Positions 1 through 64,000 of a stretch of 64,000 nt of DNA are shown one piece after another; the first letter of the stretch is position 1, and every line of letters begins with the position of its first letter. The stretch is from positions 20,179 through 84,178 of the forward strand of contig SVAN01000001.1 in NCBI GenBank assembly GCA_015059375.1, given 5' to 3'. The position numbers were made by a program, and so were the translations under genes. This DNA comes from Bacillota bacterium. GTDB taxonomy: Bacteria; Bacillota_I; Bacilli_A; RF39; UBA660. The notes below the pieces were generated by a model. The model was given only the letters and a program-made list of their open reading frames with translations. It was not told the DNA's origin and did not search any database.

Positions 1-2
1 TC

Positions 3-92
3 GAGGGGGGAGAAAACTTAATTGGTAAAATTGTCGATGTTAAAATAACGGATGCTAAAAGTTTTAGTTTAGATGGTATTTTTGTTAATTAA
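3..92 (+). CDS. 3' fragment of a MiaB/RimO/MtaB-family methylthiotransferase (TRAM domain C-terminus); 5' end outside window
   Basis: Frame 3 reads ...GENLIGKIVDVKITDAKSFSLDGIFVN*, typical of a TRAM-domain C-terminus. A hairpin terminator follows. Confidence 0.4.
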   Translation, partial: EGGENLIGKIVDVKITDAKSFSLDGIFVN

Positions 93-102
93 TGTTTAAC
101 AC

Positions 103-135
103 AAAAAAACTCAAGATTTACTCTTGAGTTTTTAT
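103..135. terminator. bidirectional rho-independent terminator hairpin
   Basis: AAAAAAACTCAAGA-tttac-TCTTGAGTTTTT: perfect stem with an A-run on one side and a T-run on the other. It lies between the convergent CDS end and the minus-strand tRNA. Confidence 0.45.
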
Positions 136-141
136 ATTCAA

Positions 142-218
<77 letters not shown>

Positions 219-266
219 AACACAACTAGATTATATATCAGTTTTTTTTAAATAGCAAGCTTTTTT

Positions 267-1178
267 TTATTCTAAGTTAATTATGATATTATCAATGTTA
301 TAAGTATCTCTAAGCGACAAAGATAAAGTATATCGAACTTCTTCATTAATATCCTCATCACTTAAGTTGGCTATTAATTGATTATTAAAAGATAAAGAAA
401 TACTATTTTCCAATACCTCGTATCCTTGCAATTCATAAGAAGCATTTAAATAACTAATAAGATTGGTTTCATATATTGGCGTACTTTTAAGTTCGTTTAC
501 AATAACTTCAACAGGTTCTACTTTATCGTTGCTAATTTTACTGATGGGAATGTAATATAAATTATTATTGTATTTACCAATATAATATATGGTGGTCATG
601 GAAGTATCTTTAATATTATCAAAATTATAAATTTTATTAATCCCATAACTTTTATCTAGTATTAAAGGAAGACTTTTTTGAGAATTTGGAAGTTTGGTAA
701 GCGATTGACCTTCAACAAAAATCATAATTTTAGCAACGCCTTCGAGTTCGCAAAGAGAATAAATAAGGCTTTCAATTGCTTTTTCTTCGTTATTTTTTGA
801 AACATTTAAAAATTCTTTTGAAAGATTTATTTTTAATAATTTATTTTCTAAAGAATAGTCTATTAATTTAGTGTTTTGGGGTAAAATTCCTGTAAAACCA
901 TTAGGTAGATAGTGAGCATTTATGCTGCCAATAGTAAGGGCATTAATAATATATTTAATTTCATCATCGCTATTTGCTTTCACCACAGAAGTGCGGGCTA
1001 CATAATTATTTTGGTCCATTACATATATCGGCATAGTAAGTTCTTCGACATAAACGATTTCCTCTGGGATACTTATATCATTAGATTTTGGAAAAACACA
1101 AAGAAGTAACATTATAGTTAAAGCGAGAGTAGACATAATAATTCTTTGAATAGCATTTCTTCGAAGCATAATAATCAC
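267..1178 (-). CDS. gerM: GerM-like sporulation/germination protein with two GerMN (Germane) domains and an N-terminal signal/anchor
   Basis: Hydrophobic N-terminus LALTIMLLLCVF. Two repeats fit the GerMN pattern (…ALTIGSINAHYLPNGFTGILPQNTKL…LSKEFL…EEKAIESLIYSLCELEGVAKIMIFVEGQ; second copy …IYYIGKYNNNLYYIPISK…LNASYELQGYEVLENSISLSFNNQL…). Confidence 0.5.
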   Translation of the reverse strand: MIIMLRRNAIQRIIMSTLALTIMLLLCVFPKSNDISIPEEIVYVEELTMPIYVMDQNNYVARTSVVKANSDDEIKYIINALTIGSINAHYLPNGFTGILPQNTKLIDYSLENKLLKINLSKEFLNVSKNNEEKAIESLIYSLCELEGVAKIMIFVEGQSLTKLPNSQKSLPLILDKSYGINKIYNFDNIKDTSMTTIYYIGKYNNNLYYIPISKISNDKVEPVEVIVNELKSTPIYETNLISYLNASYELQGYEVLENSISLSFNNQLIANLSDEDINEEVRYTLSLSLRDTYNIDNIIINLE

Positions 1179-1207
1179 CTAATTAATTATATTGATATTA
1201 TATTTTT

Positions 1208-1232
1208 ATATTCAAAAAAAGCCACAAGGGCT
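1208..1232 (-). terminator. rho-independent terminator downstream of gerE
   Basis: Minus-strand reading AAAGCCCTTGTGGCTTTTTTT: hairpin plus T-tract immediately after the gerE stop. Confidence 0.45.
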
Positions 1233-1451
1233 TTAGTCAATTGAAATTGCATTTAACTTTAATAACTCAATAACGGCATTACATCTACCTTTAACACCAA
1301 GTTTTTGCATTGTATTAGAGATGTGGTTGCGAACTGTTTTTTCGCTAATGTGCAATTCTTTTGCTATTTCTTTGGTGGTTTTATTTAAGGCTAAAAGGTC
1401 AAAAATTTCTTGTTCTCTTTTAGTTAATAATTTATTTTTCATAAGCCTCAC
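1233..1451 (-). CDS. gerE: GerE, LuxR/FixJ-type HTH sporulation transcription factor (72 aa)
   Basis: LLTKREQEIFDLLALNKTTKEIAKELHISEKTVRNHISNTMQKLGVKGRCNAVIELL matches B. subtilis GerE (74 aa) across the whole HTH core, and the size also matches. Confidence 0.85.
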   Translation of the reverse strand: MRLMKNKLLTKREQEIFDLLALNKTTKEIAKELHISEKTVRNHISNTMQKLGVKGRCNAVIELLKLNAISID

Positions 1452-1513
1452 TTTCTTATCATACTTATACTATTTCATAGTATTTTATGAAAGTGAGCAA
1501 GATATCGTGCTAA

Positions 1514-2005
1514 TTAACTTTGGAATTTTATTGTAATATACATTTGGGTTTGGTACAAATCTTGGATACTTTTAATTATTGTATTAGCATATTCTGTTCC
1601 TTGATTTTCACAAGATAAGATTACGTTAATCTTATTATCTTCGATTTTTACACAGGAATCTAGATTGTATTTATCTTTAAGCATTTGCTCAATTTCCATA
1701 ACTTTACCTTTTTTAGAATTGAGCAATTGAAGTGTTTCGTAGGCTTCGTTTTTTTCGTTAACAGAGGTTGTCTCGTCCAGTAATACTTTTTGAGCATCTT
1801 CCATTTGGGCTAAAATTTTTTCTTCTTCTTCCACTTTTAAAGCTACTATTACGTCAGATTCACTTACTTCAATTGTTGTAGATGAATCTTCGACATTTCC
1901 TGAAAAGACTGTTAATGCATCTTTGGGCATTGATACATAATAAATGCCTAAAATTAAAATTAACGAAAATAAAGTAATAAACCAAAGATTTTGTTTGTTT
2001 ATCAT
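1514..2005 (-). CDS. spoIIIAH: stage III sporulation protein AH (SpoIIIAH). Start moved to ATG at 2005, after AGGAGG
   Basis: MINKQNLWFITLFSLILILGIYYVSMP… is close to the B. subtilis SpoIIIAH N-terminus (MLKKQTVWLLTMLSLVVVLSVYYIMSP…). The C-terminal YscJ-like domain KDKYNLDSCVKIEDNKINVILSCENQ…IIKSIQ resembles …KSKGYADALVNAEGDKVNITVKSDK…IIDLV. The ORF-track N-terminal extension to 2164 has no RBS. Confidence 0.8.
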   Translation of the reverse strand: MINKQNLWFITLFSLILILGIYYVSMPKDALTVFSGNVEDSSTTIEVSESDVIVALKVEEEEKILAQMEDAQKVLLDETTSVNEKNEAYETLQLLNSKKGKVMEIEQMLKDKYNLDSCVKIEDNKINVILSCENQGTEYANTIIKSIQDLYQTQMYITIKFQS

Positions 2006-2107
2006 TTTATGTCCTCCTATATCTGTTAAATTATATAAATTTTTTTTTAGAATATTCCTAGGTGTAATTGGAAATTCAAAAAAATTATTAAAAAAGTTGT
2101 GATAAAA

Positions 2108-2136
2108 AAAAGGAAATTGACCATCTACTAGGTAAT
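2108..2136 (+). promoter_or_regulatory. sigma-A-like promoter for the exporter operon
   Basis: TTGACC, 17 nt, TAGTAT, about 25 nt upstream of the GAAGGGAGG RBS of the 2163 CDS. Confidence 0.35.
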
Positions 2137-2162
2137 ATATAGTATGAAGGGAGGAAATAGAC

Positions 2163-4217
2163 ATGAGAAAGAAAATGGTTATTGTTAAGCAACAAGATGC
2201 TAGAGATTGTGGCCCATGCGCGTTAAAATCTTTTATAGAATATTATGGAGGCTACGTTTCTTTAGAAAAAATTAGAGAACATGCGTATACTGACATAAAT
2301 GGTACGAGTGTGTATCATCTAATAAAAGCCGCACAAAAATATGGTTTTGATGCAATTGCAAAAAAATATCTAGATAATCAAATAAACGATATTCAATGTC
2401 CGGCTATAGTTCACGTTCGGTATGAAAATGGGCAAACACATTTTATGTGTTTATATAAAATAATGAAAGATAGTGTTCTTTTGATGGATCCAGCTAAAGG
2501 AAAAGTTGTTTTATGTAAAGATCAGTTTATAAAAATCTTTACTGGAGTTGTAATTGAGCTTTCATTAAAAAATGAGATTATAATTTTAGAGAAAGAAAGT
2601 AATATTTATAATTTATTCCTTAATATAATAAGAAAAAATAAAAAGTTATGTGTATCTGTGCTGTTAACTAGTGTTGTGTTAGCTATACTGACTATTTTCT
2701 CGGGATTTTATTTTAAAGTAATTTATGAATACATTCAAACCGGGGGTTATATAAACTCAATAAAATACCTAATTTATCTTTTTCTAATTATAACTATATT
2801 TAAAGTATTGTTTGAATTCATAAGAAATAATTATGAAAACCATCTCAATAAAAATATAGATATAAGTATTCTAAGGACTTTTATATCCCATGTTTTTAAT
2901 CTCCCTTTAAAGGTTATTAATAAAAGACCAATAGGTGAAATTTTTTCAAGAATCAACGAGATAAGTAGTATTAAAGAAATTTTTAGTCAAATATTTATTA
3001 CTTGTTTCTTAGATTTGATTTTATCTTTTGGTTCAGTTCTATTACTATTTTATATAAATAAAGATTTAGCTTTGATACTCTGTTTGACAATGCTTATTTA
3101 TGTAATTATGTCATTGGTTTTTAACCCTTATTTATATAGGAGAATAAGACAAAATATCGATTACCAAACTGAAAACAATTCTTTTTTGATAGATAGTTTA
3201 AATATGATAAATAGCATTAAAAATTTAAATAAAACTTCTATTGCATTAGAAAAAATTGAGCAGAAAATGTGTGTGCTACTTTATGATAATTTTACTTTTG
3301 CAAATAACTTAAATGTTTTTGAATTTTTTAGAAATTTTTTTAATGAAACTGGAGTATTTATTATAAATACTTATGGTTTTTATCTTATTTTTACTAATCG
3401 CTTTTCTCTAGTTGATTTAGTTATTTTTAACACTTTGCTGAGCTTCTTTGTGGATCCTATAAAGAAAATTATTGCATTAATTCCTAAATATAATTTTTTA
3501 CGAGCATCGTTTAGAAAAATATGTGATTTTGTTGATTTGGAAGAAGAAAAACTAGGTGTTTTAGAACATTTTAATAATGGTGATATATGTTTTAGAAATG
3601 TTGAATTTTCATATAATGACTATTCAAAAATAATTAGGAAGTTTAATTTGACCATTAAGTCTGGAGAAAAAGTAATGCTTAAAGGGCAAAGTGGATGTGG
3701 TAAAAGCACTTTATGTCAATTATTACAAAGGGTTTATCTGCCTACAAGTGGATTTATTCAAGTTGGTAATAAAAATATTTTAGATTATAGTTTGTTAACT
3801 TTGCGAAATCACATTATATATGTAGGTCAAAAGGAAAACCTATACACCGATACAATTAGTAATAATATTACTTTTTGGCAAGATGATTGCAAAGATTTTG
3901 ATAAAGTATGCAATATTTGTTTAATTAATGATATTGTTGATAAGAAAAAATTTAGATATGATTTTGGTATTGATAACAATTTTGCTAATATTTCGGGCGG
4001 TGAAAAGCAAAGAATTATATTGGCAAGAGCGCTTTTGCGGGGAGGTGATATCTTGATTTTAGATGAAGCATTAAGCGAACTAGATTTTAAATCTGAAGAA
4101 AAAATTATTAACAATATAAAGCGAGAATATCCTGAAAAAACATTAATCTATATTTCTCACAAAAATCATGATCGATTATTTAATCGAATTATAACATTAA
4201 GGAATAATAATGAATAA
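2163..4217 (+). CDS. peptidase-C39-domain ABC transporter (bacteriocin/peptide exporter of the ComA/LagD/SunT type)
   Basis: N-terminal C39 motifs are present: QQDARDCGPCAL (catalytic Cys) and …GQTHFMCLYKIM…LMDPAKG (His/Asp). A six-TM core follows. The C-terminal ABC domain has Walker A GQSGCGKST, signature ISGGEKQRI and Walker B ILILDEA. Confidence 0.9.
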   Translation: MRKKMVIVKQQDARDCGPCALKSFIEYYGGYVSLEKIREHAYTDINGTSVYHLIKAAQKYGFDAIAKKYLDNQINDIQCPAIVHVRYENGQTHFMCLYKIMKDSVLLMDPAKGKVVLCKDQFIKIFTGVVIELSLKNEIIILEKESNIYNLFLNIIRKNKKLCVSVLLTSVVLAILTIFSGFYFKVIYEYIQTGGYINSIKYLIYLFLIITIFKVLFEFIRNNYENHLNKNIDISILRTFISHVFNLPLKVINKRPIGEIFSRINEISSIKEIFSQIFITCFLDLILSFGSVLLLFYINKDLALILCLTMLIYVIMSLVFNPYLYRRIRQNIDYQTENNSFLIDSLNMINSIKNLNKTSIALEKIEQKMCVLLYDNFTFANNLNVFEFFRNFFNETGVFIINTYGFYLIFTNRFSLVDLVIFNTLLSFFVDPIKKIIALIPKYNFLRASFRKICDFVDLEEEKLGVLEHFNNGDICFRNVEFSYNDYSKIIRKFNLTIKSGEKVMLKGQSGCGKSTLCQLLQRVYLPTSGFIQVGNKNILDYSLLTLRNHIIYVGQKENLYTDTISNNITFWQDDCKDFDKVCNICLINDIVDKKKFRYDFGIDNNFANISGGEKQRIILARALLRGGDILILDEALSELDFKSEEKIINNIKREYPEKTLIYISHKNHDRLFNRIITLRNNNE

Positions 4218-4605
4218 CTATGATTTCCTTTTAAAAATAAAAACATCAAATTCCATCCTTTATATTGTTATTTTAATTATATTGTTATTAGTGTTTGTTT
4301 TGATGTTTGTGATATACACGTATAGTTCTTATCATACTATGGGAATATATAATGATGGTTTAATTGTAAGTGTTCCTTTAAAAAACTCTGACGTAGTAAT
4401 CAAAGGAAATTATTTAATGATTGAGAACCGTAACTATGAGTATGAAGTGTTAGAAATCTCTGATATTCAGGCAGAAAATTATATTAATTATCAAGATTTG
4501 CGTATTAACATAAATGAGAAGTTTAAGGAAAATCAAGTGGTAGAAATAACCTTTTATTACAATAAACAGAGATTGATAAAAAAAATAGTACAATTTATTT
4601 TTTAG
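4210..4605 (+). CDS. small single-TM membrane protein, translationally coupled to the exporter; candidate accessory/secretion or immunity protein
   Basis: Start overlaps the exporter stop (ATGA-type coupling). One N-terminal TM (ILYIVILIILLLVFVLMFVIY) and an ~90 aa extracytoplasmic domain. Position matches HlyD/LcnD-type accessory or immunity genes in bacteriocin loci, but it is much shorter than canonical HlyD. Confidence 0.35.
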   Translation: MNNYDFLLKIKTSNSILYIVILIILLLVFVLMFVIYTYSSYHTMGIYNDGLIVSVPLKNSDVVIKGNYLMIENRNYEYEVLEISDIQAENYINYQDLRININEKFKENQVVEITFYYNKQRLIKKIVQFIF

Positions 4606-4617
4606 AAAGGAGAGTTA

Positions 4618-4767
4618 ATGGTTATACTTAAAGATAATGATACAATAAATTACTGTGGTGGAGCAAAAATTTCGGGTGGAATTGCTCTTTTTATTGCTGC
4701 AATTGGTTCGTTTATTTTAGGGATAATTGATGGCATAAGTAATCCCAAAGCCTGCAATTCAAAATGA
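4618..4767 (+). CDS. double-glycine-leader bacteriocin-like prepeptide A (49 aa), not in ORF track
   Basis: AAAGGAGAG RBS precedes the ATG. MVILKDNDTINYCGG|AKISGGIALFIAAIGSFILGIIDGISNPKACNSK*: the leader ends in GG with hydrophobics at -4, -12 and -15 and an acidic residue at -8. The mature part is amphipathic with GxxxG-like motifs (GSFILG, GIIDG). It lies directly downstream of the C39 exporter. Confidence 0.5.
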   Translation: MVILKDNDTINYCGGAKISGGIALFIAAIGSFILGIIDGISNPKACNSK

Positions 4768-4771
4768 GCAT

Positions 4772-4930
4772 ATGGTGTTAAGTAGAGAGGAAACTATAGC
4801 ATATGTTGGTGGTGGTAAGCTGACCGCAGCGCTTTTATCAGCGGCAACATCGTTAGTAAAATCATTATATGAAATGGGCCAAAATTTAGGATCAACAATT
4901 CGAAGAATTTTTTCCGGTAATTATTGTTAA
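4772..4930 (+). CDS. double-glycine-leader bacteriocin-like prepeptide B (52 aa), not in ORF track
   Basis: MVLSREETIAYVGG|GKLTAALLSAATSLVKSLYEMGQNLGSTIRRIFSGNYC*: the leader fits the LSxEE…GG consensus and shares T-I-x-Y-x-G-G with peptide A. The mature part has small-xxx-small motifs (AALLS, SAATS). It starts 4 nt after peptide A's stop. Confidence 0.5.
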   Translation: MVLSREETIAYVGGGKLTAALLSAATSLVKSLYEMGQNLGSTIRRIFSGNYC

Positions 4931-4951
4931 ACAGTAGGTGATTTAAATTTC

Positions 4952-4986
4952 TTGTCAAAAAAACAAGCAAGTGTTATAATATTCCT
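4952..4986 (+). promoter_or_regulatory. sigma-A promoter for rpsU-yqeY
   Basis: TTGTCA, ~17-18 nt, TGtTATAAT (extended -10), then GAAGGGAGGG RBS before the rpsU ATG. Confidence 0.45.
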
Positions 4987-5006
4987 AGTTAACGAAGGGA
5001 GGGATA

Positions 5007-5195
5007 TTGATGACAAAGGTTGTAGTTCAAAATGGTAACGTTGATTTAGCTTTAAAAAAGTTTAAAGCCAAAGTTGCACGAAGCGGAGTCCCTTCAGAAC
5101 TTAAGAAGAGAAAATGTTATGAAAAACCAGGCGTAAAGAGAAGAAACGAAAAGAAAGAAAACATCAAAAATTCACGTCGTAGAAATCATAACTAG
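5007..5195 (+). CDS. rpsU: 30S ribosomal protein S21
   Basis: Basic small protein …LKKFKAKVARSGVPSELKKRKCYEKPGVKRRNEKK… with S21 hallmarks; conserved rpsU-yqeY pair. Confidence 0.85.
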   Translation: MMTKVVVQNGNVDLALKKFKAKVARSGVPSELKKRKCYEKPGVKRRNEKKENIKNSRRRNHN

Positions 5196-5208
5196 TGAAG
5201 AGGTCTAA

Positions 5209-5646
5209 ATGATTACAAAAATTGATGAGGATTTGAAGTCGGCTTTAAAGAATCAAGATAAGTTTACTTTGTCTGTACTTAGAATGCTAAAAAGTGAATT
5301 TATTAATGAGAGTCGGAAAGGCTCGTTGCATGAACTAACCGACGATGAAGCTATCAAAGTTATCAAACGTCAGGTAAAAACTCGTAAAGATTCGATTGAA
5401 GAATATATGAGTTATGGAAAAGAAGAATTGGCTAAAGAATTAGAACAAGAAGTGGAAATTTTGAATAAATACTTGCCTGATGAAATGACTGAAGAGGAGA
5501 TTGTTAAAATTATTGACTCTGTATTTGCAGAATTAAAACCAACATCGATGAAAGATATGGGGATGGTAATGAAAAACGTTTCCGCTAGAATAACAAATGC
5601 TGATATGGCGCTTGTAAGTAAAATTATAAAGAATAGATTAAATTAA
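5209..5646 (+). CDS. yqeY: GatB/YqeY domain protein
   Basis: MITKIDEDLKSALKNQDKFTLSVLRMLKSEF…: typical YqeY N-terminus, located after rpsU as in Bacillus. Confidence 0.8.
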   Translation: MITKIDEDLKSALKNQDKFTLSVLRMLKSEFINESRKGSLHELTDDEAIKVIKRQVKTRKDSIEEYMSYGKEELAKELEQEVEILNKYLPDEMTEEEIVKIIDSVFAELKPTSMKDMGMVMKNVSARITNADMALVSKIIKNRLN

Positions 5647-5682
5647 TCTGTTCTTTTTTCATACTATTAATTAGGTGATTAG

Positions 5683-5928
5683 ATGAAATTTTATAATGCC
5701 TTGAGTGACTTTTTGTATGATAAAAAATATTTTATAACAATTTTTGATAATAAACTTCATCTTTTCAGATATACTCAGTTAAATAAATTAACGTCTACAG
5801 AAATTATTTTGAAAATGCCAGATTTTAAACTGATAATAAACGGAGATGCGTTACTAATCTGTCAAATGAATAAAGAAGAAATGCTTATTCAAGGTAACAT
5901 TTATTCAGTTAGGAAAGAATATGAATAG
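5683..5928 (+). CDS. yqfC: sporulation protein YqfC
   Basis: Small ~80 aa protein immediately upstream of, and overlapping, the yqfD-like gene. The pair and its position before ybeY-dgkA-era match B. subtilis yqfC-yqfD. Confidence 0.55.
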   Translation: MKFYNALSDFLYDKKYFITIFDNKLHLFRYTQLNKLTSTEIILKMPDFKLIINGDALLICQMNKEEMLIQGNIYSVRKEYE

Positions 5929-7069
5929 TTTTCTATATTTAAAAATTGAAGGTTATTCTTCGCAGAAAATTATTCAGAAGTTAACAGGAATCAATGTTAG
6001 CGTTTTTGATGTTCAAGAAAATGATAACATAGTGTATGTTAAAATTTTAGCAAATGATATTGAAAAAATTCAAAAGTATTTAAGAATGCTTGAATTTAAA
6101 AAAGTTAAATATACGGGTAAAGAATATTTTAAAAAAACGTTTAAAAGATATCGCATTTTGTTCATAGGAATGATTTTATCTTTTGCGTTTGTCGCTTTTG
6201 CATCAAATATTATAGTGGACATTGATGTGATTCACGAAGATGAAAATCTGGTGACATTAGTACTTGATGAACTTAATCAACACGGGATAAAGAAATTTGG
6301 CTTTCGCAAAGATTATCAACAACTAGAAATTATTAAAGATGAGATTAAAAATAAGCATTTAGATAAAATTGATTGGTTGGAAATTAATAAGGTAGGCATG
6401 CGATATGTTGTGCGTATTGAAGAAAGAATTCTTACGAAAAAGGAAAATATTAAAGAATATTGTCATTTATATTCAACGAAAGATGCGTTAATAACTAAAG
6501 TCAAGGTTTTTAATGGCGAAGCCGTTATTAATATTAATGATTATGTCAAACAGGGAACTTTGCTAGTTAGTGGCGATATAAAATTAAATGAAGAAATAGT
6601 TAATCAAGTGTGTGCAAGTGGTAGTGTTTATGCTGAAGTTTGGTACGATGTAAATCTTAAAATCCCTTTGGATTATTATGAAGAAACACCAACAGGAAAA
6701 GAGCGGAATAACCTAATTATTAATTATGATGGTGTTGATCATCAAATATTTAAAGATCGTCTTAAAAGTTATCAAGAAAAAAGAAAACTGATTTTTGATT
6801 TATTAGGTGTAAAAATTTATTTAAAAAAAGAAGAAGAGGTTATTAAAAAACTAAAAACATACACGGAAAAAGAAGCTATTGAAAAGGCTATTAAATTAGC
6901 TACAGAAAAAGTGGAAATAAAATTAAAAGATTCAGATAAAATTATAAGTCAAAAAATTTTGCAAAATACTATAATTGATAGTACAATGGATATAGATATA
7001 TTTATAGTAGCAGAGGAAGAAATTTCTAAGCAAGTTGTGACAAGAAAGGATGCAGAAAATGGTTTATGA
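5921..7069 (+). CDS. yqfD: sporulation protein YqfD (stage IV sporulation-like)
   Basis: 382 aa with a soluble N-terminal domain, a single central TM (RILFIGMILSFAFVAFASNIIV) and a large C-terminal domain. Size, topology and synteny with yqfC/ybeY match YqfD. Confidence 0.65.
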   Translation: MNSFLYLKIEGYSSQKIIQKLTGINVSVFDVQENDNIVYVKILANDIEKIQKYLRMLEFKKVKYTGKEYFKKTFKRYRILFIGMILSFAFVAFASNIIVDIDVIHEDENLVTLVLDELNQHGIKKFGFRKDYQQLEIIKDEIKNKHLDKIDWLEINKVGMRYVVRIEERILTKKENIKEYCHLYSTKDALITKVKVFNGEAVININDYVKQGTLLVSGDIKLNEEIVNQVCASGSVYAEVWYDVNLKIPLDYYEETPTGKERNNLIINYDGVDHQIFKDRLKSYQEKRKLIFDLLGVKIYLKKEEEVIKKLKTYTEKEAIEKAIKLATEKVEIKLKDSDKIISQKILQNTIIDSTMDIDIFIVAEEEISKQVVTRKDAENGL

Positions 7070-7676
7070 TTTATTTAAAAGTAGCTTAATTACAATGTGG
7101 CCTTCTTTAGTTATTGTTACCGTTACATTAATAACAATCCGTTTTGCGTATTTAAAAAATCAACGTGGCCCATTTTCTTTTTATCGTGAGTTTTGGACAT
7201 TAATATCAGTTGTTTATATGTTACTTTTATATCAAATGGTGACCAGGGTAGATATAAATGCTTCAAGTGGAATTAATTTAGTGCCATTTACAGAAATCCT
7301 TCGTTATGATGTTCATAGCGAGCTATTCTTCTATAATGTTGTTGGAAACATTGCGTTATTTATGCCTTTTGGCTTTATTGTATCTGCTTATGTTAAACCA
7401 CGAAAAATTTGGACTAATTTGTTTGTGGCTTTAATTGTAAGTGGAACCATTGAGATTGTACAATTAAATATTGGACGAAGTTTTGATATTGATGATATTA
7501 TTTTAAATACCTTAGGATGTATTATAGGCTTTTTAGGTTATGTAGGTTTTAAGGCAATAATTAAACATTTACCTAATTTTTTAAAAAGTGACTGGTTTAA
7601 TAATCTAATTTGTATTATAATAACTATCTGTATATTTTTATACGTTTTAAATATTATGGGGATTGCGTTTAGATGA
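7050..7676 (+). CDS. VanZ-family membrane protein
   Basis: Polytopic; …VPFTEIL…NVVGNIALFMPFGF… and …SFDIDDIILNTLGCIIGFLGY fit the VanZ-like fold signature. Confidence 0.5.
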   Translation: MQKMVYDLFKSSLITMWPSLVIVTVTLITIRFAYLKNQRGPFSFYREFWTLISVVYMLLLYQMVTRVDINASSGINLVPFTEILRYDVHSELFFYNVVGNIALFMPFGFIVSAYVKPRKIWTNLFVALIVSGTIEIVQLNIGRSFDIDDIILNTLGCIIGFLGYVGFKAIIKHLPNFLKSDWFNNLICIIITICIFLYVLNIMGIAFR

Positions 7677-8125
7677 ATAAATTTGAAATAATTGATGAAT
7701 TTGAATATCAAAATTATCGTTTTTTAAAAAGAGTTTTGAAAAGAACTTTAAAAATTGAAAGTGTTAAAAATTCTTTTTTTAGTGTTGTTTTAGTTGATGA
7801 AAAAACAATTCAAGAAATTAATAAGAATTATCGAAAAATTGATAAAGTTACTGATGTTATATCTTTTGCTTTTGAAGATAATGATAAAAGGGTGTATAAT
7901 AATACTAGAATTTTAGGCGAAATATATATATGTATCCCTAGAATGAAGGAGCAAGCAACTGCATATGGTCATAGTGAGACTAGAGAATTGGCATTTTTAG
8001 CGGTTCATGGGTTGTTGCATTTACTTGGATATGATCATATGAAAAAAGAAGATGAAGGAAAGATGTTTGCAAAACAGGAGTTGATTTTAAATGGATTTAA
8101 AAAAACAAAAAGGGAAAAAGATTAA
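7673..8125 (+). CDS. ybeY: endoribonuclease YbeY (rRNA maturation)
   Basis: Zinc-binding motif HGLLHLLGYDH is present. Confidence 0.9.
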   Translation: MNKFEIIDEFEYQNYRFLKRVLKRTLKIESVKNSFFSVVLVDEKTIQEINKNYRKIDKVTDVISFAFEDNDKRVYNNTRILGEIYICIPRMKEQATAYGHSETRELAFLAVHGLLHLLGYDHMKKEDEGKMFAKQELILNGFKKTKREKD

Positions 8126-8492
8126 TCCTATCGTAGATATATTTAATAAATTTAAATATTCTTTTCAAGGGATGTTTTATTGTTTTACGCATGAAACAAG
8201 TTTTATTTTTGAAACGATATCAATGCTTCTTATTGTAATTTTGGGCATTATTTTTAATATTTCTTTTATGGAATGGATATTTTCAGTTTTAAGTTTATTA
8301 TTAGTAATGGAAGTTGAATTTTTAAATACGGGAATTGAAGCAACCGTTGATATGGTTACAGACCAATTTCATCCCTTGGCTAAAATTGCAAAAGACTGTG
8401 GAAGTGCTGCCACTTGTATGGCTAGTATAATGGCGTTAATTGTTAATTTGGTAATATTTGTACCAAAGGTTTGGCCTTTGGTGATGGGGTAA
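8091..8492 (+). CDS. dgkA: diacylglycerol/undecaprenol kinase DgkA family
   Basis: ~130 aa three-TM protein after ybeY, with conserved …EVEFLNTGIEATVDMV… (DgkA core E/N/D residues). Synteny ybeY-dgkA-era. Confidence 0.7.
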   Translation: MDLKKQKGKKINPIVDIFNKFKYSFQGMFYCFTHETSFIFETISMLLIVILGIIFNISFMEWIFSVLSLLLVMEVEFLNTGIEATVDMVTDQFHPLAKIAKDCGSAATCMASIMALIVNLVIFVPKVWPLVMG

Positions 8493-8498
8493 GATTAC

Positions 8499-9386
8499 AT
8501 GAGGAGTGGTTTTGTTAGTTTCATAGGTCGTCCTAACGTTGGGAAAAGTACTCTTTTGAATGCGTTAATGACGCAAAAAATTGCTATTACTTCTGATAAG
8601 GCTGGTACAACGAGAAATGTTATTCAAGGCATATATAATGAGGATAATTATCAGATTATTTTTGTAGATACACCAGGAATTTCTAAACCGATTAATCGTC
8701 TGGGAAAAGTTTTGAATAAAAAAGCAATGGAACAAATTGATGATGTTGATTGTATTTTATTTGTTGTTGATGGTAAAAAGGGAATAGGCCCCGGCGATAA
8801 ATATATTTTAAATGTTTTAAATAAAGTAGAAACGCCAGTAGTTTTAGTCATTAATAAAATTGATCAAATGAGCAAAGAAATGCTAATTTATACAATTAAT
8901 GAGTATAAAGATTTATATCCTTTTGCAGATATTGTTCCTGTTTCTGCATTTACTAATGATAATACTGATCGGTTAATTGAAGTAATAAAAAAATATTTAA
9001 AAGATGAAGTTAAGTATTTTGATGATGACATGATTACTTCGAATACAATGGGTTTCATGGTATCTGAGATTGTTCGTGAAAAATTACTTAATGATACAAT
9101 AGAGGAAGTACCTCATTCTATAGCCTGTAATTGTGTTGGTTATGAAGAAAAAAAAGATATTGTAAATATATTAGTGGATATAATTGTTGATAGGGATTCT
9201 ATAAAAAAAATAGTAATTGGAAAAAATGGTAGTCGTTTAAAAAAGGTGGGAATTTTAGCTCGCGAAGAAATTGAAGCCATGGTTGGAAAAAAGGTTTATA
9301 TTGAACTGTATGTTAAAACGATAAAAAATTGGAAGGATAAAGAAAAATATCTTTTGGATTTAGGATATTTGAATTCGGATGAATAA
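8499..9386 (+). CDS. era: GTPase Era
   Basis: G1 GRPNVGKST, G3 DTPG, G4 NKID, and a C-terminal KH domain (…VYIELYVKTIKNWKD…). Confidence 0.9.
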   Translation: MRSGFVSFIGRPNVGKSTLLNALMTQKIAITSDKAGTTRNVIQGIYNEDNYQIIFVDTPGISKPINRLGKVLNKKAMEQIDDVDCILFVVDGKKGIGPGDKYILNVLNKVETPVVLVINKIDQMSKEMLIYTINEYKDLYPFADIVPVSAFTNDNTDRLIEVIKKYLKDEVKYFDDDMITSNTMGFMVSEIVREKLLNDTIEEVPHSIACNCVGYEEKKDIVNILVDIIVDRDSIKKIVIGKNGSRLKKVGILAREEIEAMVGKKVYIELYVKTIKNWKDKEKYLLDLGYLNSDE

Positions 9387-9430
9387 AATTTATTGATTTT
9401 ACCCATTATTAAATTGAAAGGGTGAATGAT

Positions 9431-9520
9431 ATGAATAAGAAAGAGGCTTGGAATAAGTTTAAAAATTCTGGGAAAATTGAGGATTATTTAGAATATAAAC
9501 AAATTGAAGAAGAGGAATAA
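9431..9520 (+). CDS. yqzL: YqzL-family small protein (29 aa), not in ORF track
   Basis: GGGTGA RBS. MNKKEAWNKFKNSGKIEDYLEYKQIEEEE*; its stop overlaps the recO ATG (TAATG). Position between era and recO and the W..F..G.I..YL..K pattern match Bacillus YqzL. Confidence 0.45.
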   Translation: MNKKEAWNKFKNSGKIEDYLEYKQIEEEE

Positions 9521-10245
9521 TGTTAATCGAAGTCGAAGGATTTATTTTGAAAGAAACTCCATATGGTGAGAGTAGTAAAATTATTAATGTTTTAACAAAA
9601 GAAAAAGGGCTCATAGGAATAATGTGCAAAGGTGCTAAATCGATGAAATCACCATTTCGATCAAGTACGCAAGCATTTACCTATGGGGCTTTTAGTTTGT
9701 ATTACAAGGAAGATAAACTTTCTAATTTATCCAGCGTTGATATTATAAATCCTTTAAAAAACATTCGAAGTGATTTGACTAAGATTAGTTATGTTACTTA
9801 TTTGAGTGAACTAACTGCTCAAGTGATAAAAGAAAGTGGAAGTTCCAATATTTACGAAGATTTTATTAATACAATTTTAAAAATCGAACAGGGTTTAGAT
9901 CCTTTGATTTTAACAAATGTTTTGGAACTAAAGTATTTACCTCTTTTAGGAGTAGGGTTAAATTTAGATGGATGTATCCATTGTGGCAATAAAACATCAA
10001 TAGTTACGATTGATGCGTCTTATGGTGGATTAATATGCAAGGATTGTTTTCGTAATGAACTCATTGTTGATAAAAAAGTTATTCAATTAATAAGAATGTA
10101 TTATTATGTTGATATAAAAAGTATAAATGAAATAAGTGTCAAAGAGGAATATAAAAATACCATTAATAAATTTATTTCAGATTATTATGATTCCTTTACC
10201 GGATTATATGTTTATAGTAAAAAGTTTTTAGAAACACTTTTGTAA
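9520..10245 (+). CDS. recO: DNA repair protein RecO
   Basis: N-terminal OB fold MLIEVEGFILKETPYGESSKII…; C-terminal zinc finger CIHCGNK…CKDC; era-recO synteny. Confidence 0.85.
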   Translation: MLIEVEGFILKETPYGESSKIINVLTKEKGLIGIMCKGAKSMKSPFRSSTQAFTYGAFSLYYKEDKLSNLSSVDIINPLKNIRSDLTKISYVTYLSELTAQVIKESGSSNIYEDFINTILKIEQGLDPLILTNVLELKYLPLLGVGLNLDGCIHCGNKTSIVTIDASYGGLICKDCFRNELIVDKKVIQLIRMYYYVDIKSINEISVKEEYKNTINKFISDYYDSFTGLYVYSKKFLETLL

Positions 10246-10308
10246 AATCTGTTTCTGCATCTTGCTGAATTATATGTAATTTATTAAAATAATAATGGGT
10301 GAGATAAT

Positions 10309-10941
10309 GTGGCGGATTTGAGTTTTATTTATGGAACAATGGAGTCGGGAAAAACAACTAAATTACTACAGGATAATTACAATTATTGTAAACATGGACA
10401 TAAAGTTGTCATAGTTAAACCGCAGATTGACACGAAGGGTGGCGATTCTGTGGTAAATCGTATTAATAATAGTGCTAAAGTAAATTTTATGATTGGTCCA
10501 AAAGATTCTTTTTTGGATAAGAAACATCTTAAGGCGATTGATGGTGCTAAAGTGATATTGGCTGATGAGGCCCAATTTTTTACTCCAATACAAATTGAGG
10601 AATTGTGGGAGATTGCGCATATTTTTGATATTCAAGTCATTTGTTATGGATTAAAAACAGATTTTCGCGGGATTCCATTCGAAGGGACAACTGCTTTGTT
10701 TGGTTATGCTGATCATAAAACTGAACTAACAGTAAAATGCGAATGCGGAGATGTCGCTAATTTTAATGCTCGTTTAGTAAATCAAAAATTTACTCGAGAT
10801 GGCGACATTGTAGCGATAGATGGAGAGCAAAATGTAAGCTATGTTCCTTTTTGTAGTGATTGCTATGTTAAATATGTATTAGCGGGCGAAAAAGTACAAG
10901 AACTTTTACAAAGGAAAAGACTTGCAAAAGAAGAAAAGTAA
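10309..10941 (+). CDS. tdk: thymidine kinase
   Basis: P-loop GTMESGKTT; zinc ribbon CECG…CSDC; …ADEAQFF…. Confidence 0.9.
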   Translation: MADLSFIYGTMESGKTTKLLQDNYNYCKHGHKVVIVKPQIDTKGGDSVVNRINNSAKVNFMIGPKDSFLDKKHLKAIDGAKVILADEAQFFTPIQIEELWEIAHIFDIQVICYGLKTDFRGIPFEGTTALFGYADHKTELTVKCECGDVANFNARLVNQKFTRDGDIVAIDGEQNVSYVPFCSDCYVKYVLAGEKVQELLQRKRLAKEEK

Positions 10942-10949
10942 GTTTATAA

Positions 10950-11092
10950 TAAGCTTAATAAAAGCAATGACGGGTTTGGCAAACCAAGAGCTATATAGTA
11001 AAAAGAGATTCCTTGTGAATAACTAGGGTGGAACCGCGGAAAATTTTTCGTCCCTAGGATTATTTGCAAGTTTTTTTTATTTAAGGAGGAAG
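10950..11092 (+). promoter_or_regulatory. T-box riboswitch leader of glyQS (tRNA-Gly responsive)
   Basis: Canonical T-box sequence AACTAGGGTGGAACCGCGG. A downstream segment CGTCCCTAG can pair with CTAGGG (terminator/antiterminator alternative), followed by a T-tract. Upstream are AGAGA-like stem-I elements and a GGC-containing loop (tttGGCaaa). It sits directly before the glycyl-tRNA synthetase gene, the classic glyQS T-box arrangement. Confidence 0.7.
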
Positions 11093-11095
11093 AAA

Positions 11096-12475
11096 ATGGA
11101 AGATTTAACGATGGAAAAGGTAGTGAATTATGCGAAAACCTATGGGTTCATATTTCAAGGAAGTGAGATTTATGGTGGGTTATCAAATACTTGGGACTAT
11201 GGTCCTTTAGGAACTTTGCTAAAAGAAAATTTGCGAAATGCATGGAAAAAGAGATTTATTCAAGAAAGTAAATATAACTACGGCTTAGATGCGGCGATTT
11301 TAATGAACCCTAATGTATGGGTTGCTTCGGGACATGTTGCTTCTTTTGCTGATCCGTTAATCGATTGTATAAAATGTAAAGCTCGCCATCGTGCTGATAA
11401 ATTAATCGAGGATTTTACTAATGGAGAAATTACTGGCGATGGTTGGGATGAAAAGAAGATTGAAGATTTTATTAAAGAAAACAATATTGCTTGTCCAACC
11501 TGTAAAGGACACGATTTTACGCCAATTAGAAAGTTTAATTTACTTTTTGAAACTAAAATCGGTGTTGTAGATAACAATAAAAATGTTGTTTATCTTCGAG
11601 GGGAAACGGCACAGGGCATTTTTGTTAATTTTAAAAATATCGAAAGAAGTCTTCGGGCGAAAATCCCGTTTGGTGTTTGTCAAACTGGTAAAGCTTTCCG
11701 TAACGAAATAACACCTGGAAACTTTATTTTTAGAACAAGAGAATTTGAACAAATGGAAATGGAGTTTTTTTGTAAACCAGGAACTGATATTGAATGGTTT
11801 GAATATTGGAAATCTGAATGTTTGAAATTTTTACATGATTTGGGATTGCGCGATGAAAATTTGCGATATCGTGATCATGAAAAAGAAGAATTAGCTTTTT
11901 ATAGCAAAGCAACTACTGATATTGAATATAAATTTCCAATGGGCTGGGGAGAATTATGGGGAATTGCTGACCGCACTGATTATGATTTAGGAGTTCATGA
12001 AAGTCATTCAAAAGAAGATTTGCATTATTTAGATCCAGAAACTCATGAAAAATATTTACCTTATGTGGTAGAACCTTCAGTAGGCTTGGATCGCTTGTTG
12101 CTAGCACTTTTATCTGATGCAATGCAAACAGAACCTTTAGAGGATAATACGGAAAGAGAAGTTTTAAAACTTCATTATGCTTTAGCTCCTTATAAAATTA
12201 ATATATTACCTTTAATAAAAAAAGTTCATGCTGATAAAGCTACAGAACTATTTAATATCTTAAGTAAAGATTTTTCTGTAAGTTATGATGAAAGTGGTAG
12301 TATCGGAAAAAGATATCGTCGTGCTGATGCAATTGGTACGCCATTTTGTATTACAATTGATGAAGAAACAATAAATAATGGGACAGTAACGATTCGTAAT
12401 CGTGATACAATGAAACAAGATGTAATTAAAGTCGAAGAAATAAAATCTTATGTTGAAAAACAAATTAAATTTTAA
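11096..12475 (+). CDS. glyQS: glycine--tRNA ligase (homodimeric class II, GlyQS)
   Basis: MEKVVNYAKTYGFIFQGSEIYGGLSNTWDYGPLG…, class II motifs (…FRNEITPGNFIFRTREFEQME…), C-terminal anticodon-binding domain. Confidence 0.9.
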   Translation: MEDLTMEKVVNYAKTYGFIFQGSEIYGGLSNTWDYGPLGTLLKENLRNAWKKRFIQESKYNYGLDAAILMNPNVWVASGHVASFADPLIDCIKCKARHRADKLIEDFTNGEITGDGWDEKKIEDFIKENNIACPTCKGHDFTPIRKFNLLFETKIGVVDNNKNVVYLRGETAQGIFVNFKNIERSLRAKIPFGVCQTGKAFRNEITPGNFIFRTREFEQMEMEFFCKPGTDIEWFEYWKSECLKFLHDLGLRDENLRYRDHEKEELAFYSKATTDIEYKFPMGWGELWGIADRTDYDLGVHESHSKEDLHYLDPETHEKYLPYVVEPSVGLDRLLLALLSDAMQTEPLEDNTEREVLKLHYALAPYKINILPLIKKVHADKATELFNILSKDFSVSYDESGSIGKRYRRADAIGTPFCITIDEETINNGTVTIRNRDTMKQDVIKVEEIKSYVEKQIKF

Positions 12476-12478
12476 GGG

Positions 12479-12506
12479 AAACTCACGTATCAGTGAGTTT
12501 TTTGGT
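12479..12506 (+). terminator. rho-independent terminator after glyQS
   Basis: AAACTCAC-gtatca-GTGAGTTTTTT. Confidence 0.55.
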
Positions 12507-12517
12507 ATAATTAAGAA

Positions 12518-13060
12518 ATGGAAAAGAAAAGCATATACATAATTTTAATGAATACTAAAACTTTATTAAGTAGAGCTATTCGCTTGATTACTCACTATAA
12601 ATATACGCATGTTGTTCTTTCTTTAGATGATAGTTATACTAAATTATATAGTTTTGGGAGAAAACATGTTTATAATTTTTTAAAAGCTGGTTTAGTAACT
12701 TATGGTATAAAAAGTGAATTTTTTCAAAAATTTAAGGATACTGAGTGCATTATATACGAAATTAAAGTTACAACACCTCAATATTTTAAAATAAAGAAAG
12801 TTCTGCGAAATTTTGAAAAAAATATGAATATATATCGTTACGATATTAAGGGACTTTTAGTAAGATATTTTTACACTAATGCTAGAGCTCGAGAAAATTA
12901 CTACGTATGTAGTCAATTTGTAGCAACTGTTTTGGAATTATCAGGTGTTCATAATTTTGGTAAACCGGTAAAGTTGGTTAAGCCGCATGACTTTAATAAA
13001 ATTCCCAATATTAAAAAAATCTACGAAGGTAAGCTATTAAAAATAGGAAAAAACAAATAA
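12518..13060 (+). CDS. permuted papain-fold (YiiX/YebB-like, NlpC/P60 superfamily) putative hydrolase
   Basis: His motif KYTHVVLSLDD and Cys motif YYVCSQFVATVL in the order and spacing typical of YiiX-like permuted papain enzymes. Confidence 0.35.
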   Translation: MEKKSIYIILMNTKTLLSRAIRLITHYKYTHVVLSLDDSYTKLYSFGRKHVYNFLKAGLVTYGIKSEFFQKFKDTECIIYEIKVTTPQYFKIKKVLRNFEKNMNIYRYDIKGLLVRYFYTNARARENYYVCSQFVATVLELSGVHNFGKPVKLVKPHDFNKIPNIKKIYEGKLLKIGKNK

Positions 13061-13077
13061 TCTATCGTGAATGCTTA

Positions 13078-13106
13078 TTGCAAATTTATGGGAACTTTGT
13101 TACAAT
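13078..13106 (+). promoter_or_regulatory. sigma-A promoter for sepF
   Basis: TTGCAA, 17 nt, TACAAT; AGGAGG RBS downstream. Confidence 0.45.
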
Positions 13107-13133
13107 ATTTTATAGATACTAGGAGGAATATTT

Positions 13134-13547
13134 ATGGGCTTTAGTTTAAAAGATTGGTTAACTGATAAAGGTGAAGAAGAAAATGTTAATGCAAGCGAGG
13201 ATGATTTTTATTCTGTTAGTAGTGAGGATGCATTAAAAGAAGCTGACCGTACTGGTAATAAAATGATTTTATTAGAACCACGGGCTTATTCTGAATCCCA
13301 ACAAATTGCAGATCATTTAAAGAGTCGTAATAGCGTTGTGGTAAATTTAAAAAGAGTGACGTCTGACCAAGCAAAAAGAATAATCGATTTTTTAAGTGGC
13401 TGTATTTATGCAATCGGCGGCTCAATGCAAAAGATTGGTGTAGGAATTTATTTGTGTACTCCTAAAAATGTTAATGTTCAAGGTAAAATTACGGAAGAAA
13501 ATGAAAAAGGCAAAACCGATAAGGATTCTGAGGATATAGATTGGTAG
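13134..13547 (+). CDS. sepF: cell division protein SepF
   Basis: …MILLEPRAYSESQQIADHLKSRNSVVVNLKRVTSDQAKRIIDFLSGCIYAIGGSMQKIG…: SepF/DUF552 core. Confidence 0.8.
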   Translation: MGFSLKDWLTDKGEEENVNASEDDFYSVSSEDALKEADRTGNKMILLEPRAYSESQQIADHLKSRNSVVVNLKRVTSDQAKRIIDFLSGCIYAIGGSMQKIGVGIYLCTPKNVNVQGKITEENEKGKTDKDSEDIDW

Positions 13548-13559
13548 GGAGGTTTTACC

Positions 13560-13985
13560 ATGAGAAAGTTTAGAATAAGCTTTTCAGGGTATAATAAAGA
13601 CGATGTAAATGAATTTGTATCGGAAGTAATACGCGAATATGAAAGCATTCTGCAGAAGTTAAGAAATAGCACAAAAGAAATGGAATTATTGAATCGCGAG
13701 TTGGAGAAGTATAAAACATTAGAAAAATCGATGAACGATACTTTGTTAGTGGCTCAAGAAATAAGTGCAAATGCTCATAAAGCTGCGGTTGCGGAGGGCA
13801 AATTAATTGTTGAAGATGCTAAAAATAATGCATCAAAAATAGTTAATAATTCATTAATTAAGGCTCAAAATATCGAAAGAGAAGCAGAAGAATTAAAAAG
13901 GAAAGTTATTAGTTATAAAAGAAGATTTATTGCTTTAGTCGAATCACAAATGGATGATGTAAATAAATTTGATGAAAGACTATAG
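13560..13985 (+). CDS. divIVA: DivIVA-domain protein (DivIVA/GpsB family)
   Basis: N-terminal DivIVA lipid-binding motif FRISFSGYNKDDVNEFV, then a coiled-coil; adjacent to sepF as in the Bacillus dcw-distal cluster. Confidence 0.65.
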   Translation: MRKFRISFSGYNKDDVNEFVSEVIREYESILQKLRNSTKEMELLNRELEKYKTLEKSMNDTLLVAQEISANAHKAAVAEGKLIVEDAKNNASKIVNNSLIKAQNIEREAEELKRKVISYKRRFIALVESQMDDVNKFDERL

Positions 13986-14004
13986 TTTTTTCAGTGGAGG
14001 TAAT

Positions 14005-14799
14005 ATGAAAACACGAGTAATAAGCGCTTTGGCTGTAGCAGCTATAGCTATACCATTTATATATTTTGGAGGCCCTTTTTTTGTAATTGCCATAGGTGTA
14101 ATTTCAATTTTAGGTTTTATTGAGGTTCTTAATTTACCCAAATCGCATTCGTCTTTACCAATTGTTCCAACAATATTAGCGTTGATTGCAATGTTAGTAT
14201 TAATTTGTACCAATTTCGATGGAAATAATCTAGTATATGGAGCGACATATGCAAGGTTAATTTATTTAGTTTTAGGACTTTTAATTCCAACATTATTTTA
14301 TAAAAATAATGAATATACTACTAAAGATGCATTTTATTTAATGGGAGCCGTCTTATTTTTAGGGTTGGCTTTTAATTCTTTAATCGTTGTAAGGGATAAG
14401 GGATTACCGTTTTTTATTTATTTAATTTTAATTCCAATTTGTACAGATAGTTTTGCGATGATTTTTGGCTGTTTATTTGGCAAACATAAAATGTGCCCTA
14501 AAATCAGCCCTAAGAAAAGCTGGGAGGGAGCCGTGTATGGCTTAGCCCTTGGAACTATTATTCCAGTAATTTTTTATCAAATTTTTATTAATCCAATTAC
14601 ATGGAAAATTGTTCTTGGTTCTTTATTATTATCAGTAGCAGGACAATTTGGCGATTTAATTTTTAGCAAAATAAAAAGAGAAAATGAAATTAAAGATTTT
14701 TCTAATATTATTCCGGGACACGGCGGAATTTTAGACCGTTTAGACAGTGTCATAGCAGTTTTTTTAACATACATTTTTTTGACTACAATATTATTTTAA
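14005..14799 (+). CDS. cdsA: phosphatidate cytidylyltransferase CdsA (start at MKTRV, after GGAGG)
   Basis: Polytopic; C-terminal signature …SKIKRENEIKDFSNIIPGHGGILDRLDS. Confidence 0.85.
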   Translation: MKTRVISALAVAAIAIPFIYFGGPFFVIAIGVISILGFIEVLNLPKSHSSLPIVPTILALIAMLVLICTNFDGNNLVYGATYARLIYLVLGLLIPTLFYKNNEYTTKDAFYLMGAVLFLGLAFNSLIVVRDKGLPFFIYLILIPICTDSFAMIFGCLFGKHKMCPKISPKKSWEGAVYGLALGTIIPVIFYQIFINPITWKIVLGSLLLSVAGQFGDLIFSKIKRENEIKDFSNIIPGHGGILDRLDSVIAVFLTYIFLTTILF

Positions 14800-14810
14800 A
14801 GGAGACCATA

Positions 14811-15926
14811 ATGTTATTAAATATTTTATCAATTGCAAATTTTTTTAGCAGTACAGGATCATTTTTACTGAAATTATTCTTATTAATTTTTATTTTGGGA
14901 ATTATTATTTTGATTCATGAATTAGGGCATTTTCTTTGGGCCAAGGCATTTAAGGTTCATATATATGAATTTTCCATCGGAATGGGGCCGCTTATTTATA
15001 CGCATAAAGGAAAAAAAGATAAAATTGATTACAATATTCGTGCAATCCCAATAGGTGGATTTGTTTCCATGGCTGGGGAAGTCTATGCTGATGATGACAA
15101 AATTCCAAAGGAAAAATTAATGTGTAATCGGCCATGGTATCAGAGATTTATGATTTTATTTGCAGGTGTAATGAACAATTTCCTTTCAGCGATTTTACTT
15201 TTGATTGTGTATGGCTCTATTTGGGGTGGGGGAGCCATTAAGCCGGAAATTAATACTGTTTTAGAAAACTCAGCGGCTCAAAAAGCTGGAATTAAAGCAA
15301 ATGATACGATTTTAGCTATTAATGATTATAAGGTTGGTAGTTGGGATAAAGCTCAAATAATCCTACAATATAAAAACCCAAATGATTATTATACCTTTGA
15401 AATTAAAAGGGAAAACGGCGGTCGCGAAACTATAAAAGTCATTCCGGAAGTTGTTGTAAATGAGGAAACGGGAGCTGAAACTCGCGTGTTTGGGATTAGT
15501 ATTAAACAAGCCGATACATCAAACTTTTTTAAGGTAATTGGCTATGGTTTTCAAAAATTTGCTTCGGTGGTAAGTTCTATGTCTGCGACTATCAGTGGAC
15601 TTTTTACTGGTAAAATTAATTTATCTGCTTTGTCTGGCCCTGTAGGAATGTATGAAGTCGTAGGTGCTTCGCTTTCATATTCATTTAGTGATGCCTTTCA
15701 ATATATTGTGTATATTATAGCATTTTTATCGATAAATGTTGGCTTCATTAATATCCTACCGTTTCCAGCCTTTGATGGAGGACATTTATTATTCTTAGTA
15801 ATTGAAAAAATCAAAGGTAGTCCGGTCAATGCTAAATTTGAAAATATTTGTCACTTAATTGGCTTTGCTTTAATTTTTTTACTGATGATTATTGTGACAA
15901 TTAATGATATAATTAAACTGTTCTAG
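14811..15926 (+). CDS. rseP: RIP zinc metalloprotease RseP (site-2 protease) with PDZ domain
   Basis: HELGHF (HExxH in TM1); second motif …FINILPFPAFDGGH…; central PDZ (…AAQKAGIKANDTILAINDYKV…); cdsA-rseP synteny. Confidence 0.85.
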   Translation: MLLNILSIANFFSSTGSFLLKLFLLIFILGIIILIHELGHFLWAKAFKVHIYEFSIGMGPLIYTHKGKKDKIDYNIRAIPIGGFVSMAGEVYADDDKIPKEKLMCNRPWYQRFMILFAGVMNNFLSAILLLIVYGSIWGGGAIKPEINTVLENSAAQKAGIKANDTILAINDYKVGSWDKAQIILQYKNPNDYYTFEIKRENGGRETIKVIPEVVVNEETGAETRVFGISIKQADTSNFFKVIGYGFQKFASVVSSMSATISGLFTGKINLSALSGPVGMYEVVGASLSYSFSDAFQYIVYIIAFLSINVGFINILPFPAFDGGHLLFLVIEKIKGSPVNAKFENICHLIGFALIFLLMIIVTINDIIKLF

Positions 15927-15941
15927 TTTAATTATTTTTTT

Positions 15942-16018
15942 GTCCTCGTAGCTCAGCTGGATAGAGTGATTGCCTCCGACGCAATAGGTCAAGGGTTCGA
16001 ATCCCTTCGAGGACACCA
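15942..16018 (+). tRNA. tRNA-Arg (anticodon CCG)
   Basis: GTCCTCGTAGCTCAGCTGGATAGAGTGATTGCCTCCGACGCAAT…GGTTCGAATCCCTTCGAGGACACCA: cloverleaf with anticodon loop CTCCGAC. Confidence 0.85.
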
Positions 16019-16050
16019 ATTAGAATTAAAAGGGTAGTAGTGAAGTAGTA

Positions 16051-16857
16051 ATGACTGAATTAGAAAAAATAATTATAATGTTACAAAAGGATATGGTAGA
16101 ACCAAAACCATGGGGATGGTTTCATTTCCTTTGGATATTTTTCGTTATTATTACTGTTTACTATCTTTATAAAATAAAAAATCGGCATAATGAAAAGCAA
16201 TTAAAATATATCCTTGGCATTTATGGTATTGGGGCATTAGTCTTAGAAATTTTAAAACAAATAATTTGGTCTTTTGAATTTGACGGTGCGACACTTTCTA
16301 AAGTTTGGGATTATCAATGGTATGCATTTCCTTTTCAGCTTTGTTCAACACCAATTTATGTATCAATTTTAGCCTTATTTTTAAAAAAAGGGCGATTGCG
16401 AGATTCATTACTTTCATATATGGCTTTTATAACAATTTTAGGAAGCATAATGACCGTAATTATTCCTGATAGTTGTTTTGTTGAAGATATTTTAGTTAAT
16501 ATTCATACCATGTATCTACACTGTGGAAGCTTGGTTGTTTCATTATATTTAGTAATTTCGAAAGAAATAAAAGTTGAAAAGCAATATTTACTAAAAGGGT
16601 ACATTACATTTTTAGGATTTGTTTATGTTGCAGAACTTTTAAATATCATTATGTATAAGTCTAGAATTATTGGGGATGAAACTTTTAATATGTTTTATAT
16701 TAGTCCTTATTTTAATAGCGAATTACCAGTGTTTAGTACCTTACAATCAAATTTGCCATATTTACTATATATTATTACCTACCTTTTGGCGATTGGGTTA
16801 GGTGGTATAATTGTTTATTACATTTTCTATCTTTTTAAAAAGCGACAAAAGTTTTAA
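16051..16857 (+). CDS. polytopic membrane protein (YwaF/TIGR02206-like)
   Basis: 8 predicted TM segments; N-terminal KPWGWFHFLWIFF motif. Confidence 0.3.
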   Translation: MTELEKIIIMLQKDMVEPKPWGWFHFLWIFFVIITVYYLYKIKNRHNEKQLKYILGIYGIGALVLEILKQIIWSFEFDGATLSKVWDYQWYAFPFQLCSTPIYVSILALFLKKGRLRDSLLSYMAFITILGSIMTVIIPDSCFVEDILVNIHTMYLHCGSLVVSLYLVISKEIKVEKQYLLKGYITFLGFVYVAELLNIIMYKSRIIGDETFNMFYISPYFNSELPVFSTLQSNLPYLLYIITYLLAIGLGGIIVYYIFYLFKKRQKF

Positions 16858-16917
16858 ATAATAGGGAAAAGTAATAATACTATACAAATAATAAAAGCGT
16901 GATATAATAACCTTGTT

Positions 16918-18720
16918 ATGAAAAATAAAATTATAAATTATATATTAGCATTATTTAGTGCAATTACTCTAATTACTAACTGGAATAGTGTATATTTTAA
17001 TGGCTGGAAAGCTTTCGTGGATTATAAAATCATCCTTATTTTGTTTTTATCTTTTTTATTATCGGTGGTTTACAAAAAATATTCTTTTGAAAAAACAACT
17101 TTGGCTAAAATATTAGCAATCATATTTTCCTTTTGCTTATTAGTCGGAAATTGTTATCTTAGTTACGGGACGATAGCTGGTTTATATCAAAACAATATGA
17201 TTTTATGGTCAATTATTAAAATGTTTGGTTATTATCAAATGCTTTACTTTATTATTAATTCATTAATTCATTATGATTATCACTCGTTAATGATTAATAT
17301 AAAAGATAAAAATATTTTGGTTAAAAGGTTCTCAAACCATCCTCTTATTACTTGTCTGTGTGTATTATTTACATGCTGGTCAATTTATTATATTGCATTT
17401 TATCCAATTGTTTTATCTCCAGACCCATCATATCAAATTAAACAATTTTTAGGAGAAAGAACAAAATATCTTGATTATTCTGTAACGCTCAATGATAAAG
17501 TTACCATTACCAATCATCACCCCGTTTTTCACACTATATTAATTGGTGGTTTAACAAAATTTGGAATGGTAATTGGTAATGATAATTTAGGCTTGTTTAT
17601 GTATAGTTTACTTCAAGGTGTTTTTATGGCCTTTACATTGTCACAGACTATTTGTTTACTTAAGAAAAAGGGAGTAGGCAATAAGTATTTGCTGTTGATG
17701 CTCGCAATTTATGCGTTGGTGCCAATGTTTCCGTTATATGCCCTTAATGGTAACAAGGATGTTTATTATTCATTGCTGATGATTTGGCTTTTAATGTTAT
17801 TATTTGAATATGTTGATTCTCCCAAAATGAGAAAAATGTCTTGGCAAGAATGGTGGAAATGGTTTATAATCTTATTTTTTATTTGCCTTTTTCGCAATAA
17901 TGGGATTTACATTGCTATTTTCCTTTTCCCTTTTATTTTGTTTTATAAAAAAATCAATATTAAAAAAATTGCTACAGTATTTGCAGCAGTAATATGTTTG
18001 TTTTTTTCGTATCAAAAGTTTTTATTGCCAGCGCTAGGAATAACGGCAGGAAGCGTTCGAGAAAAAATGTCTATTTTTTTCCAACAGACAGCTAGATATG
18101 TTATCAACCATGAAGATGAATTGTCTTCGGATGATAAAAAAGCTATTAGCGCTATTATCGACTATGACAAAATTAAAAGTAGCTACAATCCTTTGATTTC
18201 TGACCCAATAAAAAATACATACAATAAGTATGCAACTAGTCAAGATATGAAAAATTATTTCAAAGTATGGTTGAAAGGGTTAATAAATCATCCAATGACC
18301 TATATTGATGCTACGTTAAATAATGTTTTTGGCTATTTTGATCCCGAAGATATAAACTGGTATACATATACTAAGTATGATACGAGAATTACAAATTTAG
18401 TGAATTATCATTATAATAATCTAGAGGGATTAAGAACCTTTTTAAGTTATTATGCTAAAATATTTCCTTATCTTCCTATCGTGGGACTAATTAGTAATAT
18501 TGGATTTAGTTTTTGGATAATCTTTGCTATGGGGATATGGCTATGGAAACAAAAACAAAAATCTTATATCATTATTTTAATACCTTCATATGTAAGTTGG
18601 CTTGTGTGTATTGCTTCTCCAGTAAATACTTATTTTCGATATGCCATGCCATATGTTTTTATAATTCCTTTTGTCGTAGGCATTTGGTTTTATCTAAATA
18701 AAAAAAGAATTAGTGAATAA
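16918..18720 (+). CDS. large polytopic membrane protein, possibly a GT-C-type glycosyltransferase or polymerase
   Basis: 600 aa with ≥12 TM and periplasmic loops (…SPDPSYQIKQFLGERTKYLDYS…NHHPVFHTILIGG…). No specific family call possible by eye. Confidence 0.3.
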   Translation: MKNKIINYILALFSAITLITNWNSVYFNGWKAFVDYKIILILFLSFLLSVVYKKYSFEKTTLAKILAIIFSFCLLVGNCYLSYGTIAGLYQNNMILWSIIKMFGYYQMLYFIINSLIHYDYHSLMINIKDKNILVKRFSNHPLITCLCVLFTCWSIYYIAFYPIVLSPDPSYQIKQFLGERTKYLDYSVTLNDKVTITNHHPVFHTILIGGLTKFGMVIGNDNLGLFMYSLLQGVFMAFTLSQTICLLKKKGVGNKYLLLMLAIYALVPMFPLYALNGNKDVYYSLLMIWLLMLLFEYVDSPKMRKMSWQEWWKWFIILFFICLFRNNGIYIAIFLFPFILFYKKINIKKIATVFAAVICLFFSYQKFLLPALGITAGSVREKMSIFFQQTARYVINHEDELSSDDKKAISAIIDYDKIKSSYNPLISDPIKNTYNKYATSQDMKNYFKVWLKGLINHPMTYIDATLNNVFGYFDPEDINWYTYTKYDTRITNLVNYHYNNLEGLRTFLSYYAKIFPYLPIVGLISNIGFSFWIIFAMGIWLWKQKQKSYIIILIPSYVSWLVCIASPVNTYFRYAMPYVFIIPFVVGIWFYLNKKRISE

Positions 18721-19834
18721 TAGGTTTATTATTTAATTCTTCTTCGTATGTATTTTGACTAGTTAATAAATCGTATATTGTTGATGCTTTAATTTCATAG
18801 TTATAAATAACAGAAGATTTATTTATATTAACAGATATATCTAAATCTTTTTTTATGCTATTTAAGTAATCTCGACCTCTTTTATTAAGACCTAAGATTC
18901 TTAAATAATCAATTTCTGTTTTAGCATGAATTTTTTTTATTCCTAATAAGATATGGATTAACATGCGATTGATTTTATTATAAGTATATCTTTTGGTTTT
19001 AACATAATTTATAAAATCTTCGAGGTTGTTAGTTTTTAAAGCAGCTTCTTTAAGTCTAAATTCAATGCCTTCTTCAACATCTAAAATTTCATTTAAATGA
19101 GTATTAGTCAAAATTGTAGATTTCAATATTTTAAAGTATAAATCATAGTCAATGATATTCATTTTCTCTTTAGCTTCTTTGGGAAGGTAGTTGGAAATAT
19201 CTTCGTGATTTTTTAGCTTATATCGAATATTTGAAGCACTCACAATATTTTCTGAACTTTGTGTATCTAAATAACTATTGGTTCTTTGAATCGTTTCTGG
19301 AATGATTTTATCATTTATTTTCAAAATTGCCTTTACATAAGATATACCTAGCAAATCGTTAGGTAAAAAGGTGAACTTTGTCTTTAAACTTTTGGCAAGT
19401 GCAGTAGGATAATTAACTCCGTTATTTAATAATTTTTTTATTTCTTCACTATATTCTTTGGTTTGACTTTCTTTGGCTATAGTAATTATTTTATTTATAT
19501 CATTTGTTTCACTACCAAATATTATTTTTTGAACTTTTAGTTTATTTAATAAATAAACAGAGGTATAAGCAAATGTATCGGCACTTTGCGTTCCAAATAA
19601 AGCTGGAAGCTCAATAACTAAGTCAACGTTATTATTTAAAGCAATTTGGGTTTTAGAAAATTTTGAGATTGTAGAAATTTCTCCGCGTTCTAAAAAATAT
19701 CCATTAAGAACTAAAATAATAATACTATTTGGTTCTCTTTTTTTTATTTCATGTATATGATGAATATGGCCATTATGAAAAGGATTATATTCACAAATTA
19801 TCCCAATTTTATTCAAGTTAATCACCAAAGACAA
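18710..19834 (-). CDS. tmcAL: tRNA(Met) cytidine acetate ligase TmcAL (YlbM family HIGH nucleotidyltransferase)
   Basis: N-terminus IGIICEYNPFHNGHIHHI matches the TmcAL/YlbM HIGH-type motif. Confidence 0.7.
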   Translation of the reverse strand: MSLVINLNKIGIICEYNPFHNGHIHHIHEIKKREPNSIIILVLNGYFLERGEISTISKFSKTQIALNNNVDLVIELPALFGTQSADTFAYTSVYLLNKLKVQKIIFGSETNDINKIITIAKESQTKEYSEEIKKLLNNGVNYPTALAKSLKTKFTFLPNDLLGISYVKAILKINDKIIPETIQRTNSYLDTQSSENIVSASNIRYKLKNHEDISNYLPKEAKEKMNIIDYDLYFKILKSTILTNTHLNEILDVEEGIEFRLKEAALKTNNLEDFINYVKTKRYTYNKINRMLIHILLGIKKIHAKTEIDYLRILGLNKRGRDYLNSIKKDLDISVNINKSSVIYNYEIKASTIYDLLTSQNTYEEELNNKPIIH

Positions 19835-19892
19835 TATAACAATTGTTTATCATTTTGTCAAATGCTATAATAATGAAAACGAGAGGTGCATT

Positions 19893-20747
19893 ATGATTGT
19901 TGCAATAGTGGGGCCAACCGGGGTTGGAAAAACAAAAATGAGTATTGAATTAGCCAAATGTTTAAATGCAATTATTATTAATTGTGATGCAGTTCAAGTT
20001 TATCGAGAACTTAACATTGGTAGTGCCAAAGTGACTGAAGAAGAAAAAGAAGGTATTTCTCATTTTTTGCTAGATATTAAAAATATTAATGAAGATTATA
20101 CTGTGATGGATTACCAAAAAGATTTAAGAGAATTAATTAAAAAGTATAATCATCAAAATATTATCATTGTTGGCGGCACTGGTTTATATTTATGCGCTGG
20201 TTTAATGGACTATCGTTTCGAAGAAGAAAAAGAGGATAATAATTCATATGATGAATTGTCTAATGAAGAATTATATCAATTAGCTATTGCAAAAGACGGT
20301 AACTGTGATATTCATCAAAATAATCGTGTAAGACTTATAAGATTTTTAAATAGAAAAAATACTGTTAATGTAGAACCTAAATTGCTTTATTCCAATGTTC
20401 ATTTTATTGGTTTAACTACTGATCGTGATAATTTGTATAAGGTTATTAATCGTCGTGTTGATAAAATGATTGAACAAGGGTTATATGATGAAGCTCAAAG
20501 ACTGTATGTTAAATATCCTGAAAGTCGTGTACTTCATAGTGCGATTGGATATAAAGAATTAATTGCACATTTTGATGGTAAAATTTCTTTGGAAGAAGCA
20601 ATCGATAATATTAAACAAAATAGTCGTCATTATGCTAAAAGGCAGTATACATGGTTTAATAATAAAATGGACGTTAAATGGTTTGAGGTAAATTATGCTG
20701 ATTTTTCACAGACTATTGAGAGTGTAAAAAAATATCTGAAAATATGA
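19893..20747 (+). CDS. miaA: tRNA dimethylallyltransferase MiaA
   Basis: P-loop GPTGVGKT; …DAVQVYRELNIGSAK… motif. Confidence 0.9.
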   Translation: MIVAIVGPTGVGKTKMSIELAKCLNAIIINCDAVQVYRELNIGSAKVTEEEKEGISHFLLDIKNINEDYTVMDYQKDLRELIKKYNHQNIIIVGGTGLYLCAGLMDYRFEEEKEDNNSYDELSNEELYQLAIAKDGNCDIHQNNRVRLIRFLNRKNTVNVEPKLLYSNVHFIGLTTDRDNLYKVINRRVDKMIEQGLYDEAQRLYVKYPESRVLHSAIGYKELIAHFDGKISLEEAIDNIKQNSRHYAKRQYTWFNNKMDVKWFEVNYADFSQTIESVKKYLKI

Positions 20748-20757
20748 TTTTACATTT

Positions 20758-20786
20758 ATCTTTTGAAGTGTTATAATTAGTCCTCG
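20758..20786 (+). promoter_or_regulatory. sigma-A promoter for pyk
   Basis: TTTACA, 17 nt, TGtTATAAT; GGAGG RBS downstream. Confidence 0.45.
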
Positions 20787-20798
20787 GAGGTTTTTTAT

Positions 20799-22217
20799 AT
20801 GTTAAGAAAAACAAAAATAGTTTGTACAATTGGTCCAGCTTCTGATAATTACGATACACTTAAGAATTTAATGCTAAGTGGTATGAACGTTGCTCGCGTA
20901 AATTTTTCACACGGTACATGGGATGAACAAGGGCCAAAGGTAAATTTAATAAAAAAAGTAAGAGAAGAATTAGGATTACCAATTGCAATTTTGTTAGATA
21001 CTAAAGGTCCAGAAATAAGATTGGGTAAATTTATTGAAAAGGTATATTTGACTGAGGGTAATATATTTGTTTTACGCAATGAAGAAATTGTTGGTAACGA
21101 AAGAGAAGTATCTATCTCATATAAGGACTTGTATAATGATATTAAGGTTGGTAGTACTATCCTTTTAGATGATGGATTAATCAGATTAGAAGTTGAAGCG
21201 ATAGATAATAAAGATATTGTTTGTAAAGTAATTAATAGTGGGTATATTTCAAGTAATAAAAGTGTTAATGTCCCTGATATTAAGTTGAATTTGCCATCTT
21301 TAACTGAAAAAGATATTAAAGATATAGAAGGCGGCATTGATTATGACATTGATTATATTGCTGCATCTTTTGTTCGAAGAAAAGAAGATGTACTAGCAAT
21401 TAGAGAGATTCTAAATAAATATAATTCTAAGATTAAAATTATTTCTAAAATTGAAAATAAAGAAGGAATTGAAAACTTTGATGAAATTTTAGAAATATCA
21501 GACGGAATTATGGTTGCTCGTGGTGACTTAGGAGTAGAAATCCCATTTTCGCAAGTGCCGATTGTTCAAAAAGAGATGATTAAAAAAACTTATGCTAAGG
21601 GTAAGACTGTTATAACTGCAACGCAAATGATGGAATCTATGATTCATGAGCCGAATCCGACTCGAGCTGAAGTAAGTGATGTGGCAAATGCGATTTATGA
21701 TGGAACCAGTGCTATTATGTTAAGTGGTGAAACTGCCACTGGAAAATATCCGGTTGAATGCGTTAAAAGAATGGTTCAAATTGCTACTGACGTTGAGGAT
21801 TCTATTGATTATTGGAAACGCTTCAAAATTAGAGAGATTCCTAAGGATAATTTTGAATTCATTATTAATCATGCAATGATAACGACGGCTTTAAATATTA
21901 ATGTTAAAGCAATTTTCTGTTATACCAAAACAAGCGATACGCCGAGAATTTTAGCTAGCTTACGACCAAAATGTCCAATTTTTGTTTCAACAAGTAACAA
22001 AAAAGTATATCATCAATTGTCAATTGGTTGGGGATTAAATGTTAGCTTAACTGATGAAGAAAAAGAAGCGAAAGAAATGATTTTAGATGATGTTAATCGT
22101 CGCGTTAATGAAGGCCTTTTAAATAAAGGTGATATTATTTTAATCGCTGGTGGTAAATATATAATTGGTAATGAAAAAGAGATAAACAAAAGTATTGGTG
22201 GAATTTATCAAATATAA
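20799..22217 (+). CDS. pyk: pyruvate kinase
   Basis: MLRKTKIVCTIGPAS…NFSHG…; …MVARGDLGVEIP…; 472 aa. Confidence 0.9.
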   Translation: MLRKTKIVCTIGPASDNYDTLKNLMLSGMNVARVNFSHGTWDEQGPKVNLIKKVREELGLPIAILLDTKGPEIRLGKFIEKVYLTEGNIFVLRNEEIVGNEREVSISYKDLYNDIKVGSTILLDDGLIRLEVEAIDNKDIVCKVINSGYISSNKSVNVPDIKLNLPSLTEKDIKDIEGGIDYDIDYIAASFVRRKEDVLAIREILNKYNSKIKIISKIENKEGIENFDEILEISDGIMVARGDLGVEIPFSQVPIVQKEMIKKTYAKGKTVITATQMMESMIHEPNPTRAEVSDVANAIYDGTSAIMLSGETATGKYPVECVKRMVQIATDVEDSIDYWKRFKIREIPKDNFEFIINHAMITTALNINVKAIFCYTKTSDTPRILASLRPKCPIFVSTSNKKVYHQLSIGWGLNVSLTDEEKEAKEMILDDVNRRVNEGLLNKGDIILIAGGKYIIGNEKEINKSIGGIYQI

Positions 22218-22267
22218 AAACAGGAACTATGATGTGTTTTATTGAAAATATATCATATCCTGTTTTT
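22218..22267. terminator. bidirectional terminator between pyk and the convergent minus-strand gene
   Basis: AAACAGGA…TCCTGTTTTTTTATTT hairpin with a T-tract. Confidence 0.35.
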
Positions 22268-23215
22268 TTATTTGTATTCTAAGTAAATGTCCTTACGAAA
22301 ATTATGAATTTCTAAATTAACATCACCTGAATCGGCTTTAGCCATTTCTTCCGTGGTTACTAAAAAATATTTGTGATATAAGTAATTTTTACCATCATCA
22401 CTAACCGGATCGTCCCAGGTTAAGTCAAGGTGTAACCATTTTCCATCAAGGTATATAGCATTCCAAACGTGGCCGTCTGATTCATAACTAATGTCTTCTT
22501 GCGTAGTGGTTATTTTATAATTGGTAATTCCCATTTTATCTAGAAAAATTGCCATTGTATCTGTATATCCATTACACCTAGCTAAGTGACTAAATAAAGC
22601 TCCATAAGCTAAATCTGATGGGTGAACTTTTTCTTTTTCTGCATCTTTACTTAAATCGTATTTCGTTAAATTAATAATATAATCATGAATTGTCTTAATA
22701 TTGTTATAACTTGTTTCATTTTCTTTAATTAGTAAAGTCATTAATCGATCAATTTCTGTATTAACAGCTTCAATTTGGCTTTCTGAATAAAGACGGATAA
22801 TCTCTATCGTGATTTGTCCGTTATCGATTATTGTATTTAAATCAATAAAGCTATTAAAAGGATGCACAAAATTGTTGATATGAGTTAATGTAATATCGTC
22901 ATTACTGATTCTTTTAAAATCATTAACACAATTTTTATACTCGGATGGGCAGTAAAAAGTAAAAGAGTCCCAGCCATTATTAATAACTGTAAAAATAATA
23001 TTAAGAAGATCATTATATGAATAGGGAATAAAATCTTTGGAAAATGTAACATAGGAAAAATCTTCCTTTTTTGCATATTCGTTAGCTTTTTTGATAATAA
23101 GCTTTTGATTATCACCAATTACGTGAGCGATATAATCACTTATTTTTCCAGCATTAAAAGACGTATATAATATTAATATAGTACATAGCAAAGGAATAAA
23201 AATCTTTTTCATCAA
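22268..23215 (-). CDS. secreted transglutaminase-like (papain-fold Cys-His-Asp) domain protein
   Basis: Signal peptide MMKKIFIPLLCTILILY…; catalytic-triad context …LARCNGYTDTMAIF…, …DGHVWNAIYLDGKWLHLDLTWDD…. Confidence 0.5.
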   Translation of the reverse strand: MMKKIFIPLLCTILILYTSFNAGKISDYIAHVIGDNQKLIIKKANEYAKKEDFSYVTFSKDFIPYSYNDLLNIIFTVINNGWDSFTFYCPSEYKNCVNDFKRISNDDITLTHINNFVHPFNSFIDLNTIIDNGQITIEIIRLYSESQIEAVNTEIDRLMTLLIKENETSYNNIKTIHDYIINLTKYDLSKDAEKEKVHPSDLAYGALFSHLARCNGYTDTMAIFLDKMGITNYKITTTQEDISYESDGHVWNAIYLDGKWLHLDLTWDDPVSDDGKNYLYHKYFLVTTEEMAKADSGDVNLEIHNFRKDIYLEYK

Positions 23216-23282
23216 TATCTCCTTGTTATAATAATTTTAACATATATCTAAATTAATAGAAAATAAAAAGTAGCTCAAATGG

Positions 23283-23546
23283 CTACTTAGTGTTTTTTAT
23301 TTTTTGTGCTAATCTAGATTTTTGTCTATCAGCAGTATTTTTCTTAATTAATCCTTTGCTAACAGCTTCATCGCATGCTTTTTGAAAGCTTTTAAATAAA
23401 TCATTAGCTTTTGTTACATCATTAGCTACTAAAGCTTTTTCAATGTCTTTAATAAGATTTTTTACTTTAGCTTGTGGTTCATGATTATTTTCAGTTTTTT
23501 TAGCTATAACCTTAACCGCTTTTTTTGAACTTTTAATATTTGGCAT
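23283..23546 (-). CDS. rpsT: 30S ribosomal protein S20
   Basis: MPNIKSSKKAVKV… lysine-rich helical protein, 87 aa. Confidence 0.85.
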   Translation of the reverse strand: MPNIKSSKKAVKVIAKKTENNHEPQAKVKNLIKDIEKALVANDVTKANDLFKSFQKACDEAVSKGLIKKNTADRQKSRLAQKIKNTK

Positions 23547-23698
23547 GATAAATCTCCCTTCTTCAATACGTATACTATTGTATCAAAACTTTATTTAATA
23601 AGCAAGAATAAAAATTAGCTGTTAATTAAAGTTGTAATATGACTACTTTTGACATTTTTTTTGAAATTATTTAGTTATACTTTTGCTGGTGAATAAAA

Positions 23699-24535
23699 AT
23701 GGGGCATTTTAAGACAATCAGTCGAAAGAGAAAAAAACAAAGACAATTTTTTAAATTGTTGTTTATTATAATTATTATCTTTTTTATTATCTTCTTTATT
23801 AAAAAAGTAAAAATAGATACTAAATATTTAGAATACCTGACATATAATTATTTGGGGACAAATCTTTTAAATAAAGAAGAAACTACATTGATAGATGTTC
23901 CAGTTTTTAAAGAAGAATCTGTTCCAATTGTTTACTTATATAATACGCATCAAACGGAAAAATATAAATATAATAAGTTAACAAGTTATAATATAGATTA
24001 TTCAGTTATGTTTGCTAGTTATATATTACAATCTTATCTGGATGAATATGATATTAGCAGTGTTGTTGAAACTAATTTAGTGAGTAAAGTTTTACTTGAT
24101 AATAATTTAAAGTATAAAGATAGTTATCAAGCCAGTCGTATTTTATTAGAACAAAGCATTGTTAAATATCCAACTTTAGAGTATTTTATTGATTTACATC
24201 GTGATTCATCAATATATGAAAAAACAACTTGTGAAATAAATGGTCAAAATTATGCTAAGATTTTGTTTGTAATTGGTCTTGAACATGAAAATTATGCCTT
24301 AAATTTAGCGTTTGCTGAAAAACTAAATGAAAAATTAAAGGCAGTTAATCCTTGTCTTAGTCGCGGAATATTGGAAAAGTCTGGGGAAGGTGTTGATGGA
24401 AAATATAATCAAGATTTTCATGAAAATACAATTCTTTTAGAAATCGGCGGCCAATATAATGAAATTAATGAAGCAAATAATACGTTGAAAGTTTTAGCTA
24501 GTATCCTTTATGAATATATTATGGAGGATGAATGA
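23699..24535 (+). CDS. spoIIP: stage II sporulation protein P (SpoIIP)
   Basis: Signal-anchor N-terminus; conserved SpoIIP motifs VYLYNTHQTEKY and DLHRDS; sits between rpsT and lepA as in B. subtilis. Confidence 0.7.
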   Translation: MGHFKTISRKRKKQRQFFKLLFIIIIIFFIIFFIKKVKIDTKYLEYLTYNYLGTNLLNKEETTLIDVPVFKEESVPIVYLYNTHQTEKYKYNKLTSYNIDYSVMFASYILQSYLDEYDISSVVETNLVSKVLLDNNLKYKDSYQASRILLEQSIVKYPTLEYFIDLHRDSSIYEKTTCEINGQNYAKILFVIGLEHENYALNLAFAEKLNEKLKAVNPCLSRGILEKSGEGVDGKYNQDFHENTILLEIGGQYNEINEANNTLKVLASILYEYIMEDE

Positions 24536-24861
24536 AAAAAAAGAAAAAAGGGAATTGGTTTTTTAGAATTTTGACAGTTTTTTTTATTATCTATGTAGCT
24601 TTATTTATTTCTCTTCATACTGGTTATTATGAAAAAACGGTCCGTGATCGAACTTTAATGACCGAAGAAAAAATTAAACAGTTTGAAGAAGATGTAGCTA
24701 ATAATATGGTGGTGGATATTAAAGACTATTTACCTAATGAAGAAGATTATTCTAATATTTTTACCAAGAGTGCTATTTCCATCTCAAGTACTCTTGGAAA
24801 TATTCTGGATAGTAAGGCAGAAAACTTTTGGGATTTTATTAAATCTTTGTTTATTAGCTAG
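24532..24861 (+). CDS. yqxA: YqxA-like small membrane protein
   Basis: 109 aa with one TM, overlapping the spoIIP stop and immediately upstream of lepA (position of yqxA in Bacillus). Confidence 0.35.
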   Translation: MKKKKKGNWFFRILTVFFIIYVALFISLHTGYYEKTVRDRTLMTEEKIKQFEEDVANNMVVDIKDYLPNEEDYSNIFTKSAISISSTLGNILDSKAENFWDFIKSLFIS

Positions 24862-24873
24862 TTTTAGTGTATA

Positions 24874-26688
24874 ATGTTAAGTGGTGAGAAAATGGATAAG
24901 TCGCATATAAGAAATTTTTCAATAATAGCCCATATCGATCACGGAAAAAGTACACTTGCAGATCGAATTTTAGAAATTACTAATGTTGTTTCTAAACGCC
25001 AAATGCAAGATCAAATGCTTGATAATATGGATTTAGAACGGGAAAGGGGTATTACTATTAAGCTTAATGCGGTTAAGCTTAATTATTTTTATAAAGATGA
25101 AGAATATTCATTAAATTTAATTGATACTCCGGGACATGTTGACTTTTCATATGAAGTATCGCGGAGCTTAGCTGCTTGTGAAGGTGCTATTTTAGTCGTT
25201 GATGCATCTCAAGGGATTGAAGCGCAAACACTTGCAAATTTATATTTAGCAATGGAAGATGATTTAACAATTATTCCTGTTATTAATAAAATTGATTTGC
25301 CAAATGCGGATGTTCCTAAAGTAAAATCAGAACTAATGAGCGTTTTGGGATTTAAAGAAGAAGAAATTTTACTTTGTAGTGGAAAAACGGGAGAAGGAGT
25401 AAAAGAACTTTTAGATGCTGTAGTAGAAAAAGTATCCCCTCCGAAAATTAATTTAGATAGTCCGACCAAAGCCTTGATTTTTGATAGCTATTTTGATTCG
25501 TATCGCGGGGTTGTATTACTGGTTAAAGTTGTTGATGGCAAAATTAAAGTAAAAGATCATATTAAAATGATGGCTACAGGATCTGTTTTTGAAGTTACAG
25601 AGGTTGGGGTAAATATGATGGGAAACGTTTCTCTTCCGGAACTGAATTCTGGAATGGTAGGATATATTTGCGCTGCTATTAAAGATATAGAAAAGGTTGC
25701 CGTTGGAGATACTATTACCTTAGAAAATAATCCGGCAAAAGAGCCTTTAGCTGGTTATAAAAAGATGAAGCCAATGGTTTTTTCGGGAATTTTTCCAACT
25801 GAATCAAATCGTTACGATGAACTTAAAGAAGCATTAGAAAAATTGAAGCTTAATGATGCTTCTTTAACTATTGAACCTGAAAATTCTGTAGCATTAGGCT
25901 TTGGCTTTCGAACCGGCTTTTTAGGCTTGCTCCACATGGATGTAATCTTAACTAGATTAGAAAGAGAATTTAATTTAGATACAATAGCAACGTCACCTTC
26001 AGTTGTTTATAAAGTTACTTTAACATCTGGGGAAGTAGTAGAAATTGATTCCCCAAATAAAATGCCGGATAAAGCCAAAATTAAAACAATCGAAGAGCCA
26101 TATATATACACAAATATTATTACTCCATCAGAGTATATTGGTCCTATTATGACTCTTTGCCAAAACAAAAGAGGAATTTATAAAACGACAGAATATATTA
26201 ATGAAACAAGAGTAAATATTCATTATGAAATACCTCTCGGAGAAATTGTATATGACTTTTATGATAAATTAAAAAGTTCAACAAAGGGATATGCTTCTTT
26301 TGATTATGAAATAACTGGTTATAAAGAAAGTAATTTAGTTAAGATGGATATTTTACTTAATGGGGAAGCTGTTGATGCTTTATCAGTAATTGTTCATAAA
26401 GATTTTGCGTATGCGAAAGGAAGAAATATTGCTGCTAAACTTCGAACTTTAATTCCTCGACAAATGTTTCAGGTGCCAATTCAAGCAAGTGTTGGTTCGA
26501 GTGTTATAGCCCGGGAAAATATACCAGCTATGAAGAAAAATGTTTTAGCTAAGTGCTATGGTGGAGATGTATCGCGCAAAAGGAAATTATTAGAAAAACA
26601 AAAAGAAGGAAAGAAAAGAATGAAGATGGTAGGTTCTGTAGAAGTACCGCAAGAAGCGTTCTTAGCTATTTTAAGTGAGGATGAGTAG
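24874..26688 (+). CDS. lepA: translation elongation factor 4 (LepA)
   Basis: [20 protein letters not shown]…DTPGHVDF…; LepA-specific C-terminal domain. Confidence 0.95.
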
Positions 26689-26691
26689 TAA

Positions 26692-27177
26692 ATGCAAAAA
26701 ATAGATATATATAATGATGAAACATTCGCAAAAAAGGTAATCTCAGCGGCTTATGATTATCTTGCGGAAGGTGCATCTTATAGAAAAGTTGCCCCGTTAT
26801 ACAACACTTCTTATGTTACAATTAAATCTTGGTTTGATAAGTATTTATCGCAATTGGATCCAGAGTTATATCGAGAAGTACGAACTGAAGCCGAAGAAAG
26901 ACGGGAAAAGACGATTGACGATCCAGAGGTTCGTAAGCGAATTGCCAAAGCAATTGCTTATATAACAGAAAATGATTATACAATTGCTCAAATTGCTTCG
27001 AAACTTGAAGTGGGTAGTTGGACAATTTATATTGATTTGGTCAAAAGACTTCCAAAAATCAAAGATTTAAGTGATCAATATTATGAATCAGTGCGAAAAG
27101 CCTTAACAAATCATAGTATTGCTAATTCACCAATGTTAAAAAATAAGCAAGAACAATTATTAAATGAAAGAAAATAA
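26692..27177 (+). CDS. SpoIIID-like DNA-binding protein with two tandem HTH domains
   Basis: Two repeats (…ASYRKVAPLYNTSYVTIKSWFDKYLSQLDPELYREV… and …YTIAQIASKLEVGSWTIYIDLVKRLPKIKDLSDQYYESV…) each resemble the B. subtilis SpoIIID core (…IAKEFGVSKSTVHKDLTERLPEINPDLANEV…). Confidence 0.45.
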   Translation: MQKIDIYNDETFAKKVISAAYDYLAEGASYRKVAPLYNTSYVTIKSWFDKYLSQLDPELYREVRTEAEERREKTIDDPEVRKRIAKAIAYITENDYTIAQIASKLEVGSWTIYIDLVKRLPKIKDLSDQYYESVRKALTNHSIANSPMLKNKQEQLLNERK

Positions 27178-27204
27178 AGCTAAAAAATAATTGGGGGAGT
27201 TGCA

Positions 27205-28302
27205 ATGTCGAAGATTGAACAAAAATCAGTATATATTCATGTGCCGTTTTGTAAAACGATTTGTTCTTATTGTGATTTTTGTAAATTTTATGCTAATGAA
27301 AAATGGATTTGGGACTATTTATCTTCTTTAGAAAAAGAAATTCAAGATCGGTACATGGATGAAGAAATTAAAACAATTTATATTGGTGGTGGCACTCCAA
27401 GTGTATTAGAAACTTCAGCTTTAAAGAAGCTATTTGATATAATTAAAAAATTTGACTTATCAGCAGATTATGAATTTACTTTTGAGTGCAATTTAAATGA
27501 TTTAAATGAAGATTTAATAAAAATTCTTTATGAAAATGGCGTAAATCGATTAAGTGTTGGAATTCAATCTTTTGATCATGATAATTTGGTTTTTTTAAAT
27601 CGTGAAGCTGATTATAATGATGCCAAGGAGAAAATAACTTTATGTCATCAGTTGGGAATTAATAATATTAATATTGATTTAATATATGCTTTACCTAACC
27701 AAACTATTGTATCTTTGAAAAAAGATCTCAAGAAAATGACTTGTTTAGATATTAACCATCTTAGTACATATAGTCTTATGATTGAAGATAATACCATGTT
27801 ATCGCATCAAAGAATCGTGCCAATTTCTGAAGAATTAGATGCTAAAATGTATAAATTTATTTGTTCTTATTTAAAAAAACGGGGTTTTAAACACTATGAA
27901 ATCAGTAATTTTGCTAAAGCTGGATATGAATCAAAACATAATTTAGTTTATTGGAATAATGAACAATATTATGGTTTTGGTCCTGGAGCAAGTGGATATT
28001 TAGATAACATAAGGTATGACAATACTCGAAGTTTAACAAGTTATATCAAAGGAAATCATATATTAAAAAAAGAAATTTTAGGACCTAAAGAAATTATGGA
28101 TTATGAGATAATTTTAGGACTTCGTAAAACTTCGGGAATTAATGTAAAGGCTTTTTATGATAAGTATCATGTTAATATTCAGAGTAAATATATGATTGAA
28201 GAATTGTTAGAATGTAAAGATTTAATTTATAAAAATGGGAATATATACATAAATCCAGATAAACTATATATAATGAATGAAATTTTACTCAAAATAATTT
28301 AA
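27205..28302 (+). CDS. hemW: radical-SAM heme chaperone HemW (HemN-like)
   Basis: CKTICSYCDFC radical-SAM CxxxCxxC plus an HemN C-terminal domain; follows lepA as in Bacillus. Confidence 0.85.
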   Translation: MSKIEQKSVYIHVPFCKTICSYCDFCKFYANEKWIWDYLSSLEKEIQDRYMDEEIKTIYIGGGTPSVLETSALKKLFDIIKKFDLSADYEFTFECNLNDLNEDLIKILYENGVNRLSVGIQSFDHDNLVFLNREADYNDAKEKITLCHQLGINNINIDLIYALPNQTIVSLKKDLKKMTCLDINHLSTYSLMIEDNTMLSHQRIVPISEELDAKMYKFICSYLKKRGFKHYEISNFAKAGYESKHNLVYWNNEQYYGFGPGASGYLDNIRYDNTRSLTSYIKGNHILKKEILGPKEIMDYEIILGLRKTSGINVKAFYDKYHVNIQSKYMIEELLECKDLIYKNGNIYINPDKLYIMNEILLKII

Positions 28303-28319
28303 TAAAAAGGAATGGTTAA

Positions 28320-28712
28320 ATGCTTAATAGTTTTGAGGTAGTAAATGGTATTATAGATCCCCTGTTTCAAAGTGACATTTATGAATACAACGTAACAGTG
28401 GATGAAAATGTAGTAACATTAATCCTTGATTATAAAGCAAGTGATGGAGCCGTAGTGACGGTTTATGGAAATGATTATCTTACAGAAGGAGAAAATCATG
28501 TTCTTATTGAAGTTTATGATGAAAAGTTAATTACTTATACATTAAATGTTTATAAAAATATATCTCAAGAAGCAAGTAATTTAATTGACACGTCACAAAA
28601 AGTTGAAATAAGAGCCGATTCGTGGTATCAAAACTTAATAACGCCAGGGATTGGTGTTTGTTGTTTTTTAACAATCGTAGTATTATTTAGTATTATCTTT
28701 CGTAAAAAATAA
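28320..28712 (+). CDS. cadherin-like beta-sandwich domain protein with C-terminal TM anchor
   Basis: LNSFEVVNGIIDPLFQSDIYEYNVTVDENVVTLILDYKASDGAVVTVYGNDYLTEGENHVLIEVYDEKLITYTLNVYK fits the cadherin-like beta-sandwich pattern; C-terminal GIGVCCFLTIVVLFSIIFRKK anchor. Confidence 0.4.
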   Translation: MLNSFEVVNGIIDPLFQSDIYEYNVTVDENVVTLILDYKASDGAVVTVYGNDYLTEGENHVLIEVYDEKLITYTLNVYKNISQEASNLIDTSQKVEIRADSWYQNLITPGIGVCCFLTIVVLFSIIFRKK

Positions 28713-28732
28713 TATTTTTATTATAAAGAGGG

Positions 28733-29329
28733 ATGTTAAATATGTATAAGTTAATTGCCCATCGTGGGGAAAAGAAAAGTAGCGAAGAAAATTCTTTAGC
28801 TGCTTTTTTTGATGCTATAAATGGTGAATATGTTGGTTTTGAGTGTGATGTAAGGATGACCAAAGACAAAAAATTTGTGATTTATCATGATGCTTTATTT
28901 AAAGGTAAATTAGTCAAAACTCTTGATTATGAAGTTTTCCAAAAAGAAAATATTGTTTTACTTGAGGATGTTCTTGGTATTCAAACGGAAAAAATTATGA
29001 TGATTGATATTAAAGATCCGTTTATCAACCTTGAGCTTTTTCAGAAAGTATTAGATAAATATCCAAACAAAAAAATCTTTGTAATGTCTTTTTATGATAA
29101 TGTGATTAGAAAACTTTTTGCTTTTAAAAGAACATATTATGTTGGAATTTTAAATTATGTTTTAAATACTGAGACTAAGCATTTTGACTATGATTTTTTA
29201 TGTGTGTTAAATGCTATATTAAATTCAAAAATTATACATGATTATCAAACTAGAAACAAAAAATTATTTGTTTACGGAGTAAAAAAAGAAGATATTATTG
29301 ACTCATATCCATATTATATTGTGGATTAA
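28733..29329 (+). CDS. glycerophosphodiester phosphodiesterase family protein
   Basis: N-terminal GDPD motif IAHRGE…ENSLAAF…GFECDV…. Confidence 0.6.
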   Translation: MLNMYKLIAHRGEKKSSEENSLAAFFDAINGEYVGFECDVRMTKDKKFVIYHDALFKGKLVKTLDYEVFQKENIVLLEDVLGIQTEKIMMIDIKDPFINLELFQKVLDKYPNKKIFVMSFYDNVIRKLFAFKRTYYVGILNYVLNTETKHFDYDFLCVLNAILNSKIIHDYQTRNKKLFVYGVKKEDIIDSYPYYIVD

Positions 29330-29398
29330 TGTCAAAACTATGGCTTATAATTGTAAAAATTAAGCGGTTTGCGATATAATTAAACTAGGTGATATAAA

Positions 29399-30487
29399 TT
29401 GAAGATTATTATCAGCGCTGGTGGAACCGGAGGACATATTTATCCGGCCATTGGCATTATTAATAAATTTAAAGAAAAAGAGAAAAACTTAGAGGTTTTA
29501 TATATTGGAACACATAATCGAATGGAAAAAGATATTATTCCAGCATTAAATATTCCTTATGAAGCAATTGAAATATATGGTTTTAGTAAAACTCAGATTT
29601 TTCGCGATATTAAAGATATCTTTTTGATAAAAAAAGCTTATGATAAATGTAAAAGAATAATGCAAGAATTTAAACCTGATGTTGTAATTGGGGTAGGCGG
29701 TTATGTAACAATGCCCGTTATTGCAGCCGCAAAATCACTAGAGATTCCTACTGTCATTCATGAACAGAATAGTATTCCTGGAAAGACAAATAAGTTTCTA
29801 AGTAAGAATATTGATTTAGCTTGTGTTTCTTATGAAAATAGTACTAAATATTTTTCTGCAGCTAAAAAGGTGGTTTATACAGGAAATCCTTGTGGAGAAA
29901 ATGCTTTAACAACTAAAAAAATAGCTAAAGAAACATTAGGTTTAAAAAAGGATAAAAAACTTCTTTTAATGGTTGCAGGATCATTAGGTAGTGAAACAAT
30001 TAATAATTATTTTACTAAGTTTTTGTCGTTAATTAATGAGACTGATAATTTTGAAGTAGTATATATTACAGGTAAAAGCTATTATGAAGACTTTGTTAAG
30101 GGGAAATCGTTTTCGAGTAGTGTTAAAGTTTTGCCTTTTTTAGATAATCTTTCGGGATTATTTGGTGATGTTGATTTGATTATCTCAAGAGCAGGAGCGG
30201 GTACTATTTCGGAAATTTTAGCGATGGAGATTCCTAGTATTTTAATTCCTTCACCATATGTGGCAAATAATCATCAATATTATAATGCTCTTGATTTAAA
30301 AAATAAAAACGTTAGTATTTTGCTAGAAGAAAAAGATTTAAATGCTGAAGATTTATATAAAAAAGTTTGTAATTTAATGAAAAAGGAAAATAATGAGTAT
30401 CAGATGATGAAAGAAAACCTTTCTAAGTTAGATATGAAACATGCTAGTACACTAGTGTACGAAAGTATTAAGGAGATTTTAAAATGA
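29399..30487 (+). CDS. murG: undecaprenyldiphospho-muramoylpentapeptide beta-N-acetylglucosaminyltransferase MurG
   Basis: IIISAGGTGGHIYPA N-terminus; C-terminal …ISRAGAGTISE… GT28 motif. Confidence 0.85.
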   Translation: MKIIISAGGTGGHIYPAIGIINKFKEKEKNLEVLYIGTHNRMEKDIIPALNIPYEAIEIYGFSKTQIFRDIKDIFLIKKAYDKCKRIMQEFKPDVVIGVGGYVTMPVIAAAKSLEIPTVIHEQNSIPGKTNKFLSKNIDLACVSYENSTKYFSAAKKVVYTGNPCGENALTTKKIAKETLGLKKDKKLLLMVAGSLGSETINNYFTKFLSLINETDNFEVVYITGKSYYEDFVKGKSFSSSVKVLPFLDNLSGLFGDVDLIISRAGAGTISEILAMEIPSILIPSPYVANNHQYYNALDLKNKNVSILLEEKDLNAEDLYKKVCNLMKKENNEYQMMKENLSKLDMKHASTLVYESIKEILK

Positions 30488-31362
30488 ATCAGTTTGGTGA
30501 AGTTTTTGAAAATGAAGAATTAAAAAAATATACAACGCTTGGAATTGGTGGCGTTACTAGATATTTAGTTAAACCATATGATGAAAAGAATTTATGCAGT
30601 CTTATAAAATATCTAAGAGAAAATCAAATTAATTATTACATTTTGGGCAATGGATCAAATGTTATCCTTGATGATAATTTTTTTGATGGAGTAATAATTC
30701 GGTTAGATAATTTAAAAGATATTTATTTTGATGGTAATGAGGTTACTGTAAGTGCGGGTGTAATGTTACCTATGCTAGTTAATGTTTGTTTGCAAAAATC
30801 ATTTGTATCGTTAGCTTTTGCTTCGATGATTCCTGGTACAGTAGGCGGAAGTGTTGTAGGAAATGCTGGAGCCTATGGCCATGAGATTATGGAGTATGTA
30901 AAAGCAGTAACTGTCCTTGATGAGGATGGTAATATTAAAGTTTTAAATAAGGATCAAATTTCTTTCGGATATCGATACACAACTTTAAAGGATAAATATA
31001 TTATATTAAATGTAACATTTATTTTAGAGCTTGGCGATCCAATTAAAGAATTAAATGAGATTCGTGAAAGAAATGAAAAAAGAATTACAACGCAACCAAT
31101 TGAAAAGAAAAATGTTGGAAGCATTTTTCGAAATCCAGAAAATTTATCAGCGGGAAAATTAATTGAGGATTTGGGATTAAAAGGATATCAAATAGGGGGA
31201 GCAAAGATAAGTGAAAAACATGCAAATTTTATTGTTAATGAGAATAATGCAACCTTTAATGATGTTGTAAGTTTAATTAACCTAATTAAAAAACAAATTA
31301 AGGAAAAATATGATATTAACCTAGTCGCAGAACCAACAATTATTAAATGGGAAGAAATATGA
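30484..31362 (+). CDS. murB: UDP-N-acetylenolpyruvoylglucosamine reductase MurB
   Basis: FAD-binding …GIGGVTRYLV…ILGNGSN…; …GSIFRNPE…; murG-murB-divIB order. Confidence 0.85.
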   Translation: MNQFGEVFENEELKKYTTLGIGGVTRYLVKPYDEKNLCSLIKYLRENQINYYILGNGSNVILDDNFFDGVIIRLDNLKDIYFDGNEVTVSAGVMLPMLVNVCLQKSFVSLAFASMIPGTVGGSVVGNAGAYGHEIMEYVKAVTVLDEDGNIKVLNKDQISFGYRYTTLKDKYIILNVTFILELGDPIKELNEIRERNEKRITTQPIEKKNVGSIFRNPENLSAGKLIEDLGLKGYQIGGAKISEKHANFIVNENNATFNDVVSLINLIKKQIKEKYDINLVAEPTIIKWEEI

Positions 31363-32108
31363 AACAAACAAAGAAGAAGAAAAGACTGAGAATTAGTGGC
31401 TTAATTTTACTTTTGTTAGTCATCTACATAATAGCTATGTCTGGGTATTATCTTTTTACAATGCCTATTAAACGCATTGTTGTTAAAGGTAATTATTTAG
31501 TAAAGGAAAAAGAAATTATTGCTAAAGCAGACATTAATGTAAAATCATCGGTATTTAAAGCTAGTTCTTCTTCGATAAAAAAAAGAGTAAATAAAATTGC
31601 TTTAATATCTAAGACGAAAATTAAAAAAAGTATTTTAGGAACAATTACAATAACAGTTGAAGAAAATAAGATTCTATTTTATAATGTTTTAACTGGAAAG
31701 GTTCATTTGTCAGATGGTTCTACAATGGATGAAACAAATCTGTATTTAGGCTATCCTACTTTAGTAAATTATGTTCCTAGTGACATAATGGATGAATTTA
31801 TTGAGGGGTTAAATAAAATTGATAGTGACATCGTATCTATGATTAGTGAAATTGAGTATAGTCCAGATAAATATAATGATGTTATCATTGATGATGAACG
31901 GTTCTTGCTTCGCATGAATGATGGAAATATTGTTTATATAAATATTGTTAATATTGAAAAATTAAATAAGTATCAAACAATTTTTGCAAGTGTTGGTACC
32001 GGAGGCATTTTATATTTAGATAGCAGTAGTAAAAATTATATTTTTGATAAGGATGGCATTGTCAATGAAGATGTGCCAAAGGAAGATGAAAATGAAGACG
32101 AATTATAA
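31347..32108 (+). CDS. divIB: cell division protein DivIB/FtsQ (POTRA domain)
   Basis: Basic N-terminus, single TM (LILLLLVIYIIAMSGYYLF), then a POTRA-like …IKRIVVKGNYLVKEKEI… domain. Confidence 0.7.
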   Translation: MGRNMKQTKKKKRLRISGLILLLLVIYIIAMSGYYLFTMPIKRIVVKGNYLVKEKEIIAKADINVKSSVFKASSSSIKKRVNKIALISKTKIKKSILGTITITVEENKILFYNVLTGKVHLSDGSTMDETNLYLGYPTLVNYVPSDIMDEFIEGLNKIDSDIVSMISEIEYSPDKYNDVIIDDERFLLRMNDGNIVYINIVNIEKLNKYQTIFASVGTGGILYLDSSSKNYIFDKDGIVNEDVPKEDENEDEL

Positions 32109-32709
32109 TCTTTTAATGAAAGAAATTATCGATGGCTGTTCGAAAGAAAAGGTTCCCAAAATATTGCTCCATTCTTGTTGCGGTCCGTGTTCTACGGAAG
32201 TTATTTCGAGACTAACTCCTTATTTTGATATTACAATTTTTTATTATAATCCTAATATTGAACCGCAGGCAGAGTATGTTAAAAGAAAAAAAGAACAAAT
32301 TCGTTTTCTTAATGAATATCAATCGGTTAATAAGTTGGATTTTTTAGATTGTGATTATGAAAATGAAGCCTTTTTAGATATTGCAAAGGGTTTAGAGACG
32401 GAGCCCGAAGGTGGAAGTAGGTGCCATCGATGTTATGAATTAAGATTAACTAAAACTGCTCTAGCAGCTAAAAACGCAGGGTTTGATTTTTTTGGAACTA
32501 CGTTAACAGTGAGCCCCTATAAAAATTCGACTATAATCAATCAAATTGGCGACAAGATTGCTACAAAATATGAGATCAATTATTTATACAGTGATTTTAA
32601 AAAAGAAGATGGGTACAAAAAATCAATTGAGTATTCACAGAAATATAATTTATATCGTCAAAATTATTGTGGATGTCATTTTAGCCACGTAATTGGAATT
32701 GAAGAATAA
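32086..32709 (+). CDS. queH: epoxyqueuosine reductase QueH (DUF208). Start taken at the in-frame ATG after GGAAG
   Basis: ILLHSCCGPCS Fe-S motif characteristic of QueH; …CGCHFS… at the C-terminus. Confidence 0.75.
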   Translation: MKMKTNYNLLMKEIIDGCSKEKVPKILLHSCCGPCSTEVISRLTPYFDITIFYYNPNIEPQAEYVKRKKEQIRFLNEYQSVNKLDFLDCDYENEAFLDIAKGLETEPEGGSRCHRCYELRLTKTALAAKNAGFDFFGTTLTVSPYKNSTIINQIGDKIATKYEINYLYSDFKKEDGYKKSIEYSQKYNLYRQNYCGCHFSHVIGIEE

Positions 32710-32861
32710 AATACTTGTGTAAGCAAGTGTTTTTTGATACAATACTTTTGGCAATGAAATTGCAAATAAACATTAATGTGGACTAATGTCTTCGAGTGCC
32801 CGAAGAGGGTGAAGAGTTAGGGTGAAGCATTAAGGTGAATTAACGAAGGAGGGAAAATTTT

Positions 32862-33815
32862 ATGGCCGTAGTTTCAATGAGTTATTTATTGGAAGCTGGA
32901 GTTCATTTTGGTCATCAAACAAAAAGATGGAATCCAAAAATGAAAGAGTATATTTTTAATTCAAGAGATGATATTTATATTATCGACCTTGAAAAAACAC
33001 AAAGTTTGTTAGAAGAAGCTTATAATGAAATTAAGACAATCGCTACAAACGGAGGAAAGTTCTTATTTGTAGGAACTAAGAAACAATCAGGAGAAGTATG
33101 TGTAGAAGAAGCTTTAAGAAGTAATTCTTACTATGTAACTGAAAGATGGTTAGGTGGAACTCTTACTAATTTTAGAACAATTAGAAGAAGAGTAAAAAGA
33201 TTAGAAGAAATCGAAGAAATGGAAGCAAATGGTACATTTGACGTATTACCTAAAAAAGAAGTAATTGGTATTAAGAAAGAATATGAAAAATTAAATCGTT
33301 TACTTTGCGGTATTAGAGATATGGCTAAATTACCTCAAGCTTTAATTATTGTTGACCCTAAGAAAGAATACAACGCAATTAAAGAAGCTAGAAAGTTACG
33401 TATTCCAGTATTTGGCGTAGTAGACACTAATGGGGACCCAGATGATGTAGATTTTGTTATTCCTGGTAATGATGATGCGGTAAGAAGTATCAAAGTATTA
33501 TTAGGTGTAATTACTAATGCTATTTGTGAAGCCAATGGTTTAGAAATGGTAGATTACGTTTCCGAAGATGATAAAAATAAAACTAAAGAAAAAGAATCAA
33601 TGGAAGAATTAATCAAAGGCGAAGTTGTTGATAAAAATGCTAAGGCTGAAAAAGCTAATGATGTTTATACAGTAACAGATATCGTTGAAGATGAAACAGA
33701 AGAAGTTGATTTAAGTGCTAAAACTTTGTCTGAATTAAAGGCAATGGCAAAAGAAAAAGGCGTTAAAGGTTATTCTACTATGAAAAAAGAAGACCTAATT
33801 AATGCAGTAAAGTAG
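32862..33815 (+). CDS. rpsB: 30S ribosomal protein S2 with ~80 aa acidic C-terminal extension ending in a SAP/Rho_N-like helix-extended-helix motif
   Basis: [27 protein letters not shown]… S2 core to ~aa 235, then an acidic linker and …[29 protein letters not shown]. Confidence 0.9.
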
Positions 33816-33822
33816 GTGTAAC

Positions 33823-34701
33823 ATGGAAATAACTGCGAGTTTAGTAAAGGAATTAAGAGAAGTTACAGGCGCTGGAATGATGGATTGTAAAAAAGCATTA
33901 AGTGAATGTAATGGAAATATGGATGAAGCTGTTAACTGGTTAAGAGAAAAAGGAATTGCTAAATCTGCTAAAAAAGAAAGTCGTATTGCAGCTGAAGGCC
34001 TTGCTAATATTTATGTTGATGGTAATAATGCTGTTATTGTTGAAGTAAATAGTGAAACTGACTTTGTTAGTAAAAATGAAGAATTTAGAGCTATGATCGA
34101 TACAATTGGTAATACAATTTTAGCTTCAAATGCTACTACAGTTGAAGATGCAAACGCATTAGCTTGTGAAGAAGGAACTATTGCTGACTTAGTAATTGCC
34201 AAAACAGCAAAAATTGGTGAAAAATTATCATTAAGAAGATTTGTAAAAGTTACGAAAGAAGATAATGATAACTTTGGTGCTTACATTCATATGGGTGGTA
34301 AAATTGCAGTTTTAACTGTTATTAAAAATGCATCAGAAGAAGTTGCTAAAGAAGTAGCAATGCAAGCTGCTGCAATGAAACCATTATATGTGTTTGCTGA
34401 AGATGTTCCTGCTGATGTTCTTGATGCTGAAAGACAAGTTCAAAAGGAAATTGCTATTAATGAAGGAAAACCTGCAGATATTGCTGAAAAAATGGTTGAA
34501 GGAAGAATAAAAAAATATTATAAAGAAATTTGCCTTGCAGAACAACCATTTATCAAAGATGGTGACATTTCTGTAAGTAAATATGTAGCTAACAATGGTG
34601 GAGAAATAAAATCAATGGTTCGTTATGAAGTAGGCGAAGGTATGGAAAAAAGAAATGATAACTTTGCTGAAGAAGTAATGAATCAAATTAATGGAAAATA
34701 A
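33823..34701 (+). CDS. tsf: elongation factor Ts
   Basis: MEITASLVKELREVTGAGMMDCKKAL… (UBA-like N-terminus); rpsB-tsf pair. Confidence 0.9.
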   Translation: MEITASLVKELREVTGAGMMDCKKALSECNGNMDEAVNWLREKGIAKSAKKESRIAAEGLANIYVDGNNAVIVEVNSETDFVSKNEEFRAMIDTIGNTILASNATTVEDANALACEEGTIADLVIAKTAKIGEKLSLRRFVKVTKEDNDNFGAYIHMGGKIAVLTVIKNASEEVAKEVAMQAAAMKPLYVFAEDVPADVLDAERQVQKEIAINEGKPADIAEKMVEGRIKKYYKEICLAEQPFIKDGDISVSKYVANNGGEIKSMVRYEVGEGMEKRNDNFAEEVMNQINGK

Positions 34702-34778
34702 TTAATAAAATTGACACTCGATTATTAGGGTGTCTTTTTTTTGCTAACAATATATGTTAAAATTATAATGGTGAACAA

Positions 34779-35387
34779 ATGAAGAAAAATAAGATTTGGA
34801 TATTTAAAAGTAAAAGTGAAATGATTTTTTCAATTATCTTTTTCATTTTATTTATGATTGGTTTTATTTATTTTGGAAAAAAAGATTATAGCGTGAATCA
34901 AATAAGTGATAGTGATAAATTTGTTAGTGAACATAAAGAAGTTGTAAAAGACAATGTTTTTACCTATATCAATGTCGCAGATGCCTATAATTATGTAAGA
35001 AAAGATGATGTTTTGCTTCTTATTGGAATAAAAAATAGTAATTGGGTTGGTTATTATGCAAACATTTTAAATGAAGTGGCCAAGGAAGTCGGGATTACAC
35101 AAATTTATTATTATGATATTACTGAAGATCGCCAAGAAGCCAACGGTACTTATGAAAGTATTGTTCAGTATTTAAAAAATTATATTTCTTACTTGGATGA
35201 CGGGAAAATGAACTTATATGGACCGACAATGGTAATTAAAAAGAATGGAATAATTACGATGTTTGATGACGAAACGGCAATAATCAAAGGGAATATTACA
35301 GCTGAAGAGTATTGGTCAAATTATCAAACTGGATTGAAAAAAAACACATTAAAAATAGCTTTAGAAGACTATTTAAGGAAGGAATAA
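34779..35387 (+). CDS. membrane-anchored thioredoxin-fold protein, CxxC lost (paralog 1)
   Basis: N-terminal TM then a Trx-like domain. The position of CxxC is occupied by SNWVG; the conserved cis-Pro region is …GPTMVIKKNG…. Confidence 0.35.
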   Translation: MKKNKIWIFKSKSEMIFSIIFFILFMIGFIYFGKKDYSVNQISDSDKFVSEHKEVVKDNVFTYINVADAYNYVRKDDVLLLIGIKNSNWVGYYANILNEVAKEVGITQIYYYDITEDRQEANGTYESIVQYLKNYISYLDDGKMNLYGPTMVIKKNGIITMFDDETAIIKGNITAEEYWSNYQTGLKKNTLKIALEDYLRKE

Positions 35388-35388
35388 A

Positions 35389-36132
35389 ATGGAAAAAGGT
35401 GCCGGTATTAAGGCTTGGTTGTTTACAATTGTTCTTATTACATTTATTGTGGGAGGATATTATTTGATGAATCAGAGTATTAGAAAACTCGAGGAAGAAT
35501 CATCAAATAATAATCTAGTTTCTGAAGATACTAACCAAGATATAAAATTGGATAAGACAAAAGATTATATTTATTATACTGATAGTGAAGAAATTGTTCA
35601 TGAATTAGATTTAATATATAAAAATGTTAATTTAAATTTTCAAGATAAGCAGGGAGTAGCTAAGGTACTAAATGATGAAACTATTGAATTAAAACAAACT
35701 TTAACCTACGATAAAACAGTTGAAGATGCTCCTTATGATAATTTAATAAGTGCTCAATATAAAATATATACAACGTTCACATATGATAAATATATTTCTT
35801 TGATCGTCGATTATTATGAATATCACTATGAAACGTTAGTGACGGCAAAAAAAAGTAAAACTTATATTTTTGATAAAACAACTGGAAATCTGCTCAATAG
35901 TAATCAATTATTAGATGATTATGATTTAACTGAGGAAAATATTCGAACAAAAATTGCTAATCATCTTGCTGATGAGGACATTGCCAAAGAAGGAGAAGTA
36001 TTAGATATCGAATCAACTTTAGCAGAAATTACTGAACTGAATTTGTTTGTTGATAAAATTGGTCGTTTATCAATAACTATTCTTGTAAAAAGTGACCAAA
36101 AAGATTATAATGAAGTTATAATATTGAATTAA
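35389..36132 (+). CDS. membrane-anchored extracytoplasmic protein of unknown function (possibly DUF4163/DUF3298-like)
   Basis: Single N-terminal TM. No catalytic motifs recognised. Start ATG overlaps the upstream stop (TAAAATG). Confidence 0.25.
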   Translation: MEKGAGIKAWLFTIVLITFIVGGYYLMNQSIRKLEEESSNNNLVSEDTNQDIKLDKTKDYIYYTDSEEIVHELDLIYKNVNLNFQDKQGVAKVLNDETIELKQTLTYDKTVEDAPYDNLISAQYKIYTTFTYDKYISLIVDYYEYHYETLVTAKKSKTYIFDKTTGNLLNSNQLLDDYDLTEENIRTKIANHLADEDIAKEGEVLDIESTLAEITELNLFVDKIGRLSITILVKSDQKDYNEVIILN

Positions 36133-36142
36133 GGAGAAATAC

Positions 36143-36670
36143 ATGGATACTGATAATAAAATGAAAAAGGCTTTAGAAAATGTAGTGACAAGATTAACAA
36201 CAATAAGAGCCGGACGTGCAAATCCAGCATTAGTAAATGGAATTATGGTGGAATATTATGGTGTAGCTACTCCGTTACAAAGTTTAGCTAACATCACTTC
36301 GCCGGAAGCAAGACAATTGCTTATTAAACCATTTGATCGTAGTTGTGTAAAAGACATTGAAAAAGCAATACAAGAAGCAAATATTGGCATTAATCCTACG
36401 AATAATGGTGAAATGGTTATTTTGACGATTCCCGAACTTACAGAAGAACGTCGTCGGGAGTATGTTAAATTAGCTAAGAATATTGGCGAGGAAGGTAAAG
36501 TAGCGTTAAGAAATATTCGTCAAGAAGCAAAAGAAGAAATAACTGCTGCAAAATATCCTGAGGATGAAGAAAAATTATATATTGAAGATTTGCAAGAACA
36601 AATTGATAAATATAATAAGTTAATTGATGAAGAAATAAAGAAAAAAGAAACTGAATTAATGGAAATATAA
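36143..36670 (+). CDS. frr: ribosome recycling factor
   Basis: …TRLTTIRAGRANPALVNGIMVEYYG…LTIPELTEERRREYVK…. Confidence 0.9.
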   Translation: MDTDNKMKKALENVVTRLTTIRAGRANPALVNGIMVEYYGVATPLQSLANITSPEARQLLIKPFDRSCVKDIEKAIQEANIGINPTNNGEMVILTIPELTEERRREYVKLAKNIGEEGKVALRNIRQEAKEEITAAKYPEDEEKLYIEDLQEQIDKYNKLIDEEIKKKETELMEI

Positions 36671-36671
36671 G

Positions 36672-37196
36672 ATGAATAAGTTGTCGAAAATCTTATTAGC
36701 AATTATTTTGGGTCTACTTATATTAATGCTATTAATAATAAGCAGTAAAGATAGTTCAAATAAACCAGTTGATTATGATATATCGATGATGAGAGAAGTA
36801 ACAGTTCATGATGTTTTGGAAATGTTTTCTAGCAAAGAAACATATGTATTGTATGTTGGGCGTAAAAGCTGTAGTGTTTGTGTTAAAATACTACCTGCTT
36901 TGAAAGAAGCTCAGATAAAAAATAACTATATAACTCAATATTTAGATATTGAAAAAGTTGATCGAACTTCAGATGAATGGTATGAATTAAAAGCTAAATT
37001 AACGATGAAATCAACACAAACATTGACGGAAGATGGCAGTGGGGAAGAGATTACTGAAACATATGGGTATTTCCTTCATGAATATGGCTTTACACCAACG
37101 GTAATGGTTATTAAAAATGGCAAGCAAGTAGCAGGTCTTATTGGCGGTGCCGAAAAAAATCTCTTGGTAGACTGGTTAAGCAATAAAGTAAATTAA
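36672..37196 (+). CDS. membrane-anchored thioredoxin-family protein with intact CxxC (CSVC), bacteriocin-transport-accessory/thiol-disulfide oxidoreductase-like (paralog 2)
   Basis: N-terminal TM; …YVLYVGRKSCSVCVKILP… with cis-Pro context …TPTVMVIKNG…. Confidence 0.5.
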   Translation: MNKLSKILLAIILGLLILMLLIISSKDSSNKPVDYDISMMREVTVHDVLEMFSSKETYVLYVGRKSCSVCVKILPALKEAQIKNNYITQYLDIEKVDRTSDEWYELKAKLTMKSTQTLTEDGSGEEITETYGYFLHEYGFTPTVMVIKNGKQVAGLIGGAEKNLLVDWLSNKVN

Positions 37197-37270
37197 ATAT
37201 CAATCCTAGATTGGTATTTTTTTCTTGTTTTTAACCCCAAAAAAGATTTTGAGTAATTCAAAATCTTTTT
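37197..37270. terminator. bidirectional terminator
   Basis: AAAAAAGATTTTGA-gtaattc-AAAATCTTTTTT between convergent genes. Confidence 0.5.
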
Positions 37271-37795
37271 TTATGATTGTTCAATAAAATCAGTTCCTTT
37301 GTGCGGTTCATCAAAAAGAAGGTTAGGGTATCCCTGTTGTCTAAGGGCTTCATAAGTTACAATGGCAACACAATTGGATAAGTTAAGCGCTCTAACATTT
37401 GCAGTCATTGGTATGCGCATGCAATGATCTAAGTGTGGCTTCAGAAGTTCGGGAGGAATTCCTGTACTTTCTTTTCCAAAGATAAAGAATAAATTTTCTT
37501 CGCTATCTGAATAATCAAATGAATCGTGTGGTTTATGGCCATAGCGAGTAAAATAATAAAACGTTCCTTGATTTTTACTATAAAAGTCTTCGATATTATC
37601 GTAAACTATATATTCACACTTATCAATGTAGTTAACTCCACATCTTTTTACAGTTTTGTCATCAAGTTTAAATCCTAAAGGTTTAATTAAATGCAACTTA
37701 GCATTACTAGCGATGCATGTTCGCATAATATTTCCTGTATTTTGAGGAATTTCTGGTTCAAATAAAACAATATTTATCATAATTCTAATCTCCAT
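37271..37795 (-). CDS. trmL: tRNA (cytidine/uridine-2'-O)-methyltransferase TrmL (SpoU/TrmH family)
   Basis: …IVLFEPEIPQNTGNIMRTC…; …FIFGKESTGIP…; …LNLSNCVAI… SPOUT knot motifs. Confidence 0.8.
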   Translation of the reverse strand: MEIRIMINIVLFEPEIPQNTGNIMRTCIASNAKLHLIKPLGFKLDDKTVKRCGVNYIDKCEYIVYDNIEDFYSKNQGTFYYFTRYGHKPHDSFDYSDSEENLFFIFGKESTGIPPELLKPHLDHCMRIPMTANVRALNLSNCVAIVTYEALRQQGYPNLLFDEPHKGTDFIEQS

Positions 37796-37814
37796 TTAAA
37801 AAGCCATTACTGGC

Positions 37815-38348
37815 TTATTTTTCATAATCATATTCTTTAAGTAATTCTTCAAATTCGCTACTGTCAAAAATTCCCTTGGAATTGATAATTACTTTTTCGA
37901 TTTGATTATTTTTAAAATATAATATACATGGTGTATTTTTAATCTTTGTAGTATTAAACGCATCATTTAGCTTGGTTGTTATGTCTTTGTCATTTTGATA
38001 ATCGGTAATGTTAATATAGTAAAATTCATCTTTTAAAGCATAACTGTCAATGGTTTTTTTTAGTTTTTTCTCCAGTTTATAAATATCTTCGTTATTATTA
38101 TAACTGATATATACAAAATATTCACTCGGAGATTCCTTTAAAACTTGAACGATTTCATTTATATCGCTTATTTCATTGGCAATTGTATTGGTAGAAATTA
38201 GATAGCTTGTCATGAATTTCTCTGTTTGTTTTACGTTGTACCAGCTAAGAACGTACCAAATAAGTAGAATAATGGCAATAATTAGAAAAGCTCCATAAAT
38301 ATAATTTCTGCTGGGAATATATTTGTTATTGTTGATCTTTTTTTGCAT
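37815..38348 (-). CDS. membrane-anchored thioredoxin-fold protein, CxxC lost (paralog 3)
   Basis: N-terminal TM; C-terminal …TPCILYFKNNQIEKVI… matches the cis-Pro/β-strand region of the other two paralogs. No CxxC. Confidence 0.3.
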   Translation of the reverse strand: MQKKINNNKYIPSRNYIYGAFLIIAIILLIWYVLSWYNVKQTEKFMTSYLISTNTIANEISDINEIVQVLKESPSEYFVYISYNNNEDIYKLEKKLKKTIDSYALKDEFYYINITDYQNDKDITTKLNDAFNTTKIKNTPCILYFKNNQIEKVIINSKGIFDSSEFEELLKEYDYEK

Positions 38349-38415
38349 TATTCATCACCTCCCTTATTTTACCAAATTATAATTTTAAAGTAAATGTAAA
38401 ACAAAGTTTACAATG

Positions 38416-40704
38416 TTATTCTTGGGTGTCGTCTTGCATTTTGATTAGAACTTCACGGGGTTTAGATCCGTTTTGAGGACCGATAATTCCTCGGGCTTCC
38501 AACAAATCCACCATGCGGGCAGCTCGGTTGTATCCGAAGCGAAATCGCCTTTGAATTAAAGATGCGCTTATTTTCCCAGTTTGGATGGCAAATTCCACGA
38601 TTTCGTCATACATTGGATCGTCATCGCCGCCATCACTATTGGAACTACCAGAAGAGGAGGTGTGAATGTCTTCATTAGTAAATTCTTCGTTGTATTTCGC
38701 TGTTGCCTGAGTTTTACAATATTCAATTAATTTGCTAATTTCTCCATCAGAAATAAAGCAACCTTGAATTCTTGTTGGAACACTTTGTCCCATTGGGGCA
38801 TATAACATATCACCACGACCAAGTAATTTTTCCGCTCCTGCGGCATCTAATATTGTTCGAGAGTCAATTGAGGATGATACCGCAAAGGCAATTCTAGAAG
38901 GGATATTATTTTTAATTACACCAGTAATGATATCAGTTGATGGTCTTTGTGTTGCAACAATTAAATGAATTCCAGCAGCTCTAGCCATTTGTGTAATTCT
39001 CATTATAGAATCTTGAACTTCTTTAGAGGCTACCAACATTAAATCTGCAAGTTCATCGATGATTACTACAATATATGGCATTTTTGGCATTTTATTATCA
39101 AGATGTTTTTTATTTTCTCTTTCAACCCATTCATTGTATCCAGCAATGTTTTTAAATTCTTTCTCTGCAAAAAGTTCATAACGATTTTCCATTTCGGCTA
39201 CAATTTTTTGTAATTTAGCATTAGCTTTTTTCGGATCGGTAACTACAGGACATAATAGGTGAGGAGTTCCGTTATAATTTGATAATTCAACTTTTTTCGG
39301 ATCTACTAACATTAATTTAACTTCATTAGGTTTGTATCGCATTAAGATTGAGGCAATAATACTATTGATACACACAGATTTACCAGAACCAGTAGAACCT
39401 GCTACTAAAAGGTGTGGCATCTTTGCTAAATCTGCTAAAATAGCTTTACCCATGATATCTTTTCCAAGAGCAACAAGGATTTTGTTGTCACTTTTAGTAT
39501 TCATTGTACTTTCTAAAACTTCTCGGATTCCGACACTAGCAATTTCTCGATTTGGTATTTCAATTCCAATCGTATTTTTTCCGGGAATTGGAGCTTGAAT
39601 TCTGACGTCTTTTGCAGCCATCGCTAAAGCAATTTCTTTATTGATATTTGTTATACGATTAACTTTTGTACCATTAGGAACTGTAATTTCATATTCTGTT
39701 ACTGCTGGCCCAATATGTATTTCAACTACTTGAGCTTTAATTTCAAAATCGTTTAAAACTCTTTCTAGGGTTTCTTGATTACTCCGGATAAATGCTTCTT
39801 CACTATTAGTTTTATTTTTAGGGGTAGGGGTTAATAAATCAAATTTAGGTAACCGATAATTTGTAGTATCAACATCTTCTTCTTTGACTTCATCATCAAA
39901 AGAATCTTGTTTGATAACGGGTTCAGTATTAATACTTTTCAATTCATCAATACTCGTTATAACAATTTTATTATCTTTTTCTTTAGGAATACTTGTTGTA
40001 GTAGGTTCGTAATTAACCGTGTTATTAATAGGAGTTTCACCTTTGATGCCTACTAATTCGTCGCCTTCGAGAATATATTCTTTATGAGCTGTAGTTTTGG
40101 GTTCTTTCTTCTCTTTCTTTAGACCAGATGTAAGCTTTTTAAATAAATCAGCAAAGGTAATATTAAAAGCTAAAATGGCAGCGAATATGCCAACGATAAT
40201 TAAAAAAATTATTGTTCCAGTTTTACCAAAGCAAGCGGCTGTAGCTCCAATTGCAATGGCACCAATTACGCCACCACCAATCACAATTGTATTGTCTCCG
40301 CTAGAAAGAATGCTGCCATCATTGGTGATAGTACCAATTCTTTCCATATAATTTTCATAGGTTATATTAATAAGCTCTTCAAAATCTTGAGTTTTATTTA
40401 AAAATTCTAAATGAGCTAAAGTAAGGATGATAAGAAGAATCAAATATATTCCAATAAGTCTTTGCGTAAAAAAATTGGGAAGTTTTCTTTTGAAGAGAGC
40501 ATAGCCCCCGAGATAAATTAAAGATAAGAGAATAATAAACCAATATTCACCACCTAAAAACATCGCAAATTCTTCGATAAATAATCCTACAAAACCAAGT
40601 CTGCCTAGACCGCAGATTCCGATTAAAATGAGAATCAATCCAACAAATTCTACACTATATGAAAAACCTTCAGAGGTTTGTTTGCTTTTCTTTTTTTTTG
40701 CCAT
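38416..40704 (-). CDS. ftsK: DNA translocase FtsK/SpoIIIE. Start at MAKKKK (after GGTGA)
   Basis: N-terminal TM segments, proline/acidic linker, motor domain with Walker A GSTGSGKS and Walker B …IVVIIDELADL…, and a C-terminal gamma winged-helix (…ASLIQRRFRFGYNRAARMVDLLE…). The ORF-track 58-aa N-extension is unsupported. Confidence 0.9.
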   Translation of the reverse strand: MAKKKKSKQTSEGFSYSVEFVGLILILIGICGLGRLGFVGLFIEEFAMFLGGEYWFIILLSLIYLGGYALFKRKLPNFFTQRLIGIYLILLIILTLAHLEFLNKTQDFEELINITYENYMERIGTITNDGSILSSGDNTIVIGGGVIGAIAIGATAACFGKTGTIIFLIIVGIFAAILAFNITFADLFKKLTSGLKKEKKEPKTTAHKEYILEGDELVGIKGETPINNTVNYEPTTTSIPKEKDNKIVITSIDELKSINTEPVIKQDSFDDEVKEEDVDTTNYRLPKFDLLTPTPKNKTNSEEAFIRSNQETLERVLNDFEIKAQVVEIHIGPAVTEYEITVPNGTKVNRITNINKEIALAMAAKDVRIQAPIPGKNTIGIEIPNREIASVGIREVLESTMNTKSDNKILVALGKDIMGKAILADLAKMPHLLVAGSTGSGKSVCINSIIASILMRYKPNEVKLMLVDPKKVELSNYNGTPHLLCPVVTDPKKANAKLQKIVAEMENRYELFAEKEFKNIAGYNEWVERENKKHLDNKMPKMPYIVVIIDELADLMLVASKEVQDSIMRITQMARAAGIHLIVATQRPSTDIITGVIKNNIPSRIAFAVSSSIDSRTILDAAGAEKLLGRGDMLYAPMGQSVPTRIQGCFISDGEISKLIEYCKTQATAKYNEEFTNEDIHTSSSGSSNSDGGDDDPMYDEIVEFAIQTGKISASLIQRRFRFGYNRAARMVDLLEARGIIGPQNGSKPREVLIKMQDDTQE

Positions 40705-40820
40705 TTTATCTTCACCATAACAATTATATCTTAAAAAGCATATATTTGCAAAGAGAATATATTTGATATTTCCTAGACAAATTGCGGAATTTTCCTTATA
40801 ATTATGGGAGGTGAGAGAAG

Positions 40821-41843
40821 ATGAATATAGAACTTTATAATTATGATTTGCCTGAAGAATTAATTGCTCAAACGCCAATTGACAATCGTAGTGAATCTAA
40901 ATTGTTAGTTATGGATAAGGTGACAGGTAAAATCGAAGATAAAATTTTTAAAGATATTAAAGACTACTTTCATGAGGGTGATGTTTTAGTTTTAAATGAT
41001 ACAAAAGTCTTACCTGCAAGAATTTTTGGCAATAAAATTGACACTAATGCGCACATCGAGATTTTGCTTCTTAAAAACATCGAGGGTGATAATTGGGAGT
41101 GTTTATCACGACCTTTTAAACGGCTAAATATTGGAACAAAAATTAAATTTGGTGATGAATTAATTGGTGAAGTTCTTCAAAAAAAAGAAGAGGGAATAGT
41201 TGTTATTAAATTCTCATATCAAGGAATTTTTATTGAAATCATTGAGCGCCTTGGTTTGATGCCGTTACCTCCGTATATTCATACTACTCTCGAAGATCAA
41301 ACCCGTTATCAAACTGTTTATGCAAGATACTTAGGAAGTGCGGCTGCTCCAACCGCTGGGCTTCATTTTACTAAAGAACTTTTAAAAGAAATCGAACAAT
41401 TGGGAGTTGAAGTTTTATATGTTACATTACACGTTGGCTTAGGAACTTTTAGACCTGTTCAAGAAGAAGATATTACTAAACATGTTATGCATAGCGAACA
41501 CTATAAGATGACTTTGGAAGTGGCAAATAGTTTAAATAAGGCTAAAAAAGAAGGAAGAAAAATATATGCAGTAGGAACTACTTCTACTAGAACTTTAGAA
41601 TCAATAATGACTAAATATGGAGAATTTGTTGAATGCGAAGAGGATACAAATATTTATATTTATCCTGGGTATTCATTTAAGGCAATTGATGGTTTGATAA
41701 CAAATTTCCATTTACCTAAAAGTACATTATTAATGCTCGTAAGTGCTTTTAGTACTAGAGAAAATATGTTGAAAGCGTATGACCACGCAATTAAGCAAAA
41801 TTATCGTTTCTTTTCTTTTGGCGATGCAATGTTAATAAAATAA
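40821..41843 (+). CDS. queA: S-adenosylmethionine:tRNA ribosyltransferase-isomerase QueA
   Basis: MNIELYNYDLPEELIAQTPI…; …GTTSTRTLE…. Confidence 0.9.
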   Translation: MNIELYNYDLPEELIAQTPIDNRSESKLLVMDKVTGKIEDKIFKDIKDYFHEGDVLVLNDTKVLPARIFGNKIDTNAHIEILLLKNIEGDNWECLSRPFKRLNIGTKIKFGDELIGEVLQKKEEGIVVIKFSYQGIFIEIIERLGLMPLPPYIHTTLEDQTRYQTVYARYLGSAAAPTAGLHFTKELLKEIEQLGVEVLYVTLHVGLGTFRPVQEEDITKHVMHSEHYKMTLEVANSLNKAKKEGRKIYAVGTTSTRTLESIMTKYGEFVECEEDTNIYIYPGYSFKAIDGLITNFHLPKSTLLMLVSAFSTRENMLKAYDHAIKQNYRFFSFGDAMLIK

Positions 41844-41884
41844 AAAAAGGTAGAGTTTGATAAAATTCTACCTTTTTATACGAT
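41844..41884. terminator. bidirectional terminator
   Basis: AAAAAGGTAGA-gtttgataaaatt-TCTACCTTTTT. Confidence 0.45.
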
Positions 41885-42305
41885 TTAGAGCCCATAAATC
41901 ATCAGGAACATCAAGCAAAGTTGAATAAAGTTCTTTTTCATAATGAATTAAAAAATGGTCATATATTCGAAAATTTGAAAGACACAAGTTTTTTATTTCA
42001 TCCTTAGTATTTCCTGCTTCATAAGCTTCTAAAAAATAAAAGTTTGGATCAACCATTTTAATATAAAAATAAATTTTTTCTGTAGGTGTTACAGCTGTAT
42101 AACGGCCATTAGATGTAAACAATCTTTCCGCAGTAAATGTCATAAATGATATTAGGCCAGCGCTATTATTAGTAAAATAATAACGCCATTTTTCTACCGC
42201 CTCATCTAATTCAATCATTTTATCTGAGTCTAAATTGGTAAAATCTACGTTATTAACTGAACGATAAAAATTTAAAATTACACTTTTATTTGGTAATGCT
42301 ACCAT
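41868..42305 (-). CDS. hypothetical protein (145 aa) inserted between queA and tgt
   Basis: Clean ORF on the opposite strand to its neighbours; no recognisable motifs. Confidence 0.3.
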   Translation of the reverse strand: MVALPNKSVILNFYRSVNNVDFTNLDSDKMIELDEAVEKWRYYFTNNSAGLISFMTFTAERLFTSNGRYTAVTPTEKIYFYIKMVDPNFYFLEAYEAGNTKDEIKNLCLSNFRIYDHFLIHYEKELYSTLLDVPDDLWALNRIKR

Positions 42306-42375
42306 CTAAAACCTCCCCTTTAATGGTTATATATTTTATAATAAAAGGTTATTTTTGTCAAATTATATGCTATAA

Positions 42376-43802
<1,427 letters not shown>

Positions 43803-43825
<23 letters not shown>

Positions 43826-44195
43826 AATCTATTTTTTTGTTTTTCCCAATTGTAGAACCCACTACCGAAGCAAAAATGAGAGCCATATAGTAAAATAGGG
43901 TTGCTAAAGATAAAATTTGATGGAAAAAAATAATTGTAATAGTAAATAGAATTGTTATTAAAATAATACCGTTAATTATTCCCTCTAAAAATCCTTTTTT
44001 ATTGGTTTTTTTCCCTTTTTGAAAGCCAAAAAAGAAAAATACTAATAGATTAATTATCAATATAATAATTTTAGTTAATGAAGAATTTAGACCAATAAGA
44101 TTAAAAAGACCCATAATAAAGGCTATTAAAATTTCTAATAAAGTAAAAATGCTAAAATATTTAATTGTACTCCAAACTTTTTTAATAATTATCAC
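43803..44195 (-). CDS. small four-TM membrane protein (TIGR04086/YrzE-like)
   Basis: 130 aa, four hydrophobic segments, basic loop KGKKTNKKG. Confidence 0.3.
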
Positions 44196-44259
44196 CTAGT
44201 AAAACATATGTAATGATTAAAAAAATATGTATTTATCCATAATACTATTAGGTGATCAA

Positions 44260-44904
44260 ATGGAATTGTTTAGCGTTGTAATCAGAACATTGTTTTTTTA
44301 TATCTTTATTACAATCTCTTATCGTTTGATGGGAAAAAGGGAAATTGGTCAACTGGGGGTAATTGACTTAATTGTATCAATTTTAATGGCAGAATTAGTA
44401 GCTATATCAATTGAAAATACTGAAGATCCCATGTATTTAACAATTATTCCATTATCAATTTTGGTTTTTTTAGAAATTGTTATTGCATATATTTCTGTTA
44501 AAAACCAAAAAATAAGAATCTTACTCGAAGGTAAACCATCTTTAATAATTAGTAATGGGACAATCAACTATCATGAAATGATTAAACAAAGATATACATT
44601 AAATGATTTGCTTTTACAGTTAAGACAAAAAGAAATTAAAGATATAAGTCAAGTAGAATATGCTTTTTTGGAATCGAATGGTAAACTATCTATTTTCAAA
44701 TATAAACCTTTTCAAATGAGGGGAAACTACCCAATGCCTGTTATATTGGATGGGAAAATTGAAGATACTACGCTTAAATACTTAAGGAAAAATCGACAAT
44801 GGCTAGAAAATATCTTGCTTAATCAGAATGTTGAATTAAAAAATGTTTTTTATGCATTTTATAAAAAACAAAAAATATTTATCATCAAAAAAAGTGGGTT
44901 TTAA
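44260..44904 (+). CDS. DUF421/YetF-family membrane protein (start at MELF after GGTGA)
   Basis: …YRLMGKREIGQLGVIDLIVSILMAELVA… (conserved YetF N-terminus) plus C-terminal DUF421-like domain. Confidence 0.6.
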   Translation: MELFSVVIRTLFFYIFITISYRLMGKREIGQLGVIDLIVSILMAELVAISIENTEDPMYLTIIPLSILVFLEIVIAYISVKNQKIRILLEGKPSLIISNGTINYHEMIKQRYTLNDLLLQLRQKEIKDISQVEYAFLESNGKLSIFKYKPFQMRGNYPMPVILDGKIEDTTLKYLRKNRQWLENILLNQNVELKNVFYAFYKKQKIFIIKKSGF

Positions 44905-45143
44905 TCCACTTCTTCGAATCGATAATCTTGATCAGCATTAGGATATTTTTCTGTGTCTACTTTTGATGCAAAATTTTCATAAGGCCGAACAAATACTTTT
45001 CCGTCATGGTTTGATTGGTAAACTACCATCTTTTTTAAATCGCCGTTTTTATCAGTTTCTTCGGTAGAAAAACCAATATGTAATACTTTATATACATTAC
45101 CTTTAAAATGACGATATGTCTTATTTTCAAAAATTTCTCTCAT
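44901..45143 (-). CDS. DUF1653-like small protein
   Basis: …YRHFKGNVYKVL…VVYQS… pattern, 80 aa. Confidence 0.5.
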   Translation of the reverse strand: MREIFENKTYRHFKGNVYKVLHIGFSTEETDKNGDLKKMVVYQSNHDGKVFVRPYENFASKVDTEKYPNADQDYRFEEVD

Positions 45144-45232
45144 TTTTAATCACCTAATAGTATTATACATTTAATGCTTTAAAATATCTAGATTTTATTG
45201 TATAATTAATGATAGAAAGTAGGGTTGGTAGA

Positions 45233-46174
45233 ATGAAAGCCTTATGTATAGGACGAAGTGATTATAATTTTAATGCACAAGTTGATTCTTTGACGGACGT
45301 AGAGAACCAAACTCTAAAGGAAGTCAGTGAATGTGCGGGTGGAAATGGTGTTGTCGCGGCATCCACGATAGGAAAATTAGGAATTGAAACTTATTTAGGT
45401 TCGGTTGTTGGCGATGATACATTTGGGAATATTATCAAAAAGGAATTAGAAAAAAACAGTGTTCATACGGAATACATGGAAACTGCTTACGATAAAAGAA
45501 CATCAATTTCTTTACTATTAACGAAAAAGGATACTAAAGAAAAGAGAATTTACAATATAGTTAAAGATAAACTAGTTTTAAAGAAAAATGAATTTCAAAT
45601 GTCGCCGGATTTAGTATATAGTGATGGATATGATTATGGCGCATCGTTAGCAGCATACAATAAATATAATGAAAAAATAACGATTATTAATGCCAAAATT
45701 TGTTCTAAGGAAATGGTTGAGTTATGTAAATATTGTAAGTATATTATTGCTCCCAAGGAATTTGCTGAATGGGTAAGCGGAAGCAAAATAGATTTTGATA
45801 ATTCAGGATCTTTAGTTACTGTGTTTTCTGCGTTATTAAATCGTTTTGTTCAAAAAGAAATTATCGTGACACTTGGAAATAAAGGAGCATTATATATTTT
45901 AGATGGCCAAATCAAAGTAATGCCTGGTTTAACAGTTGAACCTGTTGATACAACGGGAGCTGGGGATGTTTTTGGCGGGGCCTTTGCTTACGCTTTATTA
46001 CAAGGTTATGATTTAGAAAAAGCGATTACATTTGCTAATATTGCAGGCGGTCTTTCGGTAACAAAAGTGGGAACGAAAGAATCGATTCCTGATTTAAATG
46101 AAATAATGAGTTATTTCAATCAAAAATATGGTGTTACACAGCCGGTAGCTGAAACTGGACCAGAAACATTATAA
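45233..46174 (+). CDS. PfkB-family carbohydrate/nucleoside kinase (ribokinase-like)
   Basis: …ECAGGNGVVAA… (N-terminal GG motif) and …DTTGAGDVFGGAFAYALL… (PfkB signature 2). Confidence 0.7.
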   Translation: MKALCIGRSDYNFNAQVDSLTDVENQTLKEVSECAGGNGVVAASTIGKLGIETYLGSVVGDDTFGNIIKKELEKNSVHTEYMETAYDKRTSISLLLTKKDTKEKRIYNIVKDKLVLKKNEFQMSPDLVYSDGYDYGASLAAYNKYNEKITIINAKICSKEMVELCKYCKYIIAPKEFAEWVSGSKIDFDNSGSLVTVFSALLNRFVQKEIIVTLGNKGALYILDGQIKVMPGLTVEPVDTTGAGDVFGGAFAYALLQGYDLEKAITFANIAGGLSVTKVGTKESIPDLNEIMSYFNQKYGVTQPVAETGPETL

Positions 46175-46179
46175 GTATT

Positions 46180-46434
46180 ATGATCATTGTTACAAAAATG
46201 ACGCCAACTCTAGATTTGCATGGGGAAATAACATCAATGGTGGAAGTTTTGGTTCAAGAATTTATTAACGATAATGTTAAAATGAAGAAAAATGTTGTAC
46301 TAATAATTCATGGAAAAAGCACAAATATATTAACTAAAGAAGTTCACGCGGTCTTGATGAATAATAAGAATGTTAAATCGTTTAAATTAGATAATTGGAA
46401 TTTAGGCCAAACCATTGTCGAATTAAAAATTTGA
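46180..46434 (+). CDS. Smr-domain small protein
   Basis: TLDLHGEIT… (the LDLHG motif of Smr/MutS2 C-terminal domains); 84 aa. Confidence 0.55.
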   Translation: MIIVTKMTPTLDLHGEITSMVEVLVQEFINDNVKMKKNVVLIIHGKSTNILTKEVHAVLMNNKNVKSFKLDNWNLGQTIVELKI

Positions 46435-46484
46435 CATTTTTTTATTTTGCGTTAAAATATATAACTACATACGGAGGAAATTAT

Positions 46485-47138
46485 ATGTCTAGAGATTATA
46501 AAAAAGAATTTGAAGATAGATGTCTTACTTGTAAAAAATATGATATTTATAGTAAATCTGACGCTACAGTACGCGGTTTTCGTTGTAAACGTTTATTACG
46601 CCCAGTTGCGATGGATAGCCATTGCTATCAATATGATGAGGATCGTATTAGATCCAACTCTTCGATTGAAGATGCTGTTGAGTGGATTTTAAGAAGAGGA
46701 TATGATCCGCGTCCTGATTGTTATGTGACAACAGCGATATGTGAAATCTTGGGAATGCCATATAATCATGAATATATAACGAATTTTAAACGTTTAAGAA
46801 GTGAATATATGGAAAGTTTTGCAGAAGGAAAAAAACTAATTGATGCTTACGATGTTTATGGATTAATGATTGCCGAAGAACTTCGCAAGAGATATTCTAA
46901 TTCAGAAACAAAAGAAGCAACGCTAAAGGCTATAAGGGATGTTTTAGAACCAGGATATCTTGCTACAGTAAATAGTTTGATAAAGTCTGGCAATATGCCA
47001 ATGGCAATGTATACATATTTCCAAATGATAAATATGTTGGCGATGCAATATAATATTGATTATACATTTAATGTTGAACAAGTTGAGCTAGAACAAACAG
47101 CTGAATATTCAAGAGGAACTTCATATCAAGGTGCTTAA
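46485..47138 (+). CDS. Cys-rich hypothetical protein (putative zinc ribbon + helical domain). Start after GGAGG
   Basis: CLTCKK…C…C (N-terminal zinc-ribbon-like), …DCYVTTAICEILG…; no family recognised. Promoter TTGACA-17-TAAAAT lies just upstream, overlapping the Smr gene's 3' end. Confidence 0.3.
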   Translation: MSRDYKKEFEDRCLTCKKYDIYSKSDATVRGFRCKRLLRPVAMDSHCYQYDEDRIRSNSSIEDAVEWILRRGYDPRPDCYVTTAICEILGMPYNHEYITNFKRLRSEYMESFAEGKKLIDAYDVYGLMIAEELRKRYSNSETKEATLKAIRDVLEPGYLATVNSLIKSGNMPMAMYTYFQMINMLAMQYNIDYTFNVEQVELEQTAEYSRGTSYQGA

Positions 47139-47160
47139 AAAGCACTTTTTTATTTTTTCT

Positions 47161-47248
47161 TGACAAATAAATTAGATAGGTAGTATAATTTAATCCCATC
47201 GTGGAAAACTATAATTAGACACAAATTTGACATTTGCAAACAAATGTG
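47161..47248 (+). promoter_or_regulatory. two tandem consensus sigma-A promoters with an inverted repeat (candidate operator)
   Basis: P1 is TTGACA, 18 nt, TATAAT. P2 is TTGACA, 17 nt, TATACT, with the palindrome CATTTG-CAAA-CAAATG embedded in its spacer (CAAATTTG lies just upstream). Confidence 0.45.
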
Positions 47249-47281
47249 CTATACTTATCGTAATTAAGGGGGTAAATAATT

Positions 47282-47701
47282 ATGAAGGGATACGTTTTAG
47301 ATTACGTTAATGAGAATGAATTTAGAAAGTTAGAAAGGGCTTTAAAGAAGTATAATATGATGGCATTCAAAAAATTAAATTTTGAATATTACCCATCAAT
47401 TAGAAATGGTAAGTTTATTGGGGAAATGGTTTCAAGTAATAAGAAAAATGGAACAGAAACATATGAACTTAAATTACCAAGTGATAAGCTATTTGCTCAA
47501 ATTCATGGTGAAGTTAAATTAATTTATACAATTCATAAAAAACAAGGCGTTGCAATGTTAGAAACATTAACTCCGGAAGATATTCTTTTAGAAGGACATA
47601 GAAGTGAATTAACTACCTATAAAGGAATTATGATTTCTAAAGAAAATGCCTCAAAAGATATGTTTAAAATTGATTTATTAAATATGATTCAAGGAAAATA
47701 A
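47282..47701 (+). CDS. hypothetical protein, possible RelE/ParE-fold toxin-like C-terminal half
   Basis: C-terminal …GEVKLIYTIHKKQGVAMLETLTPEDILLEGHRSELTTYKG has the β-strand–His–Tyr flavour of RelE/ParE/YoeB toxins; N-terminal 45 aa unrelated. Weak. Confidence 0.25.
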   Translation: MKGYVLDYVNENEFRKLERALKKYNMMAFKKLNFEYYPSIRNGKFIGEMVSSNKKNGTETYELKLPSDKLFAQIHGEVKLIYTIHKKQGVAMLETLTPEDILLEGHRSELTTYKGIMISKENASKDMFKIDLLNMIQGK

Positions 47702-47771
47702 GGCTTAATGTCTTATTTTTTTATTGATTTTTAAGCTTAATTATTATATAATTACTTTGTCGCAAAGATGA

Positions 47772-47848
47772 GGGCCTCTAGCTCAGTTGGTTAGAGCACT
47801 CGGCTCATAACCGATCGGTCATAGGTTCGAGTCCTATGAGGCCCACCA
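47772..47848 (+). tRNA. tRNA with CAT anticodon, most like tRNA-Ile2 (lysidine) and less likely elongator Met
   Basis: GGGCCTCTAGCTCAGTTGGTTAGAGCACTCGGCTCATAACCGATCGGTCATAGGTTCGAGTCCTATGAGGCCCACCA: anticodon loop CTCATAA. The body resembles the Bacillus tRNA-Ile(CAU) class rather than initiator (no CGCGGGG). Confidence 0.75.
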
Positions 47849-47851
47849 TAT

Positions 47852-47935
47852 GCGGGTGTGGCGGAACTGGTAGACGCGCTAGACTTAGGATCTAGTGGAT
47901 TATCCGTGGGGGTTCGAGTCCCTTCACCCGCACCA
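47852..47935 (+). tRNA. tRNA-Leu (anticodon TAG), long variable arm
   Basis: GCGGGTGTGGCGGAACTGGTAGACGCGCTAGACTTAGGATCTAG-TGGATTATCCGT-GGGGGTTCGAGTCCCTTCACCCGCACCA. Confidence 0.85.
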
Positions 47936-47941
47936 TGAGGT

Positions 47942-47976
47942 TATTACCTGAACACAGCTGTTGTTCAGGTTTTTAT
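47942..47976 (+). terminator. rho-independent terminator after the tRNA pair
   Basis: CCTGAACA-cagctgttg-TTCAGG followed by TTTTTATTT. Confidence 0.55.
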
Positions 47977-48180
47977 TTGAAATGCATAATATTTTCCAAA
48001 TATTGTGTACTTTATCTTGGGTTAATGCCACTGATGATTTAATTAATTAGGGAGAAAAAATTTAAATAGTAATTGTTAAATAATTAAATGAATTTAGTAA
48101 TAACATCCAAAGCTTGATATATTATATTGAAACTTTACAAATAAAAAAATTATTATATATTCATAATAAGTGATATTATC

Positions 48181-48549
48181 ATGGAACAAAAAATAAAAGA
48201 ATTTGATCTTGGTGTGATTTTGACTATCACAACAGGAAGACTCTTTGCTCATTATGACGAAATCTATGATGTTTTAAATTATTTGACTGGGGGTACTATT
48301 CATACACATCAAATGCCAAGAGTATCAGAAATAGCAAAGAATTATGTGTTATCTTTGCATCCAGAACTTAAAGGTGTTGGTTTATATACAGTTATTAATA
48401 CTTGGGATGATGTAAAAGCCTTTGTCGACATTCAAAAGGAAATTTTTGGTGAAAAAATTGCTTTATCTCCAATGTCAAATTCTGATGGTTATGTTTATGT
48501 TGATCCAAAAGATGAAGCAAGTGAATTAATGTCAAACAAAAGAAAATAA
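48181..48549 (+). CDS. hypothetical protein (122 aa)
   Basis: Clean ORF followed by the terminator AAACAGACC…GGTCTGTTTTATTTT at ~48566-48608; no motif recognised. Confidence 0.3.
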   Translation: MEQKIKEFDLGVILTITTGRLFAHYDEIYDVLNYLTGGTIHTHQMPRVSEIAKNYVLSLHPELKGVGLYTVINTWDDVKAFVDIQKEIFGEKIALSPMSNSDGYVYVDPKDEASELMSNKRK

Positions 48550-48644
48550 ATTTGTAATTATAAAAACAGACCTCAAAATTATTAATTTAATTTGGTCTGT
48601 TTTATTTTGAAATAATTATGGTATACTCAAAATGGAGGATAAAA

Positions 48645-48962
48645 ATGACTTATAAAAAATTAGTTAGAGATAATATTCCAGATATTATTGCCAAGAATGG
48701 AGAAAAACCGATTTTTAGAATCTTGTCTGATGAAGAGTATAAAAAAGAATTGGAAAAGAAGCTTTTAGAAGAATGTAATGAAGTAATTAATGCTGATGGC
48801 AATGATCGAGTTGAAGAGTTAGCAGATCTATTAGAGGTAGTAATGTGCCTAGCTAAATTACAAAATAAAAAGATAAATGATATTTTAAAAGTTAGTGAAA
48901 TAAAAAGAGATAAGCGTGGAACTTTTGCCAAAAAAATATATTTAGAAAATGTAGAAAAATAA
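48645..48962 (+). CDS. MazG-like nucleoside-triphosphate pyrophosphohydrolase, small all-α type (start at MTYKK after GGAGG)
   Basis: YKKLVRDNIPDII…EE…EVINADGNDRVEELADLLEVVMCLA fits the short MazG/HisE-like NTP-PPase signature (EExxE…D). Confidence 0.5.
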   Translation: MTYKKLVRDNIPDIIAKNGEKPIFRILSDEEYKKELEKKLLEECNEVINADGNDRVEELADLLEVVMCLAKLQNKKINDILKVSEIKRDKRGTFAKKIYLENVEK

Positions 48963-48966
48963 TGAG

Positions 48967-49848
48967 ATGATTATGAAAAATAGAGTTTTAGAAATAAAAA
49001 AATTAACAAAATATTATGGAAATGTTTTAGCGGTTAAAAATTTATCGTTAAGCTTAAACCAAGGAGAAGTTTTTGGCTTTATTGGTCCAAATGGCGCGGG
49101 AAAATCGACTACTATTCGTTGTATAATGAATTTAATCAATAAAAACGATGGTGAAATCTTAATTAATGGAACTGCTTTTGATAAGGATAATATATCCCTA
49201 AAGAAGTTAATTGGATATTTACCTAGTGAGATTCATTTATATGATGATTTAACTGTTAAAGAAATGTTAGATTATCATGAATCATTTTATTCAGAGCAAC
49301 TTTGTGAAAGAAGAAAAATGTTGGTTAAAAGACTTAAGATTGATGAAACAAAAAAAATAGAGGATTTATCATATGGAAATAAGAAAAAATTAGGGATTGT
49401 TTTAGCGTTTATGCATGAACCGGATTTATTAATTTTAGATGAGCCGACCAGCGGATTAGATCCAATTATGCAAAATGTTTTTTTTGAACTTATCAAGGAA
49501 GAAAAAGAAAAGGGCACAACCATCTTTTATTCAACACACATTCTTAGTGAAATAGCTAAAATATGTGATCGAGTAGGAATAATTAAAGATGGTAAATTAT
49601 TGAATGTTGAAACAATCGAAGAACTACAAAATAAAAACTTAATAACAGTTACTATTGAAACTAAACAAATTGACGAAATTATTAAAAGGTTGGAAGTGGA
49701 AGTGATTAGTCGTAATAATAATCAAATTACTTTTAAAAACAATAGTGATATTAATAAATTAATTAAAGTATTAAGCGATTTTTCAATTGATACGCTTTTA
49801 ATAAACGAACCAACGCTCGAAGAAGTGCTGCTTCATTATTATAAATAG
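48967..49848 (+). CDS. ABC transporter ATP-binding protein (ABC-2/NatA-like)
   Basis: Walker A GPNGAGKST, signature LSYGNKKKL, Walker B LLILDEPTSGLD, H-loop …YSTHIL…. Confidence 0.85.
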   Translation: MIMKNRVLEIKKLTKYYGNVLAVKNLSLSLNQGEVFGFIGPNGAGKSTTIRCIMNLINKNDGEILINGTAFDKDNISLKKLIGYLPSEIHLYDDLTVKEMLDYHESFYSEQLCERRKMLVKRLKIDETKKIEDLSYGNKKKLGIVLAFMHEPDLLILDEPTSGLDPIMQNVFFELIKEEKEKGTTIFYSTHILSEIAKICDRVGIIKDGKLLNVETIEELQNKNLITVTIETKQIDEIIKRLEVEVISRNNNQITFKNNSDINKLIKVLSDFSIDTLLINEPTLEEVLLHYYK

Positions 49849-50649
49849 GTGATTTATATGTTTAAAAGAGAAATGAAAATAAATTTTAAAAGTTTTATTG
49901 TTTGGTTATCGGTGTTATTATCGGTATTTTTAATTACATTTTTGATGTATCCTTCGATTATTAACAGTGATAATATTAAAATGATGGATGAGTTAATGAG
50001 CGTTTTTCCCGAAGAAATGTTGAAAGCCTTTAACTTTGATATTTCATCAATGGAAAGTGCCTATGGTTGGTTAAAATCGGAGGGATTTGTATTTGTTCTT
50101 TTGATAATCGGATGTTATTCGGGAATCTTAGGTTCAAATCTTTTACTAAAAGAAGAAAATGATCAAACAATTGAGTATTTAAATAGTTTACCAATCACTC
50201 GAAGTAAAATAATTTCAAGTAAAGTTACTGTGGGCATCATTTATATAATTCTAATGATTGTCATTTTAGGAATTTTTAATTATATAGGCTTATCTTTAAG
50301 TGGAGACTTTGATAAGAAACAATATTTTTTGTTAAGTGTTACGCCTATGTTTTCTTCGTTAGTAATTTATTTTGGCTGTCTATTTTTATCAACATTTACT
50401 CATAAAACTAAAAAGATGTCGGGAATAAGCTTAGGAATTGTATTAGTTAGTTATTTTTTTCAAATGTTATCATCAATGTCTGAAGCAACTGAGTTTTTAA
50501 AGTATATTTCTATTTTTACTTTAGCGGACATTCGTAATGTTATTTTAAAAATATCAATTAATCCAATAATGATTATTATCAGCATCTGTTTGTCGCTGTT
50601 TTTCCTTGTTTTGACTATCATTAGGTATAATGATAAAGAATTATTATAA
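49849..50649 (+). CDS. ABC-2 family permease
   Basis: Six TM, no soluble domains; start immediately after the ATPase stop. Confidence 0.6.
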   Translation: MIYMFKREMKINFKSFIVWLSVLLSVFLITFLMYPSIINSDNIKMMDELMSVFPEEMLKAFNFDISSMESAYGWLKSEGFVFVLLIIGCYSGILGSNLLLKEENDQTIEYLNSLPITRSKIISSKVTVGIIYIILMIVILGIFNYIGLSLSGDFDKKQYFLLSVTPMFSSLVIYFGCLFLSTFTHKTKKMSGISLGIVLVSYFFQMLSSMSEATEFLKYISIFTLADIRNVILKISINPIMIIISICLSLFFLVLTIIRYNDKELL

Positions 50650-50700
50650 TAAAAAAGAAATTTATGCTATAATATATTTTTGATGAAAGAAGGCGTTTAA

Positions 50701-51318
50701 ATGGAAAAAATGACTAAGCAACAAATTATTGAAATTGGCGAAAAAATCTTAGAGAGAGCAGATGTTATTGCCCAACATGGAACATCAATTAATAATGCTT
50801 TAAGTATTATGAAAACAGGTTTTAATTATACAAGAACTAGTATGGTGATGCATACTTCAAAAAATGTTCCAGAGCTATGTACATATGGTTGGAAGGAAAA
50901 TGCTGCTGGTGATGCTGCAAATGTTATAATCAGTGTGCCAAAAACTTTTTTTAAACAGATGCTTGGATATAGTGATGAAGAATATCAAAACTGGATAAAT
51001 AATATACCTTGCAAAAATGCCACAGAGCTTTTACTGAGAAGCTTAACCACTATTGAATTTGATGCTCCGGGTGTAGTGTTCGCAGCTCATGTTCCAAAGG
51101 AATTTATTAAAGGAACGTTTATCTACACAGATAATAAAAACTATTTGTCATTTATGGGAGATTGGGAAGCGGGGATGGATCATCTAACTTATCTGGAAAA
51201 CGAAAATTACTTTGAAAATTTGACGTTTGAAGAGCGATTTACCTTTGTAGAACAAATGCGTAATAAAGTTTTTGGAAATGATAATTCATTAGATAATACA
51301 AGTAAAAAACGGATGTAA
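50701..51318 (+). CDS. hypothetical cytoplasmic protein (205 aa)
   Basis: No recognisable motif; contains …AQHGTS…YTRTSM…. Confidence 0.3.
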   Translation: MEKMTKQQIIEIGEKILERADVIAQHGTSINNALSIMKTGFNYTRTSMVMHTSKNVPELCTYGWKENAAGDAANVIISVPKTFFKQMLGYSDEEYQNWINNIPCKNATELLLRSLTTIEFDAPGVVFAAHVPKEFIKGTFIYTDNKNYLSFMGDWEAGMDHLTYLENENYFENLTFEERFTFVEQMRNKVFGNDNSLDNTSKKRM

Positions 51319-51351
51319 AGTTCGTTTTTTCTTTTGCTATGATATAATGTC

Positions 51352-53247
51352 TTGGAAAGGAAATTTGCTATGCAATACAAAATTATTAATGGTGCTATAT
51401 CATTTGGAGATAAAACGGTTTTAGAAGAAATTAATTTTGAAATAAATGACCATGATAAAATAGCTATTGTTGGTCGTAATGGAAGTGGTAAGACTTCTCT
51501 TTTAAAGTCGCTTTTAGACAATGAGATGCTGGAAACTGGTCTTGGAGAGGATAATTTGCAGATTATTAAAAGTAATAATCCAGTTATTGGCTACCAAATG
51601 CAAGAAGCATTTACAAACTTAAATGTTACACTAAGTGATGAAATTTTAAAAGTATATGCGCCTTTAGTTAATTTACAAAAGAAAATTGAAAAACTAGAAA
51701 AAAAACTTGAACAAGAAAATAATGATGAAATTTTAGAAAGTTATCTTAAAGCCATAGATCAATATAAAGTTTTAGGAGGATATTCTTACCAAAAAGAGTA
51801 TGAAACTGCTCTTTTAAAATTCGGCTTTACTAAAGAAGATAAACAAAAGTTGTTAGCAGATTTTTCTGGCGGTCAAAGAACTAAAATATCATTTTTGAAA
51901 TTGTTATTAAGTAAACCGGATATTCTGCTTTTGGATGAACCTACAAATCATTTAGATATTAAGGGAATTGAATGGCTTGAAAAATATTTAAGCAATTACC
52001 CTAAAGCGATAGTTGTGGTTTCTCATGACCGAATGTTTTTAGATAAAATAGTTAACAAAGTATATGAAATTGAATACTCTTCGTTGACCAAGTATAAGGG
52101 AAATTATTCGTCTTATGAAAAGCAAAAGAAAATGAACTACGAAAAGCAGTTGTCTGATTATGAATATCAACAAAAGGAGATTAAAAGATTAAAAGATATT
52201 GCACAAAGGTTTAAATATAAGCCGAGTAAAGCATCAATGGCCATGTCGAAACTAAAAAAAATCCAACAGATGCAGATTGTAGAAAAACCTCAGAAAGCCG
52301 ATAGTAAAAAATTTAAAGGTCAAATTAAAATTAAAGAGGAAAGCAGTAATAATGTTCTTTCTGTAAAAGAACTAGCAATTGGTTATAATAATACGATTCT
52401 TTCGAAAGGGTCATTTGAACTTTTTAAAGGTCAAAAAGTTGGGGTAATTGGTGAAAATGGCAAAGGTAAATCCACACTTTTAAAAACGTTAATGGGAATA
52501 ATTCCTAAAATTAGTGGTAAATATTCTTATGGTTTTAATGTTAAAACGGCTTATTTTGATCAACAAATGGAATTTTTAGATGATGAAAACACCGTATATG
52601 ATGAATTAATTCAAAGCATAAAGGAAACTGATCCTTTGACTATTCGCAAACTCTTAGGAGCTTTTTTATTTACAGGCGATGATATTTTTAAAAAAATTAA
52701 GATTCTATCTGGCGGTGAAAAAGTACGATTGTCATTATGCAAAATTTTGTATTCTCAACCCAACTTTTTACTTCTTGACGAACCTACAAATCATTTAGAC
52801 ATTATTGGTAAAGAAACTTTAGAAGAAATTTTAAAAAACTATGAAGGAACCATTCTTTTTGTTTCCCATGATCGTTATTTTATTAATAAACTTGCTGATA
52901 GTCTTTTGGTATTCGAAGATAATATTATAAAACCATTTAATGGAACATATAGTGAATATATTATAAAGACTAATGAGAAAGACTCTTTGCAAAAAAATGT
53001 TAATATGCCAAAGGTCAAAAATAGTAAGGTTGATAATCCTAAAAATATTAAAGTGATGATAAAAAAAGTGGAGAAAGAAATTAGTGCTTTGGAAAAAGAG
53101 ATTGGTAATATTCAGAAATTAATGTTAGAAAAAGACAATTATACAGATTATCAAAAAATTAATGATTTACAAAAGCAACTAAAAAATAACGAAGATTTAC
53201 TTGCGTCAAAAATGCAAGACTGGGAAAATTTAAGTAATAGCATTTAA
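51352..53247 (+). CDS. ABC-F family ATPase (Uup/YfmR-like, two ABC domains + C-terminal coiled coil)
   Basis: Domain 1 GRNGSGKTS / FSGGQRTKISF / LLLDEPTNHLD; domain 2 GENGKGKST / LSGGEKVRL / LLLDEPTNHLD; ~100 aa inter-domain linker; no TM. Confidence 0.85.
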   Translation: MERKFAMQYKIINGAISFGDKTVLEEINFEINDHDKIAIVGRNGSGKTSLLKSLLDNEMLETGLGEDNLQIIKSNNPVIGYQMQEAFTNLNVTLSDEILKVYAPLVNLQKKIEKLEKKLEQENNDEILESYLKAIDQYKVLGGYSYQKEYETALLKFGFTKEDKQKLLADFSGGQRTKISFLKLLLSKPDILLLDEPTNHLDIKGIEWLEKYLSNYPKAIVVVSHDRMFLDKIVNKVYEIEYSSLTKYKGNYSSYEKQKKMNYEKQLSDYEYQQKEIKRLKDIAQRFKYKPSKASMAMSKLKKIQQMQIVEKPQKADSKKFKGQIKIKEESSNNVLSVKELAIGYNNTILSKGSFELFKGQKVGVIGENGKGKSTLLKTLMGIIPKISGKYSYGFNVKTAYFDQQMEFLDDENTVYDELIQSIKETDPLTIRKLLGAFLFTGDDIFKKIKILSGGEKVRLSLCKILYSQPNFLLLDEPTNHLDIIGKETLEEILKNYEGTILFVSHDRYFINKLADSLLVFEDNIIKPFNGTYSEYIIKTNEKDSLQKNVNMPKVKNSKVDNPKNIKVMIKKVEKEISALEKEIGNIQKLMLEKDNYTDYQKINDLQKQLKNNEDLLASKMQDWENLSNSI

Positions 53248-53300
53248 TTAAGTAATGGTATTTACATAGTTATAAATGTAGTAGGAAAGGCGGTATTAAG

Positions 53301-53972
53301 ATGCCAAATATTAACGAAATTGTGAAAACTCGGCATTCAGTTCGACGATATAAAGATGATTTAATTCCTGATAACATTGTTTTTTTTCTAAAAGAAAAAC
53401 TGGCCAAGATTAATAGCGATACTAATTTGAATTTTCAGCTTATTTTAAATGATAAAGAAACATTTTCGGCTTATAAATTACATTATGGCAAGATTTATAA
53501 TTGTGCAAACTATATTGCTTTGATTGGTAATAAACAAAGCAAAAATTTAGATGAATTAGTTGGATATTATGGCGAGAAAATAGTTTTAGAGATTCAAAAA
53601 CTAGGTTTAAATACATGTTGGGTAGGCGCGGGCTATAGTCGAAAAAAATTAAATATAAAATTAAATCGTGGGGAAAGACTAGTGTGTGTCATAGCTCTAG
53701 GTTATGGCACTTATCCGGGCAAAGAACGTCCTAGTAAGACATATGAAGAGGTGTCTGTTACGTCAAAGGCACCAGATTGGTATTCTAGAGGGATTGAATA
53801 TGCGCTTTTAGCCCCGACGTCAATGAATAGGCAGAACTTTAAATTTGAACTTCACGAAAATAATGTTGTATCATTAAAAGTCGGAATTGGACCTTTTGCT
53901 AAAGTAGACTTTGGAATTGTTAAATATCATTTTGAATTAGGAGCCGGAATTCAAAATTTTAAATGGAAGTAA
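53301..53972 (+). CDS. nitroreductase-family protein
   Basis: …VKTRHSVRRYKDDLIPD… (FMN-binding N-terminal motif). Confidence 0.65.
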   Translation: MPNINEIVKTRHSVRRYKDDLIPDNIVFFLKEKLAKINSDTNLNFQLILNDKETFSAYKLHYGKIYNCANYIALIGNKQSKNLDELVGYYGEKIVLEIQKLGLNTCWVGAGYSRKKLNIKLNRGERLVCVIALGYGTYPGKERPSKTYEEVSVTSKAPDWYSRGIEYALLAPTSMNRQNFKFELHENNVVSLKVGIGPFAKVDFGIVKYHFELGAGIQNFKWK

Positions 53973-54029
53973 TCTTTCCATTTTCTTTTTATGTAAAATT
54001 AGTGTATGATTAATATGGAGAGTGATTTT

Positions 54030-55028
54030 ATGAAAATATTAGTTACAGGTGGTACTGGCTATATTGGTAGTCATGCTTGTGTCGAATTATTAAATGCAGG
54101 TTATGAAATTGTAGCTATTGATAATTTTAGTAACTCAAAACCCGAAGTGGTTCAAAAAATAAAAGAAATTACGAAAAAAGAGTTTATTTTTTATGAAGGC
54201 GATGTGTGTGATAAAGATATTTTAAATAAAATATTTAAAGAAAATAAAATTGATGCTGTAATACATTTCGCTGGATTTAAAGCTGTTGGTGAATCAGTTC
54301 AAAAACCACTTAAATATTATCGTAATAATTTGGATTCAACTTTATCTTTATTAGAAGTAATGACTGAATTTAATTGTAAAAAAATTGTGTTCTCATCAAG
54401 CGCTACTGTCTATGGTCAGCCAAAATCTTTGCCTATAAAAGAAGATTTTGCATTAAGTACGACTAATCCGTATGGATCGACCAAATTAATGATTGAAGAT
54501 ATTTTAAGGGATTTATACATTTCAGATAATACATGGAGTATAGCGCTTTTACGATACTTCAATCCAATTGGGGCTCATGAAAGTGGTTTAATTGGTGAAA
54601 ATCCTAATGATATTCCAAATAACTTAATGCCTTATATAGTTAAGGTGGCAATTGGCCAGCTGGAGGTTTTAAGTGTTTTTGGTAATGATTATGACACTCC
54701 GGATGGAACGGGAGTAAGAGATTATATTCATGTTGTTGACTTAGCTAAGGGACATGTTAAAGCAATTGAAAAAGTATTGAAAGACTCAGGCGTTGATGCG
54801 TATAATTTAGGAACAGGCAAAGGATATAGTGTGTTAGAGTTGGTAAATACTTTTATGGAAGTAAATGATGTTAAAGTAAAATATCAAATTGTTGATAGAA
54901 GACCGGGAGATATTGCGGCATGTTATGCAGATGCTATGAAAGCCAAATTGGTTCTCAATTGGCAAGCGGAAAAAGATATAAAACAAATGTGTAAAGATGC
55001 ATACAATTTTGTAAAAAAACAAAAGTAG
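54030..55028 (+). CDS. galE: UDP-glucose 4-epimerase GalE
   Basis: MKILVTGGTGYIGSH…; catalytic YGSTK (YxxxK); …NPIGAHESG…. Confidence 0.85.
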   Translation: MKILVTGGTGYIGSHACVELLNAGYEIVAIDNFSNSKPEVVQKIKEITKKEFIFYEGDVCDKDILNKIFKENKIDAVIHFAGFKAVGESVQKPLKYYRNNLDSTLSLLEVMTEFNCKKIVFSSSATVYGQPKSLPIKEDFALSTTNPYGSTKLMIEDILRDLYISDNTWSIALLRYFNPIGAHESGLIGENPNDIPNNLMPYIVKVAIGQLEVLSVFGNDYDTPDGTGVRDYIHVVDLAKGHVKAIEKVLKDSGVDAYNLGTGKGYSVLELVNTFMEVNDVKVKYQIVDRRPGDIAACYADAMKAKLVLNWQAEKDIKQMCKDAYNFVKKQK

Positions 55029-55099
55029 GATTCTAGAAAAATCCCACTTTTTCTTTCTATTATGATATATTTATTAGGTGATAAGTGATAGGAAGTAAA

Positions 55100-55495
55100 A
55101 TGCGAGTATTAAGTATAAAAGAACCATATGCTAGTTTAATTAAAGCTGGTATTAAAAAGATTGAAACCCGAAGTTTTAAAACAAATTATCGGGGCGAATT
55201 ATATATTCATGCTAGTCAAACCAAAATGAAATGTAGTAGCGATATAGAAAGGATGTTAAATCTTATTAATCCTATGCCGGGATATATACTATGTAAATGT
55301 ATTTTAAAAGATTGCATTTATATGGATGAAAGTTTTATTTCATCTGTTAAACAAACAGATGAGTATCGATATGGCTATTATGAAGTAGGAAGATATGCTT
55401 GGATTTTAGAGAATATTGAGAAAATAGCGCCAGTTTTAGCAAAAGGTAAATTAGGAATATGGTACTATCAAGAAGAAAGAGGAAGTAAAAAATGA
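55100..55495 (+). CDS. ASCH (PUA-like) domain protein
   Basis: MRVLSIKEPYASLIKAGIKKIETRSFKTNYRGELYIHAS… is the typical ASCH N-terminus. Confidence 0.5.
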   Translation: MRVLSIKEPYASLIKAGIKKIETRSFKTNYRGELYIHASQTKMKCSSDIERMLNLINPMPGYILCKCILKDCIYMDESFISSVKQTDEYRYGYYEVGRYAWILENIEKIAPVLAKGKLGIWYYQEERGSKK

Positions 55496-57645
55496 ATGAG
55501 AAAATAATTAAGGAAATATGTAATGATTTGAATCTTAAAGAAAGTGGTGTTATTGCCGTTTTAAAACTTTTAGAAGAAGGCAATACAATTCCCTTTATAG
55601 CGAGATATCGGAAGGAAGCTACGGGAGCTTTAGATGAAGAACAAATTCGGAAAATTAATGAAGTTTACGAATATGAAGTAAATCTTTTAAAAAGAAAAGA
55701 AGATGTTATTAGATTGATTGATGAAAAAGGACTAATGACAGATGAACTTAAACTAAAGATTTTAGAATGTCAAAAATTGGTTGAAGTCGAAGATCTTTAT
55801 CGTCCATATAAGGAAAAAAAGAAAACAAAAGCTACTGATGCAATTAATAATGGACTTGAACCTTTAGCAAAAATGATTATGGCTTTTCCTACTACGGGAG
55901 ATTATTTAAGTTTAACTAAAAAATTTATTAATGATAAAGTGAAAGATATGGCATCAGCTTTGGAAGGAGCTGGTTATATAATAGCTGAATATATTTCAGA
56001 TAATGCTTATTATCGCAAATGGATTCGGACTTCTTTTTATAAAAATGGGATGATAGTTTGTAAAAAGAAAAAAGATGCTATTGATGAAAAGAAGACTTAT
56101 GAAATGTATTATGATTATAGTGAAAAAGTCAAAGAAATTAAACCACATCGCATTTTAGCTATTAATCGTGCTGAAAAAGAAAAAATTATTAGTGTTAATA
56201 TTGATGTTAATGAAACGGAAATTTTAAACTTTTTAGAAACTAAAATTATTAAAAATGAGGCTAGTTTTGTATGTGATTTAGTAAAAAATGCAATAAAAGA
56301 TGCTTATAAAAGATTAATTAGTCCAAGTGTTGAAAGAGAAGTAAGAAGTGAGCTTTCCGAATCAGCTGAAGTGATTGCTATTGAAAATTTTGCGCAAAAT
56401 TTAGAAAGCTTGTTAATGACCCCACCGATGAAAGGAAAGATGGTTTTAGGCTTGGATCCTGCATTTAGAACTGGGTGTAAACTTGCCGTATTAAATCCGG
56501 TAGGTAAAGTAGAGTTAATTGAAAAAATTTATCCCCATGAGCCTGTTAACAAGTATGATGAAGCCAAAAAGAAAACGGTTGATATTATTAATAAATATCA
56601 TATTGATATAGTGGCAATTGGAAACGGAACCGCCTCAAGAGAAAGTGAAAGATTTATTATTGATGTTATCAAAAGTTTAGATAGAAAGCTAGAATATATT
56701 ATTGTTAGCGAAGCTGGAGCAAGTGTATATAGTGCATCGAAATTGGCCATCGAAGAATTCCCTTACTTACATGTCGAAGAAAGAAGTGCTGTAAGTATCG
56801 GAAGACGACTACAAGACCCTTTAGCGGAATTAGTTAAAATTGATCCAGAAAGTATTGGTGTTGGTTTATATCAACATGATGTAGCAGGTAAAAAACTATC
56901 TGAATCCCTAGATTTTGTCGTTAGTAAAGCAGTAAATAGTGTAGGGGTTAATATTAATACGGCTAGTCCATCACTTTTGAAATATATTTCAGGAATTACG
57001 AAAAAAAATATTGAAAAAATTATTGCTTTTAGGGAAGAAAAAGGAAAGATTACTTCGCGTGAACAAATTAAAAAAGCTAAATTACTTGGTGATAAAACTT
57101 TTGAACAAGCAATCGGATTTATGCGTATTTTGGATGGTGAAAATGCTTTTGATAAAACGGATATTCACCCAGAAAGTTATGGAGTTGCCAATAATCTTTT
57201 AGAAAAATTATGTTTAAGTAAAGAAGATATTGGTACAGAAAAAATGGCAGTTGCTTTAAAAAATCAGAATGCTGATAAATTAGCAAATGAACTAGGTAGT
57301 GATAAATATACTGTAGAAGATATAATTTCATCGCTTTTAAAACCAAATCGTGATCCACGGGATGAAATGCCTAAACCCCTTTTGAAAAGTGATATTTTAG
57401 AAGCTAAAGATTTAAAAGTTGGTATGAAATTGCAAGGTACAGTTCGTAATGTAATTGACTTTGGCGCATTTATTGATATTGGACTTCATAATGATGGACT
57501 GGTTCATATTTCTAAAATGTGTGATAAGTATATTAAACATCCAAGTGAGGTTCTAAGTGTAGGTGATATTATTGATTGTTATGTAATTGACGTCAATTTG
57601 GAAAAGGAAAAAGTTTCTCTATCACTTTTAAAGCCGGAGGAGTAA
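55492..57645 (+). CDS. tex: transcription accessory protein Tex (S1 RNA-binding)
   Basis: …IPFIARYRKEATG… N-terminus; YqgF/RuvC-like and HhH domains; C-terminal S1 (…GMKLQGTVRNVIDFGAFIDIG…). Confidence 0.9.
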   Translation: MNEKIIKEICNDLNLKESGVIAVLKLLEEGNTIPFIARYRKEATGALDEEQIRKINEVYEYEVNLLKRKEDVIRLIDEKGLMTDELKLKILECQKLVEVEDLYRPYKEKKKTKATDAINNGLEPLAKMIMAFPTTGDYLSLTKKFINDKVKDMASALEGAGYIIAEYISDNAYYRKWIRTSFYKNGMIVCKKKKDAIDEKKTYEMYYDYSEKVKEIKPHRILAINRAEKEKIISVNIDVNETEILNFLETKIIKNEASFVCDLVKNAIKDAYKRLISPSVEREVRSELSESAEVIAIENFAQNLESLLMTPPMKGKMVLGLDPAFRTGCKLAVLNPVGKVELIEKIYPHEPVNKYDEAKKKTVDIINKYHIDIVAIGNGTASRESERFIIDVIKSLDRKLEYIIVSEAGASVYSASKLAIEEFPYLHVEERSAVSIGRRLQDPLAELVKIDPESIGVGLYQHDVAGKKLSESLDFVVSKAVNSVGVNINTASPSLLKYISGITKKNIEKIIAFREEKGKITSREQIKKAKLLGDKTFEQAIGFMRILDGENAFDKTDIHPESYGVANNLLEKLCLSKEDIGTEKMAVALKNQNADKLANELGSDKYTVEDIISSLLKPNRDPRDEMPKPLLKSDILEAKDLKVGMKLQGTVRNVIDFGAFIDIGLHNDGLVHISKMCDKYIKHPSEVLSVGDIIDCYVIDVNLEKEKVSLSLLKPEE

Positions 57646-57669
57646 AATATAATTAAATGGTGAGGTAAA

Positions 57670-59640
57670 ATGAAAAAAATAAGTTTGTTATTAGTTTATG
57701 TATTAAGTTTTATATACATGGAATTTTTGTATCGTATTTTAGTAATGGATAGCGTTTTTCGACTTACCAATATTAATATGATTGCATTTATTTTGTTTTT
57801 TGCACTATTAATGTACATATTTTCTAAAGTATTTAGAGAAAAAGGAAATAAAATCGTTTTTTATACATTGATGGCAATAATTGGCTTATGGTTTTCTGCT
57901 CAGTTTGTTGTTAAATCATTTTTTGATTTTTATATTTCTTTTTCGATTTTACAAATTGCTGATCAGGTTGGAGATTTCTTAGATAAAGCCGTAGTGGAAA
58001 CCTTAAAAAGACTTTGGGGAATTGCTCTTATGTATTTACCTCTTATTATGGCCGTAATCTTTCGCAAAAAAATTAATTTTAAGCAACACAAACCAGCGAA
58101 AACTATTTTACTTTTAGGTATTTCTTGTTTGGCCTTTGGTCTTTACTATGCAAGCTTATATCTAAATAAAAATGCTGACTATTCTCCGTACGAACTATAT
58201 CATCATATAAATAATCCGTCTCTTAATATGGAAAAAGTTGGGGTTTTAAATACTTTTTGTCTTGATACATATCGTTTAATATTTGGTTTCGAAGAAAAAT
58301 TAATTCTTAATCAGGAAGTAGTTCCAAAAGAGCCGCTTCCTGAAGAAATAGTATATGAAGCTAATAAATTAGATATAGATTTAGAAAAATTAAAAAATGA
58401 AACTAAAGATCAAACGATTAAAACAATGACTGAATACTTTGAAAATGATTTAGGTACTTTGCAAAATCAATATACAGGTATGTTTAAAGGAAAAAATTTA
58501 ATACTAATAATGGCAGAAAGTTTTAATGAAATTGCTGTCAGGGAAGATACGACGCCAACAATCTATAAAATGGCTAATGAAAGTTTTGTTTTCGATAATT
58601 TTTATTCGCCGACAATTTATAGTACAATTGGGGGAGAATTTCAATATTTAACGGGACTGTATGCTAATTTTACATCACTTTCTCAATTTAGAGGTGGAAA
58701 AAATTCATTCCCAATGGGAATAGCTCATCTTTTCGAAAGTGAAGGCTATAAAACTTTTGCTTATCATAATAACTCTTATGCTTTTCAAAATCGGGATACA
58801 TATTTAAAAGGATTAGGTTTTGATAATTTTAAAGGTTGTTATAACGGCATGGAAAAATTAATTAACTGTAAGCAATGGCCTCAGAGTGATGTAGAGATGA
58901 TTGAGACAACCTATCTAGATTATATCAATTCTGAAGATCCATTTATGGTCTTTTATGCATCGGTATCTGGTCATGCAGGATATTCTTGGGGCGGAAATGC
59001 AATGTCAAGAAAACATCGCGCTGAAATCGAGGCATTAAATCTTCCATATAGTGAAGGTGTACTTGCTTATTTAGCGGCCCAAATGGAATTTGATAGGGCA
59101 CTTGAACTTTTAGTTAATAAACTAAAGGAAGCAGGTAAGCTTGAGGATACTGTTATAGCTTTTGTCGGAGATCACTATCCATATGAACTTACTGCAGCTC
59201 AGGTTAATGAAGCTGCAAGTTATGAAAAAGATGCAACGGTCGAAATTAACCGGAGTAAATTTGTATTATGGAACCCTAATGTTGAAACAACACATATTGC
59301 GAAAGTCGGTAGTCAAATTGATGTTTTACCAACAATTTATAACATTTTTGGGCTTAAATATGATTCACGATTAATTATTGGTAAAGATATATTATCAAAT
59401 GAAATGGGCCTTGCAATGTTTGGTGATAATTCTTGGGTATCTGATAAGGGAACTTATTTTGCTTCTTCGGGAAAATTTGTTCCAAAAGTAGAAGTTAATG
59501 AAGATTATGTTAAAACAATGAATCAAATTGTTCGAAATAAAATTACGATGAGTAAGTATATAATGGATAAAAATTATTATAAGATTGCGTGGGATTATAG
59601 AATATGGGAGCAATTGCCGGAGGAAAATCAAATCAATTAA
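57670..59640 (+). CDS. LTA-synthase (LtaS)-family polyglycerolphosphate transferase / sulfatase-superfamily membrane enzyme
   Basis: Five N-terminal TM, then an extracellular alkaline-phosphatase-like domain (…NLILIMAESFNE…, …FDNFYSPTIYSTIGGEF…, …GDHYPYEL…). Confidence 0.7.
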   Translation: MKKISLLLVYVLSFIYMEFLYRILVMDSVFRLTNINMIAFILFFALLMYIFSKVFREKGNKIVFYTLMAIIGLWFSAQFVVKSFFDFYISFSILQIADQVGDFLDKAVVETLKRLWGIALMYLPLIMAVIFRKKINFKQHKPAKTILLLGISCLAFGLYYASLYLNKNADYSPYELYHHINNPSLNMEKVGVLNTFCLDTYRLIFGFEEKLILNQEVVPKEPLPEEIVYEANKLDIDLEKLKNETKDQTIKTMTEYFENDLGTLQNQYTGMFKGKNLILIMAESFNEIAVREDTTPTIYKMANESFVFDNFYSPTIYSTIGGEFQYLTGLYANFTSLSQFRGGKNSFPMGIAHLFESEGYKTFAYHNNSYAFQNRDTYLKGLGFDNFKGCYNGMEKLINCKQWPQSDVEMIETTYLDYINSEDPFMVFYASVSGHAGYSWGGNAMSRKHRAEIEALNLPYSEGVLAYLAAQMEFDRALELLVNKLKEAGKLEDTVIAFVGDHYPYELTAAQVNEAASYEKDATVEINRSKFVLWNPNVETTHIAKVGSQIDVLPTIYNIFGLKYDSRLIIGKDILSNEMGLAMFGDNSWVSDKGTYFASSGKFVPKVEVNEDYVKTMNQIVRNKITMSKYIMDKNYYKIAWDYRIWEQLPEENQIN

Positions 59641-61277
59641 ATGTTCAAAAAATAGCAGCAATAATGAGCTATTATGGAAGTAATATTAATGAGTTTTCTG
59701 ACGATAACTTTCATCTTGGACAAATTAGTGATAAGGATAATTTTTATGAAGATGATAAATATGTAATTATATCGACAGGAGATTTATTACCTAAAGATTT
59801 TCTTGAAAGATATAAAAAAGAAAAAGAGGATTCTTTTATTAGTTTAAAAGGATCTTTTTCAATTGCAATATATGAAAAAGTAACTAAAAAAATAATTTTA
59901 GTTACCGATAAATTTGGCACTAATAGTCTTTTTTATACCAAAGATAATTTTTGTTTTGCAACGGAAATTAAGGGAATTTTAGCAAATGGATATCCAAAAG
60001 AACTCAATCTAAATATTTTAAAAGATTATTTTTTATATTTGACTAATCCTCATGAAGAAACTATTTTCAAAGGTATTTATCGTGTTCCGGCAGGGTGTTA
60101 TGTCGTTATCAAGGAAGATATTGAGGTATTTAGATATTACACTTTTACCTTTAAAGACTTAATTTATGATGAAAATGAAGTATTTGAAAAGTTAAATCAA
60201 AGTATTTTAGATAGTTTTCAAATGCAGAAAAATACAGCTTCGTTTTTATCAAGTGGGATTGATTCTTCATTAATTACTACACTATGTAAAGTCAAGGATA
60301 CTTATACAGTTGCATATCATGAAAAAGAATATAGTGAAAGCTATTTTACATCTGTTTTGTGTAATTATTTAAAAATAGAAAATAATATAGTTACTTTAAG
60401 TAAAAGAGAGTTTTTAAAAGCTATTCCTATTATCCAAAAAGCTTTAGATGAACCTTGTTTAGATCCAGCGGTTGTTTCTCTTTATTTTGGGGCTAAAGAA
60501 GCAAGCAAAAAATATAAAAAGGTTTTTTCTGGTGAAGGCGCTGATGAACTTTTTGGGGGATATAATACTTATCTTGATACGGTTAAATATCCAAAATATA
60601 ATCATGTTCCTTTTCGGAAAGTGATTACCAAAATGCTATTATTGTTTCCGGAAGTAAAAGGAATTAATTTTTTACTACGAAGGATTTGTAATGTTGAAGA
60701 TTATTATACCGGAGTATCAAGAATTTTTAATGAACATACTTTAAATAAACTTTTGAAGGTGAAAGGAAAAAGTCATATTTCTCAAATTAATGAAGTTATT
60801 GCTGGTGAAGAAGATATTTTACACCAAAAGCAAATTGTTGATTTAAAATTTTGGCTACATGCTGAAATTTCTGCGACTAAAAGAATGGGTGCTATTAACC
60901 ATCTAGAAGTTATAATGCCATTTTTAAGTGAGGAAGTAGTAGAGATTGCTTCTGCGATTCCATCTTCCTTTAAAATTAATGGGAATACAACTAAAGCAAT
61001 TTTAAGGAAGATAGTAGAAATGTATCTTCCGGAAGATTATTATCAAAATAAAAAACTGGGTTTTCCAGTTCCTTTTCGCAAATGGATATGTACAAAAGAG
61101 TATTATAATGAATTCCTTAAAGTTTTTAGTAGTAATGATGCTAAAAAATTCTTTAATCAGAAAAGACTTTTAAAAATGTTAAATTATACCTATGAACAAA
61201 AGAAGGATTATTCAAAAGTGTTATACAGCATTTATGCTTTTTTAATTTGGTATCAAGAAGTCTTTAAACTCACTTGA
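59604..61277 (+). CDS. asparagine-synthetase-B-like amidotransferase with degenerate N-terminal glutaminase domain (catalytic Cys2 replaced: MGAIAG…)
   Basis: C-terminal PP-loop SSGIDSS and AsnB-like N-terminal domain topology (…LKGSFSIAIYEK…LVTDKFGTNSLFY…), but the MCGI nucleophile is absent. Confidence 0.6.
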   Translation: MGAIAGGKSNQLNVQKIAAIMSYYGSNINEFSDDNFHLGQISDKDNFYEDDKYVIISTGDLLPKDFLERYKKEKEDSFISLKGSFSIAIYEKVTKKIILVTDKFGTNSLFYTKDNFCFATEIKGILANGYPKELNLNILKDYFLYLTNPHEETIFKGIYRVPAGCYVVIKEDIEVFRYYTFTFKDLIYDENEVFEKLNQSILDSFQMQKNTASFLSSGIDSSLITTLCKVKDTYTVAYHEKEYSESYFTSVLCNYLKIENNIVTLSKREFLKAIPIIQKALDEPCLDPAVVSLYFGAKEASKKYKKVFSGEGADELFGGYNTYLDTVKYPKYNHVPFRKVITKMLLLFPEVKGINFLLRRICNVEDYYTGVSRIFNEHTLNKLLKVKGKSHISQINEVIAGEEDILHQKQIVDLKFWLHAEISATKRMGAINHLEVIMPFLSEEVVEIASAIPSSFKINGNTTKAILRKIVEMYLPEDYYQNKKLGFPVPFRKWICTKEYYNEFLKVFSSNDAKKFFNQKRLLKMLNYTYEQKKDYSKVLYSIYAFLIWYQEVFKLT

Positions 61278-61340
61278 ACTTTTATATGTTTTAAGATAAA
61301 ATGAATATATAGTAGATAAAAATAATAGTGGTGAGGTTAT

Positions 61341-64000
61341 ATGGATAAAGCAAAAAACAGGAAAACATATTATATATTGTCAATTGCTATACTTTTAATT
61401 GCGGTAATTGGCTTTTCTTTTGCGTATTTTTTAGGAACGTTTACTAATACGGCGGGAATAGATGTTAGTTTAAGATTTGATGATTATATTTTTGAAACAT
61501 CACATGATGTTGATGAAGTAGAATTAAATATAGATGCTCTTTCGATGTTTGGCCAAGAAGAAGATGTTTTAGTGGGAAGCGCCGATCAAAAGATAAATTT
61601 TTCTTTAACAAATCTTGACGGCCAAGCAAGAGTATGTACTTATGATTTATTATGGGTTTGGGATTCAGCATTTGATCAATACAATATTTCTCAATCAGGG
61701 ATTAAAGAATTTACCATAACAGCAGGAGGACCAGAAACCCAGCTTCCTAATTATTCATCAAATGAAACTGTGATTTCATCAGGAACAATAGCGGCTGTTA
61801 GTGAAGGCTATGAATCTGTTAAAACCGAAAATATAACTTTAAAATTTTATAATTTAGCAAATGTTGACCAAGCAATTCATGCCGGTAAAAACTATAAAGG
61901 AACAGTTAAGGTAGGAAATGTATTGTGTGAAACTGTCGAAGGAATGGAAAAACTTTCGGATACTGTTCTTGCTTTGGAAAGTAATGATGATTATACGTCA
62001 AAAGATGATGGTACAATATACCGAGTAGCAAATCAAAATGGTGTAAGATACGAAGGCGCAAACCCAGATAATTATGTTGAGTATAATGGTGAACTATGGC
62101 GTATAATTGGTACATTTAATGGCTCAGATATGAATCTTGATCCCAATAAAGAGTATACAAAGATAATAAAAGCAACTCCAATAGGGAAATATTACTGGGA
62201 TACTGGTGGCAAAAACGATTGGGAAAATGCAAGCTTAAATACATATTTAAATGGCGAATATTTTGCATCTCTTTCTGAAAAAGCACAATCGATGGTAGCA
62301 AAATATAATGGCGAGTATTCATTATGGCATTTAAGAGGAACTAATCATAGTACATATCAAACTTTATATGCATCAGGTTGGTATGATATAGAGAGAACTA
62401 CCGGTATTGCTGGTTATAAGGATGGTGTATATAATAAAGCCTCTCCTGAAAAAACAGCAGCGATAGGTCTTATGTACCCGAGCGATTATGGATATGCAGC
62501 CTATGGAAGTACATGTAACAATGAAAGTACAGAAACATTAAATTCTTATTCCGGAGTTTGTTCAGCAGTAGACTGGCTAATGTATCTAGATAGTACAGGA
62601 GTATATAAAAACGAATGGATGATAACTCCGTATTCGGCAAGTGCATATGAAGCATATTATCTTGGAGTACAATATGCTAATGGAAGCCTTGTTTATTATA
62701 GAGTTAATGATGCTAGTTTGGCAGTGCGTCCAACATTATATTTAGATGCTGAAGTTTACCAATATGATGGTGATGGTTCAGAGGATGATCCATATAAACT
62801 TGTTAGAGTAACCGAAATAAAGACGCTTTCTGATACAGTGTTAGCACTTGAAAGAAACGAAGATTATACCTCAAATCAAGATGGCTCTATTTACCGAGTA
62901 GTAGACCAAAATGGTGTGAGATATGAAGGTAAAAACCCTGATAATTATGTGTATTATAATTGCACAGATGAATCGGATACTTCCACATGTGAATTATGGC
63001 GAATTATTGGTACATTTAATGGTTCAGATATGAACCTTGATCCAAATAAAAAATATACCAAAATAGTAAGAAGTACACAACTAGAAACAAATATGGCATG
63101 GAATAGTACATCACCATATGAAAATGACTGGGTGAGATCAACACTAAATGCGTACTTAAATGGAGAGTACTTAGGCAAGCTATCAACAACTGCTCAAGGG
63201 CAAATTGCAAAATATAATAATAAATATTCGCTATGGCATTTAAGGGGAGCAGATTTCGATAGCGACACGCCTGAAACCCTATATGCAGCAGGATGGTATG
63301 ATATCGAAAGAAATACAGGTACTTCGGGATATCGAAATGGTATCGAAGGAGCCGCAGATGCCGCAAAAGAATATGCAATAGGACTAATGTATCCAAGTGA
63401 TTATGGATATGCAGCATATGGAAGTTCGTGTAATAATGAAAATACAGAATCGTTATATGAGTATAAAGTATGTGCAGCAGTGGATTGGTTAGTCGACTCG
63501 GGCTACTCGGGATGGGTAATATCTCCGGGTCCCGGTTACGACTCTGCTTTCTATGTGGCTGGCGGCGATGGTGGGTATGTCTATATCGAAAACGTCCGCT
63601 ACGAGCAGTCGGTTCGTCCTACGTTATATTTGGAAGCAGATGTTTTAGTAAAAGATGGAAATGGCTCCGAAGATAGCCCATACGAACTTTATTATGAAGC
63701 TCCGCCAATGACTTTATCAGATACAGTTCTTGCTTTAGAAAGTGAAAATGATTATACCTCAAGTCAAGATGGTTCTATTTATCGAGTAGTAAATCAAAAT
63801 GGGGTAAGGTACGAGGGTAAAAAACCTGATAATTATGTGTATTATAATTGCACAGATGAATCGGATACTTCTACATGTGAATTATGGCGAATTATTGGTA
63901 CATTTAATGGTTCGGATATGAACCTTAATCCAAGTAAGAAATATACCAAAATAGTAAGAAGTACACCGCTAGAAACAGAAATGGTATGGGATGCCGATGG
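61341..64000 (+). CDS. large signal-anchored tandem-repeat surface protein (≥886 aa; 3' end beyond window). Three ~290-aa Tyr/Cys-containing repeats
   Basis: GGTGAGG RBS then ATG. Translation stays open to the window edge, so it is missing from the stop-delimited ORF track. N-terminal TM (ILSIAILLIAVIGFSFAYFLG). Repeat units begin at ~61948, ~62817 and ~63712 with LSDTVLALE..DYTS..DG.IYRV..QNGVRYEG.NPDNYV.YN…ELWRIIGTFNGSDMNL.P.K.YTKI…. Confidence 0.6.
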   Translation, partial: MDKAKNRKTYYILSIAILLIAVIGFSFAYFLGTFTNTAGIDVSLRFDDYIFETSHDVDEVELNIDALSMFGQEEDVLVGSADQKINFSLTNLDGQARVCTYDLLWVWDSAFDQYNISQSGIKEFTITAGGPETQLPNYSSNETVISSGTIAAVSEGYESVKTENITLKFYNLANVDQAIHAGKNYKGTVKVGNVLCETVEGMEKLSDTVLALESNDDYTSKDDGTIYRVANQNGVRYEGANPDNYVEYNGELWRIIGTFNGSDMNLDPNKEYTKIIKATPIGKYYWDTGGKNDWENASLNTYLNGEYFASLSEKAQSMVAKYNGEYSLWHLRGTNHSTYQTLYASGWYDIERTTGIAGYKDGVYNKASPEKTAAIGLMYPSDYGYAAYGSTCNNESTETLNSYSGVCSAVDWLMYLDSTGVYKNEWMITPYSASAYEAYYLGVQYANGSLVYYRVNDASLAVRPTLYLDAEVYQYDGDGSEDDPYKLVRVTEIKTLSDTVLALERNEDYTSNQDGSIYRVVDQNGVRYEGKNPDNYVYYNCTDESDTSTCELWRIIGTFNGSDMNLDPNKKYTKIVRSTQLETNMAWNSTSPYENDWVRSTLNAYLNGEYLGKLSTTAQGQIAKYNNKYSLWHLRGADFDSDTPETLYAAGWYDIERNTGTSGYRNGIEGAADAAKEYAIGLMYPSDYGYAAYGSSCNNENTESLYEYKVCAAVDWLVDSGYSGWVISPGPGYDSAFYVAGGDGGYVYIENVRYEQSVRPTLYLEADVLVKDGNGSEDSPYELYYEAPPMTLSDTVLALESENDYTSSQDGSIYRVVNQNGVRYEGKKPDNYVYYNCTDESDTSTCELWRIIGTFNGSDMNLNPSKKYTKIVRSTPLETEMVWDAD

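Follow-up and report, generated by a model that had tools for sequence, protein, structure and literature searches.

The 64-kb window (the whole stretch of DNA analyzed), from a low-GC, uncultured bacterium of gut or rumen origin, carries a cassette of four tightly packed genes, which code for a PCAT exporter, a small membrane protein and two prepeptides, pepA and pepB (Table 1). An earlier note on this DNA had reported four ORFs with this extent and orientation, and all four were recovered. The block lies, as that note had also said, between spoIIIAH and the rpsU promoter: the upstream neighbor is SpoIIIAH-like (39.7 bits against a Pfam cut-off of 30.6), and the downstream neighbor was confirmed by Pfam as S21 (rpsU). 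The 131-aa ORF starts 8 nt before the end of the ABC gene (ATGAATAA), a conserved start-stop overlap that bears out the translational coupling previously claimed for the small membrane protein. The claim that both prepeptide ORFs have a start close to a ribosome-binding site holds for pepA, with an AGGAG Shine-Dalgarno sequence 7 nt 5' of its start, but not for pepB, which has no clear Shine-Dalgarno sequence. Since pepB starts only 4 nt past the pepA stop, it looks translationally coupled to pepA; in other lineages the gap is 0-3 nt, and with genes 0-4 nt apart, the two peptides are probably made in similar amounts.

Table 1. Features of the cassette and its surroundings, with positions in the window
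Feature	Position	Strand	Details
GerE/LuxR HTH protein gene	1233-1451	-	72 aa, stand-alone
Candidate sigma-70-type cassette promoter	2117-2145	+	TTGACC-17-TAGTAT; consensus scan, 9/12 matches; weak assignment
Four-gene cassette	2163-4930	+	
PCAT exporter gene	2163-4217	+	684 aa
Small membrane protein gene (putative mini-adaptor)	4210-4605	+	131 aa
pepA prepeptide gene	4618-4767	+	49 aa
pepA leader	4618-4662	+	15 aa, MVILKDNDTINYCGG
pepA predicted mature peptide	4663-4764	+	34 aa, AKISGGIALFIAAIGSFILGIIDGISNPKACNSK
pepB prepeptide gene	4772-4930	+	52 aa
pepB leader	4772-4813	+	14 aa, MVLSREETIAYVGG
pepB predicted mature peptide	4814-4927	+	38 aa, GKLTAALLSAATSLVKSLYEMGQNLGSTIRRIFSGNYC
rpsU promoter	4952-4980	+	TTGTCA-17-TATAAT with upstream TG; 11/12 matches

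The candidate cassette promoter is found just 5' of the AGGGAGG ribosome-binding site of the exporter gene, in an area containing a TATATA box and GAAGGGAGG that is conserved in four lineages; its assignment is weak, shuffled sequence having yielded more sites in the consensus scan. The rpsU promoter, which starts about 20 nt past the pepB stop and is almost invariant across seven lineages, marks the 3' boundary of the cassette and lies outside the cassette proper. A search for a terminator-like site in the interval between pepB and rpsU returned none. Near the cassette we found neither a histidine kinase nor a receiver-domain regulator, in agreement with the earlier note, and the sole regulator nearby is the GerE/LuxR HTH protein. 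Expression of the cassette is probably driven by a housekeeping-type promoter, with no regulator of its own. Mobile-element genes are absent from its flanks, and an Rfam scan of the window recovered tRNAs only. A six-frame regular-expression scan of the window for ORFs with a methionine start, a leader, a GG site and a short peptide yielded four matches, and the two besides pepA and pepB (at 22077 and 31914) have neither the pepA nor the pepB motif. The description of the peptides as unannotated is correct for the NCBI record, whose accession numbering leaves them no room, but not for the JGI, ENA and Logan gene callers, which predict both without names.

The 684-aa exporter combines a C39 peptidase domain (aa 5-134), a transmembrane domain (aa 166-432) and a nucleotide-binding domain (aa 492-637), with scores well above the respective Pfam cut-offs (Peptidase_C39, 111.7 bits against 22; ABC_membrane, 98 against 28; ABC_tran, 90 against 25). 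The alignment with PCAT1 (4ry2; E value, 1e-90) runs from one end to the other, and that with ComA (8hf7; E value, 3.8e-77) likewise covers the full length. In the HMMER alignment the catalytic triad of Cys16 (in DCG), His93 (in THF) and Asp109 (in MDP) falls under identical residues of PCAT1, and the upstream Gln is present (Gln10/11). Hence, the proposal of an intact C39 peptidase fused to an ABC exporter stands, and the loss of catalytic residues, which had been named as an observation that would overturn it, is not seen. The C39-like domains of HlyB-type exporters, by comparison, are inactive. The ATPase motifs are likewise intact, with Walker A at 508-516, the signature at 610-617, Walker B at 630-636 and an H-loop histidine, His666. 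The protein has the same C39 residues, type of transmembrane domain and nucleotide-binding motifs as PCAT1 of Clostridium (Acetivibrio) thermocellum and ComA of Streptococcus; it differs in falling short of the curated TIGR01193 cut-off (368.2 bits against 523.85) and in being paired with a small protein that we read as a mini-adaptor. ComA has the large ComB protein as its partner, and we know of no adaptor for PCAT1. Judged by its architecture and residues, the exporter is best placed within the PCATs as a divergent subfamily. Among the matches listed in a genome-collection search with the ABC protein, the only one was an unrelated ABC transporter from Saccharibacteria.

The 131-aa protein is a single-pass membrane protein with an N-terminal transmembrane helix (aa 15-34). 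A high-confidence structure model based on a 98-sequence alignment (a model from five sequences was poor, with a pLDDT of 67.6) predicts this helix to be followed by an extracytoplasmic domain, namely, a six-stranded beta-barrel with one short helix, and by a C-terminal helix. The only likeness of the modeled fold is to one part of membrane fusion proteins, their beta-barrel domain. It is from this likeness of the model to a single domain that we derive the name “mini-adaptor,” and we infer that the protein is membrane-fusion-protein-like. With HlyD-family and other membrane fusion proteins it would share the N-terminal anchor and the barrel, whereas the alpha-hairpin, lipoyl and membrane-proximal domains of MacA, AcrA, EmrA, ZneB, BesA and Spr0693 are absent. 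The HlyD-family accessory proteins ComB and LcnD are about 450 aa long. At the sequence level, none of the 98 members of the family gave an HlyD-type Pfam match, and a search of the PDB with the family produced no match and no similarity to membrane fusion proteins; a weak match to DUF6377 in 2 of the 98 members is not meaningful. The family as a whole comprises 251 representative clusters without a Pfam domain. A thioredoxin-like, PedC-like role in disulfide formation was ruled out for the 131-aa protein, which has no cysteine.

A further parallel is suggested by the mycoplasma proteins Mbov_0121 and MAG1140, in which a PCAT would likewise be paired with a protein of about 130 aa. The exporter matches the PCAT family NF045998 (Mbov_0121) over its full length, at 331 bits against a curated cut-off of 500. 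The 131-aa protein matches NF045999 (MAG1140), whose accession directly succeeds NF045998, at 18.2 bits against a cut-off of 35 (E value, 0.002), in an alignment that spans positions 6-125 of 126, and 14 of 98 relatives match the same family at E values of up to 0.01 (the best being 1.3e-6). With both scores below the curated cut-offs, the present system is a remote sister group of these mycoplasma families and lies outside their membership; the kinship of the 131-aa family with MAG1140 is a remote one only. We found no functional literature on the Mbov_0121 and MAG1140 families, and nothing specific in the literature on C39 domains in Mollicutes.

The two tandem ORFs of 49 and 52 aa have leaders ending in Gly-Gly, as the earlier note had described, and these glycines are invariant in all homologues. 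Common to both leaders is a pattern of L at -12, D/E at -8, I at -6, Y at -4 and GG. The homologues of pepA fall into 17 clusters, each of which retains the GG site and the cysteine; in five aligned lineages the invariant positions are GG, G35xxxG39 (G35-I-I-D-G39), N42-P43-K44 and C46. Those of pepB fall into 18 clusters, and an alignment of 17 sequences shows invariance of GG, of the GQ and the second glycine of G36-Q-x-x-G40 (here G36-Q-N-L-G40), of R45 and of a cysteine at or near the C terminus. Thus, both glycines of the GxxxG motif are invariant in either peptide. The predicted mature pepA has a net charge of +2, a GRAVY value of 0.93 and a transmembrane-like hydrophobic core, and mature pepB has a net charge of +3 and forms a strongly amphipathic helix (muH, 0.68). 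Homologues of both peptides are of like length, always paired and always found 3' of the exporter and adaptor genes. With dN/dS values of 0.11-0.44 for pepA, in which third-position changes dominate, and of 0.05-0.37 for pepB, the two are conserved coding genes under purifying selection. The homologues in the databases are all unnamed, neither peptide has a relevant match in Pfam or NCBIfam at E values of up to 1, and a metagenome scan with the pepB alignment recovered only four short contigs.

Several features of the cassette recall the class IIb two-peptide bacteriocins, to which the earlier note had likened it. As in the lactococcin G locus (PMC2850506), two adjacent prepeptide genes share one operon with a dedicated C39-ABC exporter and an “accessory” gene; the mature peptides are cationic and helical, 30-40 aa long, and hydrophobic or amphipathic, with a GxxxG motif in each; and the leaders are of the double-glycine type, although that of pepB is one residue below the 15-30 residues given for class IIb leaders (PMC2850506). 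The likeness therefore holds for the gene arrangement, the GxxxG motifs, the charge and the pairing of one hydrophobic with one amphipathic peptide, but it does not extend to an immunity gene, which in the definition of class IIb always accompanies the two structural genes (PMC2850506), or to sequence similarity with known class IIb peptides in Pfam and NCBIfam. The cassette further departs from lactococcin G-type operons in that its exporter genes stand ahead of the peptide genes, a transmembrane and beta-barrel protein of 131 aa takes the place of a large HlyD-family accessory protein, three-component regulation is absent and each peptide has one invariant C-terminal cysteine. Cysteine is nowhere mentioned in the class IIb review (PMC2850506), and a literature search for interchain disulfides in class IIb bacteriocins found no covalently linked pair.

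Taking these findings together, we favor, with moderate confidence, the view that the cassette works as a self-contained module that processes and exports a class IIb-like pair of membrane-active peptides, for which we infer an antimicrobial function. The C39 domain would cut both prepeptides after GG, and the transmembrane domain would then export a 34-aa hydrophobic and a 38-aa amphipathic cationic peptide, with the 131-aa protein, through its transmembrane anchor and barrel of the membrane-fusion-protein type, serving as a minimal adaptor in place of ComB or LcnD. Outside the cell, the peptides would associate by way of the invariant GxxxG motifs, and a disulfide joining the single C-terminal cysteine of each would probably lock them together, before acting on the membranes of competing bacteria. 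The two invariant cysteines by themselves suggest such a disulfide-linked pepA-pepB heterodimer.

This interpretation has to be weighed against several others, the weakest of which takes the small ORFs for chance ORFs, with the substrate of the exporter encoded elsewhere. They are short, missing from the NCBI annotation and without a Pfam or NCBIfam family; nevertheless, the chance of this being so is minute, as it is refuted by their conservation and codon-position patterns, i.e., 17-18 clusters of consistently paired homologues each, dN/dS values of 0.05-0.44 with a predominance of third-position changes, and invariant GG, GxxxG and Cys. The failure of the small ORFs to be conserved as coding, which the earlier note had offered as grounds for rejecting its own proposal, is therefore not what we observe. 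A recently acquired accessory island is also very improbable, even though bacteriocin loci are often mobile and SpoIIIAH and rpsU are not known to be adjacent in Bacillus subtilis. The claim that the block interrupts synteny and looks accessory is not supported, since the cassette occupies the identical site, immediately 5' of the rpsU promoter, in all of the related lineages that were recovered (rpsU-linked in L003-L008, L011, L013, L014 and L019), and at least seven distinct lineages have the identical location and gene order; all these loci were recovered through the cassette proteins, and “core” is therefore a tentative label. Identities of the cassette ABC protein (52-72%) parallel those of the flanking core protein YqfD (43-71%), and the plasmid and phage collections contain no match to the cassette. 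In L019 an even more distant cassette is still linked to rpsU despite different upstream genes, and the distant relatives L009 and L019 both retain the four-gene order and the two peptide families, although their accessory proteins are only weakly similar. A sporulation-specific role was ruled out, as L019 keeps the cassette beside rpsU without yabP or yqfD in the region. On these comparisons, the cassette is best regarded as a vertically inherited fixture of its clade and not as an accessory island; in being chromosomal, syntenic and vertically inherited, it again differs from lactococcin G-type operons.

Bacteriocins are not usually inherited so strictly vertically across deep divergence, which is a hint of a housekeeping role. 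One possibility, which we consider somewhat unlikely, is that the PCAT does export the peptides but that these are not weapons, having instead a conserved role in the producer, as a membrane-inserted or cell-surface heterodimer or as a cell-cell signal. This would explain a core, syntenic cassette without an immunity gene, and it is in line with the shared site and co-divergence with neighbors, the lack of plasmid or phage relatives, the direct abutment on the rpsU promoter with no terminator and the strong purifying selection on both peptides, as opposed to the diversifying pattern frequent in bacteriocins; moreover, signals besides toxins are counted among PCAT substrates (PMC7018657). Against it, no sensor kinase or regulator is found nearby, hydrophobic or amphipathic cationic GxxxG peptides of 34-38 aa resemble pore-formers rather than pheromones, and the “core” status on which it draws is tentative, given how the loci were recovered. 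A need for self-protection is also suggested by three divergent loci (L015-L017), in which a leaderless, membrane-anchored, decoy-like paralogue of pepB lies directly 3' of pepB, a position that is that of the class IIb immunity gene and hence fits a toxin; the six-frame scan found no pepB-like decoy ORF in the window. It is unlikely, though by no means negligible, that the immunity function resides in the 131-aa protein, alone or together with export, which would make the operon a complete class IIb locus. The operon has no extra gene other than that of this protein, the protein is membrane anchored with a predicted extracytoplasmic domain, and accessory proteins of two-peptide systems may serve immunity and/or secretion (PMC2850506). 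The loci L015-L017 lack a gene of this type between the ABC gene and pepA and have a different small membrane protein after pepB, which is compatible with interchangeable roles, but their contigs end inside the ABC gene, such that an adaptor gene may lie further upstream. The conserved overlap with the ABC gene, the likeness of the fold to transporter adaptors and the remote kinship with MAG1140, whose family accession follows that of the PCAT family resembled by the exporter, all argue for an adaptor.

Returning to the module for export of a membrane-active pair, we tentatively raise a wider possibility: the cassette may represent an undescribed, deeply conserved four-part system of low-GC Bacilli-type gut and rumen bacteria, perhaps related to the mycoplasma pair of a PCAT and MAG1140, in which a PCAT and a beta-barrel-only adaptor export a disulfide-linked heterodimer from an rpsU-linked, vertically inherited locus without an immunity gene. 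In that case, it could constitute a two-peptide bacteriocin of a new structural subclass, with decoy-type immunity in some lineages, or else a core, nonantagonistic peptide pair.

With the cassette, the field of PCATs and two-peptide bacteriocins would gain a new peptide family and a minimal transporter adaptor of a new kind. From the 131-aa family one could learn which portion of a membrane fusion protein suffices for a Gram-positive peptide exporter, and the cassette offers a functional lead for the unexplained Mbov_0121 and MAG1140 families of mycoplasmas. If the disulfide is real, pepA and pepB, which in their mature forms are short enough for direct synthesis and testing, would form a covalently held pair of the class IIb type, of which we know of no other. 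Finally, the stable, core-like inheritance of a cassette that has no immunity gene casts doubt on the view that PCATs with Gly-Gly peptides are accessory weapons in every case.

The locus at window positions 2163-4930 (+) contains four ORFs encoding an intact peptidase-containing ABC exporter (PCAT), a small membrane protein, and two Gly-Gly prepeptides under selection, bearing out the two-peptide cassette that the earlier note had read from sequence alone. The start of the 131-aa ORF lies 8 nt ahead of the exporter stop codon (ATGAATAA), so that the genes overlap, and pepA, preceded by AGGAG, follows 12 nt beyond that ORF. As the pepB start is 4 nt past the pepA stop and a clear Shine-Dalgarno sequence is absent, pepB looks translationally coupled to pepA. 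Downstream lie rpsU, yqeY, yabP/yqfC, yqfD, a VanZ-like gene, and ybeY; upstream, on the opposite strand, are a SpoIIIAH-like gene, a stand-alone GerE/LuxR HTH gene, and a Germane-domain gene. The SpoIIIAH-like gene (window 1514-2164, minus strand) is 216 aa long in the mechanical ORF list versus the 163-aa product of gene callers on related contigs, and stands solitary beside the gerE-like and gerM-like (Germane) genes, outside any spoIIIA operon. The window (G+C, 29%) comes from a MAG of an uncultured “Firmicutes/Bacillota bacterium.” The NCBI record lists the exporter (MBE6155151.1) and the 131-aa protein (MBE6155152.1; E7164_00135) and leaves pepA and pepB unannotated, since its accession numbering has no gap for them.

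Genes of the cassette
Feature	Window position	Strand	Source
Exporter ORF, 684 aa	2163-4217	+	ORF listing of window
131-aa ORF	4210-4605	+	ORF listing of window
pepA ORF, 49 aa	4618-4767	+	ORF listing of window
pepB ORF, 52 aa	4772-4930	+	ORF listing of window

The exporter scores above the Pfam cutoffs for Peptidase_C39, ABC_membrane, and ABC_tran and aligns over its full length with PCATs of solved structure (PCAT1, E = 1e-90; ComA, E = 3.8e-77). Cys16 (RDCGP), His93 (QTHF), and Asp109 (MDPAKG) fall under the identical residues of PCAT1, and the Walker A motif, Q-loop, ISGGE signature, Walker B motif with its catalytic Glu, and H-loop are intact; from these residues and motifs we predict a catalytically competent PCAT. 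Because it falls below the curated cutoffs of TIGR01193 (368 versus 524 bits) and of the mycoplasma NF045998 “Mbov_0121 family” (331 versus 500), it represents a divergent branch, whose PCAT membership is given by architecture and catalytic residues.

The 131-aa protein matched no Pfam family, and its sole NCBIfam match, weak and full-length, is NF045999 “MAG1140 family” (E = 0.002), a model also matched by 14 of 98 sampled relatives (best E = 1.3e-6); this mycoplasma family is a remote relative at best. An exhaustive profile search recovered relatives in 251 representative clusters (E ≤ 1e-3), and lengths among the best 150 of these are ~125 to 155 aa, a few truncated calls excepted. The overlap of the gene start with the exporter stop is conserved. 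A confident AlphaFold2 model (pLDDT, 93.2; 98-sequence alignment) places a TM helix (residues 15 to 34) ahead of a beta domain made up of six strands and a single short helix, with a further helix at the C terminus. No sequence-level link to the HlyD families was found, and the likeness to membrane fusion proteins is confined to one domain. Taking fold and context together, we read this protein as a minimal, beta-barrel-only PCAT adaptor. A role as a PedC-like thiol oxidoreductase is ruled out because it contains no cysteine.

Profile searches of 5.8 billion proteins recovered 17 homologue clusters for pepA and 18 for pepB, none with a name or a Pfam domain, whose members are 48 to 57 aa long, bar two that were called with N-terminal extensions (65 and 66 aa). 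At all readable loci the two genes are neighbors downstream of the exporter; at one of them (L006), pepB is intact though overlooked by the gene caller. The GG that ends the leader is invariant in both peptides, which share a pattern of L at -12, an acidic residue at -8, I at -6, and Y at -4; the leaders of the more distant loci L009 and L019 have the classical EL..I.GG form. In pepA, G35xxxG39 followed by N-P-K-x-C is invariant, as are, in pepB, G36-Q-x-x-G40 (mostly GQNLG or GQNFG), R45, and one cysteine in the C-terminal region, which is the final residue in most members and at most 3 residues from the end in others. The predicted mature pepA (34 aa; net charge, +2) has a hydrophobic core of the membrane-spanning type, and the predicted mature pepB (38 aa; +3) is strongly amphipathic (muH, 0.68). 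Pairwise Nei-Gojobori dN/dS values over seven lineages are 0.11 to 0.44 for pepA and 0.05 to 0.37 for pepB, rough in magnitude with dS close to saturation and unambiguous in direction; codon differences fall mostly in third positions and most rarely in second positions. Judged by these sequences, both are real genes.

Related loci, all reached via a cassette protein (accessory-protein and peptide homologues), come from at least seven distinct lineages (contigs L003-5, L006, L007, L008, L011/12, L013, and L014). L003-5, L006, and L011/12 have the order SpoIIIAH-like gene, PCAT, 131- to 133-aa protein, pepA, pepB, rpsU, yqeY, yabP, and yqfD onward; in L007 and L013 this order is retained for the cassette and from rpsU downstream; and the fragments L008 and L014 are consistent over the length they cover. 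In four lineages compared with the window, identities are 56 to 71% for the PCAT, 35 to 57% for the adaptor, 50 to 71% for pepA, and 52 to 77% for pepB, against 43 to 68% for YqfD and 59 to 79% for the VanZ-like protein, so that divergence of the cassette tracks that of flanking core genes. The far more distant L019 (adaptor profile match, E = 1e-8) carries PCAT, 143-aa adaptor, pepA, and pepB (L019:3906-7138) directly upstream of rpsU; its upstream genes differ (tRNA, desulfoferrodoxin), and yabP and yqfD are absent from the region. No adaptor relatives were found in plasmid or phage collections. The rpsU linkage is common and not universal, as in the distant member L009 the same four genes precede an unrelated 292-aa gene (L009:1275-2153) whose product has no Pfam match. 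To the earlier note the cassette looked accessory; its shared site upstream of rpsU across lineages, with identities that follow the flanking core genes, contradicts this and argues against an accessory island. Between era and recO, a conserved 29-aa ORF was called in four contigs (L003:10859-10948, L006:12139-12228, L011:11657-11746, and L021:4422-4511), the position of yqzL in B. subtilis.

It is ~20 nt from the pepB stop to the start of the rpsU promoter (TTGTCA-17-TATAAT with TG), and no terminator was found between the two genes; hence, cassette transcription possibly reads through into rpsU. An alignment of seven lineages (window 4931-5010, L003, L006, L007, L011, L013, and L014) shows hardly any variation in this promoter or in the leader (TTGTCA-17-TGTTATAAT ... 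GAAGGGAGGGATATTGATG). In L019, a hairpin and T-run lie 3' of pepB. Upstream of the exporter, AAAGGAAAT-N7-CTTTTCCGGTATATATA, common to three of four aligned lineages (window 2100-2160; L003, L006, and L011), forms an imperfect GGAAA/TTTCC inverted repeat adjoining a -10-like box, with the window's own copy diverged in the right arm; this repeat may be an operator.

By analogy, the cassette would work like a lactococcin G-type class IIb (two-peptide) bacteriocin locus, with which it shares adjacent peptide genes, GG leaders, GxxxG motifs, and a dedicated PCAT plus accessory gene. To this extent the class IIb-like reading of the earlier note stands; it falls short in that pepA and pepB are not sequence members of any described bacteriocin family and the operon lacks an immunity gene, which always accompanies the two structural genes in class IIb loci (PMC2850506). 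None was found in the window. In variant cassettes on divergent metagenome contigs (L015:389-829, L016:1294-1734, and L017:919-1362), the exporter gene leads directly into pepA' and pepB' and then a third ORF of 48 to 52 aa, colinear with pepB, which it matches in length and in its GxxxG, RR, and final Cys, but with a hydrophobic N-terminal half (N-terminal TM helix) and no GG site. This leaderless, membrane-retained pepB look-alike, which occupies the usual immunity position, is plausibly a decoy-type immunity protein. Such an ORF is absent from the window, where candidates for protection of the organism are the 131-aa protein, an absent target, or an unlinked gene. The VanZ-like membrane protein gene (window 7050-7676, plus strand), a few genes downstream between yqfD and ybeY, at the position of phoH-yqfF in B. 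subtilis, is conserved in every cassette-bearing lineage, L019 included; linking it to self-protection is pure speculation.

The candidate decoy immunity protein supports a toxic function for the pair. Strict vertical inheritance of the cassette and strong purifying selection on the peptides would also suit a conserved, non-antagonistic role, an alternative that we consider rather unlikely. For the antagonistic function that we favor, we propose that the C39 domain removes the 14- to 15-aa leaders during export, with the exporter assisted by the adaptor. Outside the cell, the helices of hydrophobic pepA and amphipathic pepB would pack against each other at GxxxG, the arrangement that a review of class IIb peptides describes (PMC2850506). 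A disulfide between their C-terminal cysteines is suggested solely by the one invariant single cysteine of each peptide; that review makes no mention of cysteine, and no disulfide link in class IIb pairs was found in the literature searched. The pepA-pepB heterodimer would then permeabilize the membranes of competitors.

Follow-up and report, generated by a model that had tools for sequence, protein, structure and literature searches.

A PCAT export cassette with two GG-leader peptides beside rpsU in uncultured gut Bacilli: a possible two-peptide bacteriocin-like system

Class IIb bacteriocins are defined by an operon that contains an immunity gene besides the peptide genes and by a GG leader of 15-30 residues that is removed by a dedicated ABC transporter; all characterised members bear GxxxG-type motifs (GxxxG, AxxxA or SxxxS), and the accessory protein has been discussed as a possible provider of immunity (PMC2850506). 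Leader positions -12, -8, -7 and -4 have been shown experimentally to drive recognition by PCAT exporters (PMC7018657). In the Cdz system of Caulobacter crescentus, the two exported peptides can remain on the surface of the producer (PMC5380434).

The window (the whole stretch of DNA that was analysed, 64,000 nucleotides) contains a four-gene operon on the forward strand. A PCAT of 684 aa (2163-4217; C39 peptidase, transmembrane domain and nucleotide-binding domain, assigned by Pfam and by alignment to PCATs of solved structure) is followed by a 131-aa accessory protein or ‘mini-MFP’ (4210-4605), whose first 8 nt overlap the end of the PCAT gene, and then by the last two genes, those of prepeptides A (49 aa, 4618-4767) and B (52 aa, 4772-4930). 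A preliminary description of this DNA had likened the pair to class IIb bacteriocins. The GG leaders, the pairing, the GxxxG motifs and the PCAT speak for this reading; the absence of an immunity gene, a defining feature of the class, speaks against it.

Upstream of the PCAT gene lies a promoter-like element with a ribosome-binding site (2104-2157, forward strand, coordinates re-derived). It is composed of an A-tract with AAGGAAAT (2110-2117), a spacer of 13 nt, GGTAATATATAG (2131-2142) and, as the ribosome-binding site, GAAGGGAGGAAA (2146-2157) before the ATG at 2163. Comparison of the loci finds the upstream boxes kept in 13 of them and the remaining intergenic DNA not kept, and the element is the putative promoter of the operon. 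Its -35-like box reads AGGAAAT and the element is unlike sigma-A. The -35-like box fits the sigma-H consensus but the -10-like box does not, and an assignment to sigma-H was not adopted for this reason. Prepeptide A is directly preceded by a strong Shine-Dalgarno sequence, AAAGGAGAG (4606-4614, forward strand). The start of B is located 4 nt past the stop of A and has no Shine-Dalgarno of its own, an arrangement which suggests that B is probably translationally coupled to A; such coupling would be compatible with 1:1 production of both peptides. The canonical sigma-70-type promoter of rpsU (4952-4980, forward strand, TTGTCA-17-TGnTATAAT, 11/12 matches with TG), whose sequence is also kept in two related loci (L011 and L014), delimits the cassette on its 3' side; between B and rpsU no terminator was found.

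Re-derivation of the translations confirmed both peptide ORFs as they had been described. Among the 278 small ORFs of the window (30-90 aa, six frames), A and B alone match a GG-leader pattern, which was drawn up after the two had been seen, and 50 shuffles of the window sequence gave a mean of 0 matching ORFs. Comparison with orthologues, in which synonymous sites are close to saturated, gave dN/dS values of 0.09-0.28 (A) and 0.07-0.27 (B), and purifying selection acts on both genes. Gene callers have picked up both peptides on independent metagenome contigs (16 and 21), and the reading frames, the GG, the GxxxG and the Cys are retained down to ~35% identity.

The exporter matches Peptidase_C39 (PF03412, 3e-32), ABC_membrane (PF00664, 1e-27) and ABC_tran (PF00005, 2.8e-25) in Pfam, and its residues 2-667 align with PCAT1 [4ry2, E 1e-90] and with ComA (E 4e-77). 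The peptidase residues Q10, C16, H93 and D109 are present and align with those of PCAT1, and the ATPase motifs can be read as GQSGCGKST (Walker A), ISGGE (signature) and ILILDEA (Walker B); the protein therefore has the features of the class, a C39 domain with its catalytic residues and the motifs of the transmembrane and nucleotide-binding domains. The ORF is intact in 19/19 loci and the Q...DCG motif is found in all of them. The scores lie below the cut-off of every curated PCAT subfamily in NCBIfam (TIGR01193, 368.2 vs 523.85 bits; NF045998, 330.8 vs 500), and by sequence the transporter is a PCAT outside the curated subfamilies. These data support the placement of A and B as GG-leader prepeptides that are candidate substrates of the neighbouring PCAT.

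The accessory protein is predicted to have an N-terminal transmembrane helix (14-34), an extracytoplasmic beta domain and a C-terminal helix, and in the model its fold resembles the beta-barrel of membrane-fusion proteins. Thus an N-terminal anchor and an extracytoplasmic beta-barrel are found, but the other hallmarks of such proteins (hairpin, lipoyl domain and HlyD membership) are not: at 131 aa the model has no coiled-coil hairpin, no HlyD or Biotin_lipoyl match appears in Pfam or NCBIfam at E <= 1, and Foldseek gives no match at E <= 1e-3. The MAG1140 model (NF045999, 126 positions) aligns end to end with the 131-aa protein and with 5/15 relatives (best E 8.8e-8). The window protein does not reach its cut-off (18.2 vs 35 bits, E 0.0022) and distant members of the accessory family mostly have no match; the relation to MAG1140 is one of distant similarity only.

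Prepeptide A consists of the 15-residue leader MVILKDNDTINYCGG (4618-4662) followed by AKISGG...ACNSK (predicted mature region 4663-4764), and B of the 14-residue leader MVLSREETIAYVGG (4772-4813) followed by GKLT...NYC (predicted mature region 4814-4927); the leader of B is one residue under the class IIb range (15-30). Tyr at -4, Thr-Ile at -7/-6, an acidic residue (Asp or Glu) at -8 and Leu at -12 occur in both peptides, as had been reported. The accompanying claim of a hydrophobic periodicity at -4/-7/-12/-15 holds only in part for this subclade: position -7 is occupied by the polar Thr, and it is -6 that is hydrophobic. Close orthologues have Ser or Ala at -7, and distant members of the B family have the canonical Leu or Met. 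Across the B family (n = 126), 109 members have Leu/Ile at -12, 100 have Glu at -8, 104 have Leu/Met at -7 and 106 have Ile/Val at -4, and the family as a whole has canonical GG leaders (GG, hydrophobic -4, -7 and -12, acidic -8).

A second GG in A had been thought to make its cleavage site ambiguous. In orthologues this position reads TTG, TAG, SIG or TLG, whereas all 20 close A sequences have G15 of the leader and 19 of them have G14; with the second GG unconserved and the first essentially invariant, cleavage after G15 is the sole conserved option. The leader residue Cys13 of A is variable, being replaced by Ser, Thr, Ala or Val in orthologues. A common ancestry of the two leaders, also proposed in the preliminary description, receives moderate support from a profile-profile alignment of A 3-23 with B 2-22 (95% probability, E 2.5e-8). 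This match extends 8 residues beyond the cleavage site, where recognition by the peptidase would not require any likeness.

Mature A is predicted to have 34 aa (AKISGG...KACNSK), a net charge of +2 and one cysteine, Cys46; mature B is predicted to have 38 aa, a net charge of +3, the motif GSTIRR and a C-terminal Cys52. Both had been called amphipathic. This is true of B (hydrophobic moment up to 0.68), which AlphaFold2 models as one long helix (residues 15-48), but A is hydrophobic and transmembrane-like (GRAVY 0.93). Helix-packing motifs of the GxxxG type are present in each peptide as claimed, although not where they had been placed: GSFILG of A has the spacing G-x4-G and is not GxxxG-like, the true small-residue motif of A being S31xxxG35xxxG39, and the best motif of B, G36-Q-N-L-G40, which is invariant across 20 close pairs, had been overlooked. 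More widely, GxxxG is found in 122/126 members of the B family and G-x3-G/A in 36/37 A peptides, beginning at mature residue 20-24 in B and 17-20 in A.

The B family comprises 163 clusters, unannotated in Pfam and NCBIfam, whose hallmarks are a short GG leader, a near-invariant GxxxG and a single Cys that is C-terminal or nearly so; A likewise has one C-terminal Cys, and its G-x3-G/A is at the same mature position as in B. Searches with mature A and B of Pfam, NCBIfam, PDB sequence profiles and plasmids (tblastn) returned no meaningful match, and neither has sequence likeness to any characterised bacteriocin. A match to NKR-5-3B (E 0.41) was dismissed as noise. In the wider B family there are weak matches to class II bacteriocin models, TIGR03949 in 32/126 members and further ones to lactococcin G alpha and beta, TIGR01847 and PF10439, all of which are probably driven by the leader. 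None of the clusters of 10 distant B relatives bears a name, and a literature search for the peptide motifs found no paper. The A orthologues were read from the DNA adjoining B. A word-index search with A had as its sole match a 55-aa read-through variant of A itself; it missed known A orthologues of 47-49 aa, so the index probably holds few or no proteins below 50 aa. Scanning genomes for the B pattern [MIF]GQNLG[ST]TI gave no match because relatives read GQNFGSTL, GQDIGYTF and similar; a second genome scan with an alignment of the accessory protein identified 12 GTDB species.

A is located immediately upstream of B in 37/37 related loci, and where these were read base by base the two are separated by a gap, or joined by an overlap, of 1-9 nt, which supports A and B as an obligate gene pair. 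Adjacent peptide genes (4 nt apart in the window) and a GxxxG-type motif in both peptides are the arrangement expected of class IIb. The mature cysteine counts (A,B) are (1,1) in 32/37 pairs, and the two A peptides without Cys have a partner B which either lacks Cys as well (L057) or has two (L022). The probability of this co-variation by chance is 6/666 = 0.009, a value based on two evolutionary events and uncorrected for phylogeny. The pattern points to a parallel heterodimer linked by a disulfide. A literature search combining ‘two-peptide bacteriocin’ with ‘intermolecular disulfide’ returned passing mentions only, never in a title or abstract. The suggestion that the single cysteines relate to a CxxC protein at 36672 finds no support: this ORF, which encodes a CSVC protein with a signal anchor and without any match in Pfam, is separated from the cassette by 32 kb and has frr and the gene of a SpoU methylase as its neighbours.

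Wherever the surroundings are readable the cassette lies directly upstream of rpsU, with one exception, and this position is also found in a relative of 23.6% GC that has different upstream neighbours. The synteny is kept in the 12 GTDB species as well as in many metagenome lineages, and the cassette has diverged in step with its flanking genes; by these comparisons its inheritance looks vertical. The hosts are uncultured Bacilli of the vertebrate gut, some of them deposited as ‘Mycoplasma sp.’, and were found in humans, ruminants, rabbits and other vertebrates. They are relatives of the Mycoplasmatales and possibly belong to the orders RFN20, RF39 or ML615J-28. In many relatives sporulation genes (SpoIIIAH-like, GerE and GerM) are divergently oriented neighbours; a scan seeded on the SpoIIIAH-like protein found the SpoIIIAH block not adjoining rpsU in many relatives.

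Besides A and B the cassette contains only the PCAT and the MFP-like protein, leaving no gene in the role that an immunity gene has in class IIb operons. In the window no further plausible ORF is found before rpsU on either strand, and the related loci that were read have extra ORFs only in L036 (67 aa) and L116 (45 aa, overlapping the end of B). In L036 a third GG peptide precedes A and B. The candidate role of A as the immunity protein for B was rejected, as A has a conserved GG export leader. The accessory protein may double as the immunity protein.

We regard a two-peptide bacteriocin-like export cassette as the best explanation of the locus, with a probability of roughly 55%. The four genes would form one export cassette, A and B being made from one transcript and B by coupling. 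The C39 peptidase domain would bind the 15- and 14-residue GG leaders and cut after Gly15 of A and Gly14 of B, releasing mature products of 3361 Da (A, 34 aa) and 4036 Da (B, 38 aa), which would be exported through the PCAT with the help of the small membrane-anchored MFP-like protein. Once secreted, A as a hydrophobic helix and B as an amphipathic cationic one would pack in parallel via the G-x3-G motifs at the matching mature position (~20 in A, ~22 in B), and a C-terminal Cys-Cys disulfide would probably staple the pair into a heterodimer of ~7395 Da. This heterodimer is proposed to enter membranes and to act in a class IIb-like manner on gut competitors. Typical bacteriocin loci vary between strains and have often been gained by horizontal transfer; the apparent vertical inheritance of this cassette and the purifying selection on it differ from them and count against a bacteriocin, as do the short leaders (14-15 aa) and the polar -7 of the window peptides.

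The pair may instead be exported and cleaved as proposed yet be no weapon, serving instead the cell that makes it, for instance as a surface or membrane heterodimer for envelope physiology, in sporulation or stationary phase, or in interaction with the host. We consider this unlikely but a serious contender. A pair that serves its producer would explain both why an immunity gene is needless and why inheritance is like that of a core gene: no locus has an immunity gene, the position by rpsU is held in nearly every locus that shows both (including the relative of 23.6% GC), the PCAT is intact in all 19 loci with low dN/dS, the conserved operon element with its AGGAAAT -35-like box is unlike sigma-A, and sporulation genes are the divergent neighbours in many relatives. 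Set against this, the cassette has no linked gene for a sensor, a receptor or any other partner, and a cationic pair of one transmembrane-like and one amphipathic helix with GxxxG motifs has the chemistry of pore-forming two-peptide bacteriocins; the missing immunity gene can be explained otherwise, by a protective accessory protein or a producer without the receptor. A more specific version, which we hold to be doubtful, is that the cassette has an ancient, vertically inherited core function in these gut Bacilli, in which an immunity-free disulfide heterodimer acts at the producer surface or membrane or on the host, and not against competitors, under a dedicated, possibly alternative-sigma promoter and with a fixed place by rpsU.

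It is improbable that A and B act independently, each as a one-peptide (class IId-like) bacteriocin, and have only the exporter in common. Many PCAT loci do bear several unrelated GG peptides, and the third GG peptide ahead of A and B in L036 would fit such a locus, but co-occurrence in fixed order in 37/37 loci, the missing ribosome-binding site of B, the matching register of G-x3-G and cysteines that co-vary between partners all speak against it. Still less credit is due to the idea that A, B or both act as quorum-sensing pheromones similar to ComC, BlpC or PlnA. ComC-type pheromones have the same sort of leader and exporter, and 8/126 members of the B family weakly match the ComC model PF03047; these matches are probably driven by the leader, however, no histidine kinase or response regulator adjoins any locus, and the mature peptides have 34-38 aa, with A a transmembrane-like helix unlike soluble pheromones. 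That A and B, being short and without a database family, are chance ORFs in AT-rich DNA is effectively refuted already by dN/dS of 0.07-0.28 at saturated synonymous sites, the retained frames and motifs, the strong Shine-Dalgarno before A and the empty shuffles.

If the pair is antimicrobial, it would represent a new and widespread family of two-peptide bacteriocins from abundant, never-cultured gut bacteria, unusual for its class in the apparent inter-peptide disulfide, the minimal MFP-like accessory protein and the absence of an immunity gene. If it is not, which would be of greater interest, the cassette would encode a pair of secreted peptides conserved in a lineage about which little is understood. 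The B-type clusters and their A partners, which Pfam and NCBIfam now lack, could become family models, and the sequences and masses required for synthesis are now defined.

Of the known systems, PCAT1 (4ry2, Clostridium thermocellum) and ComA (8hf4-7, Streptococcus pneumoniae) resemble the window PCAT in full-length alignment, in the Gln/Cys/His/Asp residues and in the ATPase motifs; it differs from them in scoring below the NCBIfam subfamily cut-offs and in being paired with a very short accessory protein. The Mycoplasma pair Mbov_0121 (NF045998) and MAG1140 (NF045999) is also similar: Mbov_0121 is the second-best NCBIfam model of the window PCAT, the 131-aa protein and 5/15 relatives span the MAG1140 model, and the hosts include ‘Mycoplasma sp.’ deposits. 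However, the window proteins fall under both cut-offs and most family members have no MAG1140 match. A literature search found no function for this pair, only passing mentions of Mbov_0121. Cdz has two small glycine-zipper peptides, type I export (ABC transporter and adaptor) and joint action on membranes, but it is Gram-negative, its peptides are of 84-86 aa with amyloid-like aggregation and no sequence relation to A or B, its immunity gene, cdzI, is essential, and the system has often been acquired horizontally (PMC5380434).

There is likeness, too, to the class IIb bacteriocins lactococcin G, plantaricin EF and JK and enterocin 1071, which also have two small cationic peptides encoded by adjacent genes of one operon, GG leaders, a dedicated peptidase-ABC exporter with an accessory protein, a GxxxG-type motif per peptide and helical, membrane-seeking mature peptides of 30-40 aa. 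LcnD/ComB-type accessory proteins are of roughly 450 aa, whereas that of the cassette has only ~130 aa. The cassette further differs from class IIb in having no immunity gene and mature regions without sequence similarity, in the conserved C-terminal Cys of each peptide, which co-varies between partners, and in its position by rpsU, which is not strain-variable but constant across the clade.

Four closely packed genes are read on the + strand of the window between 2163 and 4930. The first (2163-4217) encodes a peptidase-containing ABC transporter (PCAT) of 684 aa with Peptidase_C39, ABC_membrane and ABC_tran domains (Pfam), and the second (4210-4605), whose start overlaps the PCAT stop by 8 nt, encodes an accessory protein of 131 aa. 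The prepeptide genes follow: A (4618-4767), with a strong Shine-Dalgarno sequence (AAAGGAGAG, 4606-4614) ahead of it, and B (4772-4930), which starts 4 nt past the A stop and lacks a separate ribosome-binding site. In the window no terminator was found downstream of B before rpsU. Upstream, on the - strand, lie SpoIIIAH-like, GerE and GerM genes (Pfam). The mechanical ORF list extends the SpoIIIAH-like ORF to 216 aa (1514-2164), abutting the PCAT start; this arrangement was rejected as an over-extended call, since the actual start, judged from relatives and from a ribosome-binding site (GGAGGA, 7 nt, ATG), is at 2005 (163 aa), leaving a divergent intergenic region of 157 nt. A conserved element (2104-2157, + strand) precedes PCAT and consists of an A-tract with AAGGAAAT, a spacing of 12-13 nt, GGTATATATA (GGTAATATATAG in the window) and then a ribosome-binding site. 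It is kept in 13 loci, the intergenic DNA around it not. Its -35-like box resembles the sigma-H consensus, and its -10-like box is a clean fit to neither sigma-H nor sigma-A, unlike the textbook sigma-A promoter (4952-4980, + strand) that stands downstream of B, ahead of rpsU. Further along, a VanZ-like gene (7050-7676) lies between yqfD and ybeY and is kept there in all relatives with contigs long enough; in Bacillus subtilis this position is held by phoH. Tolerance of glycopeptides and lipopeptides is associated with VanZ proteins.

On sequence evidence A and B are protein-coding genes, because they are called as ORFs on 16 and 21 metagenome contigs, because their dN/dS against four to five orthologues is 0.07-0.28 (with synonymous sites near saturation), and because a GG-leader pattern, written after both had been seen, matches only these two among 278 small window ORFs and averages 0 matches over 50 shuffles. 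Translations re-read from the window agree with the peptide sequences and leader positions of the preliminary description. Public data also hold a 55-aa form of A (P0001; a cluster of three member sequences, one 610-nt contig), in which the stop codon has become Trp and the frame continues for six residues (…NSKWTYGVK) into the B start region.

The profiles of A and B align across the leader and the first eight mature residues (95% probability, E = 2.5e-8), which lends moderate support to the common origin that had been proposed for the two leaders. B-type leaders are canonical (126 peptides: Leu/Ile at -12, Glu at -8, Leu/Met at -7, Ile/Val at -4) and 12-15 residues long in 107 of 124; these four positions are those shown to govern PCAT recognition (PMC7018657). 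The hydrophobic periodicity claimed for the leaders fits at -4 and -12, but in the window's subclade -7 is polar and the hydrophobic residue sits at -6; here -7 has drifted relative to the B-type family. A second GG in A had been thought to make its cleavage site ambiguous. It is not conserved among 20 close A sequences, and neither is the leader Cys13, whereas the first GG is near-invariant (G15 in all 20, G14 in 19); cleavage after G15 in A and G14 in B is thus predicted as the only conserved option.

Of the mature peptides, both described earlier as amphipathic, B is so (moment up to 0.68, charge +3) but A is transmembrane-like (GRAVY 0.93, charge +2). The GSFILG of A, read as GxxxG-like, is in fact G-x4-G, the true motif being S31xxxG35xxxG39, and the motifs picked out in B passed over the best-conserved feature of the family, G36QNLG40. 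GxxxG is present in 122 of 126 B peptides and G-x3-G/A in 36 of 37 A peptides, starting at mature residue 20-24 in B and 17-20 in A, the same register. Exactly one mature Cys, 0-3 residues from the C-terminus, is found in 107 of 126 B peptides, and 32 of 37 pairs carry one Cys in each partner. The only two A peptides without Cys have a B partner that is Cys-less too (locus L057) or has two Cys (L022); the chance probability of this covariation is 6/666 = 0.009, a figure that rests on two events and ignores phylogeny. From the covariation and the shared G-x3-G register we propose that A and B form a parallel heterodimer, probably disulfide-linked. L057 (2501-2787) is the only pair in which the conserved Cys is missing from both peptides: A has a Lys/Arg-rich end (PLKTLKKRK) in place of its tail, and B stops short (RKLLKK). 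This pair seems to be a natural double 'Cys-less' variant against which the disulfide proposal could be checked. The peptide cysteines had also been connected with a CxxC protein at 36672. This 174-aa ORF (36672-37196) is signal-anchored through an N-terminal membrane anchor, carries a thioredoxin-like Cys-Ser-Val-Cys motif, has no Pfam match at E <= 1e-3 and could be an extracytoplasmic thiol-disulfide oxidoreductase. It lies 32 kb from the cassette among translation genes, with frr on one side and a SpoU methylase gene on the other; nothing ties it to the peptides.

PCAT residues 2-667 align with PCAT1 (4ry2, E = 1e-90), a solved bacteriocin exporter, and the alignment with ComA gives E = 4e-77. 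Peptidase residues Q10, C16, H93 and D109 are present, as are Walker A, signature and Walker B. The second-best model for the transporter is the Mbov_0121 family, co-named with MAG1140, at a score below cut-off. An AlphaFold2 model of the accessory protein, built from an alignment of 17 family members, is confident (pLDDT 86.9): a transmembrane helix at the N-terminus is followed by a beta domain and, at the C-terminus, a short helix. We read the protein as a minimal exporter subunit that resembles membrane fusion proteins but is unusually small for one; an immunity protein is not the obvious reading. The class IIb review (PMC2850506) does mention a possible part of accessory proteins in immunity. 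The Mycoplasma MAG1140 family is distantly similar (6 of 16 members of the accessory-protein family match the MAG1140 model, best E = 8.8e-8); that model gives the window protein 18.2 bits, below its 35-bit cut-off, and re-scanned relatives fall below it too.

Close B homologues are 55-77% identical, and on their contigs the same four genes are flanked by the SpoIIIAH-GerE-GerM block on one side and rpsU-yqeY-yabP-yqfD on the other. When GTDB species representatives were scanned with the accessory-protein alignment, 12 species were identified. PCAT, accessory protein, A and B are present in all of them, and the synteny is kept in most; they comprise uncultured Bacilli MAGs (goat, rabbit, Hadza human gut), 'Bacillales bacterium UBA6448' and two records filed under Mycoplasma sp. 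Identity to the window in these species is 34-69% for cassette proteins against 33-100% for flanking proteins, which suggests vertical inheritance of the cassette. Judging by the named records and the sporulation genes, the host may be a member of the orders close to Mycoplasmatales that are uncultured and in part sporulating (PMC10868615). A SpoIIIAH-like-seeded metagenome scan gave about 15 further pairs (human, ruminant, squirrel and sloth guts); the cassette is directly upstream of rpsU wherever rpsU is visible, and the SpoIIIAH block is elsewhere in many relatives. Among all loci read there is one exception, L031, where yabP follows B. Extra ORFs adjoin B in only two cases across all loci, a 45-aa ORF (L116) and, in one divergent lineage, a 67-aa ORF with a single transmembrane segment, placed between B and rpsU; in the same lineage (L036 8289-8981, L021 994-1101) A and B are preceded by a third double-glycine peptide (MEKIKNNELLEYEGG, then TILNILTHILISVISLKIVFRKVAK).

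Against 1.84 billion cluster representatives the B profile has 163 matches at E <= 1e-3, nearly all of 48-70 aa. Of two distant loci, L038 keeps the entire synteny and L042 (23.6% GC) has PCAT, a 126-aa protein, A, B and rpsU in order, with different upstream neighbours (CvpA, thioredoxin, PrsA). The CvpA (colicin V production) gene and an 89-aa WCGPC thioredoxin (L042 1968-2946) are located some 1.5 kb ahead of the cassette, which may be coincidence, as housekeeping genes of both kinds are common. PCAT itself is immediately preceded by a Cys-rich transmembrane ORF of 45 aa. Mature A and B have no match in Pfam, NCBIfam, PDB or plasmids, wider family members give weak, probably leader-driven matches to class II bacteriocin models, and a literature search found no paper containing the A/B motifs. 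The peptides define a family unannotated in Pfam and NCBIfam.

In the best-supported mechanism, whose steps past translation we infer, A and B would be translated together from one transcript, PCAT would recognize the leaders and cut at the first GG, and the peptides would be exported with help of the accessory protein. Their helices would then pair in parallel via the G-x3-G motifs, probably with a C-terminal disulfide, and act on membranes like class IIb bacteriocins. A simple class IIb label is opposed by the missing immunity gene, by an inheritance that appears vertical, with the locus fixed at a housekeeping position, and by purifying selection. In the main rival account, which we consider unlikely, the exported pair would act for the benefit of the producer. 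Slightly less probable again is that the cassette encodes a secreted heterodimer with a core, non-antagonistic role in gut Bacilli related to Mycoplasma, a reading that would, if true, be considerably more interesting. Independent single-peptide bacteriocins (to be set against the paired cysteines), pheromones, and spurious ORFs (to be set against the coding evidence) are all much less likely. Compared with known systems, two features stand out as unusual: the Cys pair that co-varies and the constant location beside rpsU. In its proposed membrane-directed mode of working the cassette, with its PCAT exporter, resembles the class IIb two-peptide bacteriocins, with which it shares the gene pair and GxxxG and probably also the cleaved leader.

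Follow-up and report, generated by a model that had tools for sequence, protein, structure and literature searches.

A three-module DUF6273 protein of an uncultured gut Firmicute as a candidate exported lectin-like binder

The analyzed stretch of DNA (64,000 nt, here called the window) breaks off inside a long open reading frame, which raises the question of what kind of protein is encoded at its edge and whether the gene is intact. A first-pass annotation, made from the letters of the sequence, had proposed a giant, signal-anchored surface protein of at least three tandem repeats. Our preferred answer, to which we assign a probability of about 0.6, is an exported or released cell-surface protein acting as a multivalent lectin-like binder, with one binding face per module and with modules varied by duplication and conversion.

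The gene itself was delimited as follows.

61341..64000, plus strand: coding sequence with 886 open codons, truncated where the window ends
61330..61336, plus strand: Shine-Dalgarno-like GGTGAGG, 4 nt 5′ of the ATG at 61341, read directly from the sequence
61274..61302, plus strand (L001 11671-11699): promoter-like site (TTGAAC-17-TAAAAT) located 5′ of the gene, matching 9/12 consensus positions; a candidate

The start assigned by the first-pass annotation, GGTGAGG followed by ATG, was found as described, with an in-frame TGA upstream at 61332, and the gene is indeed missing from the program-made list of open reading frames because its frame runs off the window edge. The missing 3′ part was taken from a 137-kb metagenome contig (L001; L001 coordinate + 49603 = window coordinate), which shows 100% identity to 14,397 nt of the window. 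On this contig the complete gene covers 11738-14995, i.e., 3258 nt (1085 codons plus stop), and ends at window-equivalent position 64598, its stop codon lying 598 nt beyond the edge. Thus, the protein has 1085 aa (121 kDa, acidic, pI 4.3) and exactly three repeats, so that neither “giant” nor an open-ended repeat number is appropriate. An enrichment of tyrosine and cysteine had also been claimed; tyrosine is enriched (9.7% compared to 5.5% in neighboring genes), whereas cysteine (1.1%) is at background level. The promoter-like site is listed as a candidate only, since such sites occur at chance level in this region of a low-GC genome (29%). No RNA family of Rfam was detected on either strand of 60500-64000, and an antisense ORF at 63016-63417 (133 aa) was rejected as spurious, as it lies wholly within the well-supported sense gene.

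Repeat-bearing genes are prone to misassembly, and both a collapsed or chimeric assembly and a pseudogene were considered. Five of the six retrieved contigs break inside the gene, as is expected for a repeat-bearing gene, and tracts common to paralogs could mislead short-read assemblers. However, the reading frame is intact through 1085 codons without any frameshift, five further metagenome contigs agree with the sequence (0-1 mismatch), and overlaps are identical in six assemblies from different samples. The modules are easy to tell apart as they differ in 28-40% of their amino acids, and relatives with three modules exist independently (P0001, 1084 aa; P0004, 1103 aa). An artefact is therefore extremely improbable. 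Based on these results, we conclude that the gene is intact and complete.

The part of the protein preceding the repeats consists of two elements.

61341..61439, plus strand: N-terminal signal or anchor segment (aa 1-33), comprising MDKAKNRK, a hydrophobic helix and then an S-F-A|Y-F motif (aa 26-30)
61458..61940, plus strand: N-terminal beta-sandwich domain (aa ~40-200), specific to the family, in which Cys99 and Cys196 are conserved; all-beta in the model

A hydrophobic N-terminal segment had been noted before and is the single strongly hydrophobic stretch of the whole protein (Kyte-Doolittle 19-residue maximum of 2.56 at residue 12); a second hydrophobic segment was not found on the same scale. 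Four basic residues precede the helix, corresponding to an N-in orientation, and AlphaFold models the helix from residue 4 to residue 30, confidence being low for residues 27-39. This charged N-terminus with one hydrophobic helix and none elsewhere, combined with modules of a fold known from surface and phage receptor-binding proteins (see below), agrees with the earlier view of an exported protein built from large tandem repeats. The protein contains no LPXTG-like motif (the C-terminus reads ...PYILINGSEI) and no device for wall or membrane attachment besides the N-terminal helix, which may be cleaved. The conserved motif that closes the helix agrees with the -3/-1 rule of signal peptidase cleavage and looks like a SipW-type signal, so, judged from its sequence, the protein may be released rather than anchored.

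A further step along this line would be a secreted matrix or fiber subunit, a reading we consider rather unlikely. Here, an archaeal-type (SipW-like) peptidase would cleave S-F-A|Y-F, as it does in TasA and camelysin, the released N-terminal strand and the beta-sandwich would polymerize by donor-strand exchange, and the modules would be displayed along the fiber. SipW-dependent proteins of the TasA/camelysin type resemble our protein in having a signal of the type S/T-Y/F-A|Y/F-F followed by a beta-sandwich, although TasA has no lectin-like modules. Further, the motif logo is found in 119 of 210 N-termini of the family (S/T at -3, A at -1, Y/F at +1, F at +2), A28, Y29 and F30 are nearly invariant in the family comparison, and the absence of a C-terminal anchor also fits. 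The signal models TIGR04088 (cutoff 19 bits) and TIGR04090 (cutoff 60 bits) point in the same direction, TIGR04088 matching two N-termini of relatives (16.6 and 14.9 bits) and TIGR04090 the protein itself (11.7 bits, E = 0.15; no match to TIGR04088), but every one of these matches is below threshold. Archaeal-type signal peptidases (TIGR02228 above cutoff) are encoded a few kb from family genes in two related metagenome-assembled genomes (MAGs; loci L076 and L079), but we dropped this linkage as evidence because two of 80 loci is about what chance would give. In the genome studied here, no such peptidase was detected, either by motif in the 64-kb window or within the ~100 kb examined. In addition, AlphaFold places the motif within the helix.

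The beta-sandwich domain does not lend weight to a fiber subunit either. Its model is all-beta (block pLDDT 81-92), but the fold matches of the two-domain model were weak and confined to generic beta-sandwiches such as Bd1399 and CBM61; with no TasA or camelysin among the best 50 PDB matches, a TasA-like fold is not supported. A Pfam scan of the domain matched no family, and when only the N-terminal 203 aa served as query, a word-based search retrieved no homolog. Among the N-termini of retrieved homologs, however, the domain recurs in many family members (phmmer E-values down to 8e-37). Behind this domain lie the three repeats.

61950..62822, plus strand: module 1 (aa 204-494, 291 aa), DUF6273-type enlarged C-type-lectin-like domain lacking a 9-residue insert (CTDESDTST)
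62823..63710, plus strand: module 2 (aa 495-790, 296 aa), DUF6273-type domain
63711..64000 in the window (first 96 codons), plus strand: module 3 (aa 791-1085, 295 aa), the rest taken from L001

The measured repeat starts (61950, 62823 and 63711) differ by a few nt from those of the first-pass annotation (~61948, ~62817 and ~63712). Pairwise amino acid identity among the three repeats is 60-72%. Tandem Repeats Finder gave no report at the locus because its longest period is 500, whereas the repeat period is ~888 nt. Two conserved cysteine pairs had been ascribed to each repeat, which holds for repeats 2 and 3; repeat 1, without the insert, has one pair.

The modules had been described as containing no recognizable adhesin domain. 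They do belong to a known family, as the whole protein matches Pfam PF19789 (DUF6273; gathering threshold 23.5 bits) with 53.4 bits in three stretches (E = 3.7e-14). When scanned singly, module 2 (30.2 bits) and the full module 3 from L001 (26.6 bits) exceed the threshold, whereas module 1 falls below it (20.9 bits). No NCBIfam model matched the whole protein or a single repeat. Module 2 was modeled with AlphaFold2 at high confidence (pLDDT 93.9, pTM 0.93) as an enlarged C-type-lectin-like fold, and its only significant Foldseek match in the PDB is 9qa6 (E = 4.1e-7, probability 1.00, TMq 0.48). The non-significant tail after 9qa6 consists mostly of C-type-lectin-like domains, including those of mannose receptor, Endo180, LOX-1, NKR-P1, CD72 and Lcl, all at E ≥ 0.4. 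Among phage proteins in BFVD, 19 matches reached E ≤ 1e-3 (best 3.8e-8), most of them named DUF6273. Family membership is thus indicated by fold as well, through 9qa6 and the phage “DUF6273 domain-containing” proteins. A sequence search of the PDB with the protein gave noise (E = 0.34) and one with the family profile gave no match; the link to 9qa6 therefore rests on the fold and the common Pfam family. The canonical C-type lectin motifs (EPN/QPD, WND, WIGL) do not occur in the 1085 aa, nor does Pfam Lectin_C match the protein.

The structure 9qa6 contains the domain at the N-terminus of the IgA protease (IgAse, also ThomasA) of Thomasclavelia ramosa, which has a C-type-lectin-like core at double the normal size, is dispensable for IgA cleavage and is of unknown function (PMC12237041); the domain is annotated as DUF6273 (PMC12402451). 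It resembles our modules in length (A31-A321, ~290 aa), Pfam family and decorated C-type-lectin-like core (PMC12237041, PMC12402451), and it likewise belongs to an exported protein of a gut Firmicute, where it is N-terminal. Sequence identity is only 12%, and the architectures differ: the IgAse combines one copy with an M64 metallopeptidase and an LPXTG-type anchor, whereas the protein described here has three tandem copies behind a beta-sandwich, with neither a peptidase nor a C-terminal anchor. The IgAse domain also has a structural zinc site (D78, H90, C126). [quoted passage not shown] This domain (DUF1566, 8q4e) shares the C-type-lectin-like core and appears in our match list (probability 0.54), but it does so without significance (E = 0.87 over 42 aligned columns), the domain is much smaller (131 aa), and Pfam DUF1566 has no match in our protein. 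No experimentally shown ligand of a DUF6273 domain was found in the accessible literature. A binding or antigen-type function, which the first-pass annotation had suggested, is thus an inference.

A catalytic rather than a binding role, with an active site in the enlarged fold around the invariant GLMYPSDYGYA, was weighed as an alternative and appears very unlikely. Formylglycine-generating enzymes have their catalytic site on a resembling C-type-lectin-like fold. Among 306 modules of the family, polar and aromatic residues are invariant in dense array (R33, N41, R60, K80, N101, W103, S192, D193, Y194 and Y196), and residues 191-200 are 98% pairwise identical among close modules. The polar ones (R33, N41, R60, K80, N101, S192, D193) might just as well belong to an active site. 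Nevertheless, no enzyme family was matched in Pfam or NCBIfam and no enzyme was found as a significant structural match, while binding modules typically show such a threefold tandem arrangement and relatives among phage receptor-binding proteins. Judging from the range of the Pfam alignment, the conserved segment would be a core strand of DUF6273. Three further segments were delimited within modules 2 and 3.

62937..63078, plus strand: near-identical tract, module 2 copy (142 nt, 5 mismatches to 63825-63966)
63825..63966, plus strand: near-identical tract, module 3 copy, the partner of 62937-63078
63543..63602, plus strand: segment of highest variability in module 2 (residues 241-260 of the module), predicted to form a beta-hairpin between the WxISP and VRP motifs

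The first two correspond to the nearly identical DNA stretch that had been reported for repeats 2 and 3 and taken as a sign of recent duplication or gene conversion. The tract includes 89 nt with one mismatch, compared to an overall nucleotide identity of 78% between the two repeats, and synonymous divergence is lower inside it (pS 0.14) than outside (pS 0.39; Fisher p = 0.01). This homogenization fits gene conversion and supports the earlier reading of a recent event. Exchange may reach beyond the gene, as module 3 shares 81.6% identity with module 1 of paralog P0003 across 738 nt, and two tracts therein (74 and 71 nt) match exactly. At the DNA level, these comparisons show the modules to be mosaics.

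The hairpin, residues 241-260, has the highest entropy among the 306 family modules (3.4 bits), and among ten close modules identity is 0.27-0.37 there compared to 0.91-0.98 at residues 181-200. Between repeats 2 and 3, pN about equals pS in this region. In the model of module 2, the strands are predicted at residues 241-246 and 252-257. In phage DUF6273 proteins, the variable regions map to the C-terminus of the domain and form a beta-hairpin (PMC11792537, PMC10743442), so that by position and predicted structure the hypervariable hairpin is a candidate ligand-contact region. Accordingly worded as a mechanism, the protein would sit on the cell surface, or be released from it, and act as a multivalent binder of lectin-like type; each module would contribute one binding face centered on the hairpin near its C-terminus, and variation would arise as modules are duplicated and undergo gene conversion, both inside one paralog and from one paralog to another, with no retroelement involved. 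The ligand may be a glycan or a protein, originating from the host, the diet or another microbe.

The phage proteins raise the question whether the gene derives from a prophage, as a receptor-binding (tail-fiber) protein, or is the target of a diversity-generating retroelement. In the structural search of viral proteins, DUF6273 proteins from gut phages came out best, and the domain is a recurrent target of such retroelements (PMC10743442, PMC11792537). These proteins (“tentaclins”, targets in Faecalibacterium prophages; PMC10743442, PMC11792537) share Pfam domain and fold with our modules, including a variable C-terminal hairpin, but many of their domains are about half as long and lack the extra N-terminal subdomain. 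Moreover, they differ in that no reverse transcriptase, template repeat or adenine bias accompanies the gene studied here, which has a cellular context. Its neighbors are housekeeping genes (asparagine synthase, an LtaS-like sulfatase, Tex, RmuC, Dus and AddAB-type helicases), and an N-terminal export helix is not a feature of virion proteins. The 64-kb window contains no YxDD in a reverse-transcriptase-like context, and no RVT family is present among the called genes of contigs L001 or L087; the mismatches between the repeats are of all types rather than adenine-specific. A retroelement target was therefore rejected, and a phage origin is highly improbable.

A lectin-like surface binder would not stand alone. 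The family comprises 2411 clusters at 50% identity (E ≤ 1e-3), with one to three modules per protein. Species-representative genomes yielded more than 577 loci, of which almost all lie in MAGs of uncultured gut Bacilli/“Tenericutes”, mostly with small genomes. A scan of the representative contigs with the protein itself found no relative, and the source species apparently lies outside that genome set. With this gene, a large known family gains one more member and a further architecture, and no current view is overturned. DUF6273 occurs commonly in Firmicutes of the gut and in the phages that infect them. As the small-genome carriers are uncultured, little besides their surface proteins hints at how they adhere to hosts, food particles or other microbes. 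In this respect, the gene is a clean, complete example, offering three diverged modules, a confident model and a predicted binding region to test, while its conserved N-terminal motif bears on whether such proteins are anchored or released.

A broader reading, decidedly unlikely in our view, would make the family a system of variable surface or matrix proteins of lectin-like type, specific to the lineage of small-genome gut Bacilli (Bacilli, Tenericutes and CAG:822 MAGs), whose members combine the conserved S/T-Y/F-A|Y/F-F N-terminus, the private beta-sandwich domain and one to three enlarged DUF6273 modules. The N-terminus would then be a new form of SipW-type signal, the beta-sandwich an attachment or polymerization domain, and binding specificities would be shuffled by gene conversion between paralogs. 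If true, such shuffling would match what phages do to the same fold, but without a retroelement. Several paralogs per genome, and also tandem arrays, were found at the family loci, and the contig studied here carries two more besides our gene (P0003, 808 aa, and a protein of 942 aa). In relatives, the modules are joined by domains of surface proteins, namely Listeria-Bacteroides repeats, HYR, Ig-like, fn3 and laminin-G domains or a prepilin N-terminus.

The first-pass annotation had described an open frame at the end of the window as a giant protein of at least three repeats, with the final count left open. Its start codon, ATG 61341 on the forward strand, follows a GGTGAGG motif read from the sequence (61330-61336) and an in-frame TGA (61332), and translation gives 886 stop-free codons up to the window end. 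As had been pointed out, the gene is missing from the stop-delimited ORF listing, because it runs past the window edge. Using the exact sequence of the asparagine synthase gene (59604-61277), a 137,205-bp JGI metagenome contig was found (3300031555, Ga0318466_10002442; L001), which overlaps the window by 14,397 bases without a single difference. With the contig extended in this way, as had been proposed for finding the 3′ end and repeat count, the stop codon lies 598 nt past the window edge. The full product has 1085 aa (120.9 kDa, pI 4.3), ends with PYILINGSEI and contains exactly three repeats, so that neither the giant size nor the open count can be maintained. The gene start was also detected in five shorter contigs from other samples, with 0-1 mismatch to the window gene; all break within the gene, at gene positions 123, 1014, 1078, 1991 and 2599. 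Repeat-bearing genes are usually broken internally in short-read assemblies, and the breaks are consistent with the repeats or paralog similarity disrupting assembly. The five contigs argue against a one-off artefact, yet do not amount to five independent views of the full gene. We conclude that the gene is intact and that different assemblies reproduce it; that it is an assembly artefact or a pseudogene is most improbable.

The repeats are marked by the motif LSDTVLALE at residues 205, 496 and 792 (0-based 204, 495 and 791), and a separate repeat search of the DNA recovered the same units at spacings of 873-915 nt.

Repeats of the surface protein (all on the plus strand)
Repeat 1: residues 204-494, 291 aa, first nucleotide in the window 61950
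Repeat 2: residues 495-790, 296 aa, first nucleotide in the window 62823
Repeat 3: residues 791-1085, 295 aa, first nucleotide in the window 63711

Pairwise amino acid identities are 60% (repeats 1/2), 63.5% (1/3) and 72% (2/3), and DNA identities 64.5, 66 and 78%, respectively. Of the supposed richness in tyrosine and cysteine, only the former was found (Tyr 9.7% versus 5.5% in eleven neighboring genes), as cysteine is at background level (1.1%). The 12 cysteines form six local pairs (99/196, 392/407, 541/550, 697/711, 837/846 and 989/1004). Two conserved pairs had been claimed for each repeat, which does not apply to repeat 1, since it lacks a 9-residue insert, CTDESDTST, and therefore has one pair. 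An unsupported minus-strand ORF of 133 aa (63016-63417) lies wholly within module 2; the many Tyr and Asn codons on the sense strand probably account for it.

Although no known adhesin domain had been recognized initially, the complete protein matches Pfam DUF6273 (PF19789) in three stretches (53.4 bits, E-value 3.7e-14; cutoff 23.5 bits). Taken singly, modules 2 and 3 exceed the cutoff (30.2 and 26.6 bits) and module 1 is slightly below it (20.9 bits); no NCBIfam model matched the protein. Two AlphaFold2 models, with alignments of single-module homologs as input, reached a pLDDT of 85.9 for the N-terminus with module 1 (494 aa) and of 93.9 for module 2 alone (pTM 0.93). Searching PDB with the latter in Foldseek, the one significant match was the cryo-EM structure of the Thomasclavelia ramosa IgA peptidase (9qa6; E-value 4.1e-7, probability 1.00, TMq 0.48, 12% identity). 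The non-significant tail is mostly C-type-lectin-like (mannose receptor, Endo180, LOX-1, NKR-P1, CD72 and the C-terminal domain of Legionella Lcl, 8q4e). DUF6273 is the label given to the N-terminal domain of this protease (PMC12402451), and we conclude that the surface protein carries three DUF6273 modules of this type. In the protease, this domain has been described as a C-type-lectin-like core of twice the usual size, and IgA cleavage proceeds without it (PMC12237041). We consider an enzymatic role of the surface protein rather improbable.

Among predicted viral structures, the module 2 model has 19 matches at an E-value ≤ 1e-3, most of them "DUF6273 domain-containing protein" entries from gut phages. 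Phage DUF6273 is C-type lectin domain-like and a target of diversity-generating retroelements (PMC10743442), with the variable region at the domain C-terminus (PMC11792537), and in models of tentaclins this region is a beta-hairpin (PMC10743442). In 306 family modules, column entropy is highest at module residues 241-260 (3.4 bits). Ten close modules, 55-76% identical overall, share 27-37% pairwise in this segment and 91-98% at residues 181-200 (GLMYPSDYGYA). Comparing repeats 2 and 3, pN roughly matches pS in the C-terminal region (0.32-0.39 versus 0.33-0.35) and is far below pS upstream of it. In the module 2 model, a beta-hairpin of residues 241-257 lies between WxISP and VRP, two conserved motifs. 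The Pfam alignment (module residues 91-273 against positions 20-171 of the 172-position profile) places this predicted hairpin in the C-terminal part of DUF6273, the same part that holds the phage retroelement variable regions (PMC11792537, PMC10743442). Thus, the modules have a hypervariable hairpin at the position varied by phage retroelements. A retroelement at this locus was rejected, as there is no reverse transcriptase and the repeats differ by substitutions of all types: no reverse-transcriptase motif occurs in the window, and no such enzyme among the called genes of L001 or of L087, a stretch of the same contig with paralogs. The gut phage matches could also suggest a prophage or retroelement protein. 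The neighbors are housekeeping genes (Tex, LtaS-like sulfatase, asparagine synthase, RmuC, Dus, AddAB-type helicases, Mur ligase), no phage genes were seen among them, and such an origin is very unlikely.

The near-identical tract reported for repeats 2 and 3 was confirmed as 142 nt with 5 mismatches (62937-63078 versus 63825-63966), including 89 nt with a single mismatch. Nei-Gojobori pS between these repeats is 0.14 within the tract and 0.39 outside (Fisher p = 0.01); therefore, silent sites are alike too. The likeness is better explained by gene conversion or a recent partial duplication, as had been proposed, than by constraint on the protein alone. Repeat 1 diverged much earlier (pS 0.66-0.69 to the other two). 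Module 3 resembles module 1 of P0003, an 808-aa paralog, more closely (81.6% over 738 nt, including exact tracts of 74 and 71 nt) than it does the adjacent module 2 (76.7%), and the two P0003 modules align collinearly with repeats 2 and 3 taken as one block (75.5% over 1540 nt). In P0001, an orthologue-like three-module relative, the CTDESD insert is in module 1 and not in modules 2 and 3. Based on this cross-paralog similarity and the shifted insert, modules have been exchanged within and between genes, and their DNA is a mosaic. One of the five shorter contigs breaks in the near-identical tract of module 3.

The protein is a member of a large multigene family of gut Bacilli. A word-indexed search returned more than 2000 relatives, whose lengths fall into groups of about 510, 800 and 1085-1103 aa; the best hit shares 53% identity over 1084 aa. 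An exhaustive search with module 2 gave 2411 clusters (50% identity) at an E-value ≤ 1e-3, 884 at ≤ 1e-10 and 47 at ≤ 1e-30. Of the 250 proteins retrieved, one full module is present in 153, two in 63, three in seven and six in one. Species-representative genomes contain more than 577 matching loci; the best 80 of these are nearly all from uncultured gut MAGs (labeled Bacilli, Tenericutes, Mycoplasma sp., Firmicutes bacterium CAG:822 and similar) and include closed chromosomes of about 1.5 Mb and several loci per genome. Related MAGs have up to four single-module genes in tandem, and the N-terminal regions of these genes differ; this layout recalls, by analogy, the variable surface-protein gene clusters of Mollicutes. 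With the two paralogs on its own contig, the source genome has at least three within about 25 kb.

Family genes in arrays and on the same contig
L035 7437-13105: four family genes in a row; further arrays in L063, L071, L047 and L084
L087 8001-10427: P0003, two modules and a different N-terminal domain, starting about 13 kb past the gene stop; in NCBI a hypothetical protein of a "Firmicutes bacterium" MAG (E7164_00540)
L087 12797-15625: 942-aa paralog after P0003, starting about 18 kb past the gene stop, with the same N-domain motifs (FAYAYF, CTYDLVWSW) and a module ending in EWTISP...VRPVLYL

Domain partners in relatives are Listeria-Bacteroides repeats, HYR, Ig-like, fn3, laminin-G and a prepilin-type N-terminus. 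The latter precedes the module in P0012 (837 aa; MKKNKGFTLVEM; Pfam N_methyl 21.9 bits), which also bears Ig-like and HYR domains; therefore, some bacteria may display the module on a type IV pilus-like fiber. At L089 (11365-14361), a tyrosine recombinase (Phage_integrase) gene and a 690-aa Listeria-Bacteroides-repeat protein adjoin P0004, another three-module relative, which could hint at site-specific switching.

The product begins with MDKAKNRK and a 21-residue hydrophobic stretch, the sole strongly hydrophobic segment (Kyte-Doolittle 19-residue maximum 2.56 at residue 12; runner-up 0.94). The two-domain model consists of a helix (4-30), a low-confidence linker (27-39), an all-beta domain (43-198) and module 1. 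Hence, the protein has an N-in export helix and a family-specific beta-sandwich. This domain of about 160 aa has no Pfam family, and its matches in the fold search with the two-domain model are weak and generic beta-sandwiches (Bd1399, 8okh, E-value 2.6e-4; CBM61), but it is clearly homologous in many family members of the retrieved set (phmmer E-value down to 8e-37), with Cys99 and Cys196 conserved. At the helix end, A28, Y29 and F30 are nearly invariant, and 119 of 210 family N-termini fit the following logo.

N-terminal motif
-4 G/T/S; -3 S/T; -2 Y/F; -1 A; +1 Y/F/M; +2 F

The motif obeys the -3/-1 rule of signal peptidase I and closely resembles the SipW-type signal of TasA and camelysin, as would suit a SipW-processed fiber or matrix subunit. 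TIGR04088 scored 16.6 and 14.9 bits on two relatives, under its cutoff of 19, and TIGR04090 remained under threshold on the surface protein (E-value 0.15). Archaeal-type signal peptidases near family genes were found at 2 of 80 loci in related MAGs, which is about the chance expectation, and none within the 64-kb window. We regard such a subunit as rather unlikely.

Archaeal/SipW-type signal peptidase genes a few kb from family genes (TIGR02228, cutoff 51.85 bits)
L076 14415-15035: 63 bits
L079 4804-5949: 80 bits; 381 aa, about twice the usual length, peptidase part C-terminal

No LPXTG motif, prepilin motif or second hydrophobic segment is present in the surface protein; it may be anchored by an uncleaved helix or released by cleavage after Ala28.

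Since the fold serves in phage receptor-binding proteins, relatives combine it with surface domains and variation follows the pattern described, we infer an exported, multivalent ligand-binding (adhesin- or lectin-like) protein whose hairpin region would contact the ligand. We assign this reading a probability of about 60%. The first-pass observation thus stands with corrections (three repeats, 1085 aa, a recognized domain, no cysteine richness), and its interpretation is partly supported. The DUF6273 family was already known, functionally uncharacterized; new is another member, of uncommon three-module architecture.

The following elements flank the gene.

61274-61302: promoter-like site upstream of the gene; in DNA this AT-rich, sites of this kind are as frequent as expected by chance
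L001 15007-15435 (equivalent to window 64610-65038, beyond its end): 142-aa ORF, TTG start, 12 nt past the gene stop
L001 15455-15477: strong terminator-like hairpin after this ORF, 10 pairs and a T-run

The 142-aa ORF lacks a signal sequence and belongs to no Pfam or NCBIfam family; given its 12-nt distance and the hairpin behind it, it may be co-transcribed with the surface protein gene. Further upstream, the gene of the LtaS-like sulfatase (57670-59640) shares 37 nt (59604-59640), read in another frame, with that of the asparagine synthase. As this overlap is long, the true start of the latter may be downstream of 59604.
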